Below are positions 1 through 64,000 of a DNA stretch of 64,000 bases, piece after piece (positions within the stretch are counted from its first letter, which is position 1; each line of letters starts with the position of its first letter). The notes beneath the pieces were generated by a model. The model did not search any database. It was not told where the DNA came from and worked only from the letters and a program-made list of their open reading frames with translations. Origin of the DNA: a virus. The DNA is taken from positions 1 to 64,000 of the IMG/VR virus record IMGVR_UViG_3300028800_000004, one strand, 5' to 3'. The position numbers and the translations under genes were made by a program.

Positions 1-111
1 TTTTTTTTTTATTTTGGGGGCTTAATCAGGCCGGAAGGGGAGCAGAGGAACACAGTCCCCTGCCCAGTTATGTACATACCCGCTAGCGTTGCACTAGCAT
101 TACGAAGATGA

Positions 112-222
112 GCCTTGCGGCGGGACTCGACCCCACAACCTTCTCCACTAGGGTCTTCATTTGGGCCATGACTCCAAAGAGAGGACTTGCTGAAGCTGCT
201 CTGCCAATTGAGCTAAGCAAGG
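112..222 (-). ncRNA. tRNA-like gene, 111 nt, expanded anticodon region (CAU-containing hairpin)
   Basis: Minus-strand read: acceptor CCTTGCT/CGCAAGG, D arm GCTC-AATTGGCA-GAGC, T arm GTGGG-GTCGAGT-CCCGC. About 40 extra nt flank a TTGGA-GTCATGG-CCCAA hairpin. No CCA encoded. Confidence 0.4.
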
Positions 223-287
223 ATAAAATTTACCCGATTTGTACTCCCTCGGAGCCGGGGCGGAAGGGTTAGAACCCCTCAAAGTAT

Positions 288-363
288 ACCAGACAACATG
301 CGACACAATAGCTGCCTTTCGGCATTCTTTATGTAAGAGGAAATTGTATCTATCAGTACTGGT
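288..363 (-). ncRNA. Y RNA-like ncRNA (sixth copy of the 31.2-32.1 kb family)
   Basis: Minus-strand read ACCAG-TACTGATA-GATACAA...TGCC-GAAA-GGCA...TTGTGTC-GCATGTTGT-CTGGT matches the arm consensus of the Y-like array. Both helices carry compensatory variants. Confidence 0.5.
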
Positions 364-368
364 AATCT

Positions 369-444
369 TGGCAAACCGAGTAGGATTTGAACCCACACCG
401 TAACGTTTTGGAGACGTACATCATAGCCATTAGACCATCGGAAT
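369..444 (-). tRNA. tRNA-Trp (CCA)
   Basis: Cloverleaf on minus strand: anticodon arm TACGT-CTCCAAA-ACGTT, variable ACGGT, T arm GTGGG-TTCAAAT-CCTAC, CCA encoded. Acceptor ATTCCGA/TCGGTTT has two U-U mismatches. Confidence 0.6.
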
Positions 445-695
445 GTTAGTGGCTTCTGGTTACCCAGCCCGATTTTACGGAAGACCTTGTGATCTAGCTT
501 TCGTCACCACTTAAACTTACCCAGTTTCTCTCGCGGGACTGGGAACCCTAGTGAACGGCAGTAGCGACTGCGCGGAGCCTGACGAACTAAACTTAGTGGC
601 CTATGAACGCTCTTTGCTTTAAGCTACACCCGTCCACTTAAGGGCGGGAGAAGAGGCGCAAATCTCTTTATCCTTCATGGAACCACTTACAAACT

Positions 696-767
696 TGGCT
701 GGGGCGGCAGGAATTGAACCTACGCCTTAGGTCTTTAGGACCTACGAACTATTTATTCTACGCCCCA
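696..767 (-). tRNA. tRNA-like, anticodon undetermined (loop CCUAAAG, C33)
   Basis: Acceptor TGGGGCG/CGCCCCA, T arm GTAGG-TTCAATT-CCTGC, CCA encoded. D arm is reduced (GAA/TTC) and anticodon arm TAGGT-CCTAAAG-ACCTA lacks U33. Confidence 0.4.
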
Positions 768-771
768 ATGG

Positions 772-843
772 AGCGCGGAGTGGGACTCGAACCCACGACA
801 AGCCGGAGTAGAATCGGCTGCTCTACCACTGAGCTACCCGCGC
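772..843 (-). tRNA. suppressor-type tRNA, anticodon CUA (reads UAG)
   Basis: 72-nt canonical cloverleaf: GCGCGGG TA GCTC-AGTGGTA-GAGC A GCCGA-TTCTACT-CCGGC TTGTC GTGGG-TTCGAGT-CCCAC TCCGCGC. Loop UU-CUA-CU. A31-C39 mismatch and C37 are unusual. Confidence 0.6.
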
Positions 844-847
844 AAAC

Positions 848-1090
848 TTATTGCGAACTTTCTGGAGTCCTCCAGAGCGGGTAATGTCTTAACAACTCTC
901 TTTGTTCTTCTCTAAGTGGAAGGGTAACAACCCCGCCAATCTTAAAGTCAAAGTCATTGTCTTCGAAAGCAACGTGTGGTATCTCGTTATCTTTCAGATA
1001 CTTAATTACATCTTGGAGTCCCTGACTATCGGGTACTCCTATCAAGACTATATAAGGGGGTTCCCCCTCATGTGCATACTCAGCCGACAT
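848..1090 (-). CDS. hypothetical protein embedded in tRNA cluster
   Basis: 80-aa ORF on the same strand as the flanking tRNAs. The IVLIGVP...IPHVAFEDND pattern only weakly recalls the C-terminal half of PTH2-type peptidyl-tRNA hydrolases (inference). Confidence 0.45.
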   Translation of the reverse strand: MSAEYAHEGEPPYIVLIGVPDSQGLQDVIKYLKDNEIPHVAFEDNDFDFKIGGVVTLPLREEQRELLRHYPLWRTPESSQ

Positions 1091-1188
1091 ATCAAATGTC
1101 GCATGGTTAGTCTGGATGATCTGCTGGGCAAGACTTATATCTTGCCGTACGAAAATATAGAAATACTTAATCTACGTCATTTTTCCTT

Positions 1189-1263
1189 TGGTGGATCGGG
1201 AGAGATTCGAACTCTCAACTTCCGGGTGCAAGCCGGGTGTTTTCCCATTAGAACTACCAACCC
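1189..1263 (-). tRNA. tRNA-Ala (UGC)
   Basis: Cloverleaf with anticodon loop CTTGCAC, G3-U70 identity pair in acceptor GGGTTGG/CCGATCC, T arm GAGAG-TTCGAAT-CTCTC, CCA encoded. Confidence 0.85.
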
Positions 1264-1269
1264 TAAGTT

Positions 1270-1345
1270 TGGTCGGGGCGGTAGGACTTGAACCTACATG
1301 ATGACTCGACTCCAGATCGAGAGGCTTACTTTAGCCCACACCCCG
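1270..1345 (-). tRNA. tRNA-Pro (UGG)
   Basis: Acceptor CGGGGTG/CGCCCCG, D arm GGCT-AAAGTA-AGCC, anticodon arm CTCGA-TCTGGAG-TCGAG, T arm GTAGG-TTCAAGT-CCTAC, CCA encoded. C33 and a 7-nt variable loop are atypical. Confidence 0.6.
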
Positions 1346-1421
1346 TTGGGGCACAGGCCCCCGTCTACGCTTTCGGCGCGGCGGGTGCTGGACGGTCGAT
1401 GTTTTTGTAAGTCATAATACC

Positions 1422-1431
1422 ATTATACCAC
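1422..1431 (-). promoter_or_regulatory. extended -10 promoter (TGGTATAATGG) upstream of tRNA cluster
   Basis: Minus-strand read gtgTGGTATAATGG sits about 75 nt upstream of tRNA-Pro. The same 11-mer occurs at the 4074 operon start. Confidence 0.35.
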
Positions 1432-1434
1432 ACT

Positions 1435-1638
1435 TTACGGGCGGCGGGGGTTTTCAGGCCAAACTATTTTAATTTGGGTCTTAGTAGCCACTTCCTCTAT
1501 CCGAAGTGATAGCTTGTCTTGGTTCAGGTCGTACATTGCGAGGGCTTCGTCAAAAAAATCAAAGTACCTCTCCTGTAACGGAACTTGGCATCCCGCCCAG
1601 CATACAATGTATTTTACTTTGATAAACGTTTCTCTCAC
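1435..1638 (-). CDS. hypothetical protein
   Basis: 67-aa ORF. GTG start overlaps the upstream stop (GTGA). Confidence 0.45.
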   Translation of the reverse strand: MRETFIKVKYIVCWAGCQVPLQERYFDFFDEALAMYDLNQDKLSLRIEEVATKTQIKIVWPENPRRP

Positions 1639-1811
1639 TTGTTGGTCTGTTTTTGTTTCTTAAAAGAAGGCCACGGTTTGTGGCTAATGGCTCCCGATTG
1701 GTCTTCGCCAGAGGAGGCGGGGCCGTCAGTGGTGTCTTTGTAGGCTTCCCCAAAGATATCTCGGAGTAGTTTCTCGTCGGCAGTTATCTCTTCTTCTTTG
1801 TCATAGCTCAT
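1635..1811 (-). CDS. hypothetical small protein (58 aa)
   Basis: Below the ORF-track cutoff. ATG at 1811 overlaps the stop of 1808..2212 (ATGA) and its own stop overlaps the next start, a coupled chain. Confidence 0.4.
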   Translation of the reverse strand: MSYDKEEEITADEKLLRDIFGEAYKDTTDGPASSGEDQSGAISHKPWPSFKKQKQTNK

Positions 1812-2212
1812 ATCAGTAAATCCAATGCTCCCATCGCCGCTACCCTACGAATCTGCTTCTTGAACTTAGCTCCGTGTCCGGGGTAAGGGCTGATGTAAAT
1901 GTGTATTGCCTCGTGGATGATGGTCTGTTTGGTCAGAATAGAATGGAACACAGCGGTTCCTCGGTCAAGAATGATACTCTGTACCCCGTTCTCATCTATA
2001 CCTACTATACCATATTCCCCGGCATCCAGCCAGTTCTCGTCCTCTTCTGCTGCGCCCTGAGATAACGAGGTGATCTTCAGAAGGGGGGCGGTGAGTACCC
2101 GCGTCGGCGCTAACTCTCCGTAGAAATAAAGCTTGTTAACCCTGTCAAAATACCTTTGGTATCTTAGGTTTGGACGGCATCCCTTAATCGTTCTGTTCTG
2201 AATCTTTACCAT
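1808..2212 (-). CDS. SprT-like zinc metalloprotease
   Basis: HEAIH (HExxH) motif followed by GHGAKFKK, the typical SprT-like layout. Confidence 0.65.
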   Translation of the reverse strand: MVKIQNRTIKGCRPNLRYQRYFDRVNKLYFYGELAPTRVLTAPLLKITSLSQGAAEEDENWLDAGEYGIVGIDENGVQSIILDRGTAVFHSILTKQTIIHEAIHIYISPYPGHGAKFKKQIRRVAAMGALDLLI

Positions 2213-2402
2213 CCAATTTACGGAATCCTATAAGTGTTTCGAGCATTCTAATTCTGACTTCGAAGTCGCTGATTATGTTGTACAGGCTGCGGGAAGACTC
2301 CGCCGTCATATTGTCCGACGTTACAATCGCGTAATAAATGCAACTGTCACAGTGTACAAATCCCGGCTTAGCCTCCCGTTCTGGGTGGGCTAAACACTTC
2401 AT
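2184..2402 (-). CDS. hypothetical protein
   Basis: 72-aa ORF in operon register. Contains a Cys/His pair (CLAHP...HCDSC). Confidence 0.45.
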   Translation of the reverse strand: MKCLAHPEREAKPGFVHCDSCIYYAIVTSDNMTAESSRSLYNIISDFEVRIRMLETLIGFRKLDGKDSEQND

Positions 2403-2794
2403 GGCTTAACGATACCCACAACTTGCTGTCCGTTGTCCCTGATCTGGATCGAATCATCCCATCCGTGGGCCTTACGAATCTTGTCTAAAGTCTTGGCAAA
2501 AGAGGACTTACGGTTCTTGTTAATCACTTTCAGTTGCTTCTTAATCGCCGCTTCCTGCTCTTTAGCCAACTGCAAACGAATCTCTAGCTGCTCCTGTGGG
2601 GTCAAAGGAACTTGAATCTCCGTCGGCTTAGGAGGCTCTGCTTTGGGAGCTTCCACCGGCTTAGAGGGTTCCTCGGGTCTGAGTTGGGGCGGCTGTACCT
2701 GCCGCTGAGGCGCGGGAGGGGGGACAGCCTTACTGGCCTCCTCTGAAAAAGAAGGACCCGTGAACAGTAAAATTCCTAGTAAAATTTTAATCAT
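2399..2794 (-). CDS. secreted proline-rich protein
   Basis: N-terminal hydrophobic signal MIKILLGILLFTGPSFS, then PPPAPQRQVQPP / EPPKP repeats. Confidence 0.6.
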   Translation of the reverse strand: MIKILLGILLFTGPSFSEEASKAVPPPAPQRQVQPPQLRPEEPSKPVEAPKAEPPKPTEIQVPLTPQEQLEIRLQLAKEQEAAIKKQLKVINKNRKSSFAKTLDKIRKAHGWDDSIQIRDNGQQVVGIVKP

Positions 2795-2816
2795 AATGTA
2801 TTATAACACCTTTAGG

Positions 2817-3143
2817 TTAGGGAGTCAAGTACTCTATCTTGAGATTCTCTTCCCTCATTTGTTCGTCAACTGCCCGATCTACTTCTCGGAGCTTGCCGAG
2901 TCTTCGTAGGGTTTCGACTTTATGCCACGCTTTGAACTCCGGAGTTTCAGCACATTTTCTAAAAGCTTCTTGCTTATTCCGGAACTGATCTCTACCGTCA
3001 CGGTGTTCCGCCCTTGCACCAGATTCGGGATGTATGCACCTGACTCCATTCTGTTTAGCGTTACGATGTTGACCCCCCTTGCCCCCCGTGCAGAACGTCT
3101 GGAACTCGAAGTCCTTCGCTGTCAGGCTGAATAACAGTGTCAT
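2817..3143 (-). CDS. class I release factor-like GGQ domain protein (ArfB/PrfH-like)
   Basis: TGGKGGQHRNAKQNGVRCIHPESG matches the RF-1 domain GGQ loop (SGPGGQNVNK..V...H.P.G). 108 aa with a basic C-terminal tail. GGAG 7 nt before the ATG. Confidence 0.75.
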   Translation of the reverse strand: MTLLFSLTAKDFEFQTFCTGGKGGQHRNAKQNGVRCIHPESGARAEHRDGRDQFRNKQEAFRKCAETPEFKAWHKVETLRRLGKLREVDRAVDEQMREENLKIEYLTP

Positions 3144-3330
3144 TGGTTAACTCCTCTACCACGGCCTTTACCCGTGCCTCTTCTTTTGTTTTTATGTCGT
3201 GTAGCTCTTGGGCCATCGCCAAAATCTCCCCCGAAGTCGCCAAACTCCACGGGCAACAAGTAGGCCAAATAGCTGATTTCTTTAGACTTGACTCGTCAAT
3301 TATCTGCTGCAATCTCTGTTTAGTTACCAT
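3061..3330 (-). CDS. hypothetical protein
   Basis: 89-aa ORF. Its last 83 nt overlap the GGQ gene in another frame. Confidence 0.4.
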   Translation of the reverse strand: MVTKQRLQQIIDESSLKKSAIWPTCCPWSLATSGEILAMAQELHDIKTKEEARVKAVVEELTNDTVIQPDSEGLRVPDVLHGGQGGSTS

Positions 3331-3535
3331 TCTTTCCCTCCCAGTAAAATGTATCGAAGTGGTGCTCTACATACCCAGACTCCATCAACGGGTTCGGGTC
3401 CGGAACAGGAACATACTCTACCCTTACCGCCAAGATTTTATTGAACCCACTCCACGCCCGTACCGCTTGCCAGAACCTAAGCTCCGGGTGCTCTTGGCAA
3501 AACTTCACGAAATCCTCTAACTCCGCATTCACCAT
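3320..3535 (-). CDS. hypothetical protein
   Basis: 71-aa ORF. Start overlaps the upstream stop (ATGGTGA). Confidence 0.5.
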   Translation of the reverse strand: MVNAELEDFVKFCQEHPELRFWQAVRAWSGFNKILAVRVEYVPVPDPNPLMESGYVEHHFDTFYWEGKNGN

Positions 3536-3640
3536 CCCAAACCTTTACCAACCGCTTCCCCGGCAGCACCCGATATAAGGGCAATAATCACAATCGCCCC
3601 GATAACCAGCCCCGCCCCCAGCCCAATCAAAAACCACATT
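3530..3640 (-). CDS. small hydrophobic peptide (36 aa)
   Basis: MWFLIGLGAGLVIGAIVIIALISGAAGEAVGKGLGW, a single TM segment. Its stop overlaps the next start. Confidence 0.4.
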
Positions 3641-3947
3641 AAAACCATCCCTTCGAGGGCAAGAAAGGCAGGTTCTTAATCCCCGACGCCCTATCTTCCC
3701 TCACCCCTTGTATCTCTGTTACCACCAGAAGCCTATCCTCCCGGTTCTCGGGATCAGCAAGTTTGATAGTGCCCTTGCCCTCCCACGTCAACTTTTTATA
3801 ATACAAATCCGTTGCTTCTCGTATTGTACCATAAAACACAAACTTACCATACCCGTAGCTAGGAAACTCCAGAATCCAGTATTCCGGCTTCGGGTCGTCC
3901 AACTGAAGAAAGCTCACCCGGTGAACCCCCGTACCCAAAATGTCCAC
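3639..3947 (-). CDS. hypothetical protein
   Basis: 102-aa ORF with a GTG start. Overlaps the upstream ORF by 89 nt. Confidence 0.5.
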   Translation of the reverse strand: MDILGTGVHRVSFLQLDDPKPEYWILEFPSYGYGKFVFYGTIREATDLYYKKLTWEGKGTIKLADPENREDRLLVVTEIQGVREDRASGIKNLPFLPSKGWF

Positions 3948-4074
3948 TGGAAGTATATTTCCAGATCGTCATACTCGGAGAGGTTTCCCCATCATAGTAT
4001 TGTGCGCCAACCTGTACTGCAATAGAATTGTCTGGGTTTAGGTGGTCTTGGCCGCAAACTAAGCATCGAATCAT
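3859..4074 (-). CDS. hypothetical protein (CxxC N-terminus), first gene of minus operon
   Basis: 71-aa ORF. Its ATG lies 5 nt after a TGGTATAAT element. Confidence 0.4.
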   Translation of the reverse strand: MIRCLVCGQDHLNPDNSIAVQVGAQYYDGETSPSMTIWKYTSSGHFGYGGSPGELSSVGRPEAGILDSGVS

Positions 4075-4079
4075 ACTCC

Positions 4080-4109
4080 ATTATACCACGGATTCGCCTT
4101 TGTTGTCTA
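4080..4109 (-). promoter_or_regulatory. sigma70-like promoter, extended -10, possibly leaderless
   Basis: Minus-strand read TAGACA-N18-(TGG)TATAAT-GGAGT-ATG. The -10 ends 5 nt before the start codon at 4074. Confidence 0.45.
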
Positions 4110-4491
4110 ACTGATTGATTGTAAAGGGGTTAGCACAAGGGAGAAGTGTGGGGAGTCAGGTCAGGTCAAGCTCGCGTGCCGAGGTGCAGGGGGGCTTCCC
4201 AGTACCCCCACAAGCCAAAAGAGTACCCTACAGTACCTTAACTCCAATCCAATCAAATAGATGGCACACCATAGACTATCATCTATCGCTCTATGTACTA
4301 TCACATGGCAATCCCTCCTATACTCTGGTATCGAATCACTCATATATCGGACCAATTCTCAGCACTTGCGCGACAATTGCGCGTAACTCGTTTAAAATCA
4401 GTTGCATTTAGGAACTCGTCACGCGGTGTCGTATTGGATGCGTCTCAAACAGGTAAAATTTACATACTTATAACTCAAGTCAAATCAACAC

Positions 4492-4528
4492 CTTGCGACA
4501 CTTGCGACACTTGCGACACCTTGCGACC
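4492..4528. repeat. four tandem TTGCGAC(A/C)C iteron-like repeats (period 9-10 nt)
   Basis: TTGCGAC at 4493, 4502, 4511 and 4521. Related TTGCGCG copies at about 4366 and 4377. Confidence 0.8.
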
Positions 4529-4592
4529 CCAGTCCGACTGCCGATGTGGAAAACGCCGCAATCCACTCATTCTAAACGATTTATTTTTTCTC

Positions 4593-4622
4593 TTGACACG
4601 TTTTTGCCTTTTCCTGTAGTCT
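4593..4622 (+). promoter_or_regulatory. sigma70-like promoter
   Basis: TTGACA (4593-4598), N18, TAGTCT. Preceded by a T-rich tract, a degenerate TAAACGATTTAT box and TGTGGAAAAC (4545-4554). Confidence 0.4.
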
Positions 4623-4690
4623 CGTTTCAGCCGCAATTGAACGCGGCAATTCTGGTACGCTTCCCAACTGAAAGCAAGGAGAATCACCAC

Positions 4691-5101
4691 ATGGCCAATA
4701 TGATCGCACCGAAGAACATGCAAGAGGCATTAGCGTTAATTGAACAAATGCGGAAAGAGGCTGAGGAACGGAACTCTGCCAAAGTCACTGTGAAAATGGC
4801 CGATTATGGCGCTGGTACCATCTCCCTGTATGGTATCAATCGCTTTCCACTGTCGGTTTATCCCTCGCAGATTGCCACGCTGAAAGCCGCTATCCCGGAC
4901 ATGGAAGCTTTTGCGGCGAAGTATTCCAATGAGCTTCGTTGTGCCGCGTATGCTGCTGACTTCGCAAAAAAGTCAGGCGCGAAATGGCCGTCCAATGCGA
5001 AAGAAGACGACCCATCCGTCGTGGCATATAAGGCGAAGTATACCGAAGGGTACGCGCAAGCCATGAAGGATGCCACTCTGGTATCGTCTAAGGCGAAGTA
5101 A
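4691..5101 (+). CDS. hypothetical protein
   Basis: 136 aa from the ATG preceded by AAGGAGAATCACCAC. A terminator follows. Confidence 0.7.
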   Translation: MANMIAPKNMQEALALIEQMRKEAEERNSAKVTVKMADYGAGTISLYGINRFPLSVYPSQIATLKAAIPDMEAFAAKYSNELRCAAYAADFAKKSGAKWPSNAKEDDPSVVAYKAKYTEGYAQAMKDATLVSSKAK

Positions 5102-5120
5102 CCCAACTGTTTTCCCTTTT

Positions 5121-5151
5121 CCCCTAGGCTTTGGCCTAGGGGTTTTTTTTT
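5121..5151 (+). terminator. rho-independent terminator
   Basis: CCCCTAGGC-TTTG-GCCTAGGGG followed by T9. Confidence 0.85.
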
Positions 5152-5211
5152 GCCTCTAAAACTTCGTCTGTGCAAGTTCGCCCCCGCGCTGCGATATGCA
5201 TTCCCGGCCAA

Positions 5212-5225
5212 GTAAAGCGATTTAT
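5212..5225. promoter_or_regulatory. operator-like palindrome, degenerate copy
   Basis: GTAAAGCGATTTAT, related to GTAAATCGATTTAC. Confidence 0.4.
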
Positions 5226-5272
5226 AAACTGCCGATGACGGGTCGGTGTAGGGGAATACACCGGAAAATTAG

Positions 5273-5286
5273 GTAAATCGATTTAC
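5273..5286. promoter_or_regulatory. operator-like perfect 14-bp palindrome GTAAATCGATTTAC
   Basis: Perfect palindrome that recurs in six intergenic positions. Confidence 0.55.
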
Positions 5287-5437
5287 CTTCGAGGGGACTG
5301 GTAACTGGTATCGGGTAACCTTGCGGCTGGTTACTTACCATGTCCATTCTGCCAGAGTCGAGTAGACTGCCATGCCGTGTGTGGGGTAGTAGTGCAGGTA
5401 GTCATGCCGTGGCGCGGCGAACTGTGGAAAACGCGCA

Positions 5438-5451
5438 GTAAATCGCTTTAC
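5438..5451. promoter_or_regulatory. operator-like palindrome GTAAATCGCTTTAC
   Basis: Lies 20 nt upstream of the -35 of the 5471 promoter and 6 nt after TGTGGAAAAC (5423-5432). Confidence 0.5.
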
Positions 5452-5470
5452 TCGCGGGTGAAAATTTTTG

Positions 5471-5499
5471 TTGACGCGCTCGGTTTCGCGGTGTATGAT
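5471..5499 (+). promoter_or_regulatory. sigma70-like early promoter with UP-like AAAATTTTT
   Basis: TTGACG-N17-TATGAT, with AAAATTTTTG directly upstream. Confidence 0.65.
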
Positions 5500-5529
5500 C
5501 GATTCCGGAAGTGGAGAGAGAGGGGTTAC

Positions 5530-5733
5530 ATGGTAGGTAAGCGCAATTACCCGAGGTTGTACTCATTGCACGAGGTTAGGCGGGTTGGGAGGAAGGTGTC
5601 CTATATCCGTGTGAGTGATGCTGGTATGCCGGTTCAGCAGGCGCGTAGGTATTGGCAGAACTCGTTGTTGAGTTACTTCATGGGTGGGAAGGTGGAGTAT
5701 TCCCTTCGGCCAGTAAAGGCGTCTCAGCCATGA
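5530..5733 (+). CDS. hypothetical protein
   Basis: 67 aa from the ATG after GGAGAGAGAGGGG, downstream of the promoter. The upstream part of the tracked ORF covers the promoter. Confidence 0.55.
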   Translation: MVGKRNYPRLYSLHEVRRVGRKVSYIRVSDAGMPVQQARRYWQNSLLSYFMGGKVEYSLRPVKASQP

Positions 5734-6101
5734 CAGACTTGGATTACTTCTCTGTCCAGCCTGATATGCCGGTAGGGAAGAAGAAAGCATTACCAAGAGC
5801 TTATGCCTATGTGCCTGCGCGTGGGTTGGGGAGAGTTTTTAGACCTACCCAGAAGGTGAACTTGCTGGGTAACATGGTATTGCCCATATATCACCCGAGA
5901 TTAGTTCCTTGGGGGTATTGTAAGACTGCCACTATGTCAATGGCCAAGCATAGCTATCTGGAGAGAAATCAGAAGTTGGCTGTCAAGGTGTGCAAGGCTA
6001 TGGGCTGGAAGGACACTGAGAAAGAACAGCGGCAAAGGAGGATGGATGCTTATCACGATGCCAGTAACCACAATCGTGTCCCTGATGCAGCGCAAGTCTA
6101 A
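5730..6101 (+). CDS. hypothetical protein
   Basis: 123 aa. ATG overlaps the previous stop (ATGA). Confidence 0.55.
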   Translation: MTDLDYFSVQPDMPVGKKKALPRAYAYVPARGLGRVFRPTQKVNLLGNMVLPIYHPRLVPWGYCKTATMSMAKHSYLERNQKLAVKVCKAMGWKDTEKEQRQRRMDAYHDASNHNRVPDAAQV

Positions 6102-6243
6102 GAGGATCAATGAGTTGCGTAGTGGTGACTCAGTGGATCGTATCTCTGCCGACAAGCTGCAACATGAATACAACGAGCTAGCACTGGCGTTATTCGCCGG
6201 AAAGCAGGTTCAAGTTGACTCGCACAACTCTCATTCAGGCTAA
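6046..6243 (+). CDS. hypothetical protein (start uncertain)
   Basis: 65-aa ORF. An internal ATG near 6085 would reduce the overlap. Confidence 0.35.
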   Translation: MLITMPVTTIVSLMQRKSKRINELRSGDSVDRISADKLQHEYNELALALFAGKQVQVDSHNSHSG

Positions 6244-6478
6244 CAATGGATTCCACACGTCTCACAAACCAGTGATTCGGTTTGTGTCTAGGCGTACGCA
6301 TAACCACTTCCAACCCAGCAAGTATGCGCTGGTAACGTTCCGGTCTGGTAAGCTGGAGCGTGTGGATTACAAGGACGCTGCTGAGTTCCACGCCCATGTC
6401 GAGGCAGTAAAGGCGAAGGTGAAGCACTTCCATCAGCGGATTGGTAAGCAGGCCGGGTGCCAGTGTGGATACTGTTAA
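6215..6478 (+). CDS. hypothetical protein (non-ATG start)
   Basis: 87-aa ORF ending in CQCGYC. Confidence 0.35.
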   Translation: MTRTTLIQANNGFHTSHKPVIRFVSRRTHNHFQPSKYALVTFRSGKLERVDYKDAAEFHAHVEAVKAKVKHFHQRIGKQAGCQCGYC

Positions 6479-6662
6479 GATTGTGTACTACCGCTGGAAT
6501 GCCATGCTGGGTACTGACCAGAGTACCTTGAAGATTCGCAAGCCTGTATCCCTCCCATTCCCTTTGTCGGTGGAGTGGGAGAAGAAACAAGCAAGCACCT
6601 ATGTGTTTGAGAACACAGGGGTTATACGGTACAGGAGGATCAAACCCGATGGACTTTCGTAA
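6441..6662 (+). CDS. hypothetical protein (start uncertain)
   Basis: 73-aa ORF. Overlaps its neighbours. Confidence 0.3.
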   Translation: MVSRPGASVDTVKIVYYRWNAMLGTDQSTLKIRKPVSLPFPLSVEWEKKQASTYVFENTGVIRYRRIKPDGLS

Positions 6663-6858
6663 AGGTAAGAAGGGTGGATGGGTTATAATCCAGCGTCATG
6701 ACCCATACGAGGCGACGTTCTACTTCTTCGATGAGGAGAGCGTAGCCCGTAAGAACTACGAGGAGAAGCTGAACTACATGAAAGACCCGGATGGCCGGAC
6801 TCTCCTCCTGTGCTCCATTGCTGAAATGGTAGGTGATACGTCGTTCGACGATGAGTAG
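6649..6858 (+). CDS. hypothetical protein
   Basis: 69 aa from the ATG 10 nt after GGAGG. A terminator follows. Confidence 0.55.
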   Translation: MDFRKGKKGGWVIIQRHDPYEATFYFFDEESVARKNYEEKLNYMKDPDGRTLLLCSIAEMVGDTSFDDE

Positions 6859-6875
6859 TTGAGACGTTTTCATTG

Positions 6876-6904
6876 CCCCGTGGCTCCGGTCACGGGGTTT
6901 TTTG
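6876..6904 (+). terminator. rho-independent terminator
   Basis: CCCCGTG-GCTCCGGT-CACGGGG followed by TTTTTTG. Confidence 0.8.
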
Positions 6905-6973
6905 TGCTTATGTGCTGCTGGTATGCCGTTTTCCGGTTCCGGACGGCTGTGGAAAACTTGCCGCGCACCGTTA

Positions 6974-6987
6974 GAAAATCGATTTAC
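6974..6987. promoter_or_regulatory. operator-like palindrome GAAAATCGATTTAC
   Basis: Same family. Lies 19 nt upstream of the -35 at 7006, with TGTGGAAAAC at 6948-6957. Confidence 0.5.
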
Positions 6988-7005
6988 TTGCTGAAAAAAT
7001 TTTTG

Positions 7006-7034
7006 TTGACAAAGGCTTTTTTGCGGCGTATCGT
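7006..7034 (+). promoter_or_regulatory. sigma70-like early promoter
   Basis: AAAAAATTTTTG then TTGACA-N17-TATCGT. Confidence 0.65.
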
Positions 7035-7074
7035 CGGCTCAATCGCCCGATTCAGGGGCGACTACGGAGGAAGT

Positions 7075-7767
7075 ATGAGCACACTGCAATTGGTGAGCTT
7101 TGCCGATATAAACGAAGGTAGACGAGTGTTGGGAGAAAAGGCTTCCGCACTTGGATACCACAAACTGAAGCAGGCGACAGGGAGTAACCTGTTAACTACT
7201 CTACGAGACTTGGATATCCGTCCATTCACGTCGGGTAGTGTGGACACCTACAAGGCCAGCAAAGAGAAGATTGGTTGGTGGTCTGGTAAGGTGTGGGCTG
7301 TTCGCTTGCTCGTGCTGAGTTTCCTGTTGGCTCCCCTCATGGCCAAATCCATTCAATTGAGCGACTTAACCTACGACGCTGCACCCTTCTCCGGTCTTGC
7401 CTCCCATCACATCCTTGTGCCTCTGGGCATCACTCTCACCATTCTGACAGGCGTGGCCATCGTCCTGTGTCAGATAATTGGGTGGGTAATGCTGGTCGGC
7501 GAAGATTCACGAGGAAAACGATCCAAAATCTCTTGGCGTAGGTATACCATACAGGATTACCAAGGCACTATACCTGAGTTCGCCCTGAACAAGATGGTAC
7601 AGATTGCTGCGGCCTACCCCGAGGCCAGATTCCAAGTCGATCAACTCGAAAAACACACAGAGAACTGGATTGTGCGGGAGCCTGACCCCTTTCTAGTTGT
7701 TTACGCAGGCAACGAACAGTACTACATCGAAGTCTGGGATGAGAAGGAGTACGAGAAGACCCTGTAA
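7075..7767 (+). CDS. membrane protein; C-terminal domain shared with 27315..27902
   Basis: 230 aa from the ATG after GGAGGAAGT. Two hydrophobic segments. C-terminal IPEFAL..PEARF..DPFLVV..YYIEVWDE parallels IPLPVL..PEAHF..DPFLSV..YIVERWNE. Confidence 0.65.
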   Translation: MSTLQLVSFADINEGRRVLGEKASALGYHKLKQATGSNLLTTLRDLDIRPFTSGSVDTYKASKEKIGWWSGKVWAVRLLVLSFLLAPLMAKSIQLSDLTYDAAPFSGLASHHILVPLGITLTILTGVAIVLCQIIGWVMLVGEDSRGKRSKISWRRYTIQDYQGTIPEFALNKMVQIAAAYPEARFQVDQLEKHTENWIVREPDPFLVVYAGNEQYYIEVWDEKEYEKTL

Positions 7768-7818
7768 ACCCTCGTATTCCCCTGACTTAACGCAGTTAAC
7801 CAGAAGAAGGAGGAAAGA

Positions 7819-7998
7819 ATGGCAGAAATTACCAAAGGATCGGTGGTTATCGTCAAGAAGTTCATCGAGGCCGGTAGCACTAAATCGGCTGGGATGACAG
7901 AGATGAACGAGTTCTGGAAGTCTCTGACGGACGCCGAGAAGTTGCAGTTCACACTGGAAGCTGTGTCACTGATGCCTCAATTGGCTCCAGCGGCATAG
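7819..7998 (+). CDS. hypothetical small protein (59 aa)
   Basis: Below the track cutoff. AAGGAGGAAAGA precedes the ATG. Ends in TAG. Confidence 0.6.
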   Translation: MAEITKGSVVIVKKFIEAGSTKSAGMTEMNEFWKSLTDAEKLQFTLEAVSLMPQLAPAA

Positions 7999-8025
7999 TT
8001 TCAAGGCAGAGCTTAAGTGCTCTGT

Positions 8026-8090
8026 CTAGGATGCATCTTGGAGGGTGATAGTCCTTTAACCCTTGCTTGGTCAGACAAGGTGCATCCTAG
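8026..8090 (+). other. long imperfect hairpin (15-bp basal stem), candidate RNA processing or attenuation site
   Basis: CTAGGATGCATCTTG (8026-8040) pairs with CAAGGTGCATCCTAG (8076-8090). Inner AGGGT/ACCCT helix. Sits just before the RBS of 8111. Confidence 0.45.
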
Positions 8091-8110
8091 AGAGCGCAGT
8101 TAGGAGGAAT

Positions 8111-8386
8111 ATGGTTCCGGAGTTTTTAGCTGATTGTTTGGGTCATCTTCCGTACCACCAAATAGCGGAACTGACTATTTGGATGGACAAGCAGAAAGAC
8201 GTTAGACAGTCCATCGAACAGATCATAAGTGAAAGTCTCCCCACCGTGGAGGAAGAAATCCCAGAAACTAATCCTGCATGTCTCGGCAAGGGGAATAACA
8301 ACGTCGTAGATTGTACTTGCAAAACGATTTACCGACGACTAAGGAGGGCGAAGGATGGAAGTTCCGGTATTGAAAGAGTGGATTAA
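8111..8386 (+). CDS. hypothetical protein
   Basis: 91 aa from the ATG after TAGGAGGAAT. Confidence 0.6.
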   Translation: MVPEFLADCLGHLPYHQIAELTIWMDKQKDVRQSIEQIISESLPTVEEEIPETNPACLGKGNNNVVDCTCKTIYRRLRRAKDGSSGIERVD

Positions 8387-8753
8387 AGCCTTGCGGAGTG
8401 GAAATTACGCGCAAGGTAAGACCCGTCTTCATTCGGAGTCGGGAGGGAAGCATACCTATTGCTGTTTAGGTGTGCTCTGCGAGTTGGCCGTGAAGGAGAA
8501 AGTTATTCCTCCTCCGGATTCTCTGGCTATGGAGGTAGATGGGAAAACCATTACCGTCTACTATTACGGGGATGATAACTATGTCGATGCCAAGAACATT
8601 TGTATTCTTCCCCGTAAGGTGAGAAACTGGCTGACCGAGGGTCTCAGGTATGGGTATTTTCCCACCTCTGTACTCATTAACATGAACGACAGGACAGAGA
8701 ATCCTCAGTCGTTCGAACAGATTGCGGACTACTTGGAGAAAGAATGGAGCTAA
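8355..8753 (+). CDS. YCCLGVLCELA-motif family protein (paralog 1)
   Basis: W.KALRSGNYAQGK..L...YCCLGVLCELAVK, shared with 8744 and 14842. Confidence 0.7.
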   Translation: MEVPVLKEWIKALRSGNYAQGKTRLHSESGGKHTYCCLGVLCELAVKEKVIPPPDSLAMEVDGKTITVYYYGDDNYVDAKNICILPRKVRNWLTEGLRYGYFPTSVLINMNDRTENPQSFEQIADYLEKEWS

Positions 8754-9187
8754 CGACAGATTCCAGACCAGCAGAGATTGTTAAGGCGTGGGTAGCAGCG
8801 TTGCTATCCGGGGAGTACAAACAAGGGAAATTCTATCTTCGACATGAAGATAAGTACTGCTGCTTAGGCGTGCTGTGTGAGTTGGCAGTCAAAGCCGGGG
8901 TTATCGTGCCGGGGAAGCCTTCCCTCGGTAGCGCCGATAAAGTCACAGTGTATGTGGGGGAGACTAAAACCCTTCCACGCGAGGTGGCGTGGTGGGCGGG
9001 TGTTGGCGCAAACCCTCAAATGTCAAGCACGGGTCATACCTTGGGATACCTGAACGACAATGGCATGAAGTTTCCGGATATAGCAGAACTTATCCGGGCA
9101 AACCTCCATCCGGAACCGGAAAGTGTCTCTCAACCTGATGGGTTCGGTACTTACGACCCCAACGACAACGGAAATCAACCTATTTAG
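8744..9187 (+). CDS. YCCLGVLCELA-motif family protein (paralog 2)
   Basis: WVAALLSGEYKQGKFYL..KYCCLGVLCELAVKAG. Confidence 0.7.
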   Translation: MELTTDSRPAEIVKAWVAALLSGEYKQGKFYLRHEDKYCCLGVLCELAVKAGVIVPGKPSLGSADKVTVYVGETKTLPREVAWWAGVGANPQMSSTGHTLGYLNDNGMKFPDIAELIRANLHPEPESVSQPDGFGTYDPNDNGNQPI

Positions 9188-9195
9188 GAGGGGAA

Positions 9196-9636
9196 ATGGC
9201 AAACAAGAAGCAGTTGTTGAAACTCGCGGACTTTCTCGAAATAGTCCCGGCTAATAAGGTGTGCATGGGATCATGGGCAAACTTGGGCGACTTGGAGAAA
9301 GAATGTGCCACTCAGGAAGACATGCTACATACTTGCGGTACAACAGCGTGTCTTGCGGGATGGGCCGTTATAGCCAATGGTTACTGTGTTACTGAAAAGG
9401 CGAGAGCGGAGAAAAAGCAGATCAGGACTCTTGATATCGCGGACAGAGCCGCTAGACTACTCGGGTTGACATACGACCAGCAGCAGGCTCTGTTTTATAG
9501 GTCTGGCTGGCCGAAGGAATTCCAGTTCCAACTGGACTTTAGTTACGAACAAGGCAAAAAGCTGGCCATTAGTTACGAACAAGGCAAAAAGCTGGCCATT
9601 GCCCGTGTAAGGCACATGGCAGAGACGGGAGAGTGA
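9196..9636 (+). CDS. CGT..C.AGW-motif family protein (paralog A) with internal duplication
   Basis: LLKLADFLE...CGTTACLAGWAV. Contains a perfect 10-aa duplication, SYEQGKKLAI x2. Confidence 0.7.
   Translation: MANKKQLLKLADFLEIVPANKVCMGSWANLGDLEKECATQEDMLHTCGTTACLAGWAVIANGYCVTEKARAEKKQIRTLDIADRAARLLGLTYDQQQALFYRSGWPKEFQFQLDFSYEQGKKLAISYEQGKKLAIARVRHMAETGE
9541..9600 (+). repeat. perfect 30-bp tandem duplication inside the CDS
   Basis: AGTTACGAACAAGGCAAAAAGCTGGCCATT occurs twice back to back (9541-9570 and 9571-9600). Confidence 0.95.
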
Positions 9637-9768
9637 GTTGGGATGAGTCGGCGGCGGGAGTAGGGAAACCCGCCAAGAGTGTCTGCAATACCTTCGAAGG
9701 ACATACCAAACCGGGTGGAGTATGTTGGAATTGTAGGCACGAGTATCAAGAGCACAAGGAGGAGAACC

Positions 9769-10173
9769 ATGCTGAACAAAGAAGGAATTGACAAACTCGA
9801 AGCAATCATGCTGGCGAATGGTAAGTACTTCTACAACCAGCGGGTTTGGGCGTCAAAAACAGACTGTGGTACTCAGCTTTGTGCCGCAGGTTTTTCCCTT
9901 CTGATAGAGATGGGAGACGGAGCATTCCTTTATGCCTTGGACAGTTCCAGCAAGTCCTCTTTTGCGCGGCTTTGCATAGAGGCGGGTAAGAAACTTCTGG
10001 GAGTTACAACCTTCTCCCAACTGCCTCAAATTTTCGATGCTGTATCCCAATGGCCCGAAGATTTAGCACGGGCATACGACGCAGCGGATGCCAAGGGACA
10101 GATTGCGGTATACATCAACATGCTTCGTACCAGAACCAACGACAATGGTACGATAAATGAGTTGGAAGACTAA
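9769..10173 (+). CDS. CG...C.AG-motif family protein (paralog B)
   Basis: 134 aa from the ATG after AAGGAGGAGAACC. IDKLEAIML...CGTQLCAAGF. Confidence 0.65.
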   Translation: MLNKEGIDKLEAIMLANGKYFYNQRVWASKTDCGTQLCAAGFSLLIEMGDGAFLYALDSSSKSSFARLCIEAGKKLLGVTTFSQLPQIFDAVSQWPEDLARAYDAADAKGQIAVYINMLRTRTNDNGTINELED

Positions 10174-10433
10174 TGTCTCTATCCAGCGTCAAACGAAGGA
10201 TGCAGGTAGGACAGAAAATCCAGATGGTCAGTCATTCTTGGTACCCCGTTTTATCTGAGAGAGTTAGCGGGGTACGGGAAGTTGTTAAAGTGCAAACCAA
10301 CGGAGTGCAGTTCTCCGGTGGGAGTTGGCTTTACTGGCCTAGAGCAAGTTGGATTTACTCAAATGAGGAAGGATTCCGAATCTCCCTCACGGATGAAAGT
10401 TTCGACGAATCAATGACTTACGAATGGAGGTAA
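10173..10433 (+). CDS. hypothetical protein
   Basis: 86-aa ORF. ATG overlaps the previous stop. Confidence 0.6.
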   Translation: MSLSSVKRRMQVGQKIQMVSHSWYPVLSERVSGVREVVKVQTNGVQFSGGSWLYWPRASWIYSNEEGFRISLTDESFDESMTYEWR

Positions 10434-10434
10434 C

Positions 10435-10614
10435 ATGACCAGCGATACCCTGAGAAACACTGCCTTATTGGTGTTTTTCTTGTTCTTAATCGCTCAGTAC
10501 GTTCTTTTTATCGGCATTAGGCGAGAGCTTAATACCATAAGAGTGCCGTCTGAGAGACTTATCCATCCTTCGGATATACCTTGGAAGGATAACTACCACT
10601 ATCGCAGAGCATAG
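10435..10614 (+). CDS. small membrane protein (59 aa)
   Basis: GGAGGTAAC precedes the ATG. Hydrophobic LLVFFLFLIAQYVLFIGI segment. Confidence 0.5.
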   Translation: MTSDTLRNTALLVFFLFLIAQYVLFIGIRRELNTIRVPSERLIHPSDIPWKDNYHYRRA

Positions 10615-10616
10615 GA

Positions 10617-10970
10617 GTGGCTGTGGGACTCAAAAGAGTGATTGTGAAAAACATGAGTGCCGCCAAGGTGCAGGCGTTTATTAGGCGTCGTTCCGCTTGC
10701 TGGTCTGCAACGGAGTGGCAGAAAGGAAAGGACTTAAGAACCATTTGGCGCACATGCCCTAACCCCGGATGGCTGCTATGGTTCATCTTCGAAATGGCTG
10801 TGGATGGCGAACCCGCCGAACACGCAAAATGGGGAGGAGACGACAACTTCTATAAGTTTCGCAACGTATACTGGGACCTTGACTTAAGGAACAGCAACCC
10901 AAAGGTCCTTTTAACCTTCATCAAACGACACTACCAAGTGGAGGCAAAACGTGTCAAAGCTAAGAAATAG
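10617..10970 (+). CDS. hypothetical protein (GTG start region)
   Basis: 117-aa ORF. AGGAG just upstream. Exact start is ambiguous (10617, 10623 or 10653). Confidence 0.55.
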   Translation: MAVGLKRVIVKNMSAAKVQAFIRRRSACWSATEWQKGKDLRTIWRTCPNPGWLLWFIFEMAVDGEPAEHAKWGGDDNFYKFRNVYWDLDLRNSNPKVLLTFIKRHYQVEAKRVKAKK

Positions 10971-11211
10971 GCTTTGGTTTCTCGCCTTGTTGTTACTCCT
11001 GTTCTGTCTGACTGAAGCCATGCCGAGGGCAGAGCGGGGAAGCAGTAAGGATAAGATACAACTCATTTACCGCGAACAAGCTGACGGTAGATGGCAAGTA
11101 TCTGTTTATGGCACCGTCTGTGAGGATATGATGGTGATGCACCTCAAACAGCCAGATCAACCAGTGATCGAGCCTTTTGTTGTATCCTGCGATCACCCGA
11201 AGGAGAAGTGA
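10951..11211 (+). CDS. secreted small protein
   Basis: Signal-like LWFLALLLLLFCLTEA N-terminus. Confidence 0.6.
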   Translation: MSKLRNRLWFLALLLLLFCLTEAMPRAERGSSKDKIQLIYREQADGRWQVSVYGTVCEDMMVMHLKQPDQPVIEPFVVSCDHPKEK

Positions 11212-11375
11212 TGAAGAATATCACGTTACACGCTCACCACGAGTCGAACTCCCCGGTAGAGGTGGAGGACTACCGGGAGAGGAAAGAGGATATCAGAGAG
11301 AATAAGGCGAATTGGGAGCAACCCAAGTGTGGTTGGACTCCCAAAAACAATAACATCTTGCACTACAAGCTGTAG
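11211..11375 (+). CDS. hypothetical small protein (54 aa)
   Basis: ATG overlaps the previous stop (GTGATG). Fills the gap in operon register. Confidence 0.45.
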   Translation: MKNITLHAHHESNSPVEVEDYRERKEDIRENKANWEQPKCGWTPKNNNILHYKL

Positions 11376-11384
11376 GAGGAAGTA

Positions 11385-11765
11385 ATGAAGGAGAAGATGA
11401 ATGAAGCAATCGCATGGTTCCAAGGGTATGTCCAAGCCAAGGCGGAGAGTTTCGCTCACGGTGTCGGTGTCTCTCCAGACCTACTTACCGAAGGCTTGGG
11501 TAGGGTTGTTCAGTCCAGCAGGCAGCGGGTTAGCAATCGAGTGCCCGACATGCCAGAAACGCCCACCAAGATCAATCGAAAGCTCTTATCGAAGGCTACG
11601 GTGGATAGCCGCGCATCAAGCGGTGGTCCACGGTCAGTAAAGAGCATTCGTACCAGAAGCAAGCAGAGAGCTTTCTGGCAGAAGAAATTTCCAACTAAGG
11701 CGGCACGTTCGGCAGAAATGTCCCGACGCCGTGCCGTTGCTCAAGCCAAGAAGGAGGGGAAGTAA
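11385..11765 (+). CDS. basic hypothetical protein
   Basis: TAGGAGGAAGTA precedes the ATG. The C-terminal half is very Arg/Lys rich. Confidence 0.6.
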   Translation: MKEKMNEAIAWFQGYVQAKAESFAHGVGVSPDLLTEGLGRVVQSSRQRVSNRVPDMPETPTKINRKLLSKATVDSRASSGGPRSVKSIRTRSKQRAFWQKKFPTKAARSAEMSRRRAVAQAKKEGK

Positions 11766-11798
11766 TGACAAACCCTGATTTCCGGAACCGGAGGAACA

Positions 11799-11963
11799 AT
11801 GCTCGAACGGGTTTACCATGTGTTAATGGCTATGGGTGTAATAGCCGCACTCGATAACTTCAGCCACAACGCCTATCTTGATAGGACTGGTAGAGCAATC
11901 TTCCATCTTTTCGTGCTAGGCATGTTTGTATGGCTGACGTTGGAATGGGTGGTGAAGGGATGA
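11799..11963 (+). CDS. small membrane protein (54 aa)
   Basis: GGAGGAACA precedes the ATG. Two hydrophobic segments. Confidence 0.45.
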   Translation: MLERVYHVLMAMGVIAALDNFSHNAYLDRTGRAIFHLFVLGMFVWLTLEWVVKG

Positions 11964-12193
11964 TGAAGAATATCCTCATCATCGTCGTGGGGTTAGTGTT
12001 GGGAGCGGGGTTGGAGGAATTTTTCTTCTCTGCTAAATTCCATACTCAGGACCCACAAGCAGCGGCGGGGGAGTGGACAATCGCCGTACAACTTCCACCA
12101 TGCGATAACGGGTATGTTAGTTTCCATCTGCCTGAACGGAATGGGGACGTAGCTATCATTTATTGCGAACAATTCGCGGTAAAGGAGAAATAA
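11960..12193 (+). CDS. small protein with N-terminal TM/signal
   Basis: MMKNILIIVVGLVLGAGL. ATG overlaps the previous stop. Confidence 0.55.
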   Translation: MMKNILIIVVGLVLGAGLEEFFFSAKFHTQDPQAAAGEWTIAVQLPPCDNGYVSFHLPERNGDVAIIYCEQFAVKEK

Positions 12194-12420
12194 TGACGCA
12201 ACGACTTAAGAAGCGTGCTTACGTGGGGTTGCGAGACTCCCAGAGGGAGAAGTTTACCTCCCACCACATGCCAACCAAGCAGACCCATCCGCAGTACGAC
12301 GCTGTGGTAGGTCCATTCAGAACAGGGAGAGGAGCGGAGTATTTTGTCAACAACCCTCTTATCTCTAGCCGAGGGGAAGCCGAGAGGGAGGCTCTAAAAC
12401 TAGGTGAGCAACGTAGTTAG
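12193..12420 (+). CDS. hypothetical protein
   Basis: AAAGGAGAAATA precedes the ATG. 75 aa. Confidence 0.6.
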   Translation: MTQRLKKRAYVGLRDSQREKFTSHHMPTKQTHPQYDAVVGPFRTGRGAEYFVNNPLISSRGEAEREALKLGEQRS

Positions 12421-12504
12421 TTGGCTACAGGCTGGGGCGGTTGATGTAACCGTCCTACTCCTGTTTGGTGGAGTTTGCGTACTAATCAACTGTCGGAGGA
12501 GAAG

Positions 12505-12636
12505 ATGATGTGTCTCAAGTGCAAAGGAAAGGGATGGGTGTACCGGACAATCCGCAGACACGGTAAGAAGATACAAGTTACTGCTGTCTGCAAAGGCCCC
12601 AACTGTCGTCAAGGAGTACTCATTACTGACTCGTAG
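12505..12636 (+). CDS. small zinc-ribbon-like protein (43 aa)
   Basis: GGAGGAGAAG precedes the ATG. CLKC...CKGPNC pairs. Confidence 0.45.
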   Translation: MMCLKCKGKGWVYRTIRRHGKKIQVTAVCKGPNCRQGVLITDS

Positions 12637-12652
12637 TACGAAAAAAATTTTC

Positions 12653-12681
12653 TTGACTGTGGAAAACTTTTCGTGTATCGT
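12653..12681 (+). promoter_or_regulatory. sigma70-like early promoter
   Basis: AAAAAAATTTTC then TTGACT-N17-TATCGT. TGTGGAAAAC lies inside the spacer (12658-12667). Confidence 0.6.
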
Positions 12682-12698
12682 CGAATGAATGGAGGTTC

Positions 12699-12908
12699 GT
12701 GCTAATACCTGAGAGTGTTAAGTGTGATGTTTGCGAAATCTACCACGGAGAATCTAACGGATGGTTTACCGTCGTAATAGGAGGAGGAGTCCTTACCATC
12801 CTCGCCTACTCTGACGAATACAAAAACCGTCCCGCAGTTTGTGGAGAAAACTGTTTGCATCGTTTTCTCTCTCCCCACCTTAACCAACTACATCGAAAAG
12901 GAGAATAG
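12699..12908 (+). CDS. hypothetical Cys-rich protein
   Basis: 69 aa, GTG start after GGAGG. CDVC...CGENC. Confidence 0.5.
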   Translation: MLIPESVKCDVCEIYHGESNGWFTVVIGGGVLTILAYSDEYKNRPAVCGENCLHRFLSPHLNQLHRKGE

Positions 12909-12909
12909 G

Positions 12910-14430
12910 ATGACGACAGCAGTTGAGCATTTGAAGTCCTATGGGTTGAAATCTCTCCCCGGTTTTGCTTCTTCGGCAGAGAACATTCTGTCTGGTTGGA
13001 TAACAGGAAAGGATTTTTCCCCAAGAGCAGTAATTGGATTGTCCAGAGCGGGGCTGATGGGGTATATCATCACCAAGTATGTTCTGGGCCGACACGATTA
13101 CGGGATGGAGCCTAACGAGCTACAGTACGTCTGTAATTTTCTGTTAAGGAATTATCGAGTAAGGGATACCCCTGAATTTGAGAACTACACAGGCGACGAG
13201 GCACAGAACAAGCGCATTGATATGGCTTTGTCGCTGGTCGGGGGAATTCATCCAAATGGCACCGAATTCGGGCAAGGGGCGTGTAACAATTTCTTCTCGG
13301 GCCATGTAGATTTTAGCATTCCCAACGTCCTCCGGAAGACGAAAATTGCGATAATCGGGCATGGGGCTGCTGGCATCATACTCCAGAGAGCCTTAACCTT
13401 TCATGGTTTTAGCCCCATGATATTCGAGAAAGCACACTCGTTGGGGTTGTGGCAACAAGAGAACGTCTACAAGCGTTCTAGAAACAACCCTAAGGTGCTT
13501 AGCGTGTTAGGCAACACTCTCGACAAGGCTCCGGGGCCGGGGAATCACGTTAAGAATCTCTTGGAGAACCTAGCTCCCGGCATAAGTAAGTACAACGTCA
13601 AAGGTGTTAAAAAGTCTGGCGACGGGTATTTGGTGCATTACGACAACGAGTCTGTTTATGAGGCTAGCATCGTGATTAACTGTTCTGGGATTGGCACACC
13701 CAAATCCCCTCACGACCCGTTAAAAATGATTACCAATGCTACTGCGACTTCGTGCGGGGAGCGTTGGCAGCGGGAGCTTAAAGCCGGAGAGGAGCATCGA
13801 CAGATGTTTATATTCATCGGGCTAGGCAACTCCACAGCAGAAATGCTTCGTCAAATCCACGTCCTACAGGACAAAGGATCGGATTGCGATTACCGAATCC
13901 TTACTCATTACCCCGAGGAGAGCGTCCGGAACCCGAATGACACGATAACGACAAAACATGGCAAGTATCGTGTTTTCAGGGATTTAAGCCTCCCAAACCT
14001 CACCTCTTTCCAAGGTGATTTACCGGACTCTCGCTCTGACTACTATAGAGCTTTGAGAAACGGTAAGATTATCTCAGATGTAGTTCACTGGGATAAAAGT
14101 AGTACCGGTTGCGTCTTATACCAGACCCGCCCCCGTCGTATCTCCAAGTATATCAAGGCAGACAAGCTTTTCTGCCTGATTGGATACAGGAATTCGACTG
14201 TCAGTGCTCTCGGGGTCTCAAGTAGCTACTACGGCCCCGTCCTTGATTACGATGGGGAAGTTATCGACAGCGAAGGGGAGAGGTTGAAGGGTTACTACTG
14301 TTTTGGGGCCTGCGCTGCTTCTCGGGGGGATAAGAATGCGATTGTCCTGCCCGGTATGTTGTTCAGGCTGCATGACTTGGTTCCCTCCATCATCATGAGA
14401 GCAGCGGAGACTGTGCTGGATAGTTTATGA
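12910..14430 (+). CDS. FAD/NAD(P)-binding oxidoreductase (two-dinucleotide-fold flavoprotein) with about 170-aa N-terminal extension
   Basis: KIAIIGHGAAGIIL (GxGxxG) and a second fold FIFIGLGNSTAEML, the layout of flavin monooxygenases or pyridine-nucleotide oxidoreductases. AAGGAGAATAGG precedes the ATG. Confidence 0.65.
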   Translation: MTTAVEHLKSYGLKSLPGFASSAENILSGWITGKDFSPRAVIGLSRAGLMGYIITKYVLGRHDYGMEPNELQYVCNFLLRNYRVRDTPEFENYTGDEAQNKRIDMALSLVGGIHPNGTEFGQGACNNFFSGHVDFSIPNVLRKTKIAIIGHGAAGIILQRALTFHGFSPMIFEKAHSLGLWQQENVYKRSRNNPKVLSVLGNTLDKAPGPGNHVKNLLENLAPGISKYNVKGVKKSGDGYLVHYDNESVYEASIVINCSGIGTPKSPHDPLKMITNATATSCGERWQRELKAGEEHRQMFIFIGLGNSTAEMLRQIHVLQDKGSDCDYRILTHYPEESVRNPNDTITTKHGKYRVFRDLSLPNLTSFQGDLPDSRSDYYRALRNGKIISDVVHWDKSSTGCVLYQTRPRRISKYIKADKLFCLIGYRNSTVSALGVSSSYYGPVLDYDGEVIDSEGERLKGYYCFGACAASRGDKNAIVLPGMLFRLHDLVPSIIMRAAETVLDSL

Positions 14431-14582
14431 CAATCCGAGACGTTCTCTCGTTGTTTCGATACCATTTGTCCGACCTGCCGGAGAACTACGAACCGGCAGA
14501 TTGCGACGATAGTTGGGATACTGGTGCTTTTATAGTAACTGTATCCTTGGTCATTATCCTCGGTTTACTCAGCAGGAGGTAA
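14427..14582 (+). CDS. small C-terminally anchored membrane protein (51 aa)
   Basis: ATG overlaps the previous stop (ATGA). Hydrophobic AFIVTVSLVIILGLL segment. Confidence 0.4.
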   Translation: MTIRDVLSLFRYHLSDLPENYEPADCDDSWDTGAFIVTVSLVIILGLLSRR

Positions 14583-14726
14583 CTTGAAAAGCGTGGTTGT
14601 GTGGGTAGTGGGAACTGTCTTCACGGCAATCCTCTTGCCGTTCGCGGTAGTGCAGATTGTGGGTACGTTTGTATCTACTGGGCTTAACTGTGCGATGGAA
14701 GCGTTATGGGACTGGGAGGGGAAGTG
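14583..14726 (+). CDS. small membrane protein (47 aa, TTG start)
   Basis: AGGAGGTAAC directly precedes the TTG. VVVWVVGTVFTAILLPFAVV. Confidence 0.35.
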
Positions 14727-14841
14727 AAGGAGAGGAAGAAAACCTACGATGTGGGGCAGAGCCTCCTTCAAACGCTGTTAGGGCCGGATCATGTGTCCGC
14801 TCTGATAGCCCAAACCAAGGCTGACCTTGAAAGGATGAAAC

Positions 14842-15228
14842 ATGAAAACAGAAGTGGGCAAGAAGTGGGTGGAGGCACTACGAGGCGGGGAGTATTTACA
14901 GGGGATGAGAGCCTTGCGAATTGGAATGGGAACTCCCGAAAACCCTTTTAGGTACTGCTGTCTCGGGGTTCTGTGCGAGTTGGCTGTGAAGGCCGGGGCC
15001 ATTGCTCCTGCTACGTTTGATTCGGCTAGTAGTCAGGCCCGGTACGAAAACAATCCTAGCTACCTCCCCGACCAAGTAATGCAGTGGGCTGGGCTAGATG
15101 ACTCTAACCCCCTTGTCGGAGAGCGTTCCCTCAGTTATGCGAACGATAAAGACAAGGTGTCTTTCGATGGCATCGCGGATTTGATCGAGCAGCATCTAAT
15201 ACCGAAGGAGGAGAGTGTTGCCAAATGA
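14842..15228 (+). CDS. YCCLGVLCELA-motif family protein (paralog 3)
   Basis: WVEALRGGEYLQG...YCCLGVLCELAVKAG. Confidence 0.7.
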   Translation: MKTEVGKKWVEALRGGEYLQGMRALRIGMGTPENPFRYCCLGVLCELAVKAGAIAPATFDSASSQARYENNPSYLPDQVMQWAGLDDSNPLVGERSLSYANDKDKVSFDGIADLIEQHLIPKEESVAK

Positions 15229-15680
15229 CCTTTGGACACGCACAAACGACAGAAACAGGAAAGGCTGGTTACTTGCCCACGGGTTTAGGGAGACGTGGGC
15301 AGAGAGGACATATTACGACCTTCCCCAGTACATCAGAGATCACTGGGAACACGAAAGTATCTCTTACTAACCCGGAGGCTGTGGTGGGTCAGATCGTATC
15401 AGCGAAGAAGAATGAGAAAGGAAACTACGTTCTGGAAGTTAAGCCCCTACCCGAGCACTCTGTGAGCGAGACAGGAGCTAATATCCATGTGGCGGGTACG
15501 GTTGGCTGGGCTGAGATTCTGCCCGGTCTTACCATCGAAGACCCGGATGGCAACCTACAGCAGTTAAGAGGGACGGTTGATATCAGGTATATCAACCCGT
15601 TTAGCTCAAAGAAGAAGAGGGGTAAGACAGGCAAGCCCTTGACTTCAGAAGATTTACGCAAAGCCGCAGACAAACTCTAG
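15225..15680 (+). CDS. GQIV...VAGT.GWAE family protein (paralog 1)
   Basis: Homologous to 16574 and 16868 from VVGQIVSAKKNEKGNYVLEVKP onward. Alternative GTG start at 15381/15384 after GGAGG. Confidence 0.6.
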   Translation: MTFGHAQTTETGKAGYLPTGLGRRGQRGHITTFPSTSEITGNTKVSLTNPEAVVGQIVSAKKNEKGNYVLEVKPLPEHSVSETGANIHVAGTVGWAEILPGLTIEDPDGNLQQLRGTVDIRYINPFSSKKKRGKTGKPLTSEDLRKAADKL

Positions 15681-15743
15681 TAGTTTCCCCGTAGCCGCCG
15701 TACCGGGGGGAGTCCAACCACGGCGGAAACTTAAGGAGAAGAC

Positions 15744-16205
15744 ATGCCAACAGCGGTACAGAATTTGCAAAAGCTCTTTCCGCAGGTTACTAACGTGGTC
15801 AACGCCAAGAGGGGTCTTCGAGTAGAAGTGACTAAACAGGACGCCTCTTCCGCGAAAGTCAAAAACCACAAAGCGTGTGCAATGGCTGTAGCTTGCAAGA
15901 GGAAGTTCAATCCAGATGGGGTTTTGTTCGGCGTCAGCACTGCCTACATGGTTAGGGGAAACACGGCAACCAGATACTCCGTTCCCCAATCCGTATCAAG
16001 AGAAGTGGTTTCGTTTGATCGAGGGGGAGCTAAATCTTTTGAACCGGGAGAGTACAGGCTCCTCCCCAACAAGACTCCGCTGGGGGTAAAGCACAGTCCT
16101 CCTCCTAAGAAGTCCCCGAACAGTAACAACGGAAATATGTGGAAGAGAGCATACCACCAAACAACGGGAATCAGGGCGCACCTCGGAAGCAATCAAGTAG
16201 TATAA
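15744..16205 (+). CDS. hypothetical protein
   Basis: TAAGGAGAAGAC precedes the ATG. 153 aa. Confidence 0.65.
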   Translation: MPTAVQNLQKLFPQVTNVVNAKRGLRVEVTKQDASSAKVKNHKACAMAVACKRKFNPDGVLFGVSTAYMVRGNTATRYSVPQSVSREVVSFDRGGAKSFEPGEYRLLPNKTPLGVKHSPPPKKSPNSNNGNMWKRAYHQTTGIRAHLGSNQVV

Positions 16206-16219
16206 GGAGGAGGGATTTT

Positions 16220-16336
16220 ATGTACGTTCCCATCGTGCTTTTGGGGTTTTTAGTTGTCCTGTCCCTTGTCGGCGTTAGTGCGATACAAGACGCTATCGTG
16301 TCGGCGTACCGCACATATCGCCTTACCAAAAAGTAA
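16220..16336 (+). CDS. small membrane protein (38 aa)
   Basis: AGGAGGAGGGATTTT precedes the ATG. MYVPIVLLGFLVVLSLVGV. Confidence 0.45.
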   Translation: MYVPIVLLGFLVVLSLVGVSAIQDAIVSAYRTYRLTKK

Positions 16337-16361
16337 TCTACCAGACAGCGGGTAAAAGAGT

Positions 16362-16391
16362 CCCTCAGCCTTCGGGCTGGGGGATTTTTTT
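16362..16391 (+). terminator. rho-independent terminator
   Basis: CCCTCAGCC-TTCG-GGCTGGGGG then A-T7. Confidence 0.85.
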
Positions 16392-16402
16392 GTCTTTAAA
16401 AG

Positions 16403-16416
16403 GTAAATCGCTTTAC
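16403..16416. promoter_or_regulatory. operator-like palindrome GTAAATCGCTTTAC
   Basis: Same family, located in the convergent intergenic region. Confidence 0.45.
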
Positions 16417-16463
16417 TAGTTTTCCGGCTTGCTGGGGTCCACGCCGCGTGCGGTGTCGAGTAG

Positions 16464-16477
16464 GTAAATCGATTTAT
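16464..16477. promoter_or_regulatory. operator-like palindrome GTAAATCGATTTAT
   Basis: Same family. Confidence 0.45.
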
Positions 16478-16529
16478 CTCGCCGGGAAATGGCATCTGGC
16501 GAGGGGTCGCGGAGCGGAATAAAAGGACC

Positions 16530-16555
16530 AAAAAAAACCCCAGCCGAAGCTGGGG
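16530..16555 (-). terminator. rho-independent terminator for the minus-strand pair
   Basis: Minus-strand read CCCCAGC-TTCG-GCTGGGG then T8. Confidence 0.85.
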
Positions 16556-16573
16556 CAAGGGTTTAAAAGGAAG

Positions 16574-16849
16574 TTACTTAAAGGGCACAGAAGGAATTGA
16601 GTTGTCTCTACGAGCCGGGACTACAAACAACCCGCTATGGTAGTTAGACGGGTACCGAATAGAGACGTTTGCCATTAGAGGCACATCGTTTCCATCGGGG
16701 TCTTTGTCATACAAGCCCGGTAAAGGCTCGTACCAGCTTGTTCCCGCGACCTGAACAGTCTTGACGCGAGAATTCCTAATCATACTAGGCTTGACTTCTA
16801 GAACGAAGTTGCCTTGTTCGTTTCGTGCGAAGGCTACTATCTGTCCCAT
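16574..16849 (-). CDS. GQIV...VAGT family protein (paralog 2)
   Basis: MGQIVAFARNEQGNFVLEVKP...VQVAGTSWYEPLPGL..DPDGN. AAGGAG RBS. Confidence 0.65.
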   Translation of the reverse strand: MGQIVAFARNEQGNFVLEVKPSMIRNSRVKTVQVAGTSWYEPLPGLYDKDPDGNDVPLMANVSIRYPSNYHSGLFVVPARRDNSIPSVPFK

Positions 16850-16867
16850 ACATCTCCTTTCGCACCG

Positions 16868-17182
16868 TTAAGCGGTTTTGCCCATTGAGGTTTGGGCCTT
16901 CTTCTTCAGGAGTTCAGCGGTAACTGGCTGACTCTTCTTGGTCGGCGAGGAGCTTCCCGTCTTGTACGGGTTGCGGTAGCGAACCTGAATTGCAGCCGTG
17001 AGAGGAACGGAACGACCTTCGGGGTCTTGTCCAGTAAGGTTAACCAAAGGCTCAGCCCACCCATTTGTCCCGGCAACCTGAACGGTGTCTCCGGACTTGC
17101 TGGCACGCTGGCTATCCAATGGTTTGAACTCGATAACGAAGTTTCCATTTTCCTTTACGGTTGCTGATACGATCTGCGCCAT
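16868..17182 (-). CDS. GQIV...VAGT family protein (paralog 3)
   Basis: Start taken at MAQIVSATVKENGNFVIEFKP (AAGGAGCAATAAA precedes the ATG at 17182). The tracked ORF extends to 17311. Confidence 0.65.
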   Translation of the reverse strand: MAQIVSATVKENGNFVIEFKPLDSQRASKSGDTVQVAGTNGWAEPLVNLTGQDPEGRSVPLTAAIQVRYRNPYKTGSSSPTKKSQPVTAELLKKKAQTSMGKTA

Positions 17183-17356
17183 TTTATTGCTCCTTTGTTG
17201 CGGGTTTTGGGCTATAGTCGAATGGTAGCCTACCACTAGCCCGGAAAGTTTTTCCGAACTGTTCTCCACTTTATATTTTTCGATTTTCGCCGTCCGGTCA
17301 ATTGTGCTCACTTTGAAGAAAATGTGCGTAAATCGTTTGTTTTCAACAGTTTACGG

Positions 17357-17390
17357 CGCGACGCTCGACACTCGACGCTCGACATTCGAA
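17357..17390. repeat. tandem 7-nt CTCGAC(A/G) iteron-like repeats
   Basis: GCGCGACG CTCGACA CTCGACG CTCGACA TTCGAAA. Confidence 0.8.
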
Positions 17391-17632
17391 AAAAGAGGCT
17401 GGAGACTCGGGTGTATAGGCTCTAGGTACGTCACTGGTCGTATGTCTGTTGCTCTCGGCGGCAGAGTCGCGCAAAGAGCCATGCCGTTTAGGTGCTCCCC
17501 CCGTACTGAGCGGGAGACACAATTTTTTTCGGCGGCGGCAAAAAATTTTTCGCACTATATATGGGCGACCGTGTGGAAAACTTTTCTTCGAGCTTTTGCA
17601 AATTGTTGAAAATAAAGATTTTAAAAATTTTC

Positions 17633-17661
17633 TTGACAATTTTTTTCCGGCGCTATAAATT
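17633..17661 (+). promoter_or_regulatory. sigma70-like early promoter
   Basis: TTAAAAATTTTC then TTGACA-N17-TAAATT. TGTGGAAAAC at 17572-17581. Confidence 0.55.
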
Positions 17662-17714
17662 TTTGTCATCGGCGCAACGGCGACGTTGGGCGGAAATCCG
17701 AAACTGGAGGGGGT

Positions 17715-17996
17715 ATGGACCCCGTTCAAGAAATCCATCTGAATCTCCAAGACCTCGATTGGTCCTCAGTCGTTGGTCTGGAGTTGCGCGGCTCTCGTGA
17801 TGTTTATAAGGGTGCCGAGTATTCTCATTCTATTGAGGATAACTTCAACCCTCAATACGTGTCCGTTTTCATCAAGCAGAAAAACCAAAATGTTAGCTGG
17901 ATTGGGGATGAGCCTAATCTTGCGTCGGCTAAAACCTTCGCAAATTCATTGGGCGGTATTCATCACATCCCAGTTAAGGATTATGTGAGGGAGTAA
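17715..17996 (+). CDS. hypothetical protein
   Basis: GGAGGGGGT precedes the ATG. 93 aa. Confidence 0.65.
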   Translation: MDPVQEIHLNLQDLDWSSVVGLELRGSRDVYKGAEYSHSIEDNFNPQYVSVFIKQKNQNVSWIGDEPNLASAKTFANSLGGIHHIPVKDYVRE

Positions 17997-18277
17997 TGTT
18001 CGCTGGAGTCGGTTTCGCAGATAAGTTCACGAATGACAACTTCAATATTCGCAGGAGCATGGGCAATTGGTATGATCCTGAGAGTTTGATATCGGGCAAA
18101 GAGATTGCGCGTGGGATGACTTATAAGAATTCCAAACGCAACTGGGTTGCGGAGTTCCATTACCTCGAAGCCGTTGAGGGAAGAATGTCCGTAGAGGATA
18201 TCTTGGCCACGGCTCCTAGAGAGTTTACCCCCATGACTCCGTGGGATTTTGTGGAAGAGGAGGACGAAGGACTGTGA
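17996..18277 (+). CDS. hypothetical protein
   Basis: ATG overlaps the stop (TAATG). 93 aa. Confidence 0.6.
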   Translation: MFAGVGFADKFTNDNFNIRRSMGNWYDPESLISGKEIARGMTYKNSKRNWVAEFHYLEAVEGRMSVEDILATAPREFTPMTPWDFVEEEDEGL

Positions 18278-18405
18278 AGAAATTCGTTTTGGAAAGCTGG
18301 ACGCGCAGTGTAGTAGTCGAGGCGAAAGACATTTTCGAAGCAGTTAGAAAAGCGGAAGGGGTTATCCACTTCCGGAAAGGTTACGAGGTCAAAGAGAAAG
18401 CATGA
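18274..18405 (+). CDS. hypothetical small protein (43 aa, GTG start)
   Basis: GTGA and ATGA overlaps at both ends keep coupling with the neighbours. Confidence 0.4.
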   Translation: MKKFVLESWTRSVVVEAKDIFEAVRKAEGVIHFRKGYEVKEKA

Positions 18406-18611
18406 TTACCGAAACGAAGAGGTACGACGTACACGTTCAAGGGCAGATTCACGGACTGGTGGATGATGAATACATCCACACATACACCGTGGACCACAAA
18501 CCCGCCAGCATGGACGAAGTGGCGAAGATCGCGGGAGACTTTCAAAGTCTCAAGAAGGTTCGGGTGGAAGAGATCGTCATCCGGACAGAAAAGAGATTGA
18601 TTAAGCTGTGA
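18402..18611 (+). CDS. hypothetical protein
   Basis: 69-aa ORF, coupled start. Confidence 0.6.
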   Translation: MITETKRYDVHVQGQIHGLVDDEYIHTYTVDHKPASMDEVAKIAGDFQSLKKVRVEEIVIRTEKRLIKL

Positions 18612-18970
18612 GACGCCAACGAGGAACGATTTACTTTACCGATTCGCAGGTGGTTTTGGTAAAGCCGAAGGATGGAGTTAGGTTCCAACTGGACGAGCTT
18701 CAGAAGGCGGTTCAAGGGTACATCGAGCAAGTCCCCGCGTTGGATAGGTCAACAACTGTTTGGGCAAACGAAGAAAGCTGGTTACAAGAGCCTGTTCCTC
18801 CCCCAAACCCTCACGCTCAATCTGTTGTGGCGGTAGACAAGGTACTTACCGTAGACGGCACTATCAGAGGGAATATGATCGGTATCTACACGATTAAGCC
18901 CGATGAAGACGCCAACGAGGTAGACAAAGGCCGAGTAACCGTGGAGGAAGCGTATGCTGTACGAGGCTAG
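18608..18970 (+). CDS. hypothetical protein
   Basis: 120-aa ORF. GTG start overlaps the stop. Confidence 0.55.
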   Translation: MRRQRGTIYFTDSQVVLVKPKDGVRFQLDELQKAVQGYIEQVPALDRSTTVWANEESWLQEPVPPPNPHAQSVVAVDKVLTVDGTIRGNMIGIYTIKPDEDANEVDKGRVTVEEAYAVRG

Positions 18971-19136
18971 GTTCAGCAAAGAGGACGAAATCATAGTATT
19001 TGAACGAGTTACCTCTGAGGAAGTGAATATTATCTTCAGAGAGAACGTAACAGAACATACGCGATTTACCAGCGTGAGAAGGATACATGACGTTACTGGA
19101 AGCAAAAAGCTTAGCGGAGAGCGTACTGGGGTATGA
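18954..19136 (+). CDS. hypothetical protein
   Basis: 60-aa ORF. Overlaps the next gene by 50 nt. Confidence 0.4.
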   Translation: MLYEARFSKEDEIIVFERVTSEEVNIIFRENVTEHTRFTSVRRIHDVTGSKKLSGERTGV

Positions 19137-19485
19137 GGTACTGACTCCAGAAACTTTAGTTACCAGAATCTACAACGCAGTGTGTATGAGGGAGGACAAT
19201 ACTTTCAGAGTTTATGGCGATGGTGTATTGTTGGGCGAAAGTTCAGAAGGTCCCAGCAAGGCTTGGGAAGAGGCTTCATTAAATCTTCCCGACGATTTTT
19301 ACAAACCCTTCAGGGTGGAAACCACTCTCACTGAAATCTTTTACAGAAAGGAGAGCGATGAAGAAGATCATCCCCCCGGTTCCTGTGATCGTACATCGTC
19401 TGAGCGTCCGTCGCTTAGAGGTTGCAGTAACAGTAGCAGGAGTATCCCTTATACTCGGGACGGTACTCCACAGCGAAGCATTTAA
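19087..19485 (+). CDS. hypothetical protein
   Basis: 132-aa ORF. Its C-terminal 128 nt overlap 19358..19549. Confidence 0.5.
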   Translation: MTLLEAKSLAESVLGYEVLTPETLVTRIYNAVCMREDNTFRVYGDGVLLGESSEGPSKAWEEASLNLPDDFYKPFRVETTLTEIFYRKESDEEDHPPGSCDRTSSERPSLRGCSNSSRSIPYTRDGTPQRSI

Positions 19486-19549
19486 GCACTGCTTCGAAAT
19501 CACCATCGTTCCTTGTTTGGAAGCAATTGTTTCCCGTAGGATCGAATAA
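19358..19549 (+). CDS. small membrane protein
   Basis: AAAGGAGAGCG precedes the ATG. Hydrophobic AVTVAGVSLILGTVL segment. Confidence 0.5.
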   Translation: MKKIIPPVPVIVHRLSVRRLEVAVTVAGVSLILGTVLHSEAFKHCFEITIVPCLEAIVSRRIE

Positions 19550-19631
19550 CCTGCCGGGGGAAACCCCGGTTGGACTCACAGAGAGCCTTCACGCGGCGAG
19601 TCTGAGCACCTACCAATCTCTAGGAGAGAAC

Positions 19632-19877
19632 ATGAAAATCGAAATATCGAAGAACGAAAGTGTAGCCATAAAGGGGGATCAAATACCCCGTGGCCGCATC
19701 GCAAAAGTTGTTGGCTCGGATTTGTATATCTTTCGAACCCGATCCTCAACGTCAACAGGCGAAGTAATTAGGGTATGGGTGGCGGGTAATGATTTTGAAT
19801 CCATACGCCTAGACGCAATTTCAACTTGGGAAGTTGAACTTCTTCCAGAGGGAACAACAGTAACTTTCACCTTTTAG
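19632..19877 (+). CDS. hypothetical protein
   Basis: TAGGAGAGAAC precedes the ATG. 81 aa. Confidence 0.6.
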   Translation: MKIEISKNESVAIKGDQIPRGRIAKVVGSDLYIFRTRSSTSTGEVIRVWVAGNDFESIRLDAISTWEVELLPEGTTVTFTF

Positions 19878-19885
19878 GAGAGAAC

Positions 19886-20122
19886 ATGAGACTCGAATTC
19901 GTAGAACCTAATGAGAACTGCGAAATCAAGATGGGCACATTCCAATTTACGGAGAACGGTGCCCATGTTGAGTGTGATTTCTTCGTAAAAACCTGTGTGG
20001 GGGACGTTACCAAACAGGCCGACGACTACAATGAGCAGCTAGCCGATCAATGGGATGCTTTGAGCGACAAAGGAATCAAGGATATCTCATACACGGAAGT
20101 TGTTCCTAACCCAATTTTCTGA
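19886..20122 (+). CDS. hypothetical acidic protein
   Basis: TAGGAGAGAAC precedes the ATG, the same RBS context as 19632. Confidence 0.6.
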   Translation: MRLEFVEPNENCEIKMGTFQFTENGAHVECDFFVKTCVGDVTKQADDYNEQLADQWDALSDKGIKDISYTEVVPNPIF

Positions 20123-20130
20123 GGAGAAGC

Positions 20131-20358
20131 ATGGTAATAAGCAAAGCAATTCTGGTCAATAAGGACTTGGGAGATATCGGAACCATCGCTTCCCATGTTC
20201 CTATCGGGTTTGTTTACGAAGTTCAACCAGAAAGCATTCGGGATGCTGAAGTGGAAGTGGATGGGAAGATCACCACATTTCAATTGATTTTAACCAAACA
20301 AGATGACGGAAGCTGGGGATGGTTCCCTCTCTCCGCGCTCAGACTGGAGGACAACTAA
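20131..20358 (+). CDS. GW(F/L)P small-protein family (copy 1)
   Basis: ISKAILVNKDLGDIG...DGSWGWFPLSALRLED. Tandem paralogs follow. Confidence 0.6.
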   Translation: MVISKAILVNKDLGDIGTIASHVPIGFVYEVQPESIRDAEVEVDGKITTFQLILTKQDDGSWGWFPLSALRLEDN

Positions 20359-20606
20359 TGAAGGCAGTACTCATTGGGTACGACACAAAGTTTGGGGCGG
20401 TAAATGTCACGAGGGAGACACCCTTAGGTACGGAGTTTGAGATAGACTTATCCCAGATTCTAACTTGGAGGATGAGAAACGACAGGGATCGTATCACGGT
20501 TGACGTTCCTATGGTCATGATTATTTCTCCAGAATCGGAAAAAGGGTGGTTTCCCAAAGAACTTCTACTCATCGAAGGAGAGACGAATGAAAGCAACGCT
20601 CATTAA
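20358..20606 (+). CDS. GW(F/L)P small-protein family (copy 2)
   Basis: MKAVLIGYD...PLGTEFEID...EKGWFPKELLLIEGE. Confidence 0.6.
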   Translation: MKAVLIGYDTKFGAVNVTRETPLGTEFEIDLSQILTWRMRNDRDRITVDVPMVMIISPESEKGWFPKELLLIEGETNESNAH

Positions 20607-20883
20607 GAAGGAGAGTCTGGGTGATGTACCCGGAATCAAGGACGAAATTCCTTTGGGGACTGTATACCAAGTGGACCCAACCAGAATGTCCATCCACTTC
20701 CTGCAAAACAAGAAAAGTGGGAAAATAACCCCGGTTCCTTCTATTTGGGCGGACCCCGGAGACGGAGCAAGAGCCGGGTGGCTTCCATTAGAGTTTCTGA
20801 AAATGGAGCCTACCACCGAAGAAGAAATCATGCTGGCGATGGAAGACGGTGTTGAAGACTTTTCACCCAAATACATGAACTAG
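20587..20883 (+). CDS. GW(F/L)P small-protein family (copy 3)
   Basis: MKATLIKKESLGDVPG...PLGTVYQVD...RAGWLPLEFLKMEP. Confidence 0.6.
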   Translation: MKATLIKKESLGDVPGIKDEIPLGTVYQVDPTRMSIHFLQNKKSGKITPVPSIWADPGDGARAGWLPLEFLKMEPTTEEEIMLAMEDGVEDFSPKYMN

Positions 20884-20891
20884 GAGGAAAC

Positions 20892-21347
20892 ATGATTCTT
20901 TACCACGGCACTGCCGACGTATACCTTCCGAGTATCCTCAAGGAGGGGTTGAAGCCAAATCCTGATAACGTGTGGAAAGCCAAATGGCCCTCCGGCGACA
21001 CCATCGTTTCTACTGAAGAACAAGGGGTAGTCTACCTTACCACCAAGAAAGCAGACGCACAGATGATGGCTGACGCAAGGGCCAGTTACCTGAAAACAGA
21101 CAGAGGAGGAAAGTTTCTTTTCACCGCTAAACCGGACCCCTTCGTATTGAGTTTTATAGGGTTCAAGAAGGACGAGGACGCTCCTGTGGTGAAAACCGCG
21201 AAGCCCGTAATTCTTCGTATTGAGGTCGAGAGTAAAATCTTCCTCAAGCCTGATCCTCACTTCGACAGCGGTAAAGGAACTGGATTCATGTACAAGGGAT
21301 TTATCCCCCCGGAGAAAATCTCGGTGTTGACAAAAAATTCTCGATGA
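20892..21347 (+). CDS. ADP-ribosyltransferase-fold protein, Tpt1/KptA NAD-lobe-like
   Basis: ILYHGTADVYLPSILKEGLKP ... VVYLTT ... PVILRIEVE parallels KptA FLYHGTASRFLDEIKKQGL ... YVHLS ... PVILTV. It lacks the N-terminal RNA-binding lobe. Confidence 0.45.
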   Translation: MILYHGTADVYLPSILKEGLKPNPDNVWKAKWPSGDTIVSTEEQGVVYLTTKKADAQMMADARASYLKTDRGGKFLFTAKPDPFVLSFIGFKKDEDAPVVKTAKPVILRIEVESKIFLKPDPHFDSGKGTGFMYKGFIPPEKISVLTKNSR

Positions 21348-21353
21348 GGTAAA

Positions 21354-21674
21354 GTGAAAATGTGGCGAATCACAACGGAACACAAAAACATGGGGAAAAT
21401 CCGGGAGATATTGCTAGCAAACAGCATACCGGATTATACCATGATCCCAGCCGTGGGAAGCTGGAAGGGCGTAGAAGAGGACTCCTTAATCATTGAGGTA
21501 TCTGGAGATAACTCCTTTTACCGAATTGCAAAGATAGCCTCCCAAATAGCGATAGAGAACCAACAGGAGAGTGTGATGATACAGAGAATCAAAGATCATC
21601 CACAATTCATAACCAAAGAAGATTTTGGCATTTACACAGGAGAAGCATGTCTGAACACAAGTACCATTTCGTAG
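21354..21674 (+). CDS. hypothetical protein
   Basis: 106-aa ORF (GTG/ATG start region). Confidence 0.55.
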   Translation: MKMWRITTEHKNMGKIREILLANSIPDYTMIPAVGSWKGVEEDSLIIEVSGDNSFYRIAKIASQIAIENQQESVMIQRIKDHPQFITKEDFGIYTGEACLNTSTIS

Positions 21675-22021
21675 TCAATGAGCAGGATGTGGATTATATT
21701 CGCATCCTCCGAGAAGCCCCACGGCAAACTCCGTTTATTCTGGTGGAGGAGAAAACCAGAACCAACCAGCCAAAAGTATCCGTACTTCTGGTACATAAGT
21801 CCGTTCTCAACAACCCTGAACTTCAGGGCCTTCGGTTGGGAACTGGAGAGGTTTCCCCGACTTGGGGAGGCGATACTGAGTTGGGAGAGATTGAAAAACT
21901 TCACTCCTATCGGTATGTTTGGTACAATAAGAAGTTCCCCGGAATTATCAAGCAGCAGATCGAGGCAATCCGGAGGACTCTAAATCCCAAAAACACGAAG
22001 GTTGCGGTTACATACCTGTGA
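21647..22021 (+). CDS. hypothetical protein
   Basis: CAGGAGAAGC precedes the ATG. 124 aa. Confidence 0.6.
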   Translation: MSEHKYHFVVNEQDVDYIRILREAPRQTPFILVEEKTRTNQPKVSVLLVHKSVLNNPELQGLRLGTGEVSPTWGGDTELGEIEKLHSYRYVWYNKKFPGIIKQQIEAIRRTLNPKNTKVAVTYL

Positions 22022-22094
22022 TCTTCCGGGGGTTCTCCCCCGTAATGCGGCCATAGACGGTGACAAGCCCGTAAACGCAGAGTCAGAGGAGAAT

Positions 22095-22352
22095 ATGATT
22101 ACTACAAAGAAACCACCACTGCAAGTGATGGCGCAGGACCTTCCGGACGGGGCGTACGCTTTAGATTCAAAAGGCGTTCTAGTCCTCAAGGTGTCGGGAA
22201 GGTATTGTTTCCACGAAGGATTGAGGGACTGGGATAGAATCCTTAACATTCCTTCTGCCCAATTCGGAAAATACGGGGGATCGGACTACTTCACTCCCTT
22301 GATTGACAACCAAATCACCATAACCACGAATTCTGAAGCAAAGAATCTGTAA
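22095..22352 (+). CDS. hypothetical protein
   Basis: AGAGGAGAAT precedes the ATG. 85 aa. Confidence 0.55.
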   Translation: MITTKKPPLQVMAQDLPDGAYALDSKGVLVLKVSGRYCFHEGLRDWDRILNIPSAQFGKYGGSDYFTPLIDNQITITTNSEAKNL

Positions 22353-22357
22353 ACAAC

Positions 22358-22431
22358 GGGTCATTAGCTCAATGCAGAGCAACGCCCTTTTAAGGCGGAG
22401 GTTCTAGGTTCAAACCCCAGATGACCCACCA
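22358..22431 (+). tRNA. tRNA-Lys (UUU)
   Basis: GGGTCAT/ATGACCC acceptor, anticodon arm ACGCC-CTTTTAA-GGCGG, T loop TTCAAAC, CCA encoded. Confidence 0.75.
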
Positions 22432-22433
22432 CC

Positions 22434-22508
22434 GGGGCTATAGCTCAATGGCAGAGCAGGGGACTCATAATCCCTTGGTTCTAGGTTCGAGTCCTAGTGG
22501 CCCCACCA
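22434..22508 (+). tRNA. tRNA-Met (CAU; elongator-type or Ile2)
   Basis: GGGGCTA/TGGCCCC acceptor, GGGGA-CTCATAA-TCCCT, CTAGG-TTCGAGT-CCTAG, CCA encoded. The G1-C72 pair argues against an initiator. Confidence 0.85.
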
Positions 22509-22521
22509 AGAATGGAGAAAA

Positions 22522-22767
22522 ATGGCGAAAGTAAAAGCACAAGCAACTACTGACGAATTTAAGCCGGGGAGAAAGGTAAAGGACTATGATTATCCCGTCC
22601 TTCTCAAATCCACTGAAAGCGACTTGTTAGTGGTTAAATTGTCGAATAGCGTAGTATTCGCTATTTCAAGCAGTGGGAGAGTCACTGCTTACGACGAGCC
22701 GGAGACCTACGGAGATTTGTACTTGCCCGTAAATGGCACTATCGTTTTAACTTTCACGAACGACTAA
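22522..22767 (+). CDS. hypothetical protein between tRNAs
   Basis: ATGGAGAAAA precedes the ATG. 81 aa. Confidence 0.6.
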   Translation: MAKVKAQATTDEFKPGRKVKDYDYPVLLKSTESDLLVVKLSNSVVFAISSSGRVTAYDEPETYGDLYLPVNGTIVLTFTND

Positions 22768-22771
22768 CCGT

Positions 22772-22849
22772 GGTCCCGTAGCTCAGATGGATTAGAGCAT
22801 CTGCCTTCTAAGCAGAGGGTCGCAGGTTCGAGTCCTGCCGGGACCACCA
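22772..22849 (+). tRNA. tRNA-Arg (UCU)
   Basis: GGTCCCG/CGGGACC acceptor, TCTGC-CTTCTAA-GCAGA, GCAGG-TTCGAGT-CCTGC, CCA encoded. Confidence 0.9.
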
Positions 22850-22868
22850 AGACAAGCGAAGGAGGAGG

Positions 22869-22967
22869 ATGAGCAAATCTCCAAAGTTGAAATGGACGCC
22901 CTCTCTAGAGCGCAGACTCGCTGATCTCATCGAGAGCAACCCCCCGAAATTGTACAAGGAGGAATAA
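22869..22967 (+). CDS. hypothetical small protein (32 aa)
   Basis: GAAGGAGGAGG directly precedes the ATG. Its stop overlaps the next ATG (TAATG). Confidence 0.4.
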   Translation: MSKSPKLKWTPSLERRLADLIESNPPKLYKEE

Positions 22968-23917
22968 TGTCAGTTAGTTTCATCGAGGAAGCAGGAGTAG
23001 AACGGACAGCCAATGGAGGCTACACCGTACTCCCTGAGAATGTGATCCTAAAACCCGAACTCAGCGGGAGAAGCGAAGAAACAGATGTGACGGAGTTAGC
23101 AGAAGACATTCAACACAGGGAACAGTTGGTTCCGGCTGTCTGCTACAAGGATGAAGATGGGTGGCCTGTACTTATCGCTGGCCATCGCCGCATCCGGGCG
23201 ATTATGCTCCTGAATAAGGGAGTAAAAGACCCCGAAAAGAAAACCCGGCTCAAGTTTAACTACAGTAAAGTGAAAGACTTGGAAGAGGCTCTCGACATTA
23301 CTGTGGCTGAAAACCGGAACCGGACAGACACAAACTCTTTGGATGACGCTTACAACATTAGCGTTTATACCAATCGCTTTGGGAAGGGTTTGGAGGAAAT
23401 CGCCAAGAAGTACTTCCCCGGCGCGGCCAGTGACGTGAAGAAGTTGGCTTCAGCCGTTCAATGGGTGAAGGATAGACAGAAGCTTCTGGAACTCTCCCCC
23501 GAAGCTCAGGAAAAACTGAGAAAAGGAGAATTCTCAACCTCTGCTGCTCAGCAATTGGCCAAACTACAGCCAACAGAGCAGAACAAACTTCTGACCAAAA
23601 AAGCAGAAGAGGGGAAGAAGCTGAAGGTAAACGATGCCAAGGAAGCTGTTGCTGCGCGAAAGCCTGAACGCAATATCTCGGACAAGTCTCCAGCGAAGTT
23701 GCTGAAAAGGTTCAAGATTCTCGCGGAAGTGGCCGGTGCTCTGGCGGCAGAAGACATGGCGAAGGACTTCAAACGCTCTCGTGATCCGGAAATGGTTAAG
23801 GAGTTTGCTCCGCAGCTTCTGGTCATGTGCTACCGTCTAGGGGTGGAGCTTGAACCACACTCCCTCAAGTGGGCGGAGCAGAACAAGAGCATCAAGACTG
23901 CGATGGATAACGTTTAG
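22967..23917 (+). CDS. ParB/Srx-fold N-terminal domain protein
   Basis: PVLIAGHRRIRAIMLL core (the ParB GxRR box), then a helical Lys-rich C-terminus. Confidence 0.65.
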   Translation: MSVSFIEEAGVERTANGGYTVLPENVILKPELSGRSEETDVTELAEDIQHREQLVPAVCYKDEDGWPVLIAGHRRIRAIMLLNKGVKDPEKKTRLKFNYSKVKDLEEALDITVAENRNRTDTNSLDDAYNISVYTNRFGKGLEEIAKKYFPGAASDVKKLASAVQWVKDRQKLLELSPEAQEKLRKGEFSTSAAQQLAKLQPTEQNKLLTKKAEEGKKLKVNDAKEAVAARKPERNISDKSPAKLLKRFKILAEVAGALAAEDMAKDFKRSRDPEMVKEFAPQLLVMCYRLGVELEPHSLKWAEQNKSIKTAMDNV

Positions 23918-23924
23918 GGGGTAA

Positions 23925-24308
23925 ATGGGTGTATCAACTGTACTAAAAGAACAGTTGTATATAAGACAAAGTGGTAAGTGCTTCTGGTGCGGGAGGGATA
24001 TGGCTCCTTTAGATGTATTCCCTCCCAATCCATTAGCAGCCACGGTTGACCATGTGATCCCTAAGGCGGCAACCAGAAACTTTAACACGTCTTTCCGAGC
24101 GGCTTGTAACGAGTGTAACAATTTACGAAGTGTGTTCAATCCCGGTAGTTACCAAAAAGAAAAGGAAGACCGGGTTGAAACTATCCGAAAACAAACGGAA
24201 GAAATAGCAAGACTTCGCAAACTAGCATACGATCTACAAACCGAACTGGATAGATTAACCCACCGTAACTGGTGGCAGAAATTTACGAATTGGAGAAAAA
24301 ATGAGTAG
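23925..24308 (+). CDS. HNH endonuclease
   Basis: CFWCG...TVDHVIPKA...CNECNNLR. Confidence 0.7.
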   Translation: MGVSTVLKEQLYIRQSGKCFWCGRDMAPLDVFPPNPLAATVDHVIPKAATRNFNTSFRAACNECNNLRSVFNPGSYQKEKEDRVETIRKQTEEIARLRKLAYDLQTELDRLTHRNWWQKFTNWRKNE

Positions 24309-24780
24309 GAAAAACAAAGCAAACCGCGAAGGCATTCTTAGCCTTGCTGACGATCTCATCAAACATGCTCGACTCTACAACCAAGAGGTATATGGGAATA
24401 TTGAGCCTTGTGGCACCGTACGCTGCATGGCTGGGCAGTGTCTGGCCAACGAGATAGGGTCCAAGGAGTTTATCAAAAGAGTCAAAGCAGGAGAATCCCT
24501 ATGGCCAGATGCAGTGGAGGCAGGAAAAAGGCAGTTGGGCCTTAGTTTGGCAAAGCACAAACACCCTTTGATCTTCTTGGATCATTATTCGTGGCCTAAT
24601 GACCTCACACATGAGTATAACGAGGCCAAGACCAACATCGGAAAGGTTATCGCTGCCCTCAAGGCCCTTTCCCGTCTTCGTATCGACGGCACCATTAGTT
24701 CCAAGGTGCAAACCCGCATCCCTCAACTAACCGCGCTTCTGAAGGACCAGAAGGCACCAGCAAAGAAGGGAAGAAAATGA
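24301..24780 (+). CDS. CG...C.AG-motif family protein (paralog C)
   Basis: ILSLADDLIKHA...CGTVRCMAGQCL. Confidence 0.65.
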   Translation: MSRKNKANREGILSLADDLIKHARLYNQEVYGNIEPCGTVRCMAGQCLANEIGSKEFIKRVKAGESLWPDAVEAGKRQLGLSLAKHKHPLIFLDHYSWPNDLTHEYNEAKTNIGKVIAALKALSRLRIDGTISSKVQTRIPQLTALLKDQKAPAKKGRK

Positions 24781-24989
24781 GGAAATTAACGGAAGAGTAT
24801 CGCCAAAAATCAGCAGAGACGTTGAAGAAGAAGTACCCCGACTTTACGGACGAGGTTCGGCTTCAGCTTGTCGATGACTACTGGTGGTGGTATAATCAGG
24901 GGGTGGACGAGACGACGGAGAAGATTCTGACTACCGTCCTTCGAAAAATGACAGATAAAGAAACCCCCAAACCAACCCCAGTAAACTAA
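24777..24989 (+). CDS. hypothetical protein
   Basis: 70-aa ORF, coupled start. A terminator follows. Confidence 0.6.
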   Translation: MRKLTEEYRQKSAETLKKKYPDFTDEVRLQLVDDYWWWYNQGVDETTEKILTTVLRKMTDKETPKPTPVN

Positions 24990-25273
24990 TCCTTCGGAGG
25001 TTCCTCCACCGGGTGTCCCTTAAAGACGCCCGGTTTTTTTGTGCCTTTAAGTGCCTCAATAATGGCCTTTTCTTTGTCCGTCTTGCGACGAGGGGATGGG
25101 CGAAGGGGGATAGCCTCAAGCGAGAGCTTCGCGGCCTGTAGACGCTCCGCAATCGAGGCGTCCGGGTCCTCCAATATGCCTGCCAATGCGGAGAGCAGCC
25201 GATTAGGATACGAATGCCCACGTTTCTTTTTGGTTCTCTTTGGTTCTGTTTCAGGATTACTTTTTTCTAACAT
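24986..25273 (-). CDS. basic ORF downstream of GIY-YIG (possible DNA-binding tail, or spurious)
   Basis: 95-aa Lys/Arg-rich ORF overlapping the GIY-YIG stop by 17 nt. It runs across the plus-strand terminator. Confidence 0.3.
   Translation of the reverse strand: MLEKSNPETEPKRTKKKRGHSYPNRLLSALAGILEDPDASIAERLQAAKLSLEAIPLRPSPRRKTDKEKAIIEALKGTKKPGVFKGHPVEEPPKD
25009..25040 (+). terminator. rho-independent terminator
   Basis: CCGGGTGTC-CCTTAAA-GACGCCCGG then T7. Confidence 0.8.
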
Positions 25274-25733
25274 CGCTTCTTCTTAGATACCCCTCTTCAA
25301 TCAACACATTTTCGTAGATCATTCTTTCTCCTTCCGGAATTTTAAAAATATCATAGTCTATGAAACGCTTCAGAGATTTATTCTTGGCCATGTTCCTTAT
25401 TAACCCGCGCACTTCGTCCTTGGTATACTTACCAGTGTCGGGGTACCCCCTGTGGGTTCCCCCAGCGTGCCTATTGTATCCTAGAGATTTTCTACGGGTT
25501 CCTAAAAAAGATATAAAAAACTTCTCCGCTCTGTTCATGGCCTCGAAACTAGGGCATTCACACAAAGCCTCGATGGTAAAAGCTTCCTTTCCGTAGCGAT
25601 AAATGTCGTCCTCAAGCTCCTTGTTTGGCCGGTAGTAACAGTGCATTCTCCATCTTTCGTACAGAGGCATGATGGTTTGACCCACGTACCTCTTGCCGTT
25701 TTCTTTGCAGGTTATTAAGTATATGGTTTTCAT
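25257..25733 (-). CDS. GIY-YIG homing endonuclease (catalytic domain)
   Basis: IYLITCKENGKRYVGQT...YERWRMH...N motif order is typical of GIY-YIG. Confidence 0.8.
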   Translation of the reverse strand: MKTIYLITCKENGKRYVGQTIMPLYERWRMHCYYRPNKELEDDIYRYGKEAFTIEALCECPSFEAMNRAEKFFISFLGTRRKSLGYNRHAGGTHRGYPDTGKYTKDEVRGLIRNMAKNKSLKRFIDYDIFKIPEGERMIYENVLIEEGYLRRSDVRKK

Positions 25734-26069
25734 AACTCTCTTGTCTCAGTTAGGATGCCTCAAGCTCCGCTTTCGGCGTCAGTAAAGGAGAGCATCGTCG
25801 GCCTCCCGGCCTCCTCAAGCTCTTAACTATTTGCTATTATACTATCTTAACTGCGGGGGGTTCGGGGGGTGTTCTGCAACCCCCCGTCACTTCTCCAGCT
25901 AAGAAAGAACAAAAATAGTTGAGAGAGGCAGAGCCGAACTCGAATAGAGCCGCTGAGCGGAGCGAAGCATCCTATAGAGGAGTTACTTGCCTTCTGATTT
26001 CCTTCTAACTGTACATACTTTAGCATGACTTTTCGCAAAAGTCAATAGTTTGTAACACAATTTTAACAA

Positions 26070-26098
26070 TTGACTCGAAATAAATTGTGTGTCATACT
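26070..26098 (+). promoter_or_regulatory. sigma70-like promoter embedded in an inverted repeat
   Basis: TTGACT-N17-CATACT. ACACAATTT...AAATTGTGT brackets the -35. The -10 ends 6 nt before ATG 26105. Confidence 0.4.
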
Positions 26099-26104
26099 GG
26101 ATTC

Positions 26105-26293
26105 ATGATTCCCAAAAGGGTAGTGTTTGAAAAATTTGAACCAGATACAAGTTTCAGTATATTGAAGCGTAGGCAAAAGAGGGCGTACGCATCCGGCTCC
26201 GCGCTGGCCAATCATGCGAAGGTTTGCCACAAGGGTATTTTCGACCCTCTATGCGCGGCTTGCCGGGAGTTGAAGGAGAAATCTAAGTCATGA
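26105..26293 (+). CDS. hypothetical protein (possibly leaderless)
   Basis: 62 aa from the ATG at 26105. The tracked start at 26087 lies inside the putative promoter. Confidence 0.45.
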   Translation: MIPKRVVFEKFEPDTSFSILKRRQKRAYASGSALANHAKVCHKGIFDPLCAACRELKEKSKS

Positions 26294-27315
26294 CAGAACT
26301 TGAACTTGTGCACAAACGTCTGCTGGCGGCGGTGACGGTAGAGGAAGTGTTCGGGATGGGTTCCCCCGCCAAGACCGTGTTCCGGCAGTTAGCTAAGGTC
26401 GTACACCCTGACCAGAACCCCGGTAATCCCCTCTCTAAGGCGGCGTTTGAACTTCTGACGCAGTTGTATAGGGAAGCGGAAGACAGAGCCAAGGAGGGCA
26501 CCTACGGCCTCAACAAGACTGTCTGGTGGAAGACCCCGATTACGATTGGGGCGTACGAGGTATCGAAGTTTCCCATCAGCGGTAGTATATGCGACCTGTA
26601 CGAGGGGAAGGACGTGTTTGTCAAGGTGGCTAGAAACCATGACGATAACGATCTTCTCCGCGCAGAGAGGGAGGCTCTTGGTATTCTAACCAGAGTCATG
26701 CCGCCTGTGAGGGATGGGATACCTGTGCTCCGAGATTCCTTTTCCATTTCCGGAAGATTTAAGCGCAACGCCAACGTTATCAATAAGATGCAAGGGTTCT
26801 TGACTTTAGAAGAGGTTAAGCGTAGAGTGAAATCTGACCCGCGAATGCTGGTTTGGTTGTTCAAGCGGACTTTGATCCTGTTGGGATGGGCGCACAATTT
26901 GGGCGTGATTCACGGCGCAGTTTTGCCGCCACATATAATGGTGTTTCCGGACAACGCAACGCCGGACCGAGACGCGAGAAAACACACAATCCGTTTAATC
27001 GATTGGTGTTACTCCGTCGGTAAAGATAGAACTAGGTTAAGCGCCTTGGTGCCGGAGTATGAGTCTTTTTACGCCCCGGAGATTTTAGACCGTAAGCTCA
27101 CCACGTCTTCGGATGTGTACGCGGCGGCGAAGACGATACAGTTCTTGGGGGAAGTTCCAGACCCTCTCTCGAAGATTTTAGAGAGGGCACTTGACAAAAC
27201 ACCGAGTAAGCGGTATAAAAATACTAACGAGATTTTTAACGAGTGGGTTGTAGCGGCAGAGGCCGCATACGGCCCTCCGAGTTGGAGCAAGTTCGAAGTA
27301 CCAGAGGAGAAATAA
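26290..27315 (+). CDS. J-domain / protein-kinase-like (probable pseudokinase) fusion
   Basis: N-terminal FRQLAKVVHPDQNPGN (HPD). C-terminal VFVKVAR, EREAL, VIHGAVLPPHIMVF (HRD Asp and Asn missing), IDW in place of DFG, YAPEIL. Confidence 0.65.
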   Translation: MTELELVHKRLLAAVTVEEVFGMGSPAKTVFRQLAKVVHPDQNPGNPLSKAAFELLTQLYREAEDRAKEGTYGLNKTVWWKTPITIGAYEVSKFPISGSICDLYEGKDVFVKVARNHDDNDLLRAEREALGILTRVMPPVRDGIPVLRDSFSISGRFKRNANVINKMQGFLTLEEVKRRVKSDPRMLVWLFKRTLILLGWAHNLGVIHGAVLPPHIMVFPDNATPDRDARKHTIRLIDWCYSVGKDRTRLSALVPEYESFYAPEILDRKLTTSSDVYAAAKTIQFLGEVPDPLSKILERALDKTPSKRYKNTNEIFNEWVVAAEAAYGPPSWSKFEVPEEK

Positions 27316-27902
27316 TGTTTGGTTGGGGAAAAGAAAACATGGGCAGTCAAGAGCCGGAGTATCCAGAGACAGTAATAGTAGAGGAACCACCTAAGCCAGA
27401 ACCAGAAAAGGTTCCGGACCCACAGACGTACGAGGCAAAACCCGATCTTTCTTCGTTAGAACTTGAGGAATACCTCAAAGTCTGTGAAGAGATTGGACTT
27501 ACAAATAACGCAGACGTAATATCGCAAAAACTTCTTTGTTGCTTCAAAGAGGAAAACATTCATGTATACAATGGTTCACAGGTTGTTAATTACCTAGATA
27601 AGGAACTCGGAGATACGTGGCAGTGGAGAGGGTTGCGCGACTCGGATGTAGAGCATCTTGCAGGCTGGTCGCAAGATTACAAAAACGCGAGAGATGTTAG
27701 TTTCTCAGATAGAAAATATAACGGAGCTATTCCTCTTCCTGTTCTTCTCACAGTGAAGAAGATAATGAAGGCAGTTCCGGAAGCTCACTTCTATGTTTCT
27801 GCTACCGAAGAGGACGGGGACCCTTTCCTTTCTGTGGCGCATAGAAATTCGCCTACATACATAGTCGAACGATGGAACGAACCGGGATTCAGAGAAAGAT
27901 AA
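27315..27902 (+). CDS. hypothetical protein; C-terminal domain shared with 7075..7767
   Basis: 195 aa. Acidic, proline-rich N-terminus. C-terminal IPLPVLL..PEAHFYV..DPFLSV..YIVERWNE. Confidence 0.6.
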   Translation: MFGWGKENMGSQEPEYPETVIVEEPPKPEPEKVPDPQTYEAKPDLSSLELEEYLKVCEEIGLTNNADVISQKLLCCFKEENIHVYNGSQVVNYLDKELGDTWQWRGLRDSDVEHLAGWSQDYKNARDVSFSDRKYNGAIPLPVLLTVKKIMKAVPEAHFYVSATEEDGDPFLSVAHRNSPTYIVERWNEPGFRER

Positions 27903-27912
27903 AGGAGAAATA

Positions 27913-28866
27913 ATGGGCGGTGGTAGTTGGGATACACATTCATACACGTCTAATGCGGCAGACCGTAAGGCCAACAAAGTAGACGACTTCGCATACACAC
28001 GCAGCGCAACCAAGGTTCACAAGAATCTCGATCCGCTGAGGATCAACAAGAAGGCAGATTCGAAACTGGAGTCTAGGGATAGCAAGGAACATCCTAACTC
28101 GACGCCGGTTCTGATTAGCTTCGATGTGACTGGCAGCAATATCAACAGGGCTGTCGTGGCTCAGAAGAAGCTTCCGGCTCTGATGGACCTTCTCAAGAAG
28201 TATCTTCCGGATGCTCAGGTGGCATTCGCGGCTAACGATGATTACAAGGTGGAAGGCACCAATAGCATCCAGATTTCTGAGTTCGAGTCTGACAACAGAG
28301 CGGACGACCATCTTAGAAAGATTTGGTTGGTTGGGAACGGTGGCGGGAATTCGCAAGAGAGCTATGAGTTGATTCTGTACGCGGCTGCTAGAAAGGTTTC
28401 TCTAGACTCCATCGACAAACGCGGTAAAAAAGGATACCTGTTCATGTATGCCGACGAGCGCATTCCTACTTCTGTCCTCAAGGGAGAAGTAAAGGATGTT
28501 TTCGGTGACGCACTGGAAGCAGATATTCCGGTTAAGGAAATCATCGAGGAAGCGCAACGCAACTTCAATGTGTTCCTTCTCTGGCCCCACGGTGGATACA
28601 TTCCCGATGCGCGTGCTCAGTATGAAAAACTGTTCGGGGAAGACAACGTGATTACCCTCGAAGACCCAAGTCTTATTTGCGAAGTCATCGCAAGTACCAT
28701 CGGGTTGTTCGAAGATCGCGCTACTCCTGCCTCGCTGGTTACTGACCTCGTTGCGGTTGGAGTGAGCGACAAGGACGCTAAGGCAGTCTCTAAGTCCCTC
28801 AAGAAGATTGAGAAGGGTGAGGAGTTAGCGGTAGCGGGTGGCGGAAAGAAGGCGAAGAGAGTATGA
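27913..28866 (+). CDS. vWA-domain protein
   Basis: VLISFDVTGSN (MIDAS-like DxTGS), later GNGGGNSQES and LFMYADE beta strands. Confidence 0.6.
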   Translation: MGGGSWDTHSYTSNAADRKANKVDDFAYTRSATKVHKNLDPLRINKKADSKLESRDSKEHPNSTPVLISFDVTGSNINRAVVAQKKLPALMDLLKKYLPDAQVAFAANDDYKVEGTNSIQISEFESDNRADDHLRKIWLVGNGGGNSQESYELILYAAARKVSLDSIDKRGKKGYLFMYADERIPTSVLKGEVKDVFGDALEADIPVKEIIEEAQRNFNVFLLWPHGGYIPDARAQYEKLFGEDNVITLEDPSLICEVIASTIGLFEDRATPASLVTDLVAVGVSDKDAKAVSKSLKKIEKGEELAVAGGGKKAKRV

Positions 28867-29879
28867 AGCAATACATAGGAATCGCTAGAGATCATTCCGG
28901 TTCCATGAGTAGTCTCAAGACTACGGCCACTTCGGACTACAATTCGAATGTGGAAAGTATTAAAGAGGGTGCCACTGACCACGGTATTGACACTGTGGTC
29001 AGTGTTATCAAGTTCGGGGTAAGAGCGGCGACTGGTATTGAGTTCGAGGTTAAGAACTCAAGCGTGAATAGCCTTAAGAAACTAACCTCGTACGAGACGT
29101 ATGGCTCTACTCCCTTGTTCGATAGTGTTGGAGAACTTATTGAGCAGTTGTCGAAAGTTCCAGATGCGGAAGACCCGGATGTTTCATTCCTTATCATGGT
29201 GATTACGGATGGAGCGGAAAACTCAAGCCGGAATTACAATGGCAACAGTATCTCTAAGAAAATAAAGGAGTTGCAGAACACCGATAAGTGGTCATTTGTG
29301 TTTCGCGTTCCTCAAGGGTACGGCCATAACCTTTCTCGACTTGGGATTCCAGAGGGGAATATCCTCGAATGGGAGCAAACCAAACAAGGTTTTGAGAAGG
29401 CAACGCAGAGAACCAAGGAAGCGGTGACGCGATTCTATGCCGCTAGAGCCAGTGGGCAAAGACGTACTACCAGTTTCTACTCCGATCTTAGCCAAGTATC
29501 GGTTAAAGAAGTGGAAAGAGAGTTGGTAGAAATTACCAAGCAAGTATCTTTTTGGTCGGTCCGAAAGAACTCTTCCGTGCGAGATTTTGTGGAAGACCAC
29601 ATCGGCGGGGGAATGATAATTGGAGCAGCCTTCTACCAGTTAACTAAACCCGAGAAGCTTCAGAGCTATAAGCTTATCTGTATTCGTAACAAGGCAACAG
29701 GAGAAGTTTTCTCCGGCGATGCCGCGAGAGATTTGCTCAACCTTCCTAGAGGGGGAGAGATTAAACTTCAACCGGGAGACCACGGGAAGTTCGACGTGTT
29801 TATCCAGAGCACCAGCACAAATCGGAAGTTATTACCCAATACAGAGCTATTGTATTGGCCGAAAGTGAGGAGTCTTTAA
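28863..29879 (+). CDS. vWA-domain protein
   Basis: IARDHSGSM (DxSGS), GSTPLFD, MVITDGAENSS: a complete MIDAS pattern. Confidence 0.7.
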   Translation: MKQYIGIARDHSGSMSSLKTTATSDYNSNVESIKEGATDHGIDTVVSVIKFGVRAATGIEFEVKNSSVNSLKKLTSYETYGSTPLFDSVGELIEQLSKVPDAEDPDVSFLIMVITDGAENSSRNYNGNSISKKIKELQNTDKWSFVFRVPQGYGHNLSRLGIPEGNILEWEQTKQGFEKATQRTKEAVTRFYAARASGQRRTTSFYSDLSQVSVKEVERELVEITKQVSFWSVRKNSSVRDFVEDHIGGGMIIGAAFYQLTKPEKLQSYKLICIRNKATGEVFSGDAARDLLNLPRGGEIKLQPGDHGKFDVFIQSTSTNRKLLPNTELLYWPKVRSL

Positions 29880-29880
29880 G

Positions 29881-30102
29881 ATGAGCAGGCTAACTTTACA
29901 GAAAAGAAAGGACCCCCGAGACGACCAAGATACTTGGGGGTTCATGCTGGGAGACCTATTCTACGCCTTCTCGGACTTCGGAGGAAGCACCAGTAAGGAA
30001 TTAGCTACTATAGGTCTGGACTGGATTAAACAGGGATACGGGAATCCTTTCGACGGAGAGGACCCTAATAACTACGGACCAGTGTTGGAGGAGATAGAAT
30101 AG
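29881..30102 (+). CDS. hypothetical protein
   Basis: 73-aa ORF, tightly packed. Confidence 0.55.
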   Translation: MSRLTLQKRKDPRDDQDTWGFMLGDLFYAFSDFGGSTSKELATIGLDWIKQGYGNPFDGEDPNNYGPVLEEIE

Positions 30103-31244
30103 TGAAGGCAATCCTGCTTCAGGGTATGGCGTTCGGCGACGAGAGCAAAGGCGCGACAGTCGATGCTCTTTGTCGTAAGTTCCCTGTGGATCAGATAGTT
30201 CGGTATAATGGCGGTCCACAGACGGCCCATAACGTAGTAACACCACAAGGAGTACATCACACTTTCAGCCAGTTCGGGTCTGGAATGCTAGCTAACTCTA
30301 CTGTTAAGACACACTTATCTCGTTTCATGTTGATTAACCCGTTTAGTATGATGAGGGAAGCCGCCGCGTTGCCTACCTATACTCCGGTCTGGAACCGAGT
30401 TACCATAGACAGACAGTGCGTAGTCATCACTCCAATGCACAAAAGGCTTAATCAGTTAAGAGAGAAGGCAAGACGGGAAGGTGCCCACGGAAGTTGTGGG
30501 GTCGGTGTAGGGGTTGCCAGAGAACTCAGCCTGAGGTATGGTGATAGAGTGTTGTTAGTGGAAGACTTCGCGGACGAAAACAGAATCCACATGAAGCTAT
30601 TGTTCATGTTCTCGCAGTTAGGTTTCGAGATAGACAGGCTACAGAGAGAACTGAAGATTCCGGATATGGACTTTGATTTCGAGCACATGGCCCGTGCTTA
30701 CAAAGATTTCGGAAGTTACGCAAAAGTCGTTGACAAACTGGAGCCGAGTGACTTAATGTTGTTTGAAGGCGCTCAGGGCGTCCTGTTGGATGAGCGGAAG
30801 GAATTCCTGCCACACAACACTTGGACAAACTGCACCTTCGGAAACGCAGACAACCTCTTGTCAGAAGTCGGATGCAGTGATAGATTAAGGATTGGGTGCT
30901 TCAGATCGTACTTCACGAGGCACGGCCACGGGCCATTCCCAACGGAAGACGTGGACTTGACAAAATCCTTTAAGGAAGCGCATAATGGAACCGGAGAGTT
31001 TCAGGGTGCTTTTAGGTGTGGTAAATTTGATTTTGATTTAGCCAAAAAAGCACTTGACATTGTTGGCGGTTTGGATTATCTTTCTATTAGTCACTTGGAT
31101 CGGGCCTCGTTAGAAGTGGGCGATGAAATTTCAAGCACTCTAGGAGTTCCGGTAGGAGTCTGGGCCACGGGTCCCACATCAAACCACCGTGGTTTTAACT
31201 GTGAGTTGATCGACAGACTTGACAAGGTTTTGGAAACGTGTTAA
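30102..31244 (+). CDS. adenylosuccinate synthetase family protein, short form (PurA/PurZ-like)
   Basis: FGDESKG, RYNGGPQTAHN, GSCGVGVG, FEGAQGVLLD and TRHGHGPFPTE align with PurA WGDEGKG, RYQGGHNAGH, GTTGRGIG, FEGAQGTLLD and TRVGAGPFPTE. 380 aa versus about 430 for cellular PurA. Confidence 0.85.
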   Translation: MKAILLQGMAFGDESKGATVDALCRKFPVDQIVRYNGGPQTAHNVVTPQGVHHTFSQFGSGMLANSTVKTHLSRFMLINPFSMMREAAALPTYTPVWNRVTIDRQCVVITPMHKRLNQLREKARREGAHGSCGVGVGVARELSLRYGDRVLLVEDFADENRIHMKLLFMFSQLGFEIDRLQRELKIPDMDFDFEHMARAYKDFGSYAKVVDKLEPSDLMLFEGAQGVLLDERKEFLPHNTWTNCTFGNADNLLSEVGCSDRLRIGCFRSYFTRHGHGPFPTEDVDLTKSFKEAHNGTGEFQGAFRCGKFDFDLAKKALDIVGGLDYLSISHLDRASLEVGDEISSTLGVPVGVWATGPTSNHRGFNCELIDRLDKVLETC

Positions 31245-31252
31245 AATGGATT

Positions 31253-31333
31253 TGGGAATAGCGTTAGAAACAGTTACTTCTCATGCTTAATGAATTGCCG
31301 AAAGGCAGTCTCTGTTTCGCTTGTTCTTTCCCA
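31253..31333 (+). ncRNA. Y RNA-like ncRNA 1
   Basis: TGGGAA-TAGCGTTA-GAAACAG-[insert with TGCC-GAAA-GGCA hairpin]-CTGTTTC-GCTTGTTCT-TTCCCA. Both helices are fully complementary. Confidence 0.6.
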
Positions 31334-31343
31334 TATTTGAAGT

Positions 31344-31452
31344 TCTAGGTAGTGTAGATACAGTTACTTCGGTTAAAGTAGCTTCGGCTATGAGAGGTTT
31401 CGACGCCTCACCTTCTTTCGAGAAGGGTTACTGTGTCGCTTGTGCTCCTAGA
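31344..31452 (+). ncRNA. Y RNA-like ncRNA 2
   Basis: TCTAGG-TAGTGTA-GATACAG-[three-hairpin insert]-CTGTGTC-GCTTGTGCT-CCTAGA. Confidence 0.6.
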
Positions 31453-31463
31453 TGTTTTAAGGT

Positions 31464-31529
31464 TCTAGGTAGTGAAGACCACGGTTACTTCTTTGGTGAT
31501 AAACACCGTATGTCGCTTATTCTCCTAGA
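31464..31529 (+). ncRNA. Y RNA-like ncRNA 3 (minimal)
   Basis: TCTAGG-TAGTGAA-GACCACGG-[GGTG-ATAAA-CACC]-CCGTATGTC-GCTTATTCT-CCTAGA. Confidence 0.55.
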
Positions 31530-31758
31530 TAAGATTAGCCTAGTTCGCAAGAGCGCGAGTCGGCAAACCCCCGGGAACCCTTGATTTCGAATATATAGGG
31601 GCAACAAGGCAATGGTATGCGACAGTGGCTAAAACAGGGGCATTATACGGGTAGCTCCCGTGCCCCGAAGGTTGTAGGGTGGCAGAGAGTATTAGAATTG
31701 CGGGTCCTGTTACGGACTCAACGCTGGCGACGAATCTCCAGCCCCTACTAAAATTCAG

Positions 31759-31887
31759 TAGCAGTAGTGTTGAAACAATTCCTTCTTCCAAACCGTAGGT
31801 CATGGGTTCGAATCCCATCTATCAGGGTTTCGATAGTAGCTCAGTTGGTAGAGCAACAGTACAAGGTGTTTCGCTCGTTCTCTGCTA
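31759..31887 (+). ncRNA. Y RNA-like ncRNA 4 with tRNA-mimic module (YrlA-like)
   Basis: TAGCAG-TAGTGTT-GAAACA...TGTTTC-GCTCGTTCT-CTGCTA arms. Insert holds T arm ATGGG-TTCGAAT-CCCAT, loop-closed acceptor CTATC/GATAG, and D arm GCTC-AGTTGGTA-GAGC. Confidence 0.65.
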
Positions 31888-32013
31888 TAATCTGGTAACG
31901 GGTTTCACCGGTCGTGGCGGAGTCGTTAAAGAGAACAAAAACGGGAATGACTCTAACCGGTAAAGTGACCACGAATTTGCTTGCCGCCTAGAGCGTGATT
32001 ATGTTGCCAATTT

Positions 32014-32147
32014 TTTAGGTATAGTGTTAGATACAGTTACTTCAATGCTAATGAAGAAACGTCGGTTCGAATCCGACTCCCGGTGTGTGCCGGGATCGTC
32101 TAGGGGTTAGGACGCTAAAATATCTGTGTCGCTTGTTCTTACCTAAG
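32014..32147 (+). ncRNA. Y RNA-like ncRNA 5 with tRNA-mimic module (YrlA-like)
   Basis: TTTAGG...GATACAG / CTGTGTC...CCTAAG arms. Insert holds CTTCA-ATGCTAA-TGAAG, T arm GTCGG-TTCGAAT-CCGAC, loop-closed acceptor TCCCGGT/GCCGGGA, and D arm GTCT-AGGGGTTA-GGAC. Confidence 0.65.
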
Positions 32148-32339
32148 TTCTAAGAAATATGAGAATAACCCAGTGTTGTTTAGCATTTACGTCGGCTGTG
32201 GCGTTAGTAGTTGCCGCAATAGCGTCCAAACCACAAGGACTATCGAGTCCTTTAGAAGCATTAGGATTCTTGGTTTTGCTTGGAAACGTGGCGATACAAG
32301 TTTTTGGCGTCGTCATCGCAGTACACGAACTGGAGTAGT

Positions 32340-32699
32340 ATGGGTATAAAAGACCTACTTGAAAATGAAATGAAGGCCAGCCACGAGTTTTCTAAAAGTA
32401 ACTTTGGTGCTCAGGTGGGAGCGGCATACCCAGAGTTAGTAAAAGAAGTTTCTTCTAGCGATCCCGTATGCGCGACGTTGATGGTCGAATTGTGTATTGC
32501 TGGCATTACTGGAAAACAGGTAGCGGACAGTCTTAAGAAGCATAATGACTCAAAGGATTTACAGAAAGCTATCCTTGAGAATCTTCCCTCGTTTAACGGG
32601 CAGTTGTCCATGCTATACTGGGGTATCAACATAGGGCGTAAACTGGAAAAAGAAAGCCTCGAAGTTAACAAGCTTGAGGAAATGTTTGGAGGGAAATGA
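32340..32699 (+). CDS. hypothetical protein upstream of the Ro60 gene
   Basis: 119 aa from the ATG 8 nt after GGAG. Its stop overlaps the TROVE start. Confidence 0.55.
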   Translation: MGIKDLLENEMKASHEFSKSNFGAQVGAAYPELVKEVSSSDPVCATLMVELCIAGITGKQVADSLKKHNDSKDLQKAILENLPSFNGQLSMLYWGINIGRKLEKESLEVNKLEEMFGGK

Positions 32700-34063
32700 A
32701 AACCAATACTGCAATTAAGACCCCCGCTCCGAAGACGCACGAAGGTGCCACGGCAGCGCGTATCAATCCTGAGCAACAGCTTCGTCGTGTTGTTCTAGCA
32801 TCCATGTTGTTTGAAGACACCTTCTATTTGGACGGAGTTAGCTCTGCCCAGATCGTTGAAGACTCGGTTCAGGAAGTTCTTAAGAAAAAGAATGGCCCTC
32901 AAATCGTGTCCGATCTGGCATACGAAACCCGTACTAACGGTAAACTGCGCCATATCCCGTTGTTCTTGGCCCTGACTCTTGTTAGAGCAGGCAACAAAAA
33001 TACCAAACTCGGCGAGGAATGCCGTGCCGTGGTTGCGGAAACGCTGACCAAGATCATCCAGCGTCCGGACGAACTGGCGGAGTTTTTAGCTCTGTACTGG
33101 AAGGACAAGAAAGTTCCTTTGTCCAATCAGGTTAAGAAAGGACTCGCTGCTGCGTTCCAAAAGTTTGACAGGTACTCTCTGTCGAAGTACGCGAACCGGG
33201 AAGGCTCTATCTCTCTGCGCGACGTGTTGTTCTTGGTACACCCGCGTCCTCTGAACTCCGATCAACAGGAGTTGTGGAACGAGTTGGCCGAGAAGAAATT
33301 GGTTGCTCCGGATACTTGGGAGTCGAATCTGTCTGCTGGTGCGGATAAGAAAGAGACTTTCATTCGTCTGATCGAAGAGAAGAAGCTGGGTGCTTTGGCA
33401 CTACTCCGCAACTTGCGTAACATGCAACAGGCGGGAGTCCCGGATGATACCATCCGCAAAGCTTTGTCCGAAATGAAGACCGAACGTGTTCTTCCTTTCC
33501 GGTATATCTCTGCCGCTAACTACGCTCCGCAACTGGAGCCTGAGTTGGAACAGGCCATGTATCGTAGCCTTAAGGATCACGAGAAGCTGTCCGGCAAGAC
33601 CGTTCTGTTGGTGGACAATTCTGGAAGCATGGGTTCTCCCGTTTCCGGAAGATCGCAAATCAGCAGAGCCGATGCCGCTCAAGCACTGGCAATGTTGGTC
33701 CGTGAGATCAGCGAAACCAGCGAAGTGATTGTGTTTGGTACGACGGCTGGAAGCATTCCTCCCCGTAGAGGATTTGCTCTCCGCGATGCTGTCAGACATA
33801 GCCAACACGGAGGCGGGACTAACACGGAAGTTGCTAAGAAACTAGCAGATAAAGTTGGATACGACAGACTCATCATCTTCACCGATGAACAGTCGCATCA
33901 GGCTCTCTCTGCTCCTAAGGAAGGCTCCAAGGCTTACGTCATCAATGTGGCCGCATACCAGAACGGAGTTGGGTATGGGAAGTGGGTTCATATTGACGGG
34001 TTCTCGGAAGCTGCGGTAGACTTTATCCAGCAGTATGAGAAAGAGAAAAATGAGCTTGCTTAA
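32696..34063 (+). CDS. rsr: Ro60/Rsr-type protein (TROVE domain + vWA)
   Basis: N-terminal helical TROVE-like region (MLFEDTFY..., LRHIPLFLALTL, LRNLRNM). C-terminal vWA with LLVDNSGSM, GGGTN, IIFTDEQSH. Y-like RNA genes lie adjacent. Confidence 0.8.
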   Translation: MKTNTAIKTPAPKTHEGATAARINPEQQLRRVVLASMLFEDTFYLDGVSSAQIVEDSVQEVLKKKNGPQIVSDLAYETRTNGKLRHIPLFLALTLVRAGNKNTKLGEECRAVVAETLTKIIQRPDELAEFLALYWKDKKVPLSNQVKKGLAAAFQKFDRYSLSKYANREGSISLRDVLFLVHPRPLNSDQQELWNELAEKKLVAPDTWESNLSAGADKKETFIRLIEEKKLGALALLRNLRNMQQAGVPDDTIRKALSEMKTERVLPFRYISAANYAPQLEPELEQAMYRSLKDHEKLSGKTVLLVDNSGSMGSPVSGRSQISRADAAQALAMLVREISETSEVIVFGTTAGSIPPRRGFALRDAVRHSQHGGGTNTEVAKKLADKVGYDRLIIFTDEQSHQALSAPKEGSKAYVINVAAYQNGVGYGKWVHIDGFSEAAVDFIQQYEKEKNELA

Positions 34064-34256
34064 AATACTGGCGGGTCTCTCGTGGGTCGTAATTGGTTTT
34101 TACGTCCTACAAGGGGCCTTCTGGCTTATGACCTACCCGAGCGACTTTACTTTCTTGGGCGGTATACTCTCGGTATTCCTTTACGGCTTTGTAACCTTCA
34201 AAATGATACAATACGCAGTAAGAAAATTCTTTAAGGAGAATAATGAACCTCGTTAA
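34050..34256 (+). CDS. small two-TM membrane protein
   Basis: MSLLKILAGLSWVVIGFYVL... Precedes and overlaps the SPFH gene. Confidence 0.5.
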   Translation: MSLLKILAGLSWVVIGFYVLQGAFWLMTYPSDFTFLGGILSVFLYGFVTFKMIQYAVRKFFKENNEPR

Positions 34257-35139
34257 GTTGGCTCTGGCAGGATTCCTAATGACTTTCCTCGCCGGTTGCG
34301 GAGTAGATAGAATTGGACCCGGCCACGTCGGTATTAAGATCAACATGGCTGGCGATAACAAAGGTGTGCTGGATACACCAGTGAGTACGGGATGGGTGTT
34401 TTATAACCCCCTCGGCACCACGGTGATCGAGTACCCAACCAACATGAAGAATGTAGTGTGGACTAAAAGCCTCGATGAAGGCAACGCGAAGGACGAAAGC
34501 ATTACGTTCACCAACAAAGAGAGCATGGTGGTTAACGCCGACTTCTCTCTGAACTACTACCTACTTCCTGAGAAGGTTCCGGCCTTTTATGTGAAGTTTC
34601 TCCAGAGGGATTTGGACGATTTCAGCAACGGGTACCTTCGTACCATCGCAAGAAATTGCGTGAACGACAGTGCTGGTAAGTATGAGATCGCACAGATCAT
34701 GGGGGACAACACTGCCTTCCTGCTAGATAGTAAGGCATGTATTAACAAAACTCTCACGTCTTATGGTATCTTTGTCGATAGCTTTGGCTTGATTGGTGCT
34801 CCGCGTCCTCCTCCGGTGGTAATCGAAAACATCAACGCCAAGATTCAGGCGCAACAGATCGCTCTCCAGAAGCAGAACGAACTCCTTCAGGTTCAGGCAG
34901 ATGCCGCGAAACAGGTGGCCGCTGCTGAAGGTAAGGCTAAGTCTATGGTCACTGAGGCCAACGGAGAAGCGGAAGCTAACCGTATCAGAGCAGCTAGCAT
35001 TACCCCGGCTATCATCCAGAAGCTTTCTCTGGAGAACCAGCACGACGCTATCTGGCGTTGGGATGGACACATGCCAACCACTGTAGCCAACGGCGATAAG
35101 GGGGGACTGTTGTTCAACATCCCTACGGACAGTAAGTAA
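34243..35139 (+). CDS. SPFH/band-7 domain lipoprotein
   Basis: Lipobox FLAGC, then the GHVGIKINM... prohibitin-like core and an Ala/Gln coiled-coil tail. Confidence 0.7.
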   Translation: MNLVKLALAGFLMTFLAGCGVDRIGPGHVGIKINMAGDNKGVLDTPVSTGWVFYNPLGTTVIEYPTNMKNVVWTKSLDEGNAKDESITFTNKESMVVNADFSLNYYLLPEKVPAFYVKFLQRDLDDFSNGYLRTIARNCVNDSAGKYEIAQIMGDNTAFLLDSKACINKTLTSYGIFVDSFGLIGAPRPPPVVIENINAKIQAQQIALQKQNELLQVQADAAKQVAAAEGKAKSMVTEANGEAEANRIRAASITPAIIQKLSLENQHDAIWRWDGHMPTTVANGDKGGLLFNIPTDSK

Positions 35140-35525
35140 TGGGTATTGAAGAAGTAGTAGAAAAAACAGTAACCATGAGCTTTGAGGATTTTGGGTACTT
35201 GTCCAAGACTCAAAGATTCTGGGACGAACAAGCTGAGTGGTCCCGAGCCACGTTTGGTAGCGATACCGAGCGTGGCCCACTCGGACCTCTAAAGCATCTA
35301 GAGAAGGAAACCGAGGAAGCACGGCAGTCTTGGATTAAGCAAGACATTCCGGAAGCTAAGGTTGAGATCGCTGATTGTCTTTTCCTTACATTCGATGCGG
35401 CACGTAGAGCAGGCATGTCTTTAGACGACCTTCTAGACACAGCTTTCCGGAAACTGGAAATTAACAAACAACGCGAGTGGCAGAAACCAACGAACGACGG
35501 GCCAGTGGAGCATGTGAGGGAATGA
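35139..35525 (+). CDS. DUF550-type all-alpha NTP pyrophosphohydrolase (MazZ-like)
   Basis: W..ATFG...GPLKHLEKETEEA...EIADCLFLTFDAARRAG...KLEINKQREW matches the DUF550 pattern as I recall it. Confidence 0.6.
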   Translation: MGIEEVVEKTVTMSFEDFGYLSKTQRFWDEQAEWSRATFGSDTERGPLGPLKHLEKETEEARQSWIKQDIPEAKVEIADCLFLTFDAARRAGMSLDDLLDTAFRKLEINKQREWQKPTNDGPVEHVRE

Positions 35526-35731
35526 AAGACAGACTTCTAGAAACTTTGTGGGTACTGCCTAAGTTAGCGTTTTGCCTACTGTTGGGTGTGCCCAAGCTTT
35601 TCCTCCTACCCTTGGTTGCTTATGTGTATTGGGTAGTAACAGGGGAGCAGTCTGATGGCTGGTACTTTAAGGACGATGCCACAGGAAAGCTGATCGAGGT
35701 AACGGGAACCATCGTAATCGAGCAGGAATAA
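35522..35731 (+). CDS. small membrane protein
   Basis: 69 aa, coupled ATGA start. Hydrophobic core. Confidence 0.5.
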   Translation: MKDRLLETLWVLPKLAFCLLLGVPKLFLLPLVAYVYWVVTGEQSDGWYFKDDATGKLIEVTGTIVIEQE

Positions 35732-35733
35732 AA

Positions 35734-35904
35734 ATGAAAAAGATACTCCTTAGTTTTCTAGCAGTGGTTGCGAATGCCCTTTTAGTGGGGATATGTGCTA
35801 ACCTTCCCGCTTGTTTTGCCATCCCGTTAGTGGTAGTGTTTGTGCTCTCGGGGACAGCCACTGTCGTCATTTGTGGGTACTTTTTGTGTACCTTCATTGG
35901 ATGA
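35734..35904 (+). CDS. small membrane protein (56 aa)
   Basis: MKKILLSFLAVVANALLVGI... Below the track cutoff. Confidence 0.45.
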   Translation: MKKILLSFLAVVANALLVGICANLPACFAIPLVVVFVLSGTATVVICGYFLCTFIG

Positions 35905-35911
35905 TTTTTAA

Positions 35912-36919
35912 ATGAAAAACATATATCGCTGTGAATTCGGAAGTCATCTGTACGGTACTAATACGGAGGCTTCCGATCACGATTTTAAGTCGATCCATAT
36001 CCCATCCTCGGAGCAGATTCTACTTCAGAGGGTTCAGGATAGTACCGGCCATGTCGTGAAGAGGGAAGAAGGGGATAGAAACACCAAGGACGATACTGAT
36101 GACGAAAGTTACTCCCTTCAGAGATATTTATCTCTTCTAGCCGAAGGGCAGACCGTAGCTATCGATATGTTGTTCGTCCCTAAACCTCTGATTACAAGTG
36201 AAATATGGGAAGAAATCGTTGCGAACAAGGACAGGCTGGTCACTAAGAAGTCTTATTCCTTCGTGGGGTATTGTCGCACTCAGGCCAATAAGTATGGTAT
36301 AAAGGGTAGTAGGGTGTCAGCGGCTAAAGAGGCTATGGACTTCTTCGAGGAGGCAATTACTTTCAAAGGGCCGTTGGCTAAAGTAGGTGACTTGGGTTTG
36401 TTCCCCGCTGGAGAACACTCTCACACGGTGGTCAAGGAAACCACTCCCGGAAAGTTTGAGACGTACTTCGAGTGCTGCAATCGTATGGTAGGATATAAGA
36501 ACACTCTCAAGGAAGCGCACCATATCTTTTCCCGCATCTACGAGGAGTACGGCAAGAGAGCCAAGCTGGCCGAGTCCAACAATGGGATCGACTGGAAGGC
36601 TTTGAGTCACGCAGTAAGGGTAGGACATGAGGCTTTGGCTTTGTTATCAACTGGCGAAATTTCTTTTCCGTTGTTTAACGCACCGCATTTACTTGATATT
36701 AAAAAGGGCAGACTCCCCTACAAGGAAGTTGCTCAAGAAATAGAAGAGTTGCTGGAGGACGTGGAAGCGGCCTCTAAAACATCCCCGCTCCGGAAAGAGC
36801 CGGACTACAAGTACATCGATGGGTTGGTAAGGAGAGTTTATGGTAGAGAAGTTTTTAACGATTACTGTTTGGACAGTACTTACCACAATGGCGTATGCTC
36901 TGTTGCAGGGGAGGTTTAA
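35912..36919 (+). CDS. nucleotidyltransferase-fold protein (RlaP/DUF4037-like)
   Basis: N-terminal GSHLYGTNTEASDHDF (GS..YG...SD.D pattern of pol-beta-type NTases). Confidence 0.55.
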   Translation: MKNIYRCEFGSHLYGTNTEASDHDFKSIHIPSSEQILLQRVQDSTGHVVKREEGDRNTKDDTDDESYSLQRYLSLLAEGQTVAIDMLFVPKPLITSEIWEEIVANKDRLVTKKSYSFVGYCRTQANKYGIKGSRVSAAKEAMDFFEEAITFKGPLAKVGDLGLFPAGEHSHTVVKETTPGKFETYFECCNRMVGYKNTLKEAHHIFSRIYEEYGKRAKLAESNNGIDWKALSHAVRVGHEALALLSTGEISFPLFNAPHLLDIKKGRLPYKEVAQEIEELLEDVEAASKTSPLRKEPDYKYIDGLVRRVYGREVFNDYCLDSTYHNGVCSVAGEV

Positions 36920-37122
36920 TGTCTCTGCTTGATTTCATCCCTTGCTTTATCTTGGCAGTTGCCAGCGGATACTTCGTTGCTATAAACTGGTATGCACAAG
37001 CAGTGTTTTCCGCTTTGTGTTTTTTCCTGTTATTGGTCAACGTGGTGTTGCACTACGTCAGTCACCCCCTCCCCCGGTTTGTGATAGGGGAGTTAACCGT
37101 AACACCGGACAAAGAGGAATAA
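36919..37122 (+). CDS. small membrane protein
   Basis: GGAGGTTTA precedes the ATG. Two TM segments. Confidence 0.5.
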   Translation: MSLLDFIPCFILAVASGYFVAINWYAQAVFSALCFFLLLVNVVLHYVSHPLPRFVIGELTVTPDKEE

Positions 37123-37264
37123 TGCTACTCATAGCCTTTTTAATTTTGTTCATCATATTGGTGAATAGATGATAGACTTTATGTCGGCACATCCGTTCTT
37201 GACGGTAGTGTTAGTTATTTTAGTATCCAACTTTGTGTACGAGACGATCAAGCTTTTTAGGTAA

Positions 37265-37347
37265 GGCCGCGTGGTGAAATCGGCAGACACACTTGCCTTA
37301 GGAGCAAGCGCGAAAGCATGGGGGTTCAAGTCCCTCCGTGGCCACCA
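37265..37347 (+). tRNA. tRNA-Leu (UAG)
   Basis: Class II tRNA: CTTGC-CTTAGGA-GCAAG, long variable arm, GGGGG-TTCAAGT-CCCTC, CCA encoded. Confidence 0.85.
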
Positions 37348-37349
37348 GT

Positions 37350-37441
37350 GCGCTAGTGGCGAAGCTGGTTGAAACGCATCGGACTTAAAATCCGACACTG
37401 ATAAGTTCACAACGGGGGTTCGAACCCCTCCTAGCGTACCA
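37350..37441 (+). tRNA. tRNA-Leu (UAA)
   Basis: Class II tRNA: TCGGA-CTTAAAA-TCCGA, 18-nt variable arm, GGGGG-TTCGAAC-CCCTC, CCA encoded. Confidence 0.85.
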
Positions 37442-37443
37442 AT

Positions 37444-37632
37444 ATGACAGAAAAAACAAACAAAGAAAAATTGCAAGAAGTTAAGAGAGAGATCGAGGTC
37501 AACGGCCTTGATATTCTCAACGGGTTAAACTGTACTGATATCGACAACAAGACATTTCAAAGGCTCTTAGAAGCGTATAGGAAAGCGTCAGAGAGAGTTG
37601 AAAAGTATATCTACAAGCACTCAAAGGATTAG
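37444..37632 (+). CDS. hypothetical protein
   Basis: 62-aa helical, Lys/Glu-rich ORF. Confidence 0.5.
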   Translation: MTEKTNKEKLQEVKREIEVNGLDILNGLNCTDIDNKTFQRLLEAYRKASERVEKYIYKHSKD

Positions 37633-37633
37633 C

Positions 37634-38137
37634 ATGAAACTCTACATTGGACTCCTCGCTTTACTTCTGACCCCTACGCTGCTGGGACAGTCAGTAGAGC
37701 CTACCGCTAAGGTGATAGTTCTTTCGGCGGATGAAGCTGCTGAGGCGCGTTCCATACAGTTACAGGAAGCCGCGCTAGAGGCTCGTCGAGAGGTATTCCA
37801 TGACCAGTTGGTAAAACACTACCTGATATTCAGAACTGACGAGTGTTATACCAGTACGGGAAGACTCTATGCGGTTCATGTGCGGGACAATGGCACCGCT
37901 GTTTGCGATGGTTATTATAAACCGGGTTGGGAGAACGGCTTTAAGTTTAGCGAGGACTACAAGGCTATCGTCGCCTCCGCTCCACCACCTCCCACGGCGG
38001 AAGATTGGTACCATTTCACAACTCCCCCTAACTGTTATCCTCGCATAGTGTTGGATGCGTTTGGTAGGTGGATACAGTATGAGGCCGACGGTACGTGGCA
38101 GATGTGCGGAATTGGACATGCGTGTGAGAACAAGTAG
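37634..38137 (+). CDS. secreted protein
   Basis: Signal MKLYIGLLALLLTPTLLG. Cys-containing mature part. Confidence 0.6.
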   Translation: MKLYIGLLALLLTPTLLGQSVEPTAKVIVLSADEAAEARSIQLQEAALEARREVFHDQLVKHYLIFRTDECYTSTGRLYAVHVRDNGTAVCDGYYKPGWENGFKFSEDYKAIVASAPPPPTAEDWYHFTTPPNCYPRIVLDAFGRWIQYEADGTWQMCGIGHACENK

Positions 38138-38552
38138 TGTTGGGATAAACTTAATCAAAAACAATGAGGGGTTCCGGGGGCATGTTTACAACGATGTGGT
38201 CGGAAAACCAACGGTAGGATACGGGCATTTGGTTATCCCCGGAGAGGACTTCTCCGCAGGGCTGACCGAAGACCAAGCAACTGCTTTGCTTCTCAAGGAC
38301 ATTGCTCACGTCGAGCTATACCTTAATGCGGCTATGGGAGGGTTGTACCAGAACGAGTTCGACGCTCTTATAGACTTTGGGTTCAATCTAGGAGTCGGGG
38401 CCTTGCATCAGCTACTAACGCACGGGCTGTCTCAGATACCCACCCAGATTCTTTTGTGGGATCACGCGGGTGGTAAGGTTGTGCCGGGGCTGCTGGAAAG
38501 ACGGCAGAGAGAGCTAGCCTTGTGGGGGCAGGAGACTGAGGAGGGTGTATAA
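38118..38552 (+). CDS. GH24 phage lysozyme (endolysin)
   Basis: LIKNNEGFRGHVYNDVVGKPTVGYGH (the E-D-T catalytic context of T4/lambda-type lysozymes). Confidence 0.85.
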   Translation: MRVRTSSVGINLIKNNEGFRGHVYNDVVGKPTVGYGHLVIPGEDFSAGLTEDQATALLLKDIAHVELYLNAAMGGLYQNEFDALIDFGFNLGVGALHQLLTHGLSQIPTQILLWDHAGGKVVPGLLERRQRELALWGQETEEGV

Positions 38553-38565
38553 TGGTGGGTAAAGA

Positions 38566-40638
38566 GTGTACCTTTATTTAGACACAGAATTTAGATCAGA
38601 ATTAGACCTTGAAGACGTTGGCCACTATAAGTATCTGAACCACACAAGTACAGAGCTTCTTATGGTGGCTTACGCTTTTGGGGATGAACCTATTAAGATT
38701 TGGGAAACCCATAAAGGCCCCATTCCAGAGGAGTTAAAGCAGGGTCTTGAGGACTACTTACAGATCATTGTTGCGTGGAACTCCGCCTTCGAGAGAATCG
38801 CTTTCCGTAGGCATTTAGGAATCAACATACCTCCTGAACGGTGGGAAGACCCGATGATCCGCTCTCGGTATATGTCTATGCCGGGAAGGTTAGAAAAAGT
38901 CGGCAAGATTCTAGATATCAAGGCCAAGAAGGTCACGGAGTTCTTTGTTAAAGAACAATCCATGATAAGCCTCTTCTCTTTTCCTTTACGGATGGGAGGA
39001 GATATAACGCTATGGGGTTTAGAACCAACAACATACAGGGACTGGGACACCCACCCGAAAGAGTGGGCCGCGTTCTGTGACTACTGCAAGACCGACGTGG
39101 CCGCGATGCGGGAAATCTTGTATCGGTTAGAAAAGTTTCCACTTCCGGACTTCGAGTACGAGCTATTCGCGCTCAATGAGGAGATCAACGACTACGGGAT
39201 ATACACGGATAAGATGCTGATCGAAGGCGCAGGGATCGTCGTAGATCGGGAATTTGCCGCGCTAAAGAAGGAGTTCACAGAGATCACGGGGTTAATAAAC
39301 CCTCGTTCGAACAAGTCCGTTCTGTTCTTTGCTAGGCAGCATGGGTATACCTTCTCTTCCCTGAACAAGCAGTATGTTAACAGAGCATTAAAAGGTGAGT
39401 GTACTCTAGACGCTTTGGGCCGACGAGCGTTGGAGCTACGTCTACAACTCGGTAAGAGTAGCGTTAGCAAGCTTGAGGCGGTCCGTAGCGCCGTCGAAGA
39501 TGATCGGAGGATACGTGGGCTGTTCAACTTCATGGGAGCGGCTAGAACAGGCCGCTGGACCTCGGGAATCGTGCAAGTACAGAACCTTGTGAAGGCGTCT
39601 AAGGAAGTCGAAGCGAACTTCGATCTTGCCTTGGATTTGCTTAAGGCCGGGAATTACGAACGAATTAAGCAGGAGTTCAAGAGTCCTATCGACGTAGCGG
39701 CCTCAGCCATACGCCCGATGCTCCGCGCTCCTGAGGGTAAGAAGTTCATTATAGCGGACTTAAACGCCATCGAGACTAGGGGAGCAGCATGGGTTGCGGA
39801 CTGCCAGCCTCTCATGGAAGTGTTTAGGCAGGGCAGATGCCCTTACATATCCTTTGCCGCCCAGATGGACCCATCCCGCAGCTATGATGAGTTATACAAG
39901 GAGTACAAAGCAGGCAACAAGACCACTCGTACTAACGCCAAGCCCCCTACCTTAGGGTGTGGGTACGGCCTTACTCCCGGCATCATCGATGTAGATGAGG
40001 ATGGTAACACGGTTAAGACGGGTCTGTTGGGGTACGCTGCGGCTATGGGTATCGAACTCCTCCCTGAGTACGCAGAGAAAGCTGTGCAAGTTTACCGGAA
40101 TGCCTACCGCGAGATACCTAAGTTCTGGTATGATTTACATGCGTGTGTAGTAGAAGTAATCGAGCACGGTGGGCTGGTACAGATCGGCCCCCTTACCATC
40201 GAGAAGATTGGGAGGGTGTTGTGTGTTTGGCTTCCGTCCGGTAGAGCACTACACTACATCAACCCGAGAGTAAGGGAAGTAGAGAGGGTATCGCTACGCA
40301 CTGGTAGACCCTACAAGACTACTGAGATTACTATTGAGGGGATAGATCAGAAGACCCACCAGTGGCAGGATATAACAACCCACGGGTCTAAGATTTTCGA
40401 GAACGTTGTCCAAGCAATTTGCAGGGACATACTCGGTCATGGTATGCTGGAAGCGAAACGTGATGGCTTCCCCATCGTCCTAACCTGCCACGATGAGATT
40501 GTGGCAGAGGTCGAGAACGGTTCTCCGTTAGGGGTACCAGAGCTAGTAGACTGTATGACTAGGAAGATTAGTTGGGCCGGAGGGTTTCTAACCGGAGCGG
40601 AAGGCTTCGAGACGGATTACTACAGGAAGGATGGGTAA
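38566..40638 (+). CDS. family A DNA polymerase with 3'-5' exonuclease domain
   Basis: Exo motifs LDTEF and WNSAFE. Pol motifs IIADLNAIETR (A), RTNAKPPTLGCGYG (B), LTCHDEIV (C). Confidence 0.9.
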   Translation: MYLYLDTEFRSELDLEDVGHYKYLNHTSTELLMVAYAFGDEPIKIWETHKGPIPEELKQGLEDYLQIIVAWNSAFERIAFRRHLGINIPPERWEDPMIRSRYMSMPGRLEKVGKILDIKAKKVTEFFVKEQSMISLFSFPLRMGGDITLWGLEPTTYRDWDTHPKEWAAFCDYCKTDVAAMREILYRLEKFPLPDFEYELFALNEEINDYGIYTDKMLIEGAGIVVDREFAALKKEFTEITGLINPRSNKSVLFFARQHGYTFSSLNKQYVNRALKGECTLDALGRRALELRLQLGKSSVSKLEAVRSAVEDDRRIRGLFNFMGAARTGRWTSGIVQVQNLVKASKEVEANFDLALDLLKAGNYERIKQEFKSPIDVAASAIRPMLRAPEGKKFIIADLNAIETRGAAWVADCQPLMEVFRQGRCPYISFAAQMDPSRSYDELYKEYKAGNKTTRTNAKPPTLGCGYGLTPGIIDVDEDGNTVKTGLLGYAAAMGIELLPEYAEKAVQVYRNAYREIPKFWYDLHACVVEVIEHGGLVQIGPLTIEKIGRVLCVWLPSGRALHYINPRVREVERVSLRTGRPYKTTEITIEGIDQKTHQWQDITTHGSKIFENVVQAICRDILGHGMLEAKRDGFPIVLTCHDEIVAEVENGSPLGVPELVDCMTRKISWAGGFLTGAEGFETDYYRKDG

Positions 40639-40890
40639 ATGTTTTGGGATAAAAGGTGCGACCAATGCAGCACTAAAACTAAAGAAAAATGTCTATGCCG
40701 TACCTGCCGCGAGAACAGGAACCACGATTGGTGGAGATTGGGATATGTAAAAGGGTTAGAAAAAGCGAAGCAAAACAAACTACCCCAAGATGTTCTCAAG
40801 AAAATGCTGGTTTTGTGCCATCCCGATAAGCACGGTAACTCCCCTGTTTCTAACGAAGTAACTAGGTGGCTTTTGGAGAGGAGAAAGTAA
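40639..40890 (+). CDS. small Cys-rich protein with J-domain-like HPD segment
   Basis: CDQC...CLCRTC, then LKKMLVLCHPDKHGNS. Confidence 0.5.
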   Translation: MFWDKRCDQCSTKTKEKCLCRTCRENRNHDWWRLGYVKGLEKAKQNKLPQDVLKKMLVLCHPDKHGNSPVSNEVTRWLLERRK

Positions 40891-41342
40891 TGTCGAAGAT
40901 GAATAGGTTGGGTAATGTTACCAACAAGTATCAAGGGGATTTCAAAAGAGTTCTATGTGTTTGTTCGGGAGGGATACTTAGATCGCCTACCACTGCCGTT
41001 GTGTTATCTCAACCTCCCTACAACTACAATACCAGAGCCGCAGGAACAGACCAAGAGTTTGCCCTCGTGCCTGTCGATGACGTTCTCATTGAGTGGGCAG
41101 ACGAGATCGTGTGCATGGAGAAGGAGCACGAGGAAGCGTTAAGAAGTAAGTTCAAGATCGAAGCTCCCATCTACGTGCTGGGTATCGAAGATAGGTATCC
41201 TTACAGAGACCCCCTGCTAATCAGCCTTATCACCCAGAACTACAATGACATACAGATAATGAAGATGGGACTGGGGCCTAAGTATACGGTAGGGGACCAC
41301 ATCAACGAGAAAGGTTTGAAAAAGCTAGATGAAGAAGGATAA
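40890..41342 (+). CDS. low-molecular-weight phosphotyrosine phosphatase / ArsC-fold protein
   Basis: VLCVCSGGILRSPT is a CX5R(S/T) P-loop at the N-terminus. Confidence 0.65.
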   Translation: MSKMNRLGNVTNKYQGDFKRVLCVCSGGILRSPTTAVVLSQPPYNYNTRAAGTDQEFALVPVDDVLIEWADEIVCMEKEHEEALRSKFKIEAPIYVLGIEDRYPYRDPLLISLITQNYNDIQIMKMGLGPKYTVGDHINEKGLKKLDEEG

Positions 41343-42258
41343 TCCTTTGTTCGCCATAGCAGCCGACAACTACGTGAATGAAATCTTGGGGTTGAACAAG
41401 TACGGCAGCTTTAAGTCTAACAAAAGAATAGTCAAACATCTAATACAAGAGTTCGGTCACAAGCGGGTGCAGAGCGTAACGCGCCAAGATATCCAGAGGT
41501 ATATCGGTAAGTTAAACGAAACAATGGGCACTGAGTATCTCCGCCATCACCTCAGTACGTTTCGTGGTATAATGGAGTATGCCGACGACGACTGGGTAAT
41601 GCCAAGGGTAAAACTGCCCAAACGAATCAAGCCGAAGCAGGATTTTTACTCGTTCGAAGAAGCCCGAAAACTGATGGAAATAACCTCTGGTCAGGATAAG
41701 GTTTTGGTCATGGTACTGGCAGAGACTGGTTGTAGGTTAGGGGAAGCATTGGCTTTAACCCCGGATGATATAAAACCGTACGAGGTCAACATCACTAGGA
41801 ACGTGTACGAGGGGTTCGTGCAGGATACACCGAAGACAGATTCCAGTATCCGGAAAGTTACAATCTCTGAAAGACTTTACAATCAGATACTTACACTGAA
41901 GAGAAAACAAAACGAGTTTATTTTCCAGAGTAAGACCGGGAGGCCGGAGTGGCCACAGATTCTAAGTGTAAGATTCCGGGAGATTTGTGACAAGCATTCG
42001 GTGGAATACAAAGGGTTCCACGCATTCCGCAGAGGGAACATCACAGAGTTGTGTACGGTAATTGGAATCCCTGAACGCATCGTGGGTGTTAGGGTCGGGC
42101 ATTTATCAAGCGGCACCACCCTCGGGGTGTATTGCAAAACTTTGCCGGGGTGTGATAAAATCTGGATTCCAGAGATTGAAAAAAGATTGTACTTGACAGA
42201 AGACAAACGAAATGATAGCGTAATTAGAGAGGAAATAAATGGCATTACCGACAATTAA
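41329..42258 (+). CDS. tyrosine recombinase (phage integrase family)
   Basis: ETGCRLGEAL (Arg), GFHAFRRG (H-x-x-R), GHLSSGTTLGVY (His...Tyr). Confidence 0.8.
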   Translation: MKKDNPLFAIAADNYVNEILGLNKYGSFKSNKRIVKHLIQEFGHKRVQSVTRQDIQRYIGKLNETMGTEYLRHHLSTFRGIMEYADDDWVMPRVKLPKRIKPKQDFYSFEEARKLMEITSGQDKVLVMVLAETGCRLGEALALTPDDIKPYEVNITRNVYEGFVQDTPKTDSSIRKVTISERLYNQILTLKRKQNEFIFQSKTGRPEWPQILSVRFREICDKHSVEYKGFHAFRRGNITELCTVIGIPERIVGVRVGHLSSGTTLGVYCKTLPGCDKIWIPEIEKRLYLTEDKRNDSVIREEINGITDN

Positions 42259-43006
42259 CATCAAGGGTAAAGAGTATACAATGGTCAAGGACCGTATACT
42301 TTTCTTCAATGAAACCTACGAAAACGGAAGCATCACCAACAGACTTGTGTCAGCACCCGATGATCCTAGAGTAGTCATTGAGTCCACAGTAGTTCCAGAC
42401 GTGTCAAACCCTCACCGTTATTTTAGGGATTACTCCCAAGCGGTAGTGGGTGACGGTCTGATTAACAAACAAGCGGCTCTAGAGAACGCTTCTACCTCAG
42501 CGGTGGGTAGAGCATTAGCTCTAATGGGCATTGGAGTTATCGAGAGCGTAGCCTCCGCAGACGAGATCAAGAAAGCGACTTCTTTCGGCAAGCCGGTGAA
42601 CACGGTGGCACAGGTAGAGAAGGCTACCAGTAAATCAACCAGCTTTGAGTACGGGGCAAACAGGGTAAACCCGGAGATCACGGACGATGATATTCCTAAG
42701 TTCGACGGTCCGGTGAGAACGACTGAGAACTTATCCCCAGAAGCAGTAGCTGTGGCGGATCATCTTATTCATTTTGTTCCTCTAACCCAAGATAGAAACA
42801 AACAGATTCAGGATAGACTTGCCGAGTTAGTGAAAGCTAAGACGTTGGACAGACGTAAGTTGCAAGTGTTTCTAGATAAAGAGCATGACGGCAAACGTAG
42901 CATCGATGTTCCGGCTGATAAGTGGGAGCAGACCATTAAGAAGATTGAGGACGCCGTTAAGGACGGAGCAGAGTCTATCAAGACGCTGTTTAAGAAGGGG
43001 GACTAA
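42239..43006 (+). CDS. Rad52/Sak-like single-strand annealing protein
   Basis: KGKEYTMVKDRILFFNE...ENASTSAVGRALALMGIG resembles the conserved core of phage Rad52-type annealases. Confidence 0.5.
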   Translation: MALPTINIKGKEYTMVKDRILFFNETYENGSITNRLVSAPDDPRVVIESTVVPDVSNPHRYFRDYSQAVVGDGLINKQAALENASTSAVGRALALMGIGVIESVASADEIKKATSFGKPVNTVAQVEKATSKSTSFEYGANRVNPEITDDDIPKFDGPVRTTENLSPEAVAVADHLIHFVPLTQDRNKQIQDRLAELVKAKTLDRRKLQVFLDKEHDGKRSIDVPADKWEQTIKKIEDAVKDGAESIKTLFKKGD

Positions 43007-43302
43007 TGCTGACCAAAGCTGAGGAGGAAAGACTAAATCTTTTACAAGAGGAGTGCGCTGAGATTATTCAGGCAGTCAGTAAGATAAAGAGATTTGGTTT
43101 CGACTCTAAGAAGCCGCGAGACCCGGACGGACCAAACAACAAAGAGCATTTGGAAACAGAACTGGGAGGGTTAGCAGCGGTTCTCGACCTTATGATCGTA
43201 GCTGGGGATGTTGATGAAGAACACTGCGAGGCCGCTCAAATGGCCAAAGCGTGTAGCATCCATACTTACACCAAACACCAAGGAGAGGAATGCGAAGCAT
43301 AG
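43006..43302 (+). CDS. MazG-like nucleotide pyrophosphohydrolase
   Basis: LLQEECAEIIQA (EExxE) and ELGGLAAVLDLM helices. 98 aa. Confidence 0.55.
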   Translation: MLTKAEEERLNLLQEECAEIIQAVSKIKRFGFDSKKPRDPDGPNNKEHLETELGGLAAVLDLMIVAGDVDEEHCEAAQMAKACSIHTYTKHQGEECEA

Positions 43303-43478
43303 GGAACGGCATAGTCGGATTACTTAACTTACTACTAGCAGTTGTGTTGGCGCACGACCTTCTTGTGGGCGTTGGGAATGTCGGCATAGACATAGGCTTA
43401 CTCATTGGCAATCTTTTATTCAGTGGGATCAACTTATTCATTTTTATCAAAGCAAATAAGGAGAACAATGTCGGTTAA
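43290..43478 (+). CDS. small membrane protein
   Basis: 62-aa Gly/Leu/Ile-rich ORF. Confidence 0.4.
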   Translation: MRSIGNGIVGLLNLLLAVVLAHDLLVGVGNVGIDIGLLIGNLLFSGINLFIFIKANKENNVG

Positions 43479-43839
43479 TTCAATCGTAGTTTCGGGTCGT
43501 CTTGGGAAAGACCCCGAGTTGAGATCAACAAGTGGCGGCAAAAGCGTTGCCGGATTTACGCTAGCAGTGGACGAGGGGTACGGAGAGCACAAGAAAACCA
43601 TCTGGCTTTACTGTGAGGTCTGGGGTAAGACTGCGGAAGCTGTTGCCAGACTCGTTACCAAAGGCAAGCGTGTTGTGGTTACTGGCCGGTTGTCCGAGGA
43701 CAAGTGGACGGATAAGCAATCCGGTCAGGAGCGTAGCAAGCCCAAGGTAATTGCGAACGAAGTTGAGATTGTTGACTTCGCGGACAAGGATCAGGCAGAC
43801 GGGCACGGAGAGGTTTCGGATGACGATATCCCTTTCTAA
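43468..43839 (+). CDS. ssb: single-stranded DNA-binding protein
   Basis: NSIVVSGRLGKDPELR... OB-fold signature and an acidic DDDIPF tail. AAGGAGAACA precedes the ATG. Confidence 0.9.
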   Translation: MSVNSIVVSGRLGKDPELRSTSGGKSVAGFTLAVDEGYGEHKKTIWLYCEVWGKTAEAVARLVTKGKRVVVTGRLSEDKWTDKQSGQERSKPKVIANEVEIVDFADKDQADGHGEVSDDDIPF

Positions 43840-43975
43840 GCAGCCTAGTTGGGACGACTTCCTCCGGGAACGGCACCGGAGGGAGGACGAAGGCGTAGCT
43901 AAGAAGTACACCCGGTATGTGTATTTAGGCAGGGGTCACTTCAGAACCGATATTTGCCGGGTGCAGGAGTATTGA
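43820..43975 (+). CDS. hypothetical small protein (51 aa)
   Basis: Coupled ATGA start inside the ssb tail. Confidence 0.35.
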   Translation: MTISLSKQPSWDDFLRERHRREDEGVAKKYTRYVYLGRGHFRTDICRVQEY

Positions 43976-44148
43976 TGTTTGGTTTCTGGTACTGGGCGGT
44001 TTTCGCGGTAAGTTTGTTTATCATCGGAGGACTCGGAAATGTAATCCGGAGAGAGTACGGGAATGTGTATTGGGTCGTGTACTTGATTCTGGTGTTTATT
44101 TACGGGTTCAATTATTCAACAATTTGGAATGTGTTAGGTGGACAATGA
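43975..44148 (+). CDS. small membrane protein (57 aa)
   Basis: MFGFWYWAVFAVSLFIIGGL... Confidence 0.45.
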   Translation: MFGFWYWAVFAVSLFIIGGLGNVIRREYGNVYWVVYLILVFIYGFNYSTIWNVLGGQ

Positions 44149-44813
44149 GAAATGCAACAAGAATATTGATCGTGTTAGACCGATCTGGTAGTATGGAGTT
44201 AGCTAGAAAATCTACGATAAGTGGATTGAACGAGTTTATCTCCATGCAAAAACAAAACAAAGGGGATATCTCTCTCAAGCTGATTCAGTTTGATTCGGAC
44301 TCCGCGAACAACTTGAGTTACGAAGTCACTCTCGATAAACCGATTCAGGATATTAAACCCTTGACCGTCGAAGACTTCCAACCGAGAGGCGGGACTCCAC
44401 TTCTGGACGCCCAAGGAAAGACAATTACTGAATTAGGAAAAGAGCTAGCCAATCTCCCTGAATGGGCACGCCCCGACAAGGTGATTGTGGTTACTATCAC
44501 AGACGGGTATGAGAATACCAGCAAGAAGTATTCGAACCATAAAATCCGTGAAATGATTAAGCACCAGACGGAGAAATACAACTGGGATTTCGTTTACCTC
44601 GGAGCTAACCAAGACGCCGTAGCAGTGGGTCAGTCGATGGGATACTCCGGTTCCAAGTCCATGAGTTATAGCGTGTGCGACCCGGCTGCGGTTGCAAACA
44701 CATACGCTAACTTAGGGCAGTATGCAACTAGAGCAGTAGCTGCCGGATCAGCAGGGTTAGCGAGTAATCAGTTCGAAGACGAGGAGCGTTCTAGTTCTCT
44801 GACGGGCAAGTAA
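44145..44813 (+). CDS. vWA-domain protein
   Basis: LIVLDRSGSM, GGTPLLDA, VTITDGYENTS: a full MIDAS pattern. Confidence 0.7.
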   Translation: MRNATRILIVLDRSGSMELARKSTISGLNEFISMQKQNKGDISLKLIQFDSDSANNLSYEVTLDKPIQDIKPLTVEDFQPRGGTPLLDAQGKTITELGKELANLPEWARPDKVIVVTITDGYENTSKKYSNHKIREMIKHQTEKYNWDFVYLGANQDAVAVGQSMGYSGSKSMSYSVCDPAAVANTYANLGQYATRAVAAGSAGLASNQFEDEERSSSLTGK

Positions 44814-44967
44814 GTAAATATTTCTCTGTGGCGGAATAGAAGTTTGCTGAATATCGGACCCGATCACGTCCGGAATAAGCTAAATAGTAGACGCTAGGGT
44901 TAGCTCGTGACGGTGAGAGCCGTAGTGGACACCCCGAAACTCATAAAAGAAATCCACACAAAAGGTT

Positions 44968-46770
44968 ATGTGGGGTGGATACTGGAATCCCCACCGGAGA
45001 GATATGTTAGACGAAGATCAGCAAAAGATAGTCAACCTTAAGAACGGCAACTACGCGGTGATGGCTGGCGCAGGATCGGGTAAGTCAACCGTCCTGCTTC
45101 ACCGCTGTGGGAGTCTTAACAACGAGGGAGAGAAGGATATAATCTGTGTCACGTTCACCAGCGAAGCGGCAAAGAATCTTAGGACGCGCAGTAGTAAGCT
45201 ATTCCCTACCCTTGATTCTAATATCTTTTGTACTTTACATTCTTTGGCTTTGCGTTTCGCTTACGATCACTCAGACGCTTTCCCCTTTAAACTAGCCGAT
45301 AATATATTAGCCGAGGACGGCGTAGCCGCCAACATGATCTTCCGGATCATAGGCGACAAGATTAACTTCAAGGCGTTTACGACTTGGGTTAGTCTCCAGA
45401 AGCGTAACCGGGTATCATACACTGACGCTATCATCAAGGGGGATAAGCCCGACTTCGCAGCGGCGTACAAAGCGTACGAGGCAGCAAAGAGAAAAGTGGG
45501 TATCCTAGACTTTGATGACCTGATATACTACATGGTAGAGTTACTAGAGACCCGCCCGGATATCCGGTCTAAGTGGCAGTATAAATGGGTGATGATGGAC
45601 GAGGCGCAAGACGCCTGCGAGTTAGATTGGAGGATGCTGCAATTACTAACAGAGAAGCACCAAAACCTGATGTGCGTGGGAGACGCGGGACAGGCATTGT
45701 TTGGTTTCCGTGGGGGGATTGCGGGTCATTTCCTGAATATGGACGAGCTTTTCCCTACTACCTCGAAATTATATCTTGGGAACAACTACAGAAGCACCCA
45801 GAGTATTGTAGATTTTGGTAAGCAAGCGTATCCGTATCCGGAAATATCCACCAAGTTCCGGAGCATGTCTTCAGAGATAGGCGTGGAGCCGGTGGTTACT
45901 ATGTACTCTACAGACTACAGGGAGGCGCAGGAGGTAGTGGGGAGTATTACACAGTACAACCCTGACTCGTGTGCTATCTTAGCGAGAACCAACTTAGCTC
46001 TACGACCTTTCGAGGAAGCTCTGCTGGACGCGGGGCTGGAGTATTACGTTCTAGGAGACTCAGGATTCTGGGAATCTCCCGAGGTTAAGAACGTGCTATA
46101 CTGGATACGTTGCTGCGCGATGCTCACAGACAACTCTGTGATCGGGGCTATCCGTACTCCGTTCTGGCCAACTAAGTACCTGAAGAAAAGGATCATAGTC
46201 GAGAAGATTACAGCACGTACGGACGCAGGGGAGACGGCGTGGGAAGCCTGCAAAAACATCTACGAGTTATCCACCTTCCGGAATTTCTTAGGCGGGTTGT
46301 TTAAGTACCAGTATCTCCCGGCAGACGAAGCAGTTAAGGGAATCATAACCGAGCTTAAGGCTGTAGAGTTTTACAAAGAAGAAGATAACATAAGCCCAGA
46401 CAGGGACCCGGTTGCAAACCTTCGAGAGTTATCTCATGCCGCACGCCGGTTCGGAAACCTAGCGGACTTCATAGACTTCATTAGACGGCTTCAGTATATT
46501 CGTAAGAATCGTAAGGGGGTATGTCTTAGTACGATACACGCTTCGAAGGGTAAGGAGTGGCCTCATGTGTTTGTCGTGTCGGTTAACGAGGGAATCCTTC
46601 CTCACTCCAAGTCTGAAAACATTGAAGAGGAAAAGGCTTGTTTCTTTGTTGGGGTATCCCGAGCGGAAGAGACACTTAACGTAAGCTACTACGGGGCACG
46701 TAGTAGATTTTTAACACCTTGGATGAATCGAGAAGATGGCGTACTTATACAAGAACCCGAAAGGGTATGA
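44968..46770 (+). CDS. UvrD/PcrA-type SF1 helicase
   Basis: AGAGSGKST Walker A, VMMDEAQD, GDAGQALFGFRG, TIHASKGKEW. Start may be the ATG at 45004. Confidence 0.85.
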   Translation: MWGGYWNPHRRDMLDEDQQKIVNLKNGNYAVMAGAGSGKSTVLLHRCGSLNNEGEKDIICVTFTSEAAKNLRTRSSKLFPTLDSNIFCTLHSLALRFAYDHSDAFPFKLADNILAEDGVAANMIFRIIGDKINFKAFTTWVSLQKRNRVSYTDAIIKGDKPDFAAAYKAYEAAKRKVGILDFDDLIYYMVELLETRPDIRSKWQYKWVMMDEAQDACELDWRMLQLLTEKHQNLMCVGDAGQALFGFRGGIAGHFLNMDELFPTTSKLYLGNNYRSTQSIVDFGKQAYPYPEISTKFRSMSSEIGVEPVVTMYSTDYREAQEVVGSITQYNPDSCAILARTNLALRPFEEALLDAGLEYYVLGDSGFWESPEVKNVLYWIRCCAMLTDNSVIGAIRTPFWPTKYLKKRIIVEKITARTDAGETAWEACKNIYELSTFRNFLGGLFKYQYLPADEAVKGIITELKAVEFYKEEDNISPDRDPVANLRELSHAARRFGNLADFIDFIRRLQYIRKNRKGVCLSTIHASKGKEWPHVFVVSVNEGILPHSKSENIEEEKACFFVGVSRAEETLNVSYYGARSRFLTPWMNREDGVLIQEPERV

Positions 46771-47845
46771 AGTCAGATCGCACAGTCACTCTGGTGGCGC
46801 GGATTGGTCCTGCCCTAAAAGGTACTACTGGAAGCGGGTAGAGGGTTGGCAGAACAAAGAGGACGGTGCCCCTCAGCAATTCGGGAAGTGTACCGAAGCG
46901 GCAATTCAGTACTTCCACCAACAGGGATTCGTCGCGGGGACGGGTGTGGAGGAATTCAAAAAACTTTGGTGGAACTTCAAGGACGACAACAGTTTAGTCT
47001 ACACAGAAAAGTCTGGTAACTGGGACGACTTCTATCGCTGCGGGGTCGAGTTGATAACCCTGTACGAGTTAACATACCAAGACCTTCCTATTACCAACGC
47101 TAGGTTTCAGGTAGAGTTCAAGAAAGATTTGACCACGGATGGGTTGCAGTTCCGAGCAATCATCGATATGCTTTGTATTGCCCCCAATAAGCACCCATCT
47201 TTACCGGCGCAGGAGGGGGAAGATTTCCGGGAGTTCGTGGTGGATATCAAGACTTCCACGGCAAGCTACTACACCGACCCTAGACTCTCTTCGCTGGACG
47301 ATCAGCTAAGGGACTATGCTTGGATGACTGGGTGTTCGACGGTGGCCTTTCTGGTACTGGTAAAGAACCACACTAGCATAGGAACCGGAGATTGGATCAC
47401 GGTTTTATACGGCCCCAAGAAGGGGAAGAAGTACCAAGTCTTCGACGCCAAAGACGATAAGATACTTGTCCTACCCAAGGATATGTACGAGGAGTACCAG
47501 TCCAGAAAAAAGGATATCAAAGGCAAAGGGTCGAAGGAAAGAACCGACGCCCTACTCACAGAGTACTTTTATAAGGGTCTTTCTTTTCAACGACACGAGA
47601 TCACCAAACAAAAGATACAGTTCCTTCCTGCTATAATCAGCAAAGAAGACGCGGCTGAGGCTAAGCGAGAGGCTATCCATGAAGCAATGGACATATCGAA
47701 ACATGGGACTGAAGGATATTGGCCTAAGCGCCCCGGCGTTCGTTTTCCTCACAATCCTTGTACTACTTGCGATTGCTTGGGATTGTGTATCGGGGATCAA
47801 GAAATGGTTCAGCAGAAGCTAGTACAGATAGGAGGGGTATTTTAG
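46736..47845 (+). CDS. PD-(D/E)XK nuclease, Cas4/RecB-like with Cys cluster
   Basis: N-terminal WSCP, IIDML...VVDIKTS core, C-terminal CTTCDCLGLC. Confidence 0.65.
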   Translation: MAYLYKNPKGYEVRSHSHSGGADWSCPKRYYWKRVEGWQNKEDGAPQQFGKCTEAAIQYFHQQGFVAGTGVEEFKKLWWNFKDDNSLVYTEKSGNWDDFYRCGVELITLYELTYQDLPITNARFQVEFKKDLTTDGLQFRAIIDMLCIAPNKHPSLPAQEGEDFREFVVDIKTSTASYYTDPRLSSLDDQLRDYAWMTGCSTVAFLVLVKNHTSIGTGDWITVLYGPKKGKKYQVFDAKDDKILVLPKDMYEEYQSRKKDIKGKGSKERTDALLTEYFYKGLSFQRHEITKQKIQFLPAIISKEDAAEAKREAIHEAMDISKHGTEGYWPKRPGVRFPHNPCTTCDCLGLCIGDQEMVQQKLVQIGGVF

Positions 47846-48096
47846 TGTGGGTTTTTGTAATACTTTATATACTCCAAGTATTCCTAGCTCCTTACGCTTT
47901 GATTAGAAGGGTAAGGCGTTTGGAGGACGTGTACTTACTCGAAGTAATTTTTTTCGTTATGATAGGGTTGCTACCTTTCGTGGGAGCCGCAGTGGTAGCA
48001 CTCTCTCTACTTCTGGACAGTCCTGCTTTCACCAAACCGTTGATAAAGAAATACGAGACTGAGTACGACGTTAAACCCAAGATCAAAAAGATATGA
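47845..48096 (+). CDS. small membrane protein
   Basis: GTG after GGAGGGG. Two TM segments. Confidence 0.45.
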   Translation: MWVFVILYILQVFLAPYALIRRVRRLEDVYLLEVIFFVMIGLLPFVGAAVVALSLLLDSPAFTKPLIKKYETEYDVKPKIKKI

Positions 48097-48779
48097 AAAT
48101 TCTTATTATAAGCGACACTCACGGACTGCACGACTTAGTACCAGCCCTTCCTCCTGCGGATGTGTTTATCTTTGCGGGGGATATGATGAATTCCGGAAGG
48201 TACTTGGGCGAACTGGCTGCGTTTAACGCTTGGTTAGAAAAGATTCCTGTTCCGAAGGAGCGGAGATTATTGTGTGCAGGCAACCACGACATATCTCTGG
48301 ACGGAACACACCCGGAGTCAAGTCCGAATAAGTCGGCGAAAGCACGGGAACTGCTTACTAACGGGGTTTATCTCCAAGACCAAAGGATCGAAATCGACGG
48401 GGTTAAATTTTGGCTTTCCCCGCAGTCCCCCTTCTTCCTTAACTGGGCTTTCAATTCTCAAAGGGGAGAGGATATCAAAACTTTCTGGGATAGAATACCA
48501 GAAGATACTAATGTGCTCGTGACCCACGGCCCTCCTCATGGCATCCTAGATGAGGTTCCGGGTAGCCCGTACAACAAATGGGTTACAGAATCCGTGGGGT
48601 GCGAGGAACTTAAGAAGAAAATAGCAACCCTTCCTAACCTGAAACTACATGCTTTTGGGCACATACACGCTCCAAGAGGGTTGTATAATGATGGAAGAGT
48701 GCAATACGTTAACGCTTCCTTTCTGGACGATGCGTATAGACCCCACAAGGGTGATGGATATTTTCTAGTGGAGATTTAA
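48093..48779 (+). CDS. calcineurin-like metallophosphoesterase
   Basis: ISDTHG, GDMMNSG, GNHD, THGPP, GHIH. Confidence 0.8.
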   Translation: MKILIISDTHGLHDLVPALPPADVFIFAGDMMNSGRYLGELAAFNAWLEKIPVPKERRLLCAGNHDISLDGTHPESSPNKSAKARELLTNGVYLQDQRIEIDGVKFWLSPQSPFFLNWAFNSQRGEDIKTFWDRIPEDTNVLVTHGPPHGILDEVPGSPYNKWVTESVGCEELKKKIATLPNLKLHAFGHIHAPRGLYNDGRVQYVNASFLDDAYRPHKGDGYFLVEI

Positions 48780-49649
48780 GTGAAGACATACAAAGTCCTT
48801 TCGGTGAATACTTTTTTCACAGAGGTGTTGGAGTTAATGGTTAAGTTCAATTTTCTCGAAGAGATCGAGGAAGCAAACGACGACAAGCCTTCTTTAACTC
48901 AGGCTCAAGTAGAGACAACGAGATACATGGCCTCAAACACAACAAGTAGTTCTTGGCCTGTTACGCTCCGCACCGCTAACCCCCTTCTAGGGGAACCGTA
49001 CAACATCACAGGCCCCATGCCTAAAGACCCCTACGTGGCGATGGCTGTGCGTATCAAGTACATAGGTAATGGCCTTCCAATCGAATCCAACATGGAGAAG
49101 ATTTCAAAAGAACACCTTGGGCTAGTAGACGACAAAAAGGATTGGGGTAAGGCTCTCAAGCAAGCAGTAAAGGATTACGGCCACGATGAAGTCCTCACGG
49201 CTTTCTACGAGTGGAGTCAAAGCCAAGGCAACACAATCATCCGCAAGCCTATCGGTAATTTCCTGAAGAACGTAGGAAGCCACATCGGCGTGGTGAACAA
49301 GCCGGTAGTATCCAGTCCAGTCCTCGGAAGAGTCGAAGCGAGGGTTGCTTTTGTGTCCGATAATCTGATATTCTTTACCGGGGATTATCGCTTCAGACTG
49401 TCCGCTCTGATTCGGGAGTATGGGGAGGAGCTAGTCATCGAAGCCTTCGAGCAGTTCTTCCAGACCGTAGACGACAAGGAAATTAAATGGGCGTCCAGAA
49501 ACTTTATTGAACGCGCTCCGGTTATGATACAGACCATCGTAGCTAAGAAGGAACAAGAAAGAGTTGCGAAGGAAATGCTAAACTTGAGTTACAAGCAGGC
49601 GCAAGAAGGAGTCCTTCCGGAACTGGAGGACGAAGAAGAGGAATTATAA
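48780..49649 (+). CDS. hypothetical protein
   Basis: 289-aa ORF (GTG start) directly before the primase-helicase. Confidence 0.6.
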   Translation: MKTYKVLSVNTFFTEVLELMVKFNFLEEIEEANDDKPSLTQAQVETTRYMASNTTSSSWPVTLRTANPLLGEPYNITGPMPKDPYVAMAVRIKYIGNGLPIESNMEKISKEHLGLVDDKKDWGKALKQAVKDYGHDEVLTAFYEWSQSQGNTIIRKPIGNFLKNVGSHIGVVNKPVVSSPVLGRVEARVAFVSDNLIFFTGDYRFRLSALIREYGEELVIEAFEQFFQTVDDKEIKWASRNFIERAPVMIQTIVAKKEQERVAKEMLNLSYKQAQEGVLPELEDEEEEL

Positions 49650-51541
49650 TGGCGAGTAATCTTAAGGCGCATCCCGCGCTCCTTAGTATCTTCGCTTCTC
49701 GCATCCCCGGATTACAAAAGAAGGACGGCTCCTATTGGGGCAAGTGCATATTCCACGCAGAGAATACTCCCAGCCTCACGGTGGGTAAGGACGAGCACGG
49801 GGAGTATTGCTACCATTGTTTCGGGTGCGGTGTAGGCGGAGACGTAGTACAATTCATACAAGCGGTAGACAATGTTACGTTTAAACAAGCCAAGGAATTA
49901 GTAGAGAAGGTTACGGGAGGAAATTGGGAAGAGACCAAGAAGCTAGCCGATGCGACCTTCAAGAGACTGGAGCTAGACGAAACCAAGCCAGCGAAGAGAT
50001 ACAAGCTAGAGCAGTACGCCAAGTTTGAAATCAATCTGTACGAGTCCAAGGAAGCACAAGAGTGGTTGTTCAGAGAGAGAGGGATTACTTATGAAACAGC
50101 AAGAAAACTCCACTTCGGATACTGTAAAGATTTATCCGATCTCAACAAGAACCCAAACAAGAGTTTTGAACCAATTAAGGAAAAAGGCTGGATTATTACC
50201 CCTGCGGTCGAAGGCGAAGAAGTAGTAGCCATCGAAGCTAGGAGCATGGAGATTAAGGAGTTTGCCCGAAAGCCGGGGATGGATTACAAAATCCTCTGGG
50301 GGGTAGACTTCATATCATGGGATGAACCTGTGTATCTGGTCGAGGGAAAGTTCGATCAGGCCATCTTCATCCAAGCTGGGTACCGGGCGGTTAGCCTCCC
50401 CAACTCTTCCTCCAAGCTGTCACCGCAGCAAAGAGACCTCCTCATGTCCGCATCGGTTATTATCTTAGCTGGGGACAACGACGGGGGAACCGGGACTGAC
50501 TCTATGATAAAGCTCTGGAATGAGCTTCAGGAGCGCACGTACCGGCTAGTATGGCCCAAGGGGAAGAAGGATGCCAACCAGACGTTCCTAGAGACTTGTG
50601 GGCGCGATATCGATGCTTTTAAGAAGGTAGTGGATAGCCTTACTCTGAGCGCGTTCTCTAACCCGATGCCGGGAATCAAGAGCCTTCAGGACATTCTGAA
50701 GTCTGATACCTCGGAAAGTGCTGAAAACAGAGAGGATAGATTCAAGTTCAGCATCAAGCCGTTGGATCGCATGGCTTACGTGTTTCCGGGGAGCGTGGTT
50801 TACATCAGCGCGGCTAGCACCGGGACAGGCAAGACCCAGCTTACCATCCAAGAAACCCTCAACGCCGCTATGAAAAATGACGCGGTTGTGTTAAACTACC
50901 AGACACAGATGCAGGGGGAGGAGTTGGGAGAGGTAGTAACCTCCCACATATTAGCGAAGGATAGGGATACAATAGGCAGGCAGGACCGACTAGAGGCAGC
51001 AAAGAGATTAAGGGGCGTCCAGTATTACATCGGTCACGACCCGACAGCCTCTTCCTCGGCGCAAGTTCTTGATTTGATTGAGGCTGGGATACGCCGGGTA
51101 GGAGCTAATGTCTTTGTGATTGACTTGATCCACGATATCTGTAATACTGAAAAGGATGAGATTAAGGCCCAACAAAGAGCCATGAGACGTATTAAACTTA
51201 TGGCGCAGAAGTACTTAGCCATAGGCATCGTGATCGGACAGCCGCGAAAGGTAGATTCTAAGAACGTGGGAAGGCCCCTAGATATTTATGACAGTAAGGG
51301 AAGCGAGGCTCTTGTTTCGGAATCAGATGTGGTATACTATCTTTACCGCGAACCAATCAAGAAGATGAACGACGACACCAAGGACAGATTATCTCCGGAA
51401 GTGGAAATCAGATGTATGAAAGCTCGTAACCAAGGGAGAGGATCAGCGTTTGCTAAAGTGTTCTTTCTAGGGAAGATAGCCACGTTCAGGGAAATCATAC
51501 CTATCGAGGAGCCGAAGGTCGATAACAGAAAGGACTTCTAA
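49649..51541 (+). CDS. primase-helicase (DnaG zinc finger + TOPRIM + DnaB/RecA-like NTPase)
   Basis: CIFHAENTPSL...CYHCFGCG, LVEGKFDQ...LAGDNDGGG, ISAASTGTGKTQ Walker A, VFVIDL Walker B. Confidence 0.85.
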   Translation: MASNLKAHPALLSIFASRIPGLQKKDGSYWGKCIFHAENTPSLTVGKDEHGEYCYHCFGCGVGGDVVQFIQAVDNVTFKQAKELVEKVTGGNWEETKKLADATFKRLELDETKPAKRYKLEQYAKFEINLYESKEAQEWLFRERGITYETARKLHFGYCKDLSDLNKNPNKSFEPIKEKGWIITPAVEGEEVVAIEARSMEIKEFARKPGMDYKILWGVDFISWDEPVYLVEGKFDQAIFIQAGYRAVSLPNSSSKLSPQQRDLLMSASVIILAGDNDGGTGTDSMIKLWNELQERTYRLVWPKGKKDANQTFLETCGRDIDAFKKVVDSLTLSAFSNPMPGIKSLQDILKSDTSESAENREDRFKFSIKPLDRMAYVFPGSVVYISAASTGTGKTQLTIQETLNAAMKNDAVVLNYQTQMQGEELGEVVTSHILAKDRDTIGRQDRLEAAKRLRGVQYYIGHDPTASSSAQVLDLIEAGIRRVGANVFVIDLIHDICNTEKDEIKAQQRAMRRIKLMAQKYLAIGIVIGQPRKVDSKNVGRPLDIYDSKGSEALVSESDVVYYLYREPIKKMNDDTKDRLSPEVEIRCMKARNQGRGSAFAKVFFLGKIATFREIIPIEEPKVDNRKDF

Positions 51542-51915
51542 TGGGAATGTTTGATACAATACGTACGAAGATGCCATTGCCCGGAATCACTCTCCCGGAC
51601 TTCGTAGAGCCGGGTTTCCAAACCAAGGACCTTCACTGTAACCTCGACGATTATACCCTCACTGAGGAAGGGACTTTAAAGCTAGACGGAGAACTTGTAC
51701 CATACACCGGAGAGGTAAATATGTATACTTGTAATTCGTCAATTTGGTCCGGGGGTAGTACTTATACTAGGGGCGGGGTAGACGAAGTTTGGGTAGAGTA
51801 CAAACTACTATTCGCGGAGGGCAGGCTTATCTACATAAACCAAACCAAATACGAACAGAAACCAGCCAAGGATGCAGATAACTTTTGGCAGGAACGAGCG
51901 AAGGAAGCAAAGTAA
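51541..51915 (+). CDS. hypothetical protein
   Basis: 124-aa ORF, coupled start. Confidence 0.6.
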   Translation: MGMFDTIRTKMPLPGITLPDFVEPGFQTKDLHCNLDDYTLTEEGTLKLDGELVPYTGEVNMYTCNSSIWSGGSTYTRGGVDEVWVEYKLLFAEGRLIYINQTKYEQKPAKDADNFWQERAKEAK

Positions 51916-52580
51916 TGGACGTTCTCGAAGGGATAGCAAACAGTTTCAGCGACAAAGAGCGTAAGGAAGCTGCGGAATTAGAGTCGAAGAAAGACCAGAT
52001 AATCAAAGTCATCGTCCGGGAAAGAGAAAGCCTAGACAGGAACTTCGTTAAGCTGGCTCAGATAATCAACGAAGTACGACAAAAGAAGTACTGGCTGTTA
52101 GGCAACTACAAGAACTTCGGAGAGTACTTAGCAGGTTGTGAAACGAAGTTCGGGGTTGGGCACTCCCAGATTTACGTGGGGATGAAGATCGTCCGTAACC
52201 TTCTTCCGGCATTAGCTGGGGAAGACCTAGTGAACATGGGTATTACCAAGGCGGGGGTGTTGAGTAAGTTTGTCGAGCAGTCTGGACAAACCAGCATTCC
52301 TGATGATATACTTCAGATTGCTAAGGACCCGGATAAGAAAACGGAAGACCTTGAGATAGCGGTAAACGCAAAGCTACATAACGTTCCCTTGGAGAAGGGA
52401 ACTTGGATTAACCTTGGAGGGTTCTTCTGTACCGAGGAGGAGAAGCAAGAGATTAACGACGCGCTAGAGTTAGCTGGCAGCATCGATCCGGTGGTGCCTA
52501 ATAACATCCCAGCGTGGCAACAACACCGGGAGAAAGTACTTCGGTTGGCTAGAGAGTTTCTAGGGAGCTACGATGGATAA
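51915..52580 (+). CDS. hypothetical protein (possible DNA-binding)
   Basis: 221 aa. KKYWLLGNYKNFGEYLAGCETKFGVGHSQIYVGMKI resembles an HTH segment. Confidence 0.55.
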   Translation: MDVLEGIANSFSDKERKEAAELESKKDQIIKVIVRERESLDRNFVKLAQIINEVRQKKYWLLGNYKNFGEYLAGCETKFGVGHSQIYVGMKIVRNLLPALAGEDLVNMGITKAGVLSKFVEQSGQTSIPDDILQIAKDPDKKTEDLEIAVNAKLHNVPLEKGTWINLGGFFCTEEEKQEINDALELAGSIDPVVPNNIPAWQQHREKVLRLAREFLGSYDG

Positions 52581-52767
52581 CGCATACATAGTAGAATACG
52601 AAGCCGCTAAGGTCCGTAAGGGGTATCTGGAGCCGCTGTCTACCGAGCAGCAGATCGAATGCGCGTTCGCCGCAGGATTTAGGGTTGGGTATATGAGGTG
52701 TACCCAAGAAATGATTGACAAGGTAAACGAAAAGAGACAGCAGGAGATAGACGAACTTCGTGGGTAG
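52573..52767 (+). CDS. hypothetical protein
   Basis: 64-aa ORF. Confidence 0.5.
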   Translation: MDNAYIVEYEAAKVRKGYLEPLSTEQQIECAFAAGFRVGYMRCTQEMIDKVNEKRQQEIDELRG

Positions 52768-53122
52768 ACAAACTGTTTTTGTTGAGGTAGACTTAGATAC
52801 AGAGCTTCCGATAAGGATTCTCAAGACGAACAAACAGGCATACGAATTACCCCCTGAAAAAGTCAGGATGATGGCGCGGTCAGTGGCTGTCAAGTACATA
52901 CGAGATCAAGTAGTAGAAAGAGCCAGAAAAGATAAAAACATTCTGTGCGAGTTTTGTGGGCTTATAATTACAGAGGATACAGGGCACATGCACGAAGTCC
53001 TGTCTCGCGGAAAGGGAGGAGAGGTCAGTCTTGAAAACAGCAGATTCATTTGCGCCCAATGCCATTTGGGGCCAGACGGCGAACACGGAGACCGTCGATG
53101 GCAGAAAGGGAATATTGTCTAA
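52760..53122 (+). CDS. HNH endonuclease
   Basis: CEFCG...HMHEVLSRG...N..FICAQCH. Confidence 0.65.
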   Translation: MGRQTVFVEVDLDTELPIRILKTNKQAYELPPEKVRMMARSVAVKYIRDQVVERARKDKNILCEFCGLIITEDTGHMHEVLSRGKGGEVSLENSRFICAQCHLGPDGEHGDRRWQKGNIV

Positions 53123-54444
53123 TGTATAATACTTACGTTCCAGAAAAGACCTATGTCCATGCTGTCCTCAAAGATTCCGAGAAGAGTATAGCGCAATACC
53201 TATCCTCCGCCAGAGAGAATTGGGCAGTCCTCCACTACTCCGACGAGGACGGGAGCGGATTGGATACCATCGAGAACGCTCTTAACCTAGCCGTCTGCCA
53301 ATCGAACAAGCCGAAACAATTTTCATACGAATTGGATATTAAGAAACAGATTTCCGATATCCAATTCCTAAACGGTTCTGAGTGGTTCTTCATGATGCGC
53401 CCCTCGATGGAAGGACGAACCATAAAAGAAATGGAACTCGAAAGAGGGAAGTCCAAAAACACGATGGTTGGTTTCACTGTCAATGGGATCAAAATGATCC
53501 ACCTTCGTACGGAGATCAACACATCCCCCGGTTCCGAAGGAACGCAGATGGGAGATTTTTTCATCCTTGATAACAGGAGCATCCGTGCCCTGAAGGATTA
53601 CATCATCGGATTTCTGTCCTCCACCAAACGCTCCTACGAGGTTAAGACGTACGACTGCGACAACTCTGGGGATATTATGATCGACCACGCGGAAGGTCTT
53701 CCTCAGTCTTGGGATAACTTAGTCCTGAACGACGACGTTGTTAACCTAGTCAAGAGGGATATCGAATCCTTCCTGCGGAGAAAGGCGTGGTTTCTTAAGA
53801 ACTCACTCCCCTTCCGTAGAGGATATTTGTTCCACGGACCTCCGGGGAATGGTAAAACCAGCGTCATCAAGACGATCCTATCCACGTCCAACATGAACGT
53901 GTACAAGATCAGGCTATTCAACAAACACCTGAACGACCAGACGTTAGAGAAGATGTTTGAGGACGCGCAGAAGTCCGGACCGAACATCGTGGCGCTGGAG
54001 GATATCGACAGAGCGTTTCCCAAGACCGGAGAATCAGGATGCCCACTCGGCCTCCACACCCTCCTTAACTGCTTGGACGGATTGACTTCTCAAGAGGGAG
54101 TGATTACAATAGCTACAGCTAACGAACCCACCATCCTCGACAGAGCTATCCTCAAGAGGCCGGGTCGGTTTGATCGCGTGGTGCTGTTCGACAATCCGAA
54201 TCCGGAAACGAGGGAGAAGTACTTTCGCAAGAAAGCTCCCTACCTTACGGTGGTCGGCGAGGTGATTGAGGCAACCGAAGGGTTCTCCTTCGCGCAGCTT
54301 CAGGAAACCTACATCCTAGCGGGGCAGTATGCTTACGATAGGAACGAAGAAGAAATTAAGGAAAAAGATTTGATCGAGTGCGCGTCTCTCCTCAAAGGAG
54401 CTACCATTAACATCACCGGCAAATCAGAGAGGAAAGGATTTTAA
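53122..54444 (+). CDS. classic AAA ATPase (BCS1/FtsH-like module) with N-terminal extension
   Basis: LFHGPPGNGKTS, IVALEDID, ATANEPTILDRAILKRPGRFD. Confidence 0.8.
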   Translation: MYNTYVPEKTYVHAVLKDSEKSIAQYLSSARENWAVLHYSDEDGSGLDTIENALNLAVCQSNKPKQFSYELDIKKQISDIQFLNGSEWFFMMRPSMEGRTIKEMELERGKSKNTMVGFTVNGIKMIHLRTEINTSPGSEGTQMGDFFILDNRSIRALKDYIIGFLSSTKRSYEVKTYDCDNSGDIMIDHAEGLPQSWDNLVLNDDVVNLVKRDIESFLRRKAWFLKNSLPFRRGYLFHGPPGNGKTSVIKTILSTSNMNVYKIRLFNKHLNDQTLEKMFEDAQKSGPNIVALEDIDRAFPKTGESGCPLGLHTLLNCLDGLTSQEGVITIATANEPTILDRAILKRPGRFDRVVLFDNPNPETREKYFRKKAPYLTVVGEVIEATEGFSFAQLQETYILAGQYAYDRNEEEIKEKDLIECASLLKGATINITGKSERKGF

Positions 54445-54869
54445 TGCCCGTATTCATTGACGAATACATCAAGATCAGAGACGTAGAGGGTAAAGAGCAG
54501 ACAGGAAAGGCTTTAGCTAGCAATCTGGTTGCGGTGGAGGACGAAGAGAAGGTGATTCACTACGGGTTAGCCGTGGGCATGGATCACCTTCATACCACCA
54601 TCGTGTGCGATAACCCTCAGTGTGAGAACTCTACTGTGGACGACAGCTTCAAGACAGTCCCCAAGACTATCGAGTTCGATGAGTCCGAAGACACCGCCGG
54701 TACTTTCCTTAAGGATGTGGTGGACGTGGTTATCGTGTCGGACTTCAAGGGGCAGAAGACGGTATTCTGTTCTGACAAGTGCTACGCCAAGTTCACCAAG
54801 AAGGCACCAGCTACCGTGCTGGCTATGCCTAGCGGTAAGGGAAGCAAGACGGTCCTGACGGAGGAGTAG
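54444..54869 (+). CDS. hypothetical protein
   Basis: 141-aa ORF, coupled start. CDNPQC...CSDKC. Confidence 0.6.
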   Translation: MPVFIDEYIKIRDVEGKEQTGKALASNLVAVEDEEKVIHYGLAVGMDHLHTTIVCDNPQCENSTVDDSFKTVPKTIEFDESEDTAGTFLKDVVDVVIVSDFKGQKTVFCSDKCYAKFTKKAPATVLAMPSGKGSKTVLTEE

Positions 54870-55405
54870 TGGACTTTAAGACCTTTGATAAGTGCATGAT
54901 ACTTATCCGCGCGTGGCGCAGCAGAACCGACCAGAACAACAACGAGTGGCCGGATTCCCGCGATCCTTCCTTGAGAGAACTTCTCACGGAGTTCTCGGTG
55001 GTGCCTCAGGACCTAGAGAAAAGCATGGTTGCGTTAGCGGCATGGAGAGAAGCCGGTGAAGACATTTATCAAAAAATGTCTACCATCACCCATGTAATAA
55101 GAAACCGTCAGAAGCAGGGGCTGTTCAGAACTCACCTAGTCTCTTCCGGATTGGATCAGTTTCCGACCATGACTGGCGATGGCTCCTCGGGGTATCCTAC
55201 TGAGACTGAAAACTTTAAGAAGATTCTCCAGAATTTAGATATCATCCTCGAAGACAAGGCCGTGGACTTAACCCAGAATGCTATTTACTTTGGGGTTGTA
55301 GGGGATGGTATGCCGGACTGGTTTCGTGGTATAGTAGAATCTACTAACTACGAGAGAACAGTTCAGGCAGCGAACCTGACGTTCTACAGGGAAAGGAAAA
55401 AATGA
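54869..55405 (+). CDS. hypothetical protein (weak SleB-like cell-wall hydrolase resemblance)
   Basis: LAAWREAGEDIYQKMSTITHVIRNR recalls the ..GEARGE...AVA.VI.NR pattern. Confidence 0.4.
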   Translation: MDFKTFDKCMILIRAWRSRTDQNNNEWPDSRDPSLRELLTEFSVVPQDLEKSMVALAAWREAGEDIYQKMSTITHVIRNRQKQGLFRTHLVSSGLDQFPTMTGDGSSGYPTETENFKKILQNLDIILEDKAVDLTQNAIYFGVVGDGMPDWFRGIVESTNYERTVQAANLTFYRERKK

Positions 55406-55866
55406 ACTGGCCTGACCAACCGATTGTGATAGTAGATATCGACGGGACGCTAGCTGATGGTACGCATCGAGAACACTTCATTCGTAAGACGCCTAAGGAC
55501 TGGAAGAACTACTTGGGCGGGACCTCCGAGGACGTTCCTATCCTACACGTTTTTAGATGGGTGCAGGAGCTAAGCAAGGATCATACCATCGTCATAGCCA
55601 CAGGAAGAATGGAGGAGCGGAGACAGCCTACGCTAGAGTGGTTCGAAAGAGTGTGGGCAGAAGGAGCACCCCGGTTTCCTGTATTCAAATATTACTTCCG
55701 TCCGCAGAACGACTATCGGCCCGACTACGAAGTCAAGCCGGAATTTTTAAAAGACATGCCTACCCAACCCGTTCTTATTCTGGAAGATAGACCTTCGGTT
55801 ATCCGGATGTGGAGAGGGCTAGGCTTGAACGTAATCCCCGTAAAAGGGGAGTGCGAAGATTTCTAA
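55402..55866 (+). CDS. HAD-family phosphatase (polynucleotide 3'-phosphatase / nucleotidase-like)
   Basis: VIVDIDGTLADG (DxDGT), IATGR, LILEDR. Confidence 0.7.
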   Translation: MNWPDQPIVIVDIDGTLADGTHREHFIRKTPKDWKNYLGGTSEDVPILHVFRWVQELSKDHTIVIATGRMEERRQPTLEWFERVWAEGAPRFPVFKYYFRPQNDYRPDYEVKPEFLKDMPTQPVLILEDRPSVIRMWRGLGLNVIPVKGECEDF

Positions 55867-56159
55867 TGAAAGGAATGAAAATGTTTATCGCAGTTTGTGT
55901 ATTAGCGTGGTTGGGATGCAGCTTCCTTACTTATGGTTTCACCCTCGGAGAGTTCTCGCACCTTTGGCCGGACCAGTCAAATGTGGAATTCGTGATACCA
56001 TTCTCACTTTTTTCTGGTCCGATTGGTTTACTCATTTCTGCCGCCGATGGAAGATTCAAGTATTGGCAATTGGTTCCGTACACTAGAGAACAGCGTTGGG
56101 AATTTTTTGATAAAAAGTTCCCGTCGCTAGGTAGAGAGTACTTCGACCAGAGGAGATAA
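55866..56159 (+). CDS. membrane protein
   Basis: 97 aa. MKGMKMFIAVCVLAWLGC... Confidence 0.5.
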   Translation: MKGMKMFIAVCVLAWLGCSFLTYGFTLGEFSHLWPDQSNVEFVIPFSLFSGPIGLLISAADGRFKYWQLVPYTREQRWEFFDKKFPSLGREYFDQRR

Positions 56160-56160
56160 C

Positions 56161-56628
56161 GTGGTTAGCAAATACAAATCCAACAGAGACGGATACCTGC
56201 AAAGAAAGTTCGGTATCACGGAGGAAGAGGTAGACGCGGCATTGGCGCAGCAGGGAGGGGTCTGTAAGGCGTGCAGCCAGCCACCCGGCGCAAGGTCCTT
56301 GCACATAGACCACGACCACGAGATCGCCAACTGGAAGATAACATCGCAGAAGCTAGGAGTTAAAAGGTGGGAAGCGAGGCCAGAGACGTTGATCGGCTCT
56401 CGGTTGGACTTCCGATGCTACGCCACAACTAAGCCAGAGGCTAGAAAACTAGCAAAGGCCAAACTCAAAAGACTATCCGTACGCGGCATACTCTGCTGGC
56501 ACTGCAACGCAGGGCTGAAGAAGTATCAAGACGACCCGGTTAGAATACACAAGATCGCGGAGTATTTGGATGAATATTATGAGTTTGTAAACGGAGAAGG
56601 AGCAACAAGAAACGGGTTTGGGGAATGA
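56161..56628 (+). CDS. endonuclease VII-type Holliday junction resolvase
   Basis: QGGVCKAC...HIDHDHE...VRGILCWHCNAGL, with an inserted segment. Confidence 0.7.
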   Translation: MVSKYKSNRDGYLQRKFGITEEEVDAALAQQGGVCKACSQPPGARSLHIDHDHEIANWKITSQKLGVKRWEARPETLIGSRLDFRCYATTKPEARKLAKAKLKRLSVRGILCWHCNAGLKKYQDDPVRIHKIAEYLDEYYEFVNGEGATRNGFGE

Positions 56629-56786
56629 AAACATTTAACGTAATAATTGAAATAGATGATTACTCTAATAGCGATGGGGAAGATGTAGAAGAGATTTTAC
56701 AGTCACTGCTAGACGGAGAACTTCCGGAAGGTTTGCCTCGGGATTTAGAGGCTAGGATTATAGAGGTAGTAGACGATGAAGATTGA
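56625..56786 (+). CDS. small acidic protein (53 aa)
   Basis: Coupled ATGA start. Asp/Glu rich. Confidence 0.4.
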   Translation: MKTFNVIIEIDDYSNSDGEDVEEILQSLLDGELPEGLPRDLEARIIEVVDDED

Positions 56787-57036
56787 AGATATCTTAAAGG
56801 GGAATAACGTAAAGACAGTCGTAGACTTCCTGCAAAATGCGCCCGTGGACGAGCTATACTCAACCAACGAACTGACAGAAAAATTTGGAGTACCCCCAAG
56901 TACTATTCGACACTCTCGGGTGTTGAGCACATACTCTTTGTGGTATAACGAGAATCGTTTTTATGGTTCCCCCTCCGCTCTTTTTGAGTTCAACAATAAG
57001 ATAGGTTCTAATGAAGACGAACGACATTCTGACTAA
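56776..57036 (+). CDS. hypothetical protein (HTH-like)
   Basis: 86-aa ORF. STNELTEKFGVPPSTIRHS. Confidence 0.5.
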   Translation: MKIEDILKGNNVKTVVDFLQNAPVDELYSTNELTEKFGVPPSTIRHSRVLSTYSLWYNENRFYGSPSALFEFNNKIGSNEDERHSD

Positions 57037-58141
57037 AAAAACCCCAGAAGAAACCCACGAGATCAAAGGGGATACGTGGACAATATCTTTACCGAAAACT
57101 AGAATCCACACCCTAGAGGAACTACTTGAGTACTGCGAAGCTGACCTATCCGTTTGGGAGGTAGAGAGATTCGTTTGCAACAAGTGGGAAATGGGATTCA
57201 AGAACAAGAACGAGGAAGCGGAAGTCGTTCCTCTGTTTCAGGTTAAGGCATTTCTTAGACGGCGCAAAGATGTAGAAGCGGTAAAGAAAGAACTAGAAGC
57301 ACTGAAGCATTTAGCTAAGGAGTTCCCTTGGCCCGAAGTATCGATTCCATTCAGTCCCACTCCTCAGACTGGGTTGATGCTAGAAGTTAACGTGCCCGAC
57401 CTACACTCAGGGAAGCTAAGCTGGGGAGTGGAAACCGGTGGGCCTAACTACGATGTGAAGATAGCGGAGGAAACTTTCAACCGGGCGTTGGAAACTCTCC
57501 TTCAACGAACATCGATGTATCGTTTTGATTACATTGTGTTTGTGATCGGGAACGACCTTCTCAACTCGGATGACATTGAGGGGCGAACCACAGCCGGGAC
57601 GTACGTTAGTACCGACGCTAGGTACCACAAGACTTTCGCAGCTACCCGCACCATGATTATCAAAGCGGTTCAAAGACTTCTCCAAGTAGCTCCGGTGAAA
57701 GTAATTCCAGTTTACGGAAACCACGACAGGCTGTCGTCTTGGCACTTGGCCGATAGCGTGGAAATGTTCTTCACCAACGATAGTCGTGTTACTATAGACA
57801 ACAGACCGAGAACCAGAAAGTACCACCAGCACGGCAAAGTTATGCTGATGCTAACCCACGGTGACAAGGGCAAGAAGACAGACTACCCTCTAGTCATGGC
57901 GGCGGAAGAACCGGAAATGTTCGGGAAGACCTTGCATAGAGAGTGCCATACGGGACACACTCACATGACCAAGCTTGACGAGCAGCATGGTATTCGTGTT
58001 AGAGTATTACCAGCTTTGTGTCCTGCGGACGATTGGCACTCCGCCAACTTCTTCGTGGGGAACAAGCGAAGCGCGGAAGCGTACATATGGGATCATGAGG
58101 AAGGGCTAATCTCGGTGGTGTTCCATACGGAGAAAGAATGA
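57011..58141 (+). CDS. metallophosphoesterase-family protein
   Basis: VFVIGNDLLNSDD, VYGNHD, LTHGDKG, HTGHTH. Confidence 0.6.
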   Translation: MKTNDILTKKTPEETHEIKGDTWTISLPKTRIHTLEELLEYCEADLSVWEVERFVCNKWEMGFKNKNEEAEVVPLFQVKAFLRRRKDVEAVKKELEALKHLAKEFPWPEVSIPFSPTPQTGLMLEVNVPDLHSGKLSWGVETGGPNYDVKIAEETFNRALETLLQRTSMYRFDYIVFVIGNDLLNSDDIEGRTTAGTYVSTDARYHKTFAATRTMIIKAVQRLLQVAPVKVIPVYGNHDRLSSWHLADSVEMFFTNDSRVTIDNRPRTRKYHQHGKVMLMLTHGDKGKKTDYPLVMAAEEPEMFGKTLHRECHTGHTHMTKLDEQHGIRVRVLPALCPADDWHSANFFVGNKRSAEAYIWDHEEGLISVVFHTEKE

Positions 58142-58668
58142 CAGAGTGCTGGCTAATTTCGGACAACCATTTTCACCACGCGAATATCCTTACCTTTCTG
58201 GATTATGAAGGGAAGGTAATGCGTTCGTTCGCGGACGTGAATCACATGAACGACTACATGGTAGATCGCTGGAACTCGGTTGTAAAACCGGGCGATAAGG
58301 TGTACCATCTAGGAGACGTGGTTATGGGGGACAGCGCGGAGAGGATGCAGATTATCGGGAGGCTTAACGGTACCAAGACTCTGATCTTGGGGAACCACGA
58401 TACGCCGAACATGAACAGGTATCGAGGATACTTCCAGCGGGTGTACTCTAGCCGTATGCTAGACAAGCTTCTGCTTAGTCACATTCCGGTTCACCCTATG
58501 AGTCTGGGAAAGGCTAGGGCCAACGTCTTCGGCCACGTCCACAACAACATCACTCCCGGACAATACGGCCCCCAGTACTACAACATCAGCGCAGAGGTTA
58601 TCAACTACACTCCTATCAACTTAACCGAGTTAAACCAAAGAATCGACAAGCAGTTGGAGGCAAAATGA
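58138..58668 (+). CDS. metallophosphoesterase (phage Ser/Thr phosphatase-like)
   Basis: ISDNHFHH, LGDVV, GNHD, FGHVH. Confidence 0.75.
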   Translation: MTECWLISDNHFHHANILTFLDYEGKVMRSFADVNHMNDYMVDRWNSVVKPGDKVYHLGDVVMGDSAERMQIIGRLNGTKTLILGNHDTPNMNRYRGYFQRVYSSRMLDKLLLSHIPVHPMSLGKARANVFGHVHNNITPGQYGPQYYNISAEVINYTPINLTELNQRIDKQLEAK

Positions 58669-58976
58669 GTCCGAACTTTTTTTATGTTTATAAAGTAACG
58701 TACGTCAGACCCGGACATGCCGGATATGTTCCCGCTTCGGGGTGGACTGTACACGTCTTAGCCGAGAGTGTAGAGGAGGCTATCGAAGCGGCAGAACAGT
58801 ATCTCGCCTGCCTTGGAACAAACGACGAAGGTCCGGGAAATTTGATATACGAAATACTTTCCGTGCAGAGGCTATTTGAAGTGTTTTGTGGGTTAGATGC
58901 CGCGCAAATAGGAGAGTTAGAATCGACGGTAGAAGACGATCTTAGGCCGTCTACGAGGGAGACACTACGGGGGTAG
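58665..58976 (+). CDS. hypothetical protein
   Basis: 103-aa ORF. Confidence 0.55.
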   Translation: MSPNFFYVYKVTYVRPGHAGYVPASGWTVHVLAESVEEAIEAAEQYLACLGTNDEGPGNLIYEILSVQRLFEVFCGLDAAQIGELESTVEDDLRPSTRETLRG

Positions 58977-58977
58977 C

Positions 58978-59202
58978 ATGGGAGTAGACATGATTAACAG
59001 GCCACCGCACTACGCGAGACTGGACCCCGAGCCTATAGACGTTATAGAAGCTTGGGGGCTAGGGTACCATCTGGCTACTGCGGTAAAGTATATTAGCCGA
59101 GCGGGGCATAAGGAAGATGAAATACAAGACTTAGAAAAAGCAGTATGGTTCTTGAACCGGAAAATCCAACAACTAAAAAATGAAAAAGAAAACGGTATCT
59201 GA
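58978..59202 (+). CDS. DUF3310-like protein
   Basis: NRPPHY...EPIDVIEAWGLGYHLATAVKYISRAGHK...DLEKAVWFL. Confidence 0.6.
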   Translation: MGVDMINRPPHYARLDPEPIDVIEAWGLGYHLATAVKYISRAGHKEDEIQDLEKAVWFLNRKIQQLKNEKENGI

Positions 59203-59566
59203 AACCGCACAAGAAATTATCGAGTACTGGCAACCTATACTCCGTCTCCAGAACTGGAAAATCACAGTAACAGTAGTAGAAGATGTTAAAGACATTCGGT
59301 GCTTTGCGACCAATACGCAAGACCCCCATTACGAAATCTCTTCTATATCTGTTCTCAACCCAGAAAAAATCCCTCCCGAATGGAAGGGATGCAAAGATTT
59401 GGAAGTCACAATTGTGCATGAGCTTATGCACACGCGCCTTATTTATGTGGCACCTAGACCTAAGAAGAACAAAAGAAAAAGCTGGCAATTAGAAATGGCC
59501 GTCGAGACCATCGCTAAAGCATTAGTAGCCAGCAGACGGGGCGTAGACCCAGAGGATATTAAGTGA
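59180..59566 (+). CDS. putative zinc metallopeptidase
   Basis: IVHELMHTRL (HExxH). Confidence 0.45.
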   Translation: MKKKTVSETAQEIIEYWQPILRLQNWKITVTVVEDVKDIRCFATNTQDPHYEISSISVLNPEKIPPEWKGCKDLEVTIVHELMHTRLIYVAPRPKKNKRKSWQLEMAVETIAKALVASRRGVDPEDIK

Positions 59567-61422
59567 AAGAATGGAGCAACCTTGCCAAGGTCGTTTACCG
59601 TAGAACCTATAGCCGCAAGGATGAGGGTAATCTAGAGAATTGGGATCAAACAATCGAGCGAGTCATCGCTGGGAACGTGAAGGGAAAGAATGTACCTGAG
59701 TCGGAAGTTAAGGAACTTCTTAGGCTAGCTAAGGAGAGGAAAGCTGGTCCTGCCGGTAGAGGATACTGGTTCTCCGGCGCACCCAGCCACTCCAAAATCG
59801 GAGGCGCTGCCCTCAACAACTGCTGGTTCTTAACAGCCGAAGAGTGGCATAGCTTCGTTATCGCGCAAGACCTTCTTATGCTGGGAGGGGGCGTAGGACT
59901 GAGCGTCGAGCACCGCTTTACCAGCAAGTTGCCTAAAGTGAAGAAGGATGTTATCATTGTTCACAAAGGCACCAACGACGCAGATTACATTGTACCGGAT
60001 AGCAGGGAAGGATGGTGCGAACTTACCTACAGATGTTTGGAGAGTTACTTCGTTACCGGCAAAAGCTTTAGCTACTCGACGGTCTGTCTTCGCGGGTCCG
60101 GAGAACCAATCGTGGGATTCGGAGGAGTCTCTAGTGGGCCGATTCCTCTTATCGACTTCGTAAAGAATATATCTTCGATCTTGACAAACCGTTCTGGACG
60201 TAGTATAAGACCTATAGATGCGGCGGATATCCTTACCGCGATTGGGCAGATGGTTGTAAGCGGAAACGTCCGTAGATCGGCTATCATCATCCTCGGCGAT
60301 TGCTGGGATAAAGAGTACCTGAAAGCGAAGCGTTGGGACTTGGGGCAGATACCCTCCCATCGTAGCAAGGCGAACTACTCAGTGGTGTGCGATGATGTAG
60401 AAGACCTACATCCTTTATTTTGGAAGACTTACGAGCAGGGAGAACCATTTGGGATTGTTAACCGAACCAATATTCAACGGTACGGAAGAATGGGGGAACT
60501 TAAACCCGACGCCGCTATCGGCGTTAACCCTTGTGCTGAAGCAACCCTCGAACACGGGGAACCGTGTAACCTTACAGAGACGGCATTGTGTAATATTGAA
60601 GATGAGCGGGAACTGCTATCGGTGGTTCGATATATGCAGCGATACGCCAAACGAGTTACTTTAGAGAAATACCATCACAAGGTATCAGATGAGGTTATCA
60701 AAAGGAATAGAAGAACGGGTAACGGTATTACGGGCTGCTTGGCGAGTCCGCTATTTGTTCCGGAAATTCTTGATCGTGCGTATAATGCGATACAGGACGA
60801 AGACGAGAAGTACTCCAAAGAGCTTGGCGTACCGCGCAGCAAGCGCACTACTGTGGTTAAGCCGTCTGGGACAATAAGCAAGGTAATGGACTGCATGGGG
60901 TACGAGGGCATACACGCGGCATTCTCTAGGTACATGGTACAGAGAGTCCGGTTCGCTTCGAATGACCCTTTGCTGCCTAAGCTAAAAGCAGCGGGGCACT
61001 ACATGGAACCCCAGAATGATTTTGGGGTTGTTGATCCGGGGACAATGGTGGTAGACTTTTACCAGCAGGCACCAGAAGGTTTTCCAGTTGCGGACGAGGA
61101 CTGGACAACTTGGAAGCAATTGGATATACTGAAAATGGCTCAGAAACATTGGGCAGACCAAGCGGTGTCGGTTACTGTGTACTACAAAAGAGAGGATATC
61201 CCACAGCTAAAAATCTGGGTCTCGGAGAATCTTCAGTACTTGAAAAGCATTAGCTTTTTATGCCATAACGACCACGGGTTTAAGCAGGCCCCCAAGGAAG
61301 CAATTACGAGGGAGCGGTACGAGAAACTTTCAAGCAAGATTAAACCAATTGAGTTTGACGATATCGGAGAAGGTGATATGATCCAAGAAGAGTGCGAAGG
61401 GGGAGCATGTCCGGTAAGATAA
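59563..61422 (+). CDS. nrdJ: class II (B12-dependent) ribonucleotide reductase-like
   Basis: N-terminal YRRTYSR...NWDQTIERV, NPCAE active-site Cys context, C-terminal CEGGACPV redox tail. Confidence 0.75.
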   Translation: MKEWSNLAKVVYRRTYSRKDEGNLENWDQTIERVIAGNVKGKNVPESEVKELLRLAKERKAGPAGRGYWFSGAPSHSKIGGAALNNCWFLTAEEWHSFVIAQDLLMLGGGVGLSVEHRFTSKLPKVKKDVIIVHKGTNDADYIVPDSREGWCELTYRCLESYFVTGKSFSYSTVCLRGSGEPIVGFGGVSSGPIPLIDFVKNISSILTNRSGRSIRPIDAADILTAIGQMVVSGNVRRSAIIILGDCWDKEYLKAKRWDLGQIPSHRSKANYSVVCDDVEDLHPLFWKTYEQGEPFGIVNRTNIQRYGRMGELKPDAAIGVNPCAEATLEHGEPCNLTETALCNIEDERELLSVVRYMQRYAKRVTLEKYHHKVSDEVIKRNRRTGNGITGCLASPLFVPEILDRAYNAIQDEDEKYSKELGVPRSKRTTVVKPSGTISKVMDCMGYEGIHAAFSRYMVQRVRFASNDPLLPKLKAAGHYMEPQNDFGVVDPGTMVVDFYQQAPEGFPVADEDWTTWKQLDILKMAQKHWADQAVSVTVYYKREDIPQLKIWVSENLQYLKSISFLCHNDHGFKQAPKEAITRERYEKLSSKIKPIEFDDIGEGDMIQEECEGGACPVR

Positions 61423-62651
61423 AAACAAGTTCTGTCCCTTCCTTGCGGAATTGGATAGAACAACTAGAAGAAGAAATGGAAAAGGAGAGCATGGCTTACA
61501 CATTAGGATTGGCGAAAGCGAAAAAGAAGATGGATATCTTAGCAGAACAACCCGAGAAGCAGCCCGGTGTCGGCTTTGGCTTGAAGACGTATTTTCTCAA
61601 GCAGGGTAACACCTTTACCGTTAGCTCCGAGGGCGCGTTAGACCTTCACGAAAAGCTTCCTGTTGGGAACTATGTTGTTAAAGTCAGCATGGATAGAGGA
61701 TTTTATCTAGAGAAGACGGAGAACTTTTCTATTCCCAGCAAGATTTACGGGGACACGCCCAAAACGGCAGAGCGTATTCTCAACACGTTCCACGAGCGCA
61801 ATACCTCTACCGGCGTTCTTCTGTGCGGACAGATGGGTAGTGGCAAGACCCTTCTGGCTAAGTTGATTGGCGCAGAGGGAGCGAGTCTCGGTATTCCTAC
61901 CCTTATCGTTAACAGCCCTTTCTGCGGGGATGCTTTCAACAGCTTTATCGCCACCATCACCCAACCAGTGATCGTGTTCTTTGACGAGTTCGAGAAGGTG
62001 TACGACGAGGAGCACCAGCAAGCCTTGCTCACCCTGTTTGACGGCGTGTTTGGTAACAAGAAATTGTTCCTTACCACGTCCAACAACAAGTGGAAGATCG
62101 ACGTTCACATGAAGAACCGCCCCGGAAGATTTTTCTATTTCTTGGAATTCTTTGGTCTGGACTACGACTTCATCCGTGAGTACTGCGAACTGAATCTGCT
62201 AGACCAGAAGTACACGGAGCAGGTGTGCGTGCTGTCTACTCTGTACGAGGACTTCAACTTCGACATGCTTCAAGCATTGGTCGAGGAAGTCAATCGGTAC
62301 GACGAGTCTCCGCGTCAGGCAGTGAAGTTCCTTAACGTCAAGCCCACCAACACCGTTCAGGGTAAGTACACTGTTACCTTCTTGAACAGCGGACAGGAGT
62401 TCAAGGACGAGAACCTGTATACGTCAACTTGGGGTGGTAGCCCATTGACCCAACAAATCGAAATCACGTACGCAGTCGGCAAAGACGAGGACGGGGATAT
62501 CGAGTGGGAACAGGCGGAGTTCACTCCGGATAACGTCAAGTTTCTTGATGTTCGGAACGGCATCATCAAGTTCAAGAACAGCAAGAACCAAGAGCTAACC
62601 CTAACCAGAAAAGCAGACACCAAAGAGTTTGACTACGAGAAGTATCTGTGA
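61407..62651 (+). CDS. AAA+ ATPase
   Basis: [31 protein letters not shown]. Confidence 0.7.
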
Positions 62652-63619
62652 GTATTTCTGATTCAGTAGCTCAAATAGAAAAGCAATTTGGGAAAGGCTC
62701 CGTTATGCAGTTAGGTGCTAAAGGGGCCTTAATTCCCGTTGACAGCATATCGACTGGGTGCTTAAGCTTAGACTCAGCGTTAGGCATTGGCGGTCTCCCG
62801 AAGGGGAGAATAATCGAGGTGTTCGGTCCGGAGTCTTCGGGCAAGACAACTCTATCTTTACAGGTAATTGCAGAGGCTCAGAAGCTAGGAGGAGGGGCCG
62901 CTTTCGTTGACGCGGAGCACGCTCTCGATCCTATCTACGCCAAAAGACTTGGTGTGGATACTGACAGCTTATGGGTATCCCAGCCGGATTCCGGAGAACA
63001 AGCACTGGAGATTACAGAGGCTTTGATTCGCTCTGGAGAGATCGCAGTGCTGGTTGTGGACTCTGTGGCTGCGCTCGTGCCTAAGGCAGAGCTAGAAGGC
63101 GATATGGGAGACTCCCACATGGCCCTACAAGCTAGGCTGATGGCTCAGGCGTTGCGTAAGCTGAACAGCACCGTATCCAAGACTAAGACTGTTCTTATCT
63201 TCATTAACCAGTTAAGAGATAGTATGTCGAAGTACGGGCCGTCTGAAACCACCACGGGAGGAAAGGCTCTCAAGTTCTATGCCTCGGTCAGAATCGATAT
63301 CCGTCGCATCGCGTATATCAAAGATTCTAAAGAGGATAACATCGGTTCTCGCACTGTAGCGAAGATCGTAAAAAACAAACTGGCCGCACCTTTCAAGAAG
63401 GCTGAGTTCGATATCATGTACGGAGAGGGTATCAGTCGAGAAGGTGACAGCTTAGACCTCGCAGCCGCAGCAGGGATCGTGGAAAAATCCGGAAGCTGGT
63501 ATAGCTACGGAGGGGAAAGACTGGGGCAAGGAAGAGAGAAGGCAAAAGAATTTCTCAAAGAGAACCCAAAGATTCTACAGAAGATAGAAGAAGAGATCAA
63601 AACAAAACCCCCGGTTTAG
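62648..63619 (+). CDS. recA: RecA recombinase
   Basis: [44 protein letters not shown]: near-canonical bacterial RecA. Confidence 0.97.
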
Positions 63620-63640
63620 GCCGGGGGTTCTTTATTCTTC
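63606..63640. terminator. bidirectional rho-independent terminator
   Basis: AACCCCCGG-TTTAGG-CCGGGGGTT, with T-rich tracts on both strands, between convergent genes. Confidence 0.75.
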
Positions 63641-64000
63641 GGATTCAATTACCGGAGCTATTCGTTGCGCTCGTTTGAAGATCGGGTCCTCTGCTCTTTC
63701 GGCAGGGGTGAAATCCTTACGAGCTTTCTTAAGATAGCTCTTTGCTTTTTTGGTGATTAGTTTCTCCAGCACTTGCTTCTCTGAAGGGTTAGCAGTATCC
63801 CATACGGTCAACGCCCCACCGAAGTCGAGGCGGCTAACACGGGAATACAATCTAGCCGTTTCTGGGTCTTCCCCGGCAGTCTCCTTGACGTTCTTGATGA
63901 TCGCCTTGGCGTCCGCTTCCGGAAGATTACCTTGGTCTACCATCTGGGACAAATCTGCCGTTCTCAAGTTCCCTTGACGCATCTGATCCTCTAACTGGAG
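63632..64000 (-). CDS. hypothetical protein, 5'-truncated by the window edge
   Basis: ORF is open to position 64000 upstream of the first Met at 63982. Confidence 0.5.
   Translation of the reverse strand, partial: LQLEDQMRQGNLRTADLSQMVDQGNLPEADAKAIIKNVKETAGEDPETARLYSRVSRLDFGGALTVWDTANPSEKQVLEKLITKKAKSYLKKARKDFTPAERAEDPIFKRAQRIAPVIESEE

What the first reader, a model, noticed from the sequence alone, without database searches (positions are those of the whole stretch)
31785..32113. Two array members carry circular-permutation-like tRNA mimics (YrlA-type), one keeping a Gly(UCC)-type anticodon loop
Unit 4 reads ACCGT (31792-96), AGGTC, T arm ATGGG-TTCGAAT-CCCAT (31802-18), acceptor-like CTATC/GATAG closed by an 8-nt loop (31819-36), D arm GCTC-AGTTGGTA-GAGC (31839-54), then ACAGT (31856-60). 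ACAGT pairs back to ACCGT as an open anticodon stem that continues into the CCTT/AAGG and GAAACA/TGTTTC helices. The single-stranded 7-mer CTTCCAA (31785-91) at the junction is identical to a tRNA-Gly(UCC) anticodon loop. Unit 5 has the same order: T arm GTCGG-TTCGAAT-CCGAC, loop-closed acceptor TCCCGGT-GTGT-GCCGGGA, D arm GTCT-AGGGGTTA-GGAC. It also has a complete hairpin CTTCA-ATGCTAA-TGAAG (32040-56). A closed acceptor with the 5' and 3' ends leaving through the anticodon side matches the published tRNA-like domain of bacterial YrlA. The two modules derive from different tRNA types, which suggests they mimic distinct tRNAs.
Basis: partly seen in the sequence, partly recalled or inferred. 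Interest (0 to 1): 0.75.

Follow-up and report, generated by a model that had tools for sequence, protein, structure and literature searches.

The report
Phage Y RNAs with tRNA-like modules
Two of five small RNA genes just upstream of a phage Ro60 gene contain rearranged tRNA look-alikes; this kind of RNA (YrlA-type Y RNA) is already known in bacteria and phages, so the find is real but largely ordinary.

Summary
The region is an array of five paralogous Y RNAs (31251-32146, + strand). It follows a promoter-like site and lies 550 nt upstream of a Ro60 (TROVE+vWA) gene.

Units 4 and 5 carry the YrlA gene order: T arm, loop-closed acceptor, U8-N9, D arm. In 59 relatives from phages and bacteria these helices are 98-100% paired with many compensatory changes, and the tertiary 15:48 pair covaries.

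Unit 4 is the Salmonella type, where the Ro60-binding stem replaces the anticodon loop. Unit 5 is the type with a "V stem-loop". Covariation shows that hairpin is really a complete anticodon arm. It has a 7-nt loop (U33 in 42/42, R37 in 41/42). Nucleotides 27-28 come from the 3' segment, and the Ro60-binding stem enters between 28 and 29.

The "Gly(UCC) loop" claim for unit 4 is not supported. The 7-mer is absent from the nearest ortholog, the body is not Gly-like, and the match is near chance. The "different tRNA types" claim is partly supported, because unit 5 has a tRNA-Glu-type D arm.

Verdict: a divergent new member of a known kind, below Rfam's threshold. Interest is modest.

The parts
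31219..31247 (+). Promoter-like site TTGACA-17 nt-TG-n-TAAAAT, directly upstream of unit 1. It is the likely start of a transcript covering the Y RNA array and possibly the Ro60 gene.
   Evidence: 11 of 12 hexamer matches with an extended -10 TG. No terminator-like site follows the array. This is a consensus match only; expression was not tested.
31251..31335 (+). Y RNA unit 1. It has a Ro60-binding stem (GGGAA/TTCCC and GAAACAG/CTGTTTC) and a small effector part, with no tRNA-like module.
   Evidence: shares the 5' arm ..ACAGTTACTTC and the 3' arm TGTTTCGCTTGTTCT with the other units.
31343..31455 (+). Y RNA unit 2. It has the same terminal stem, three short hairpins inside, and no tRNA-like module.
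   Evidence: Models R1 and R2 give no hit here.
31464..31532 (+). Y RNA unit 3, a short hairpin-type Y RNA (YrlB-like).
31760..31886 (+). Y RNA unit 4, a YrlA-like RNA of the Salmonella type (class A).

Terminal (Ro60-binding) stem:
- AGCAG 31760-64 pairs with CTGCT 31882-86
- conserved arms TAGTGTT and GCTCGTTCT
- GAAACA 31772-77 pairs with TGTTTC 31867-72
- CCTT 31781-84 pairs with AAGG 31863-66

tRNA-like module:
- unpaired linker CTTCCAA 31785-91
- anticodon-stem equivalent ACCGT 31792-96 with ACAGT 31856-60
- variable loop AGGTC 31797-801
- T arm 31802-18
- closed 5-bp acceptor 31819-36
- U8 A9 31837-38
- D arm 31839-54
- A26 31855
   Evidence: Rfam YrlA gives 37.5 bits, E = 2.4e-6. The leave-out model R2 gives 64.0 bits. 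The ortholog L156_a keeps the fold, and CCTT/AAGG becomes CTTC/GAAG. The class-A stem covaries in 16 relatives.
32015..32146 (+). Y RNA unit 5, a YrlA-like RNA with a full anticodon arm (class B).

Terminal (Ro60-binding) stem:
- TTAGGTA pairs with TACCTAA
- conserved arms TAGTGTTA and GCTTGTTCT
- GATACAG 32030-36 pairs with CTGTGTC 32124-30

Anticodon arm:
- junction TTA 32037-39
- inner stem TCA 32042-44 with TGA 32052-54
- 7-nt loop AUGCUAA 32045-51
- outer pairs A42 G43 (32055-56) with C27 U28 (32115-16)

Rest of the tRNA-like module:
- variable loop AAAC 32057-60
- T arm 32061-77
- closed 7-bp acceptor 32078-95
- U8 C9 32096-97
- tRNA-Glu-type D arm 32098-113
- G26 32114
   Evidence: The MFE is this fold. 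Model R2 gives 38.0 bits. The Rfam tRNA model matches the anticodon arm plus T arm as a partial hit, 24.1 bits. The 27-28:42-43 pairs covary in relatives. The D arm matches tRNA-Glu.
32696..34063 (+). Ro60 (Rsr-like) gene with TROVE and Ro60-vWA domains. Its product is the presumed protein partner of the five Y RNAs.
   Evidence: Pfam TROVE E = 5.3e-16 and vWA_Ro60 E = 1.2e-7. 94 GenBank phage records encode relatives.

Best explanation
What it is:
- Units 4 and 5 are two paralogous Y RNAs of the YrlA class. They are encoded with three other Y RNAs in one array just upstream of the phage's Ro60 gene, on the same strand.
- The array is probably transcribed from the promoter-like site at 31219-31247 and then cut into single RNAs (inferred).
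- In each RNA the 5' and 3' ends pair into a bulged stem that carries the conserved arms. This stem is the Ro60 docking site (inferred from homology).
- The interior folds into an L-shaped tRNA mimic: T arm, loop-closed acceptor stem, U8-N9 and D arm, with G18G19/T54-Psi55-C56 and the G15:C48 pair available.

The two architectures:
- In unit 4 the Ro60-binding stem continues from the anticodon stem and replaces the anticodon loop, as in the solved Salmonella YrlA structure.
- In unit 5 the Ro60-binding stem is inserted into the 5' strand of the anticodon stem between nt 28 and 29. A whole anticodon stem-loop is therefore retained.

How it most likely works (inferred from published YrlA work):
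- This stabilises the RNA and tethers a tRNA-binding or RNA-decay partner (such as host PNPase) to the Ro60 ring for handling of structured or damaged RNA during infection.
- Unit 5 has a 7-bp acceptor stem and is predicted to be an RNase P substrate, like Mycobacterium smegmatis YrlA. Unit 4 has only 5 bp and is not.
For: Shown here:
- Exact motifs and coordinates.
- The Ro60 gene lies 550 nt downstream on the same strand.
- Five units share conserved 5' and 3' arms, and their lower stems differ in a compensatory way.
- Rfam YrlA hits unit 4 at E = 2.4e-6.
- The leave-out covariance model gives 64.0 and 38.0 bits.
- In 59 relatives next to Ro60 genes of phages and bacteria, the T arm is 99.7% paired, the acceptor 97.8% and the D arm 100%. 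14 of 16 pairs show double changes, 0 of 500 shuffles reach the observed values, and slid controls give 33-49% paired.
- The Levitt pair 15:48 is G:C in 40 relatives and A:U in 17 of 59.
- The class-B anticodon stem pairs 27:43 (38/38) and 28:42 (37/38) are Watson-Crick at one offset only, with 0 of 10000 shuffles reaching this. On the CM-made alignment the same pairs hold in 52/59 and 55/59 with five pair types each.
- Loop statistics: U33 in 42/42, R37 in 41/42, A38 in 37/42, and 20 different triplets at positions 34-36.
- Orthologs of both units occur in the nearest relative, L156.

From the literature:
- YrlA RNAs lie within 4 kb of Ro60 on the same strand in 254 bacteria and 22 phages. 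They carry Psi55 and D, and M. smegmatis YrlA with a 7-bp acceptor is cut by RNase P and receives CCA (PMC4201824).
- The crystal structure shows the L-shape (bioRxiv 10.1101/312249).
- A phage Ro60 binds phage Y-like RNAs and host PNPase (PMC12135203).
Against: - Neither unit reaches Rfam's YrlA gathering score (37.5 vs 69 bits for unit 4; no YrlA hit for unit 5).
- Unit 5 lacks the near-invariant YrlA D-arm sequence.
- The published 5' motif GNCGAAN0-1G is only approximated here (AGTGTTGAA and AGTGTTAGA).
- Unit 4's cloverleaf is not its MFE.
- By core score alone, unit 5 (38.0 bits) is not separable from a tandem tRNA-Lys/tRNA-Met junction in the same window (37.5 bits).
- There is no expression, Ro60-binding or modification data for this phage.
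- The effector of any YrlA tRNA-like domain is still unknown, so the functional part is inference.
Confidence: 0.82

Rival explanations
1. The modules act mainly as whole-tRNA baits or decoys in phage-host conflict. They would present a tRNA body (for unit 5 including an anticodon loop) to host tRNA-directed defence enzymes such as anticodon nucleases, or to tRNA-modifying enzymes. Ro60 would serve as a scaffold or protector rather than in RNA quality control.
For: - Unit 5-type RNAs keep a full anticodon stem-loop with the U33/R37 signature.
- The phage and its relatives carry many tRNA genes around Ro60.
- An RlaP RNA-repair-associated nucleotidyltransferase lies 1.8 kb downstream.
- A published phage Ro60-Y RNP attenuates host PNPase (PMC12135203).
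Against: - The loop triplet is not conserved between orthologs (GCU vs UGG) and takes 20 different values. This argues against targeting one anticodon-specific nuclease.
- The same RNA type is common in free-living bacteria such as Bradyrhizobium and Terriglobia, where a phage-counter-defence role does not apply.
- There is no experimental link.
Confidence: 0.1
2. They are genuine circularly permuted or split tRNA genes. Processing by RNase P, 3' trimming and CCA addition would give a two-piece or rejoined tRNA that is charged and decodes.
For: - Re-permuting the pieces gives sequences that ARAGORN calls tRNA-Ser(GCU) and tRNA-Gly(UCC) (for unit 4 this holds by construction).
- Unit 5 has a 7-bp acceptor stem and a full anticodon arm.
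- M. smegmatis YrlA is cut by RNase P and gains CCA in vivo (PMC4201824).
- GenBank annotators and ARAGORN call some relatives tRNAs.
Against: - The conserved terminal arms and their position next to Ro60 are unexplained by a decoding tRNA.
- The break lies inside the anticodon stem.
- Unit 4 has a 5-bp acceptor and no closed anticodon loop.
- Unit 5 has a Ser-type triplet but no long variable arm, and a Glu-type D arm, so its identity elements conflict.
- The loop triplet drifts between orthologs.
- Bacteria have no bulge-helix-bulge splicing endonuclease (established knowledge).
Confidence: 0.04
3. They are decaying remnants of tandem tRNA genes (3' half of one gene plus 5' half of the next) with no present function.
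For: - The core model scores a real tRNA-Lys/tRNA-Met junction (22395-22470) as high as unit 5.
Against: - The acceptor strands are joined by tight 4-8 nt loops rather than a trailer, spacer and leader.
- No complete tRNA flanks either unit.
- The helices and a tertiary pair are maintained by compensatory changes across 59 loci.
- The units are framed by conserved Ro60-binding arms.
- Orthologs persist at 67% Ro60 identity.
Confidence: 0.03

Closest known systems
Salmonella Typhimurium YrlA (Rfam RF02553; crystal structure PDB 6CU1; Chen et al. 2014, Wang et al. 2018)
   Same: - It is encoded next to Ro60 (rsr) on the same strand.
- Its terminal stem binds Ro60.
- Its interior has the order T arm, closed acceptor-like hairpin, UA, D arm, with the tRNA tertiary pairs.
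- The anticodon stem continues into the Ro60-binding stem and there is no anticodon loop. Unit 4 has exactly this layout and is the part hit by the Rfam model.
   Different: - Unit 4 scores 37.5 bits against a gathering score of 69.
- Its acceptor has 5 bp (6 in Salmonella).
- Its 5' arm motif differs from GNCGAAN0-1G.
- It is phage-encoded in a five-unit array rather than in an rsr-yrlBA-rtcBA operon.
YrlA RNAs with a 'V stem-loop', such as Mycobacterium smegmatis YrlA (Chen et al. 2014)
   Same: - An extra hairpin lies between the conserved YUAY (here GTTAC) and the T arm.
- The 7-bp acceptor stem makes the M. smegmatis RNA an RNase P and CCA-adding-enzyme substrate. Unit 5 has both features.
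   Different: - The paper labels the hairpin a variable arm. Here covariation places it as the anticodon arm, with nt 27-28 supplied by the 3' segment.
- Unit 5's D arm is tRNA-Glu-like instead of the near-invariant GUAGCUCA..GGUAGAGC.
Y RNA arrays of published phages: Caulobacter phage CcrColossus, Xanthomonas phage 10KY502B and relatives, and Thermus phage phiLo Yrl1/Yrl2
   Same: - Several Y-like RNAs lie directly beside a phage Ro60 gene.
- 10KY502B has five units, three of them tRNA-like, including one with a Glu-type D arm.
- CcrColossus has at least three tRNA-like hits.
   Different: - There is no nucleotide similarity to the window, and Ro60 identity is 48% or less.
- In GenBank these units are unannotated or partly annotated as 68-nt tRNA-Thr or tRNA-Gln.
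- The phiLo paper describes Yrl1/Yrl2 as stem-bulge-stem Y-like RNAs; the terms 'tRNA-like' and 'YrlA' do not occur in its main text.
Circularly permuted tRNA genes of Cyanidioschyzon merolae, and two-piece permuted tmRNA of alpha-proteobacteria
   Same: The 3' part of the tRNA body is encoded upstream of the 5' part.
   Different: - Those genes are processed to free acceptor ends and function in translation.
- Here the acceptor is closed by a small loop and the open ends form a protein-binding stem.
- No bulge-helix-bulge motif or processing enzyme is implied.

Membership tests
YrlA-type Y RNA (Rfam RF02553; Chen et al. 2014) | Encoded within 4 kb of a Ro60/TROVE gene and on the same strand | tested here: met
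   The Ro60 ORF is at 32696-34063 (+), with Pfam TROVE and vWA_Ro60 domains. Unit 4 ends 810 nt and unit 5 ends 550 nt upstream of its ATG.
YrlA-type Y RNA (Rfam RF02553; Chen et al. 2014) | The 5' and 3' ends pair into a stem that carries the Ro60-binding motif GNCGAAN0-1G on the 5' strand | tested here: inconclusive
   The terminal stems are present, and their lower helices differ compensatorily among the five units. The motif reads AGTGTTGAA in unit 4 and AGTGTTAGA in unit 5. Relatives have GGTGAAG or GGCGAAG. It is a recognisable variant, not an exact match. Binding was not tested.
YrlA-type Y RNA (Rfam RF02553; Chen et al. 2014) | Interior order T arm, loop-closed acceptor-like stem, U8-N9, D arm, with the invariant tRNA nucleotides | tested here: met
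   Both units have TTCGAAT T loops with a G53-C61 pair, U8, A14, and GG in the D loop. The helices are 98-100% paired with compensatory changes in 59 relatives.
YrlA-type Y RNA (Rfam RF02553; Chen et al. 2014) | Tertiary Levitt pair 15:48 maintained by covariation | tested here: met
   The pair is G15:C48 in 40 relatives, A15:U48 in 17 and other in 2 of 59. Both window units have G15:C48.
YrlA-type Y RNA (Rfam RF02553; Chen et al. 2014) | Near-invariant D-arm and T-stem sequences (GUAGCUCA..GGUAGAGC) | tested here: met
   This holds for unit 4 only, which reads TAGCTCAGTTGGTAGAGC. Unit 5 does not meet it: it reads TCGTCTAGGGGTTAGGAC, a tRNA-Glu-type D arm.
YrlA-type Y RNA (Rfam RF02553; Chen et al. 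2014) | Reaches the Rfam gathering score (69 bits) | tested here: not met
   Unit 4 scores 37.5 bits and unit 5 has no YrlA hit at E <= 10. Bacterial and phage relatives of this clade also score only 31-49 bits. The shortfall therefore reflects a divergent clade rather than these two units alone.
YrlA-type Y RNA (Rfam RF02553; Chen et al. 2014) | Bound by Ro60 in vivo, and carries Psi55 and dihydrouridine | not testable with these tools
   This needs immunoprecipitation and modification mapping.
Canonical tRNA gene | Order acceptor-D-anticodon-T with open acceptor ends, detected by tRNA finders | tested here: not met
   ARAGORN and Rfam tRNA (gathering threshold) find no tRNA in 31250-32150. 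There is only a partial tRNA-model hit covering positions 6-65 for unit 5.
   CTTCCAA is an unpaired linker. The T-side half matches Trp, Arg, His and Asp tRNAs better than Gly(UCC). The ortholog L156_a lacks it. Linker length in class A varies from 0 to 8 nt. In its favour, 8 of 15 class-A linkers fit U33+R37 (my reading), and CTTCCAA is a true hairpin loop in L098 and L141. A relic is therefore not excluded.
Circularly permuted tRNA gene (Cyanidioschyzon type) | Processed through a circular or bulge-helix-bulge intermediate to a mature tRNA with free ends | not testable with these tools
   The permuted order is present, but the acceptor strands are joined by only 4-8 nt and the open ends form the conserved Ro60-binding stem. 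Transcript ends are unknown.

The most novel reading that the evidence does not exclude
Unit 5-type Y RNAs are complete, circularly permuted tRNAs rather than partial mimics. At least 38 relatives in phages and bacteria share this type. The hairpin published as a 'variable stem-loop' would be the anticodon arm, and the Ro60-binding stem would be spliced into the anticodon stem between nt 28 and 29.

[quoted passage not shown] That RNP could bait or titrate enzymes that read anticodon loops or whole tRNAs, such as anticodon nucleases, modification enzymes or synthetases, during infection.

The structural half of this reading is well supported here (about 0.8). The functional half is speculation. 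The probability given is for both together.
Probability: 0.15. Interest if true: 0.7.

Novelty: new member of a known kind. Interest (0 to 1): 0.35.

Why it matters
It adds a divergent, unannotated phage example to the YrlA family and shows that current tools handle this clade poorly. The Rfam model misses it, and tRNA finders and GenBank records sometimes label parts of such RNAs as tRNAs.

The comparative data gathered here also sharpen the family's anatomy into two conserved ways of grafting a Ro60-binding stem onto a tRNA body. One of them keeps an intact anticodon arm. This bears on the proposed origin of YrlA from dimeric tRNA transcripts, and on the search for the still-unknown effector of the tRNA-like domain.

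None of this changes the basic picture: Ro60 genes come with tRNA-like Y RNAs.

Tried and rejected
- Nucleotide search of the array against GenBank phages found no match. Close relatives had to be found through the Ro60 protein.
- The pattern scan TACTTC..GGTTCRANTCC in viral contigs returned many ordinary tRNAs. Hits had to be filtered with ARAGORN and by inspection.
- Scoring the core with a covariance model also picks up tandem tRNA junctions. Score alone was therefore rejected as a criterion.
- MFE folding as evidence for unit 4 was rejected, because the cloverleaf is 4.3 kcal/mol above the MFE.
- Isotype assignment by similarity to 581 tRNAs gave a clear answer only for unit 5's D-arm half (tRNA-Glu). 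It gave nothing specific for the other three halves.
- The two non-coding spacers inside the array (31535-31759 and 31889-32014) have no Rfam hit at E <= 10 and no homolog in the 137 loci then held. Their folding z-scores are -0.8 and -1.8. No function can be assigned.
- Small ORFs overlapping the array on either strand have no Pfam match and were dismissed as chance ORFs.
- The supplementary tables of Chen et al. 2014 and the Sim et al. 2020 review were not available. I could not check whether the anticodon-arm reading of the V stem-loop has been published.
- The metagenome contig L155 is the same phage (99.95% identity), so it is uninformative for conservation.
Full report
**Observation.**
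- Unit 4 reads ACCGT, AGGTC, T arm ATGGG-TTCGAAT-CCCAT, closed hairpin CTATC-AGGGTTTC-GATAG, TA, D arm GCTC-AGTTGGTA-GAGC, A, ACAGT. The CCTT/AAGG and GAAACA/TGTTTC helices lie outside these, and CTTCCAA (31785-91) sits between them.
- Unit 5 reads CTTCA-ATGCTAA-TGAAG, AAAC, GTCGG-TTCGAAT-CCGAC, TCCCGGT-GTGT-GCCGGGA, TC, GTCT-AGGGGTTA-GGAC.
- ACCGT/ACAGT pairs at 4 of 5 positions.
- RNAfold reproduces the described fold of unit 5 as both MFE and centroid (-41.8 kcal/mol, z = -2.8).
- For unit 4 the cloverleaf-like fold is 4.3 kcal/mol above the MFE.
- ARAGORN and Rfam at gathering thresholds find no tRNA here.

- The ORF at 32696-34063 on the same strand is a Ro60 homolog (Pfam TROVE E = 5e-16, Ro60 vWA domain E = 1e-7).
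- Upstream of it, five units share a 5' arm (..TAGYGWWAGAWACAGTTACTTC) and a 3' arm (CTGTKTCGCTTGTTCT). Their outer helices differ compensatorily: GGGAA/TTCCC, CTAGG/CCTAG twice, AGCAG/CTGCT, TTAGGTA/TACCTAA.
- A strong promoter-like site, TTGACA-17-TGtTAAAAT, ends 4 nt before unit 1, and no terminator-like site follows the array.
- This is the anatomy of a Y RNA array next to its Ro60 gene.
- Other genes in the window show that it is a phage: a family A DNA polymerase, an integrase, a UvrD helicase, ParB and ten tRNAs. An RlaP RNA-repair-associated nucleotidyltransferase lies 1.8 kb downstream of Ro60.

**Family evidence.**
- Rfam's YrlA model, which is independent of anything built here, matches 31771-31876 end to end at 37.5 bits (E = 2.4e-6). 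That is below its gathering score of 69.
- Ro60 relatives from viral contigs, bacterial genomes and metagenomes carry arrays of the same Y RNA family beside Ro60.
- I built a covariance model of the T arm, closed acceptor and D arm core and searched all fetched loci.
- On the 59-sequence alignment the model produced, the T arm is 99.7% paired, the acceptor 97.8% and the D arm 100%. 14 of 16 pairs show changes on both sides, no shuffle of 500 reaches the observed values, and slid controls give 33-49% paired.
- The tertiary Levitt pair is G15:C48 in 40 sequences and A15:U48 in 17. This is evidence for the L-shaped fold and matches what Chen et al. reported (PMC4201824).
- A second model built without the window scores unit 4 at 64.0 bits and unit 5 at 38.0 bits.
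- Caveat: the junction of the tandem tRNA-Lys and tRNA-Met genes at 22395-22470 scores 37.5 bits. The core score alone therefore does not separate unit 5 from a tRNA-tRNA junction. What separates it is the closed tetraloop, the absence of full tRNAs on either side, the Y arms and the position next to Ro60.

**Two architectures.** Relatives fall into two classes.

Class A:
- Members include unit 4 and 15 others.
- The 5 nt before the variable loop pair with the 5 nt after position 26. Examples are ACCGT/ACAGT, GCCGC/GCAGC, GCTTT/GAAGC, TCCGA/TCGGA and CCGGA/TCCGG.
- The Ro60-binding stem therefore takes the place of the anticodon loop.
- This is the layout of the solved Salmonella YrlA, which "lacks the anticodon loop" (bioRxiv 10.1101/312249).

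Class B:
- Members include unit 5 and about 40 others.
- A local hairpin with a 7-nt loop is followed directly by the variable loop and the T arm. Chen et al. called this the V stem-loop and noted a conserved YUAY before it, which here is the GTTAC of GTTACTTC.
- The loop has U at position 33 in 42 of 42, a purine at 37 in 41 of 42, and A at 38 in 37 of 42. There are 20 different triplets at 34-36. That is the anticodon-loop signature, not that of a class II variable arm.
- I fixed the register from the three inner pairs and U33 only. The last two nucleotides of the hairpin's 3' strand then pair with the two nucleotides that follow D stem+1. They do not pair with the CT/TT of the conserved motif.
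- 27:43 is Watson-Crick in 38 of 38 and 28:42 in 37 of 38. The combinations are AG/CT, CG/CG, GG/CC, TG/CA, CC/GG and AA/TT. Other offsets give at most 7 of 38, and none of 10000 shuffles reaches the observed value. The 5' competitor pairs in only 15 and 19 of 38.
- On the model-made alignment, which has no pairs in that region and so is not fitted to them, the same two pairs hold in 52 and 55 of 59 with five pair types each. The next two inner pairs hold only in class A members.
- In unit 5 the pairs are G32056-C32115 and A32055-T32116.
- Class B RNAs are therefore complete tRNA cloverleaves in which the Ro60-binding stem enters the 5' strand of the anticodon stem between nt 28 and 29.

**The Gly(UCC) claim.**
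- CTTCCAA in unit 4 is an unpaired linker between CCTT/AAGG and ACCGT/ACAGT.
- In the nearest distinct relative (L156, Ro60 67% identical) the ortholog of unit 4 keeps the arms, T arm, acceptor and D arm, and changes CCTT/AAGG to CTTC/GAAG. In place of TTCCAAACCGTAGGTC it has TTTGA-----TAATCAT.
- Class A linkers after the conserved CTTC range from 0 to 8 nt.
- Among 581 ARAGORN-predicted tRNAs from all fetched loci, the T-side half of unit 4 matches Trp, Arg, His, Asp and Lys tRNAs better than Gly(UCC).
- The generic pattern Y-U-NNN-R fits one random heptamer in 16.
- Two points favour a relic. By my reading, 8 of 15 class A linkers have U33 and R37 in the last seven positions. CTTCCAA is also the loop of a true hairpin in two class B relatives, L098 and L141.
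- I conclude that the loop identity is unsupported as a conserved or functional feature, though a relic of an ancestral anticodon loop is not excluded.

**The "different tRNA types" claim.**
- Unit 4 has the standard YrlA D arm.
- The acceptor-5'/UC/D-arm half of unit 5 finds tRNA-Glu in 8 of its 10 best matches (best score 32, against a mean of 12.6 and sd of 3.3).
- This Glu-type D arm recurs in its ortholog L156_c, in L098 and in Xanthomonas phage 10KY502B.
- The loop triplet is GCU in unit 5 but UGG in L156_c. The pair 42-43/27-28 changes from AG/CT to CG/CG.
- The two units are therefore old, distinct paralog lineages. The shape of the anticodon loop, rather than a particular anticodon, seems to be what is kept.

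**Mechanism.**
- Shown here: the anatomy and its conservation.
- Inferred from published work: the terminal stem docks on Ro60. [quoted passage not shown] It stabilises the RNA and tethers a partner to Ro60.
- A phage Ro60 with its Y-like RNAs binds host PNPase and damps its activity (PMC12135203).
- Unit 5, with a 7-bp acceptor stem, is predicted to be cut by RNase P 5' of G32089. Unit 4, with 5 bp, is not.
- The true effector of any YrlA tRNA-like domain is unknown, so the functional statement is the weakest link.

**Comparison and novelty.**
- YrlA RNAs near Ro60 were reported in 254 bacteria and 22 phages, with several per locus in some (355 RNAs in all).
- Published phage genomes already contain similar arrays. 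Xanthomonas phage 10KY502B has five units upstream of Ro60, three of them tRNA-like, and one is annotated as a 68-nt tRNA-Thr. CcrColossus has at least three hits and a 68-nt "tRNA-Gln" annotation.
- Bacterial relatives such as Bradyrhizobium carry two or three tRNA-like members per locus.
- The whole clade scores only 31-49 bits with Rfam's YrlA model.
- The window units are therefore new, divergent members of a known kind.
- The reading of the V stem-loop as a true anticodon arm with a defined insertion point may be new. I could not check the reviews or supplements that might already say so.

**Rivals.**
- Decayed tandem tRNA genes are excluded by the compensatory conservation, the tight closing loops and the Ro60-binding arms.
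- Functional permuted tRNAs are unlikely because of the conflicting identity elements, the break inside the anticodon stem and the drifting triplet.
- A decoy or bait role is compatible with the structure but has no direct support. It would not explain the same RNAs in free-living bacteria.

Noticed in passing
window 31535-31759 and 31889-32014: Two non-coding spacers of about 225 and 126 nt sit inside the Y RNA array, between units 3/4 and 4/5. They have no Y arms, no Rfam hit at E <= 10 and no homolog in the 137 loci then held. Their folding z-scores are -0.8 and -1.8. Their role is unknown.
   Followed up: partly
window 31251-31532 (units 1-3); L156 1330-1392: Short Y RNAs without a tRNA body still carry the conserved GTTACTTC. 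Often they also have a lone hairpin with an anticodon-like 7-nt loop, for example CTTGTAA in L156 unit b and an ATGCTTAA variant in window unit 1. The hairpin may therefore be a module in its own right.
   Followed up: partly
L008 / L012 1081-1356: A related phage contig encodes a bacterial class A RNase P RNA (126.8 bits) at the head of a large tRNA array next to its Ro60 gene. Y RNA-like units are interspersed among the tRNAs at 1515-1622 and 2501-2574.
   Followed up: no
L236 (Xanthomonas phage 10KY502B, record 20624-20691); L235 (CcrColossus, record 109217-109284): 68-nt 'tRNA-Thr' and 'tRNA-Gln' annotations just upstream of phage Ro60 genes. In 10KY502B the annotated tRNA-Thr lies inside the last, YrlA-like unit (anticodon-like arm plus T arm). 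In CcrColossus the annotated tRNA-Gln overlaps a hit of my core model, but I did not read that sequence. ARAGORN makes the same kind of call for L001, L013, L090 and L099.
   Followed up: partly
window 769-843 (-) and 699-767 (-): ARAGORN calls a tRNA with anticodon CUA (labelled Pyl), which is a possible amber suppressor tRNA. Rfam also finds a tRNA at 699-767 that ARAGORN did not report.
   Followed up: no
window 35912-36919 (+): An RlaP-family protein (RNA repair pathway Pol-beta nucleotidyltransferase, E = 1e-15) lies 1.8 kb downstream of Ro60, followed by two tRNA-Leu genes at 37265-37441. No RtcB or RtcA was seen among the ORFs scanned.
   Followed up: partly
L155 (metagenome contig Ga0265323_10025928): A 2213-nt metagenome contig is 99.95% identical to window 31591-33803. 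The same phage is therefore present in that sample.
   Followed up: yes
window 22395-22470 (+): The junction of the adjacent tRNA-Lys and tRNA-Met genes (5-nt spacer) scores 37.5 bits with the YrlA-core model. This is a live example of the T arm / acceptor / D arm arrangement from which YrlA has been proposed to arise.
   Followed up: partly
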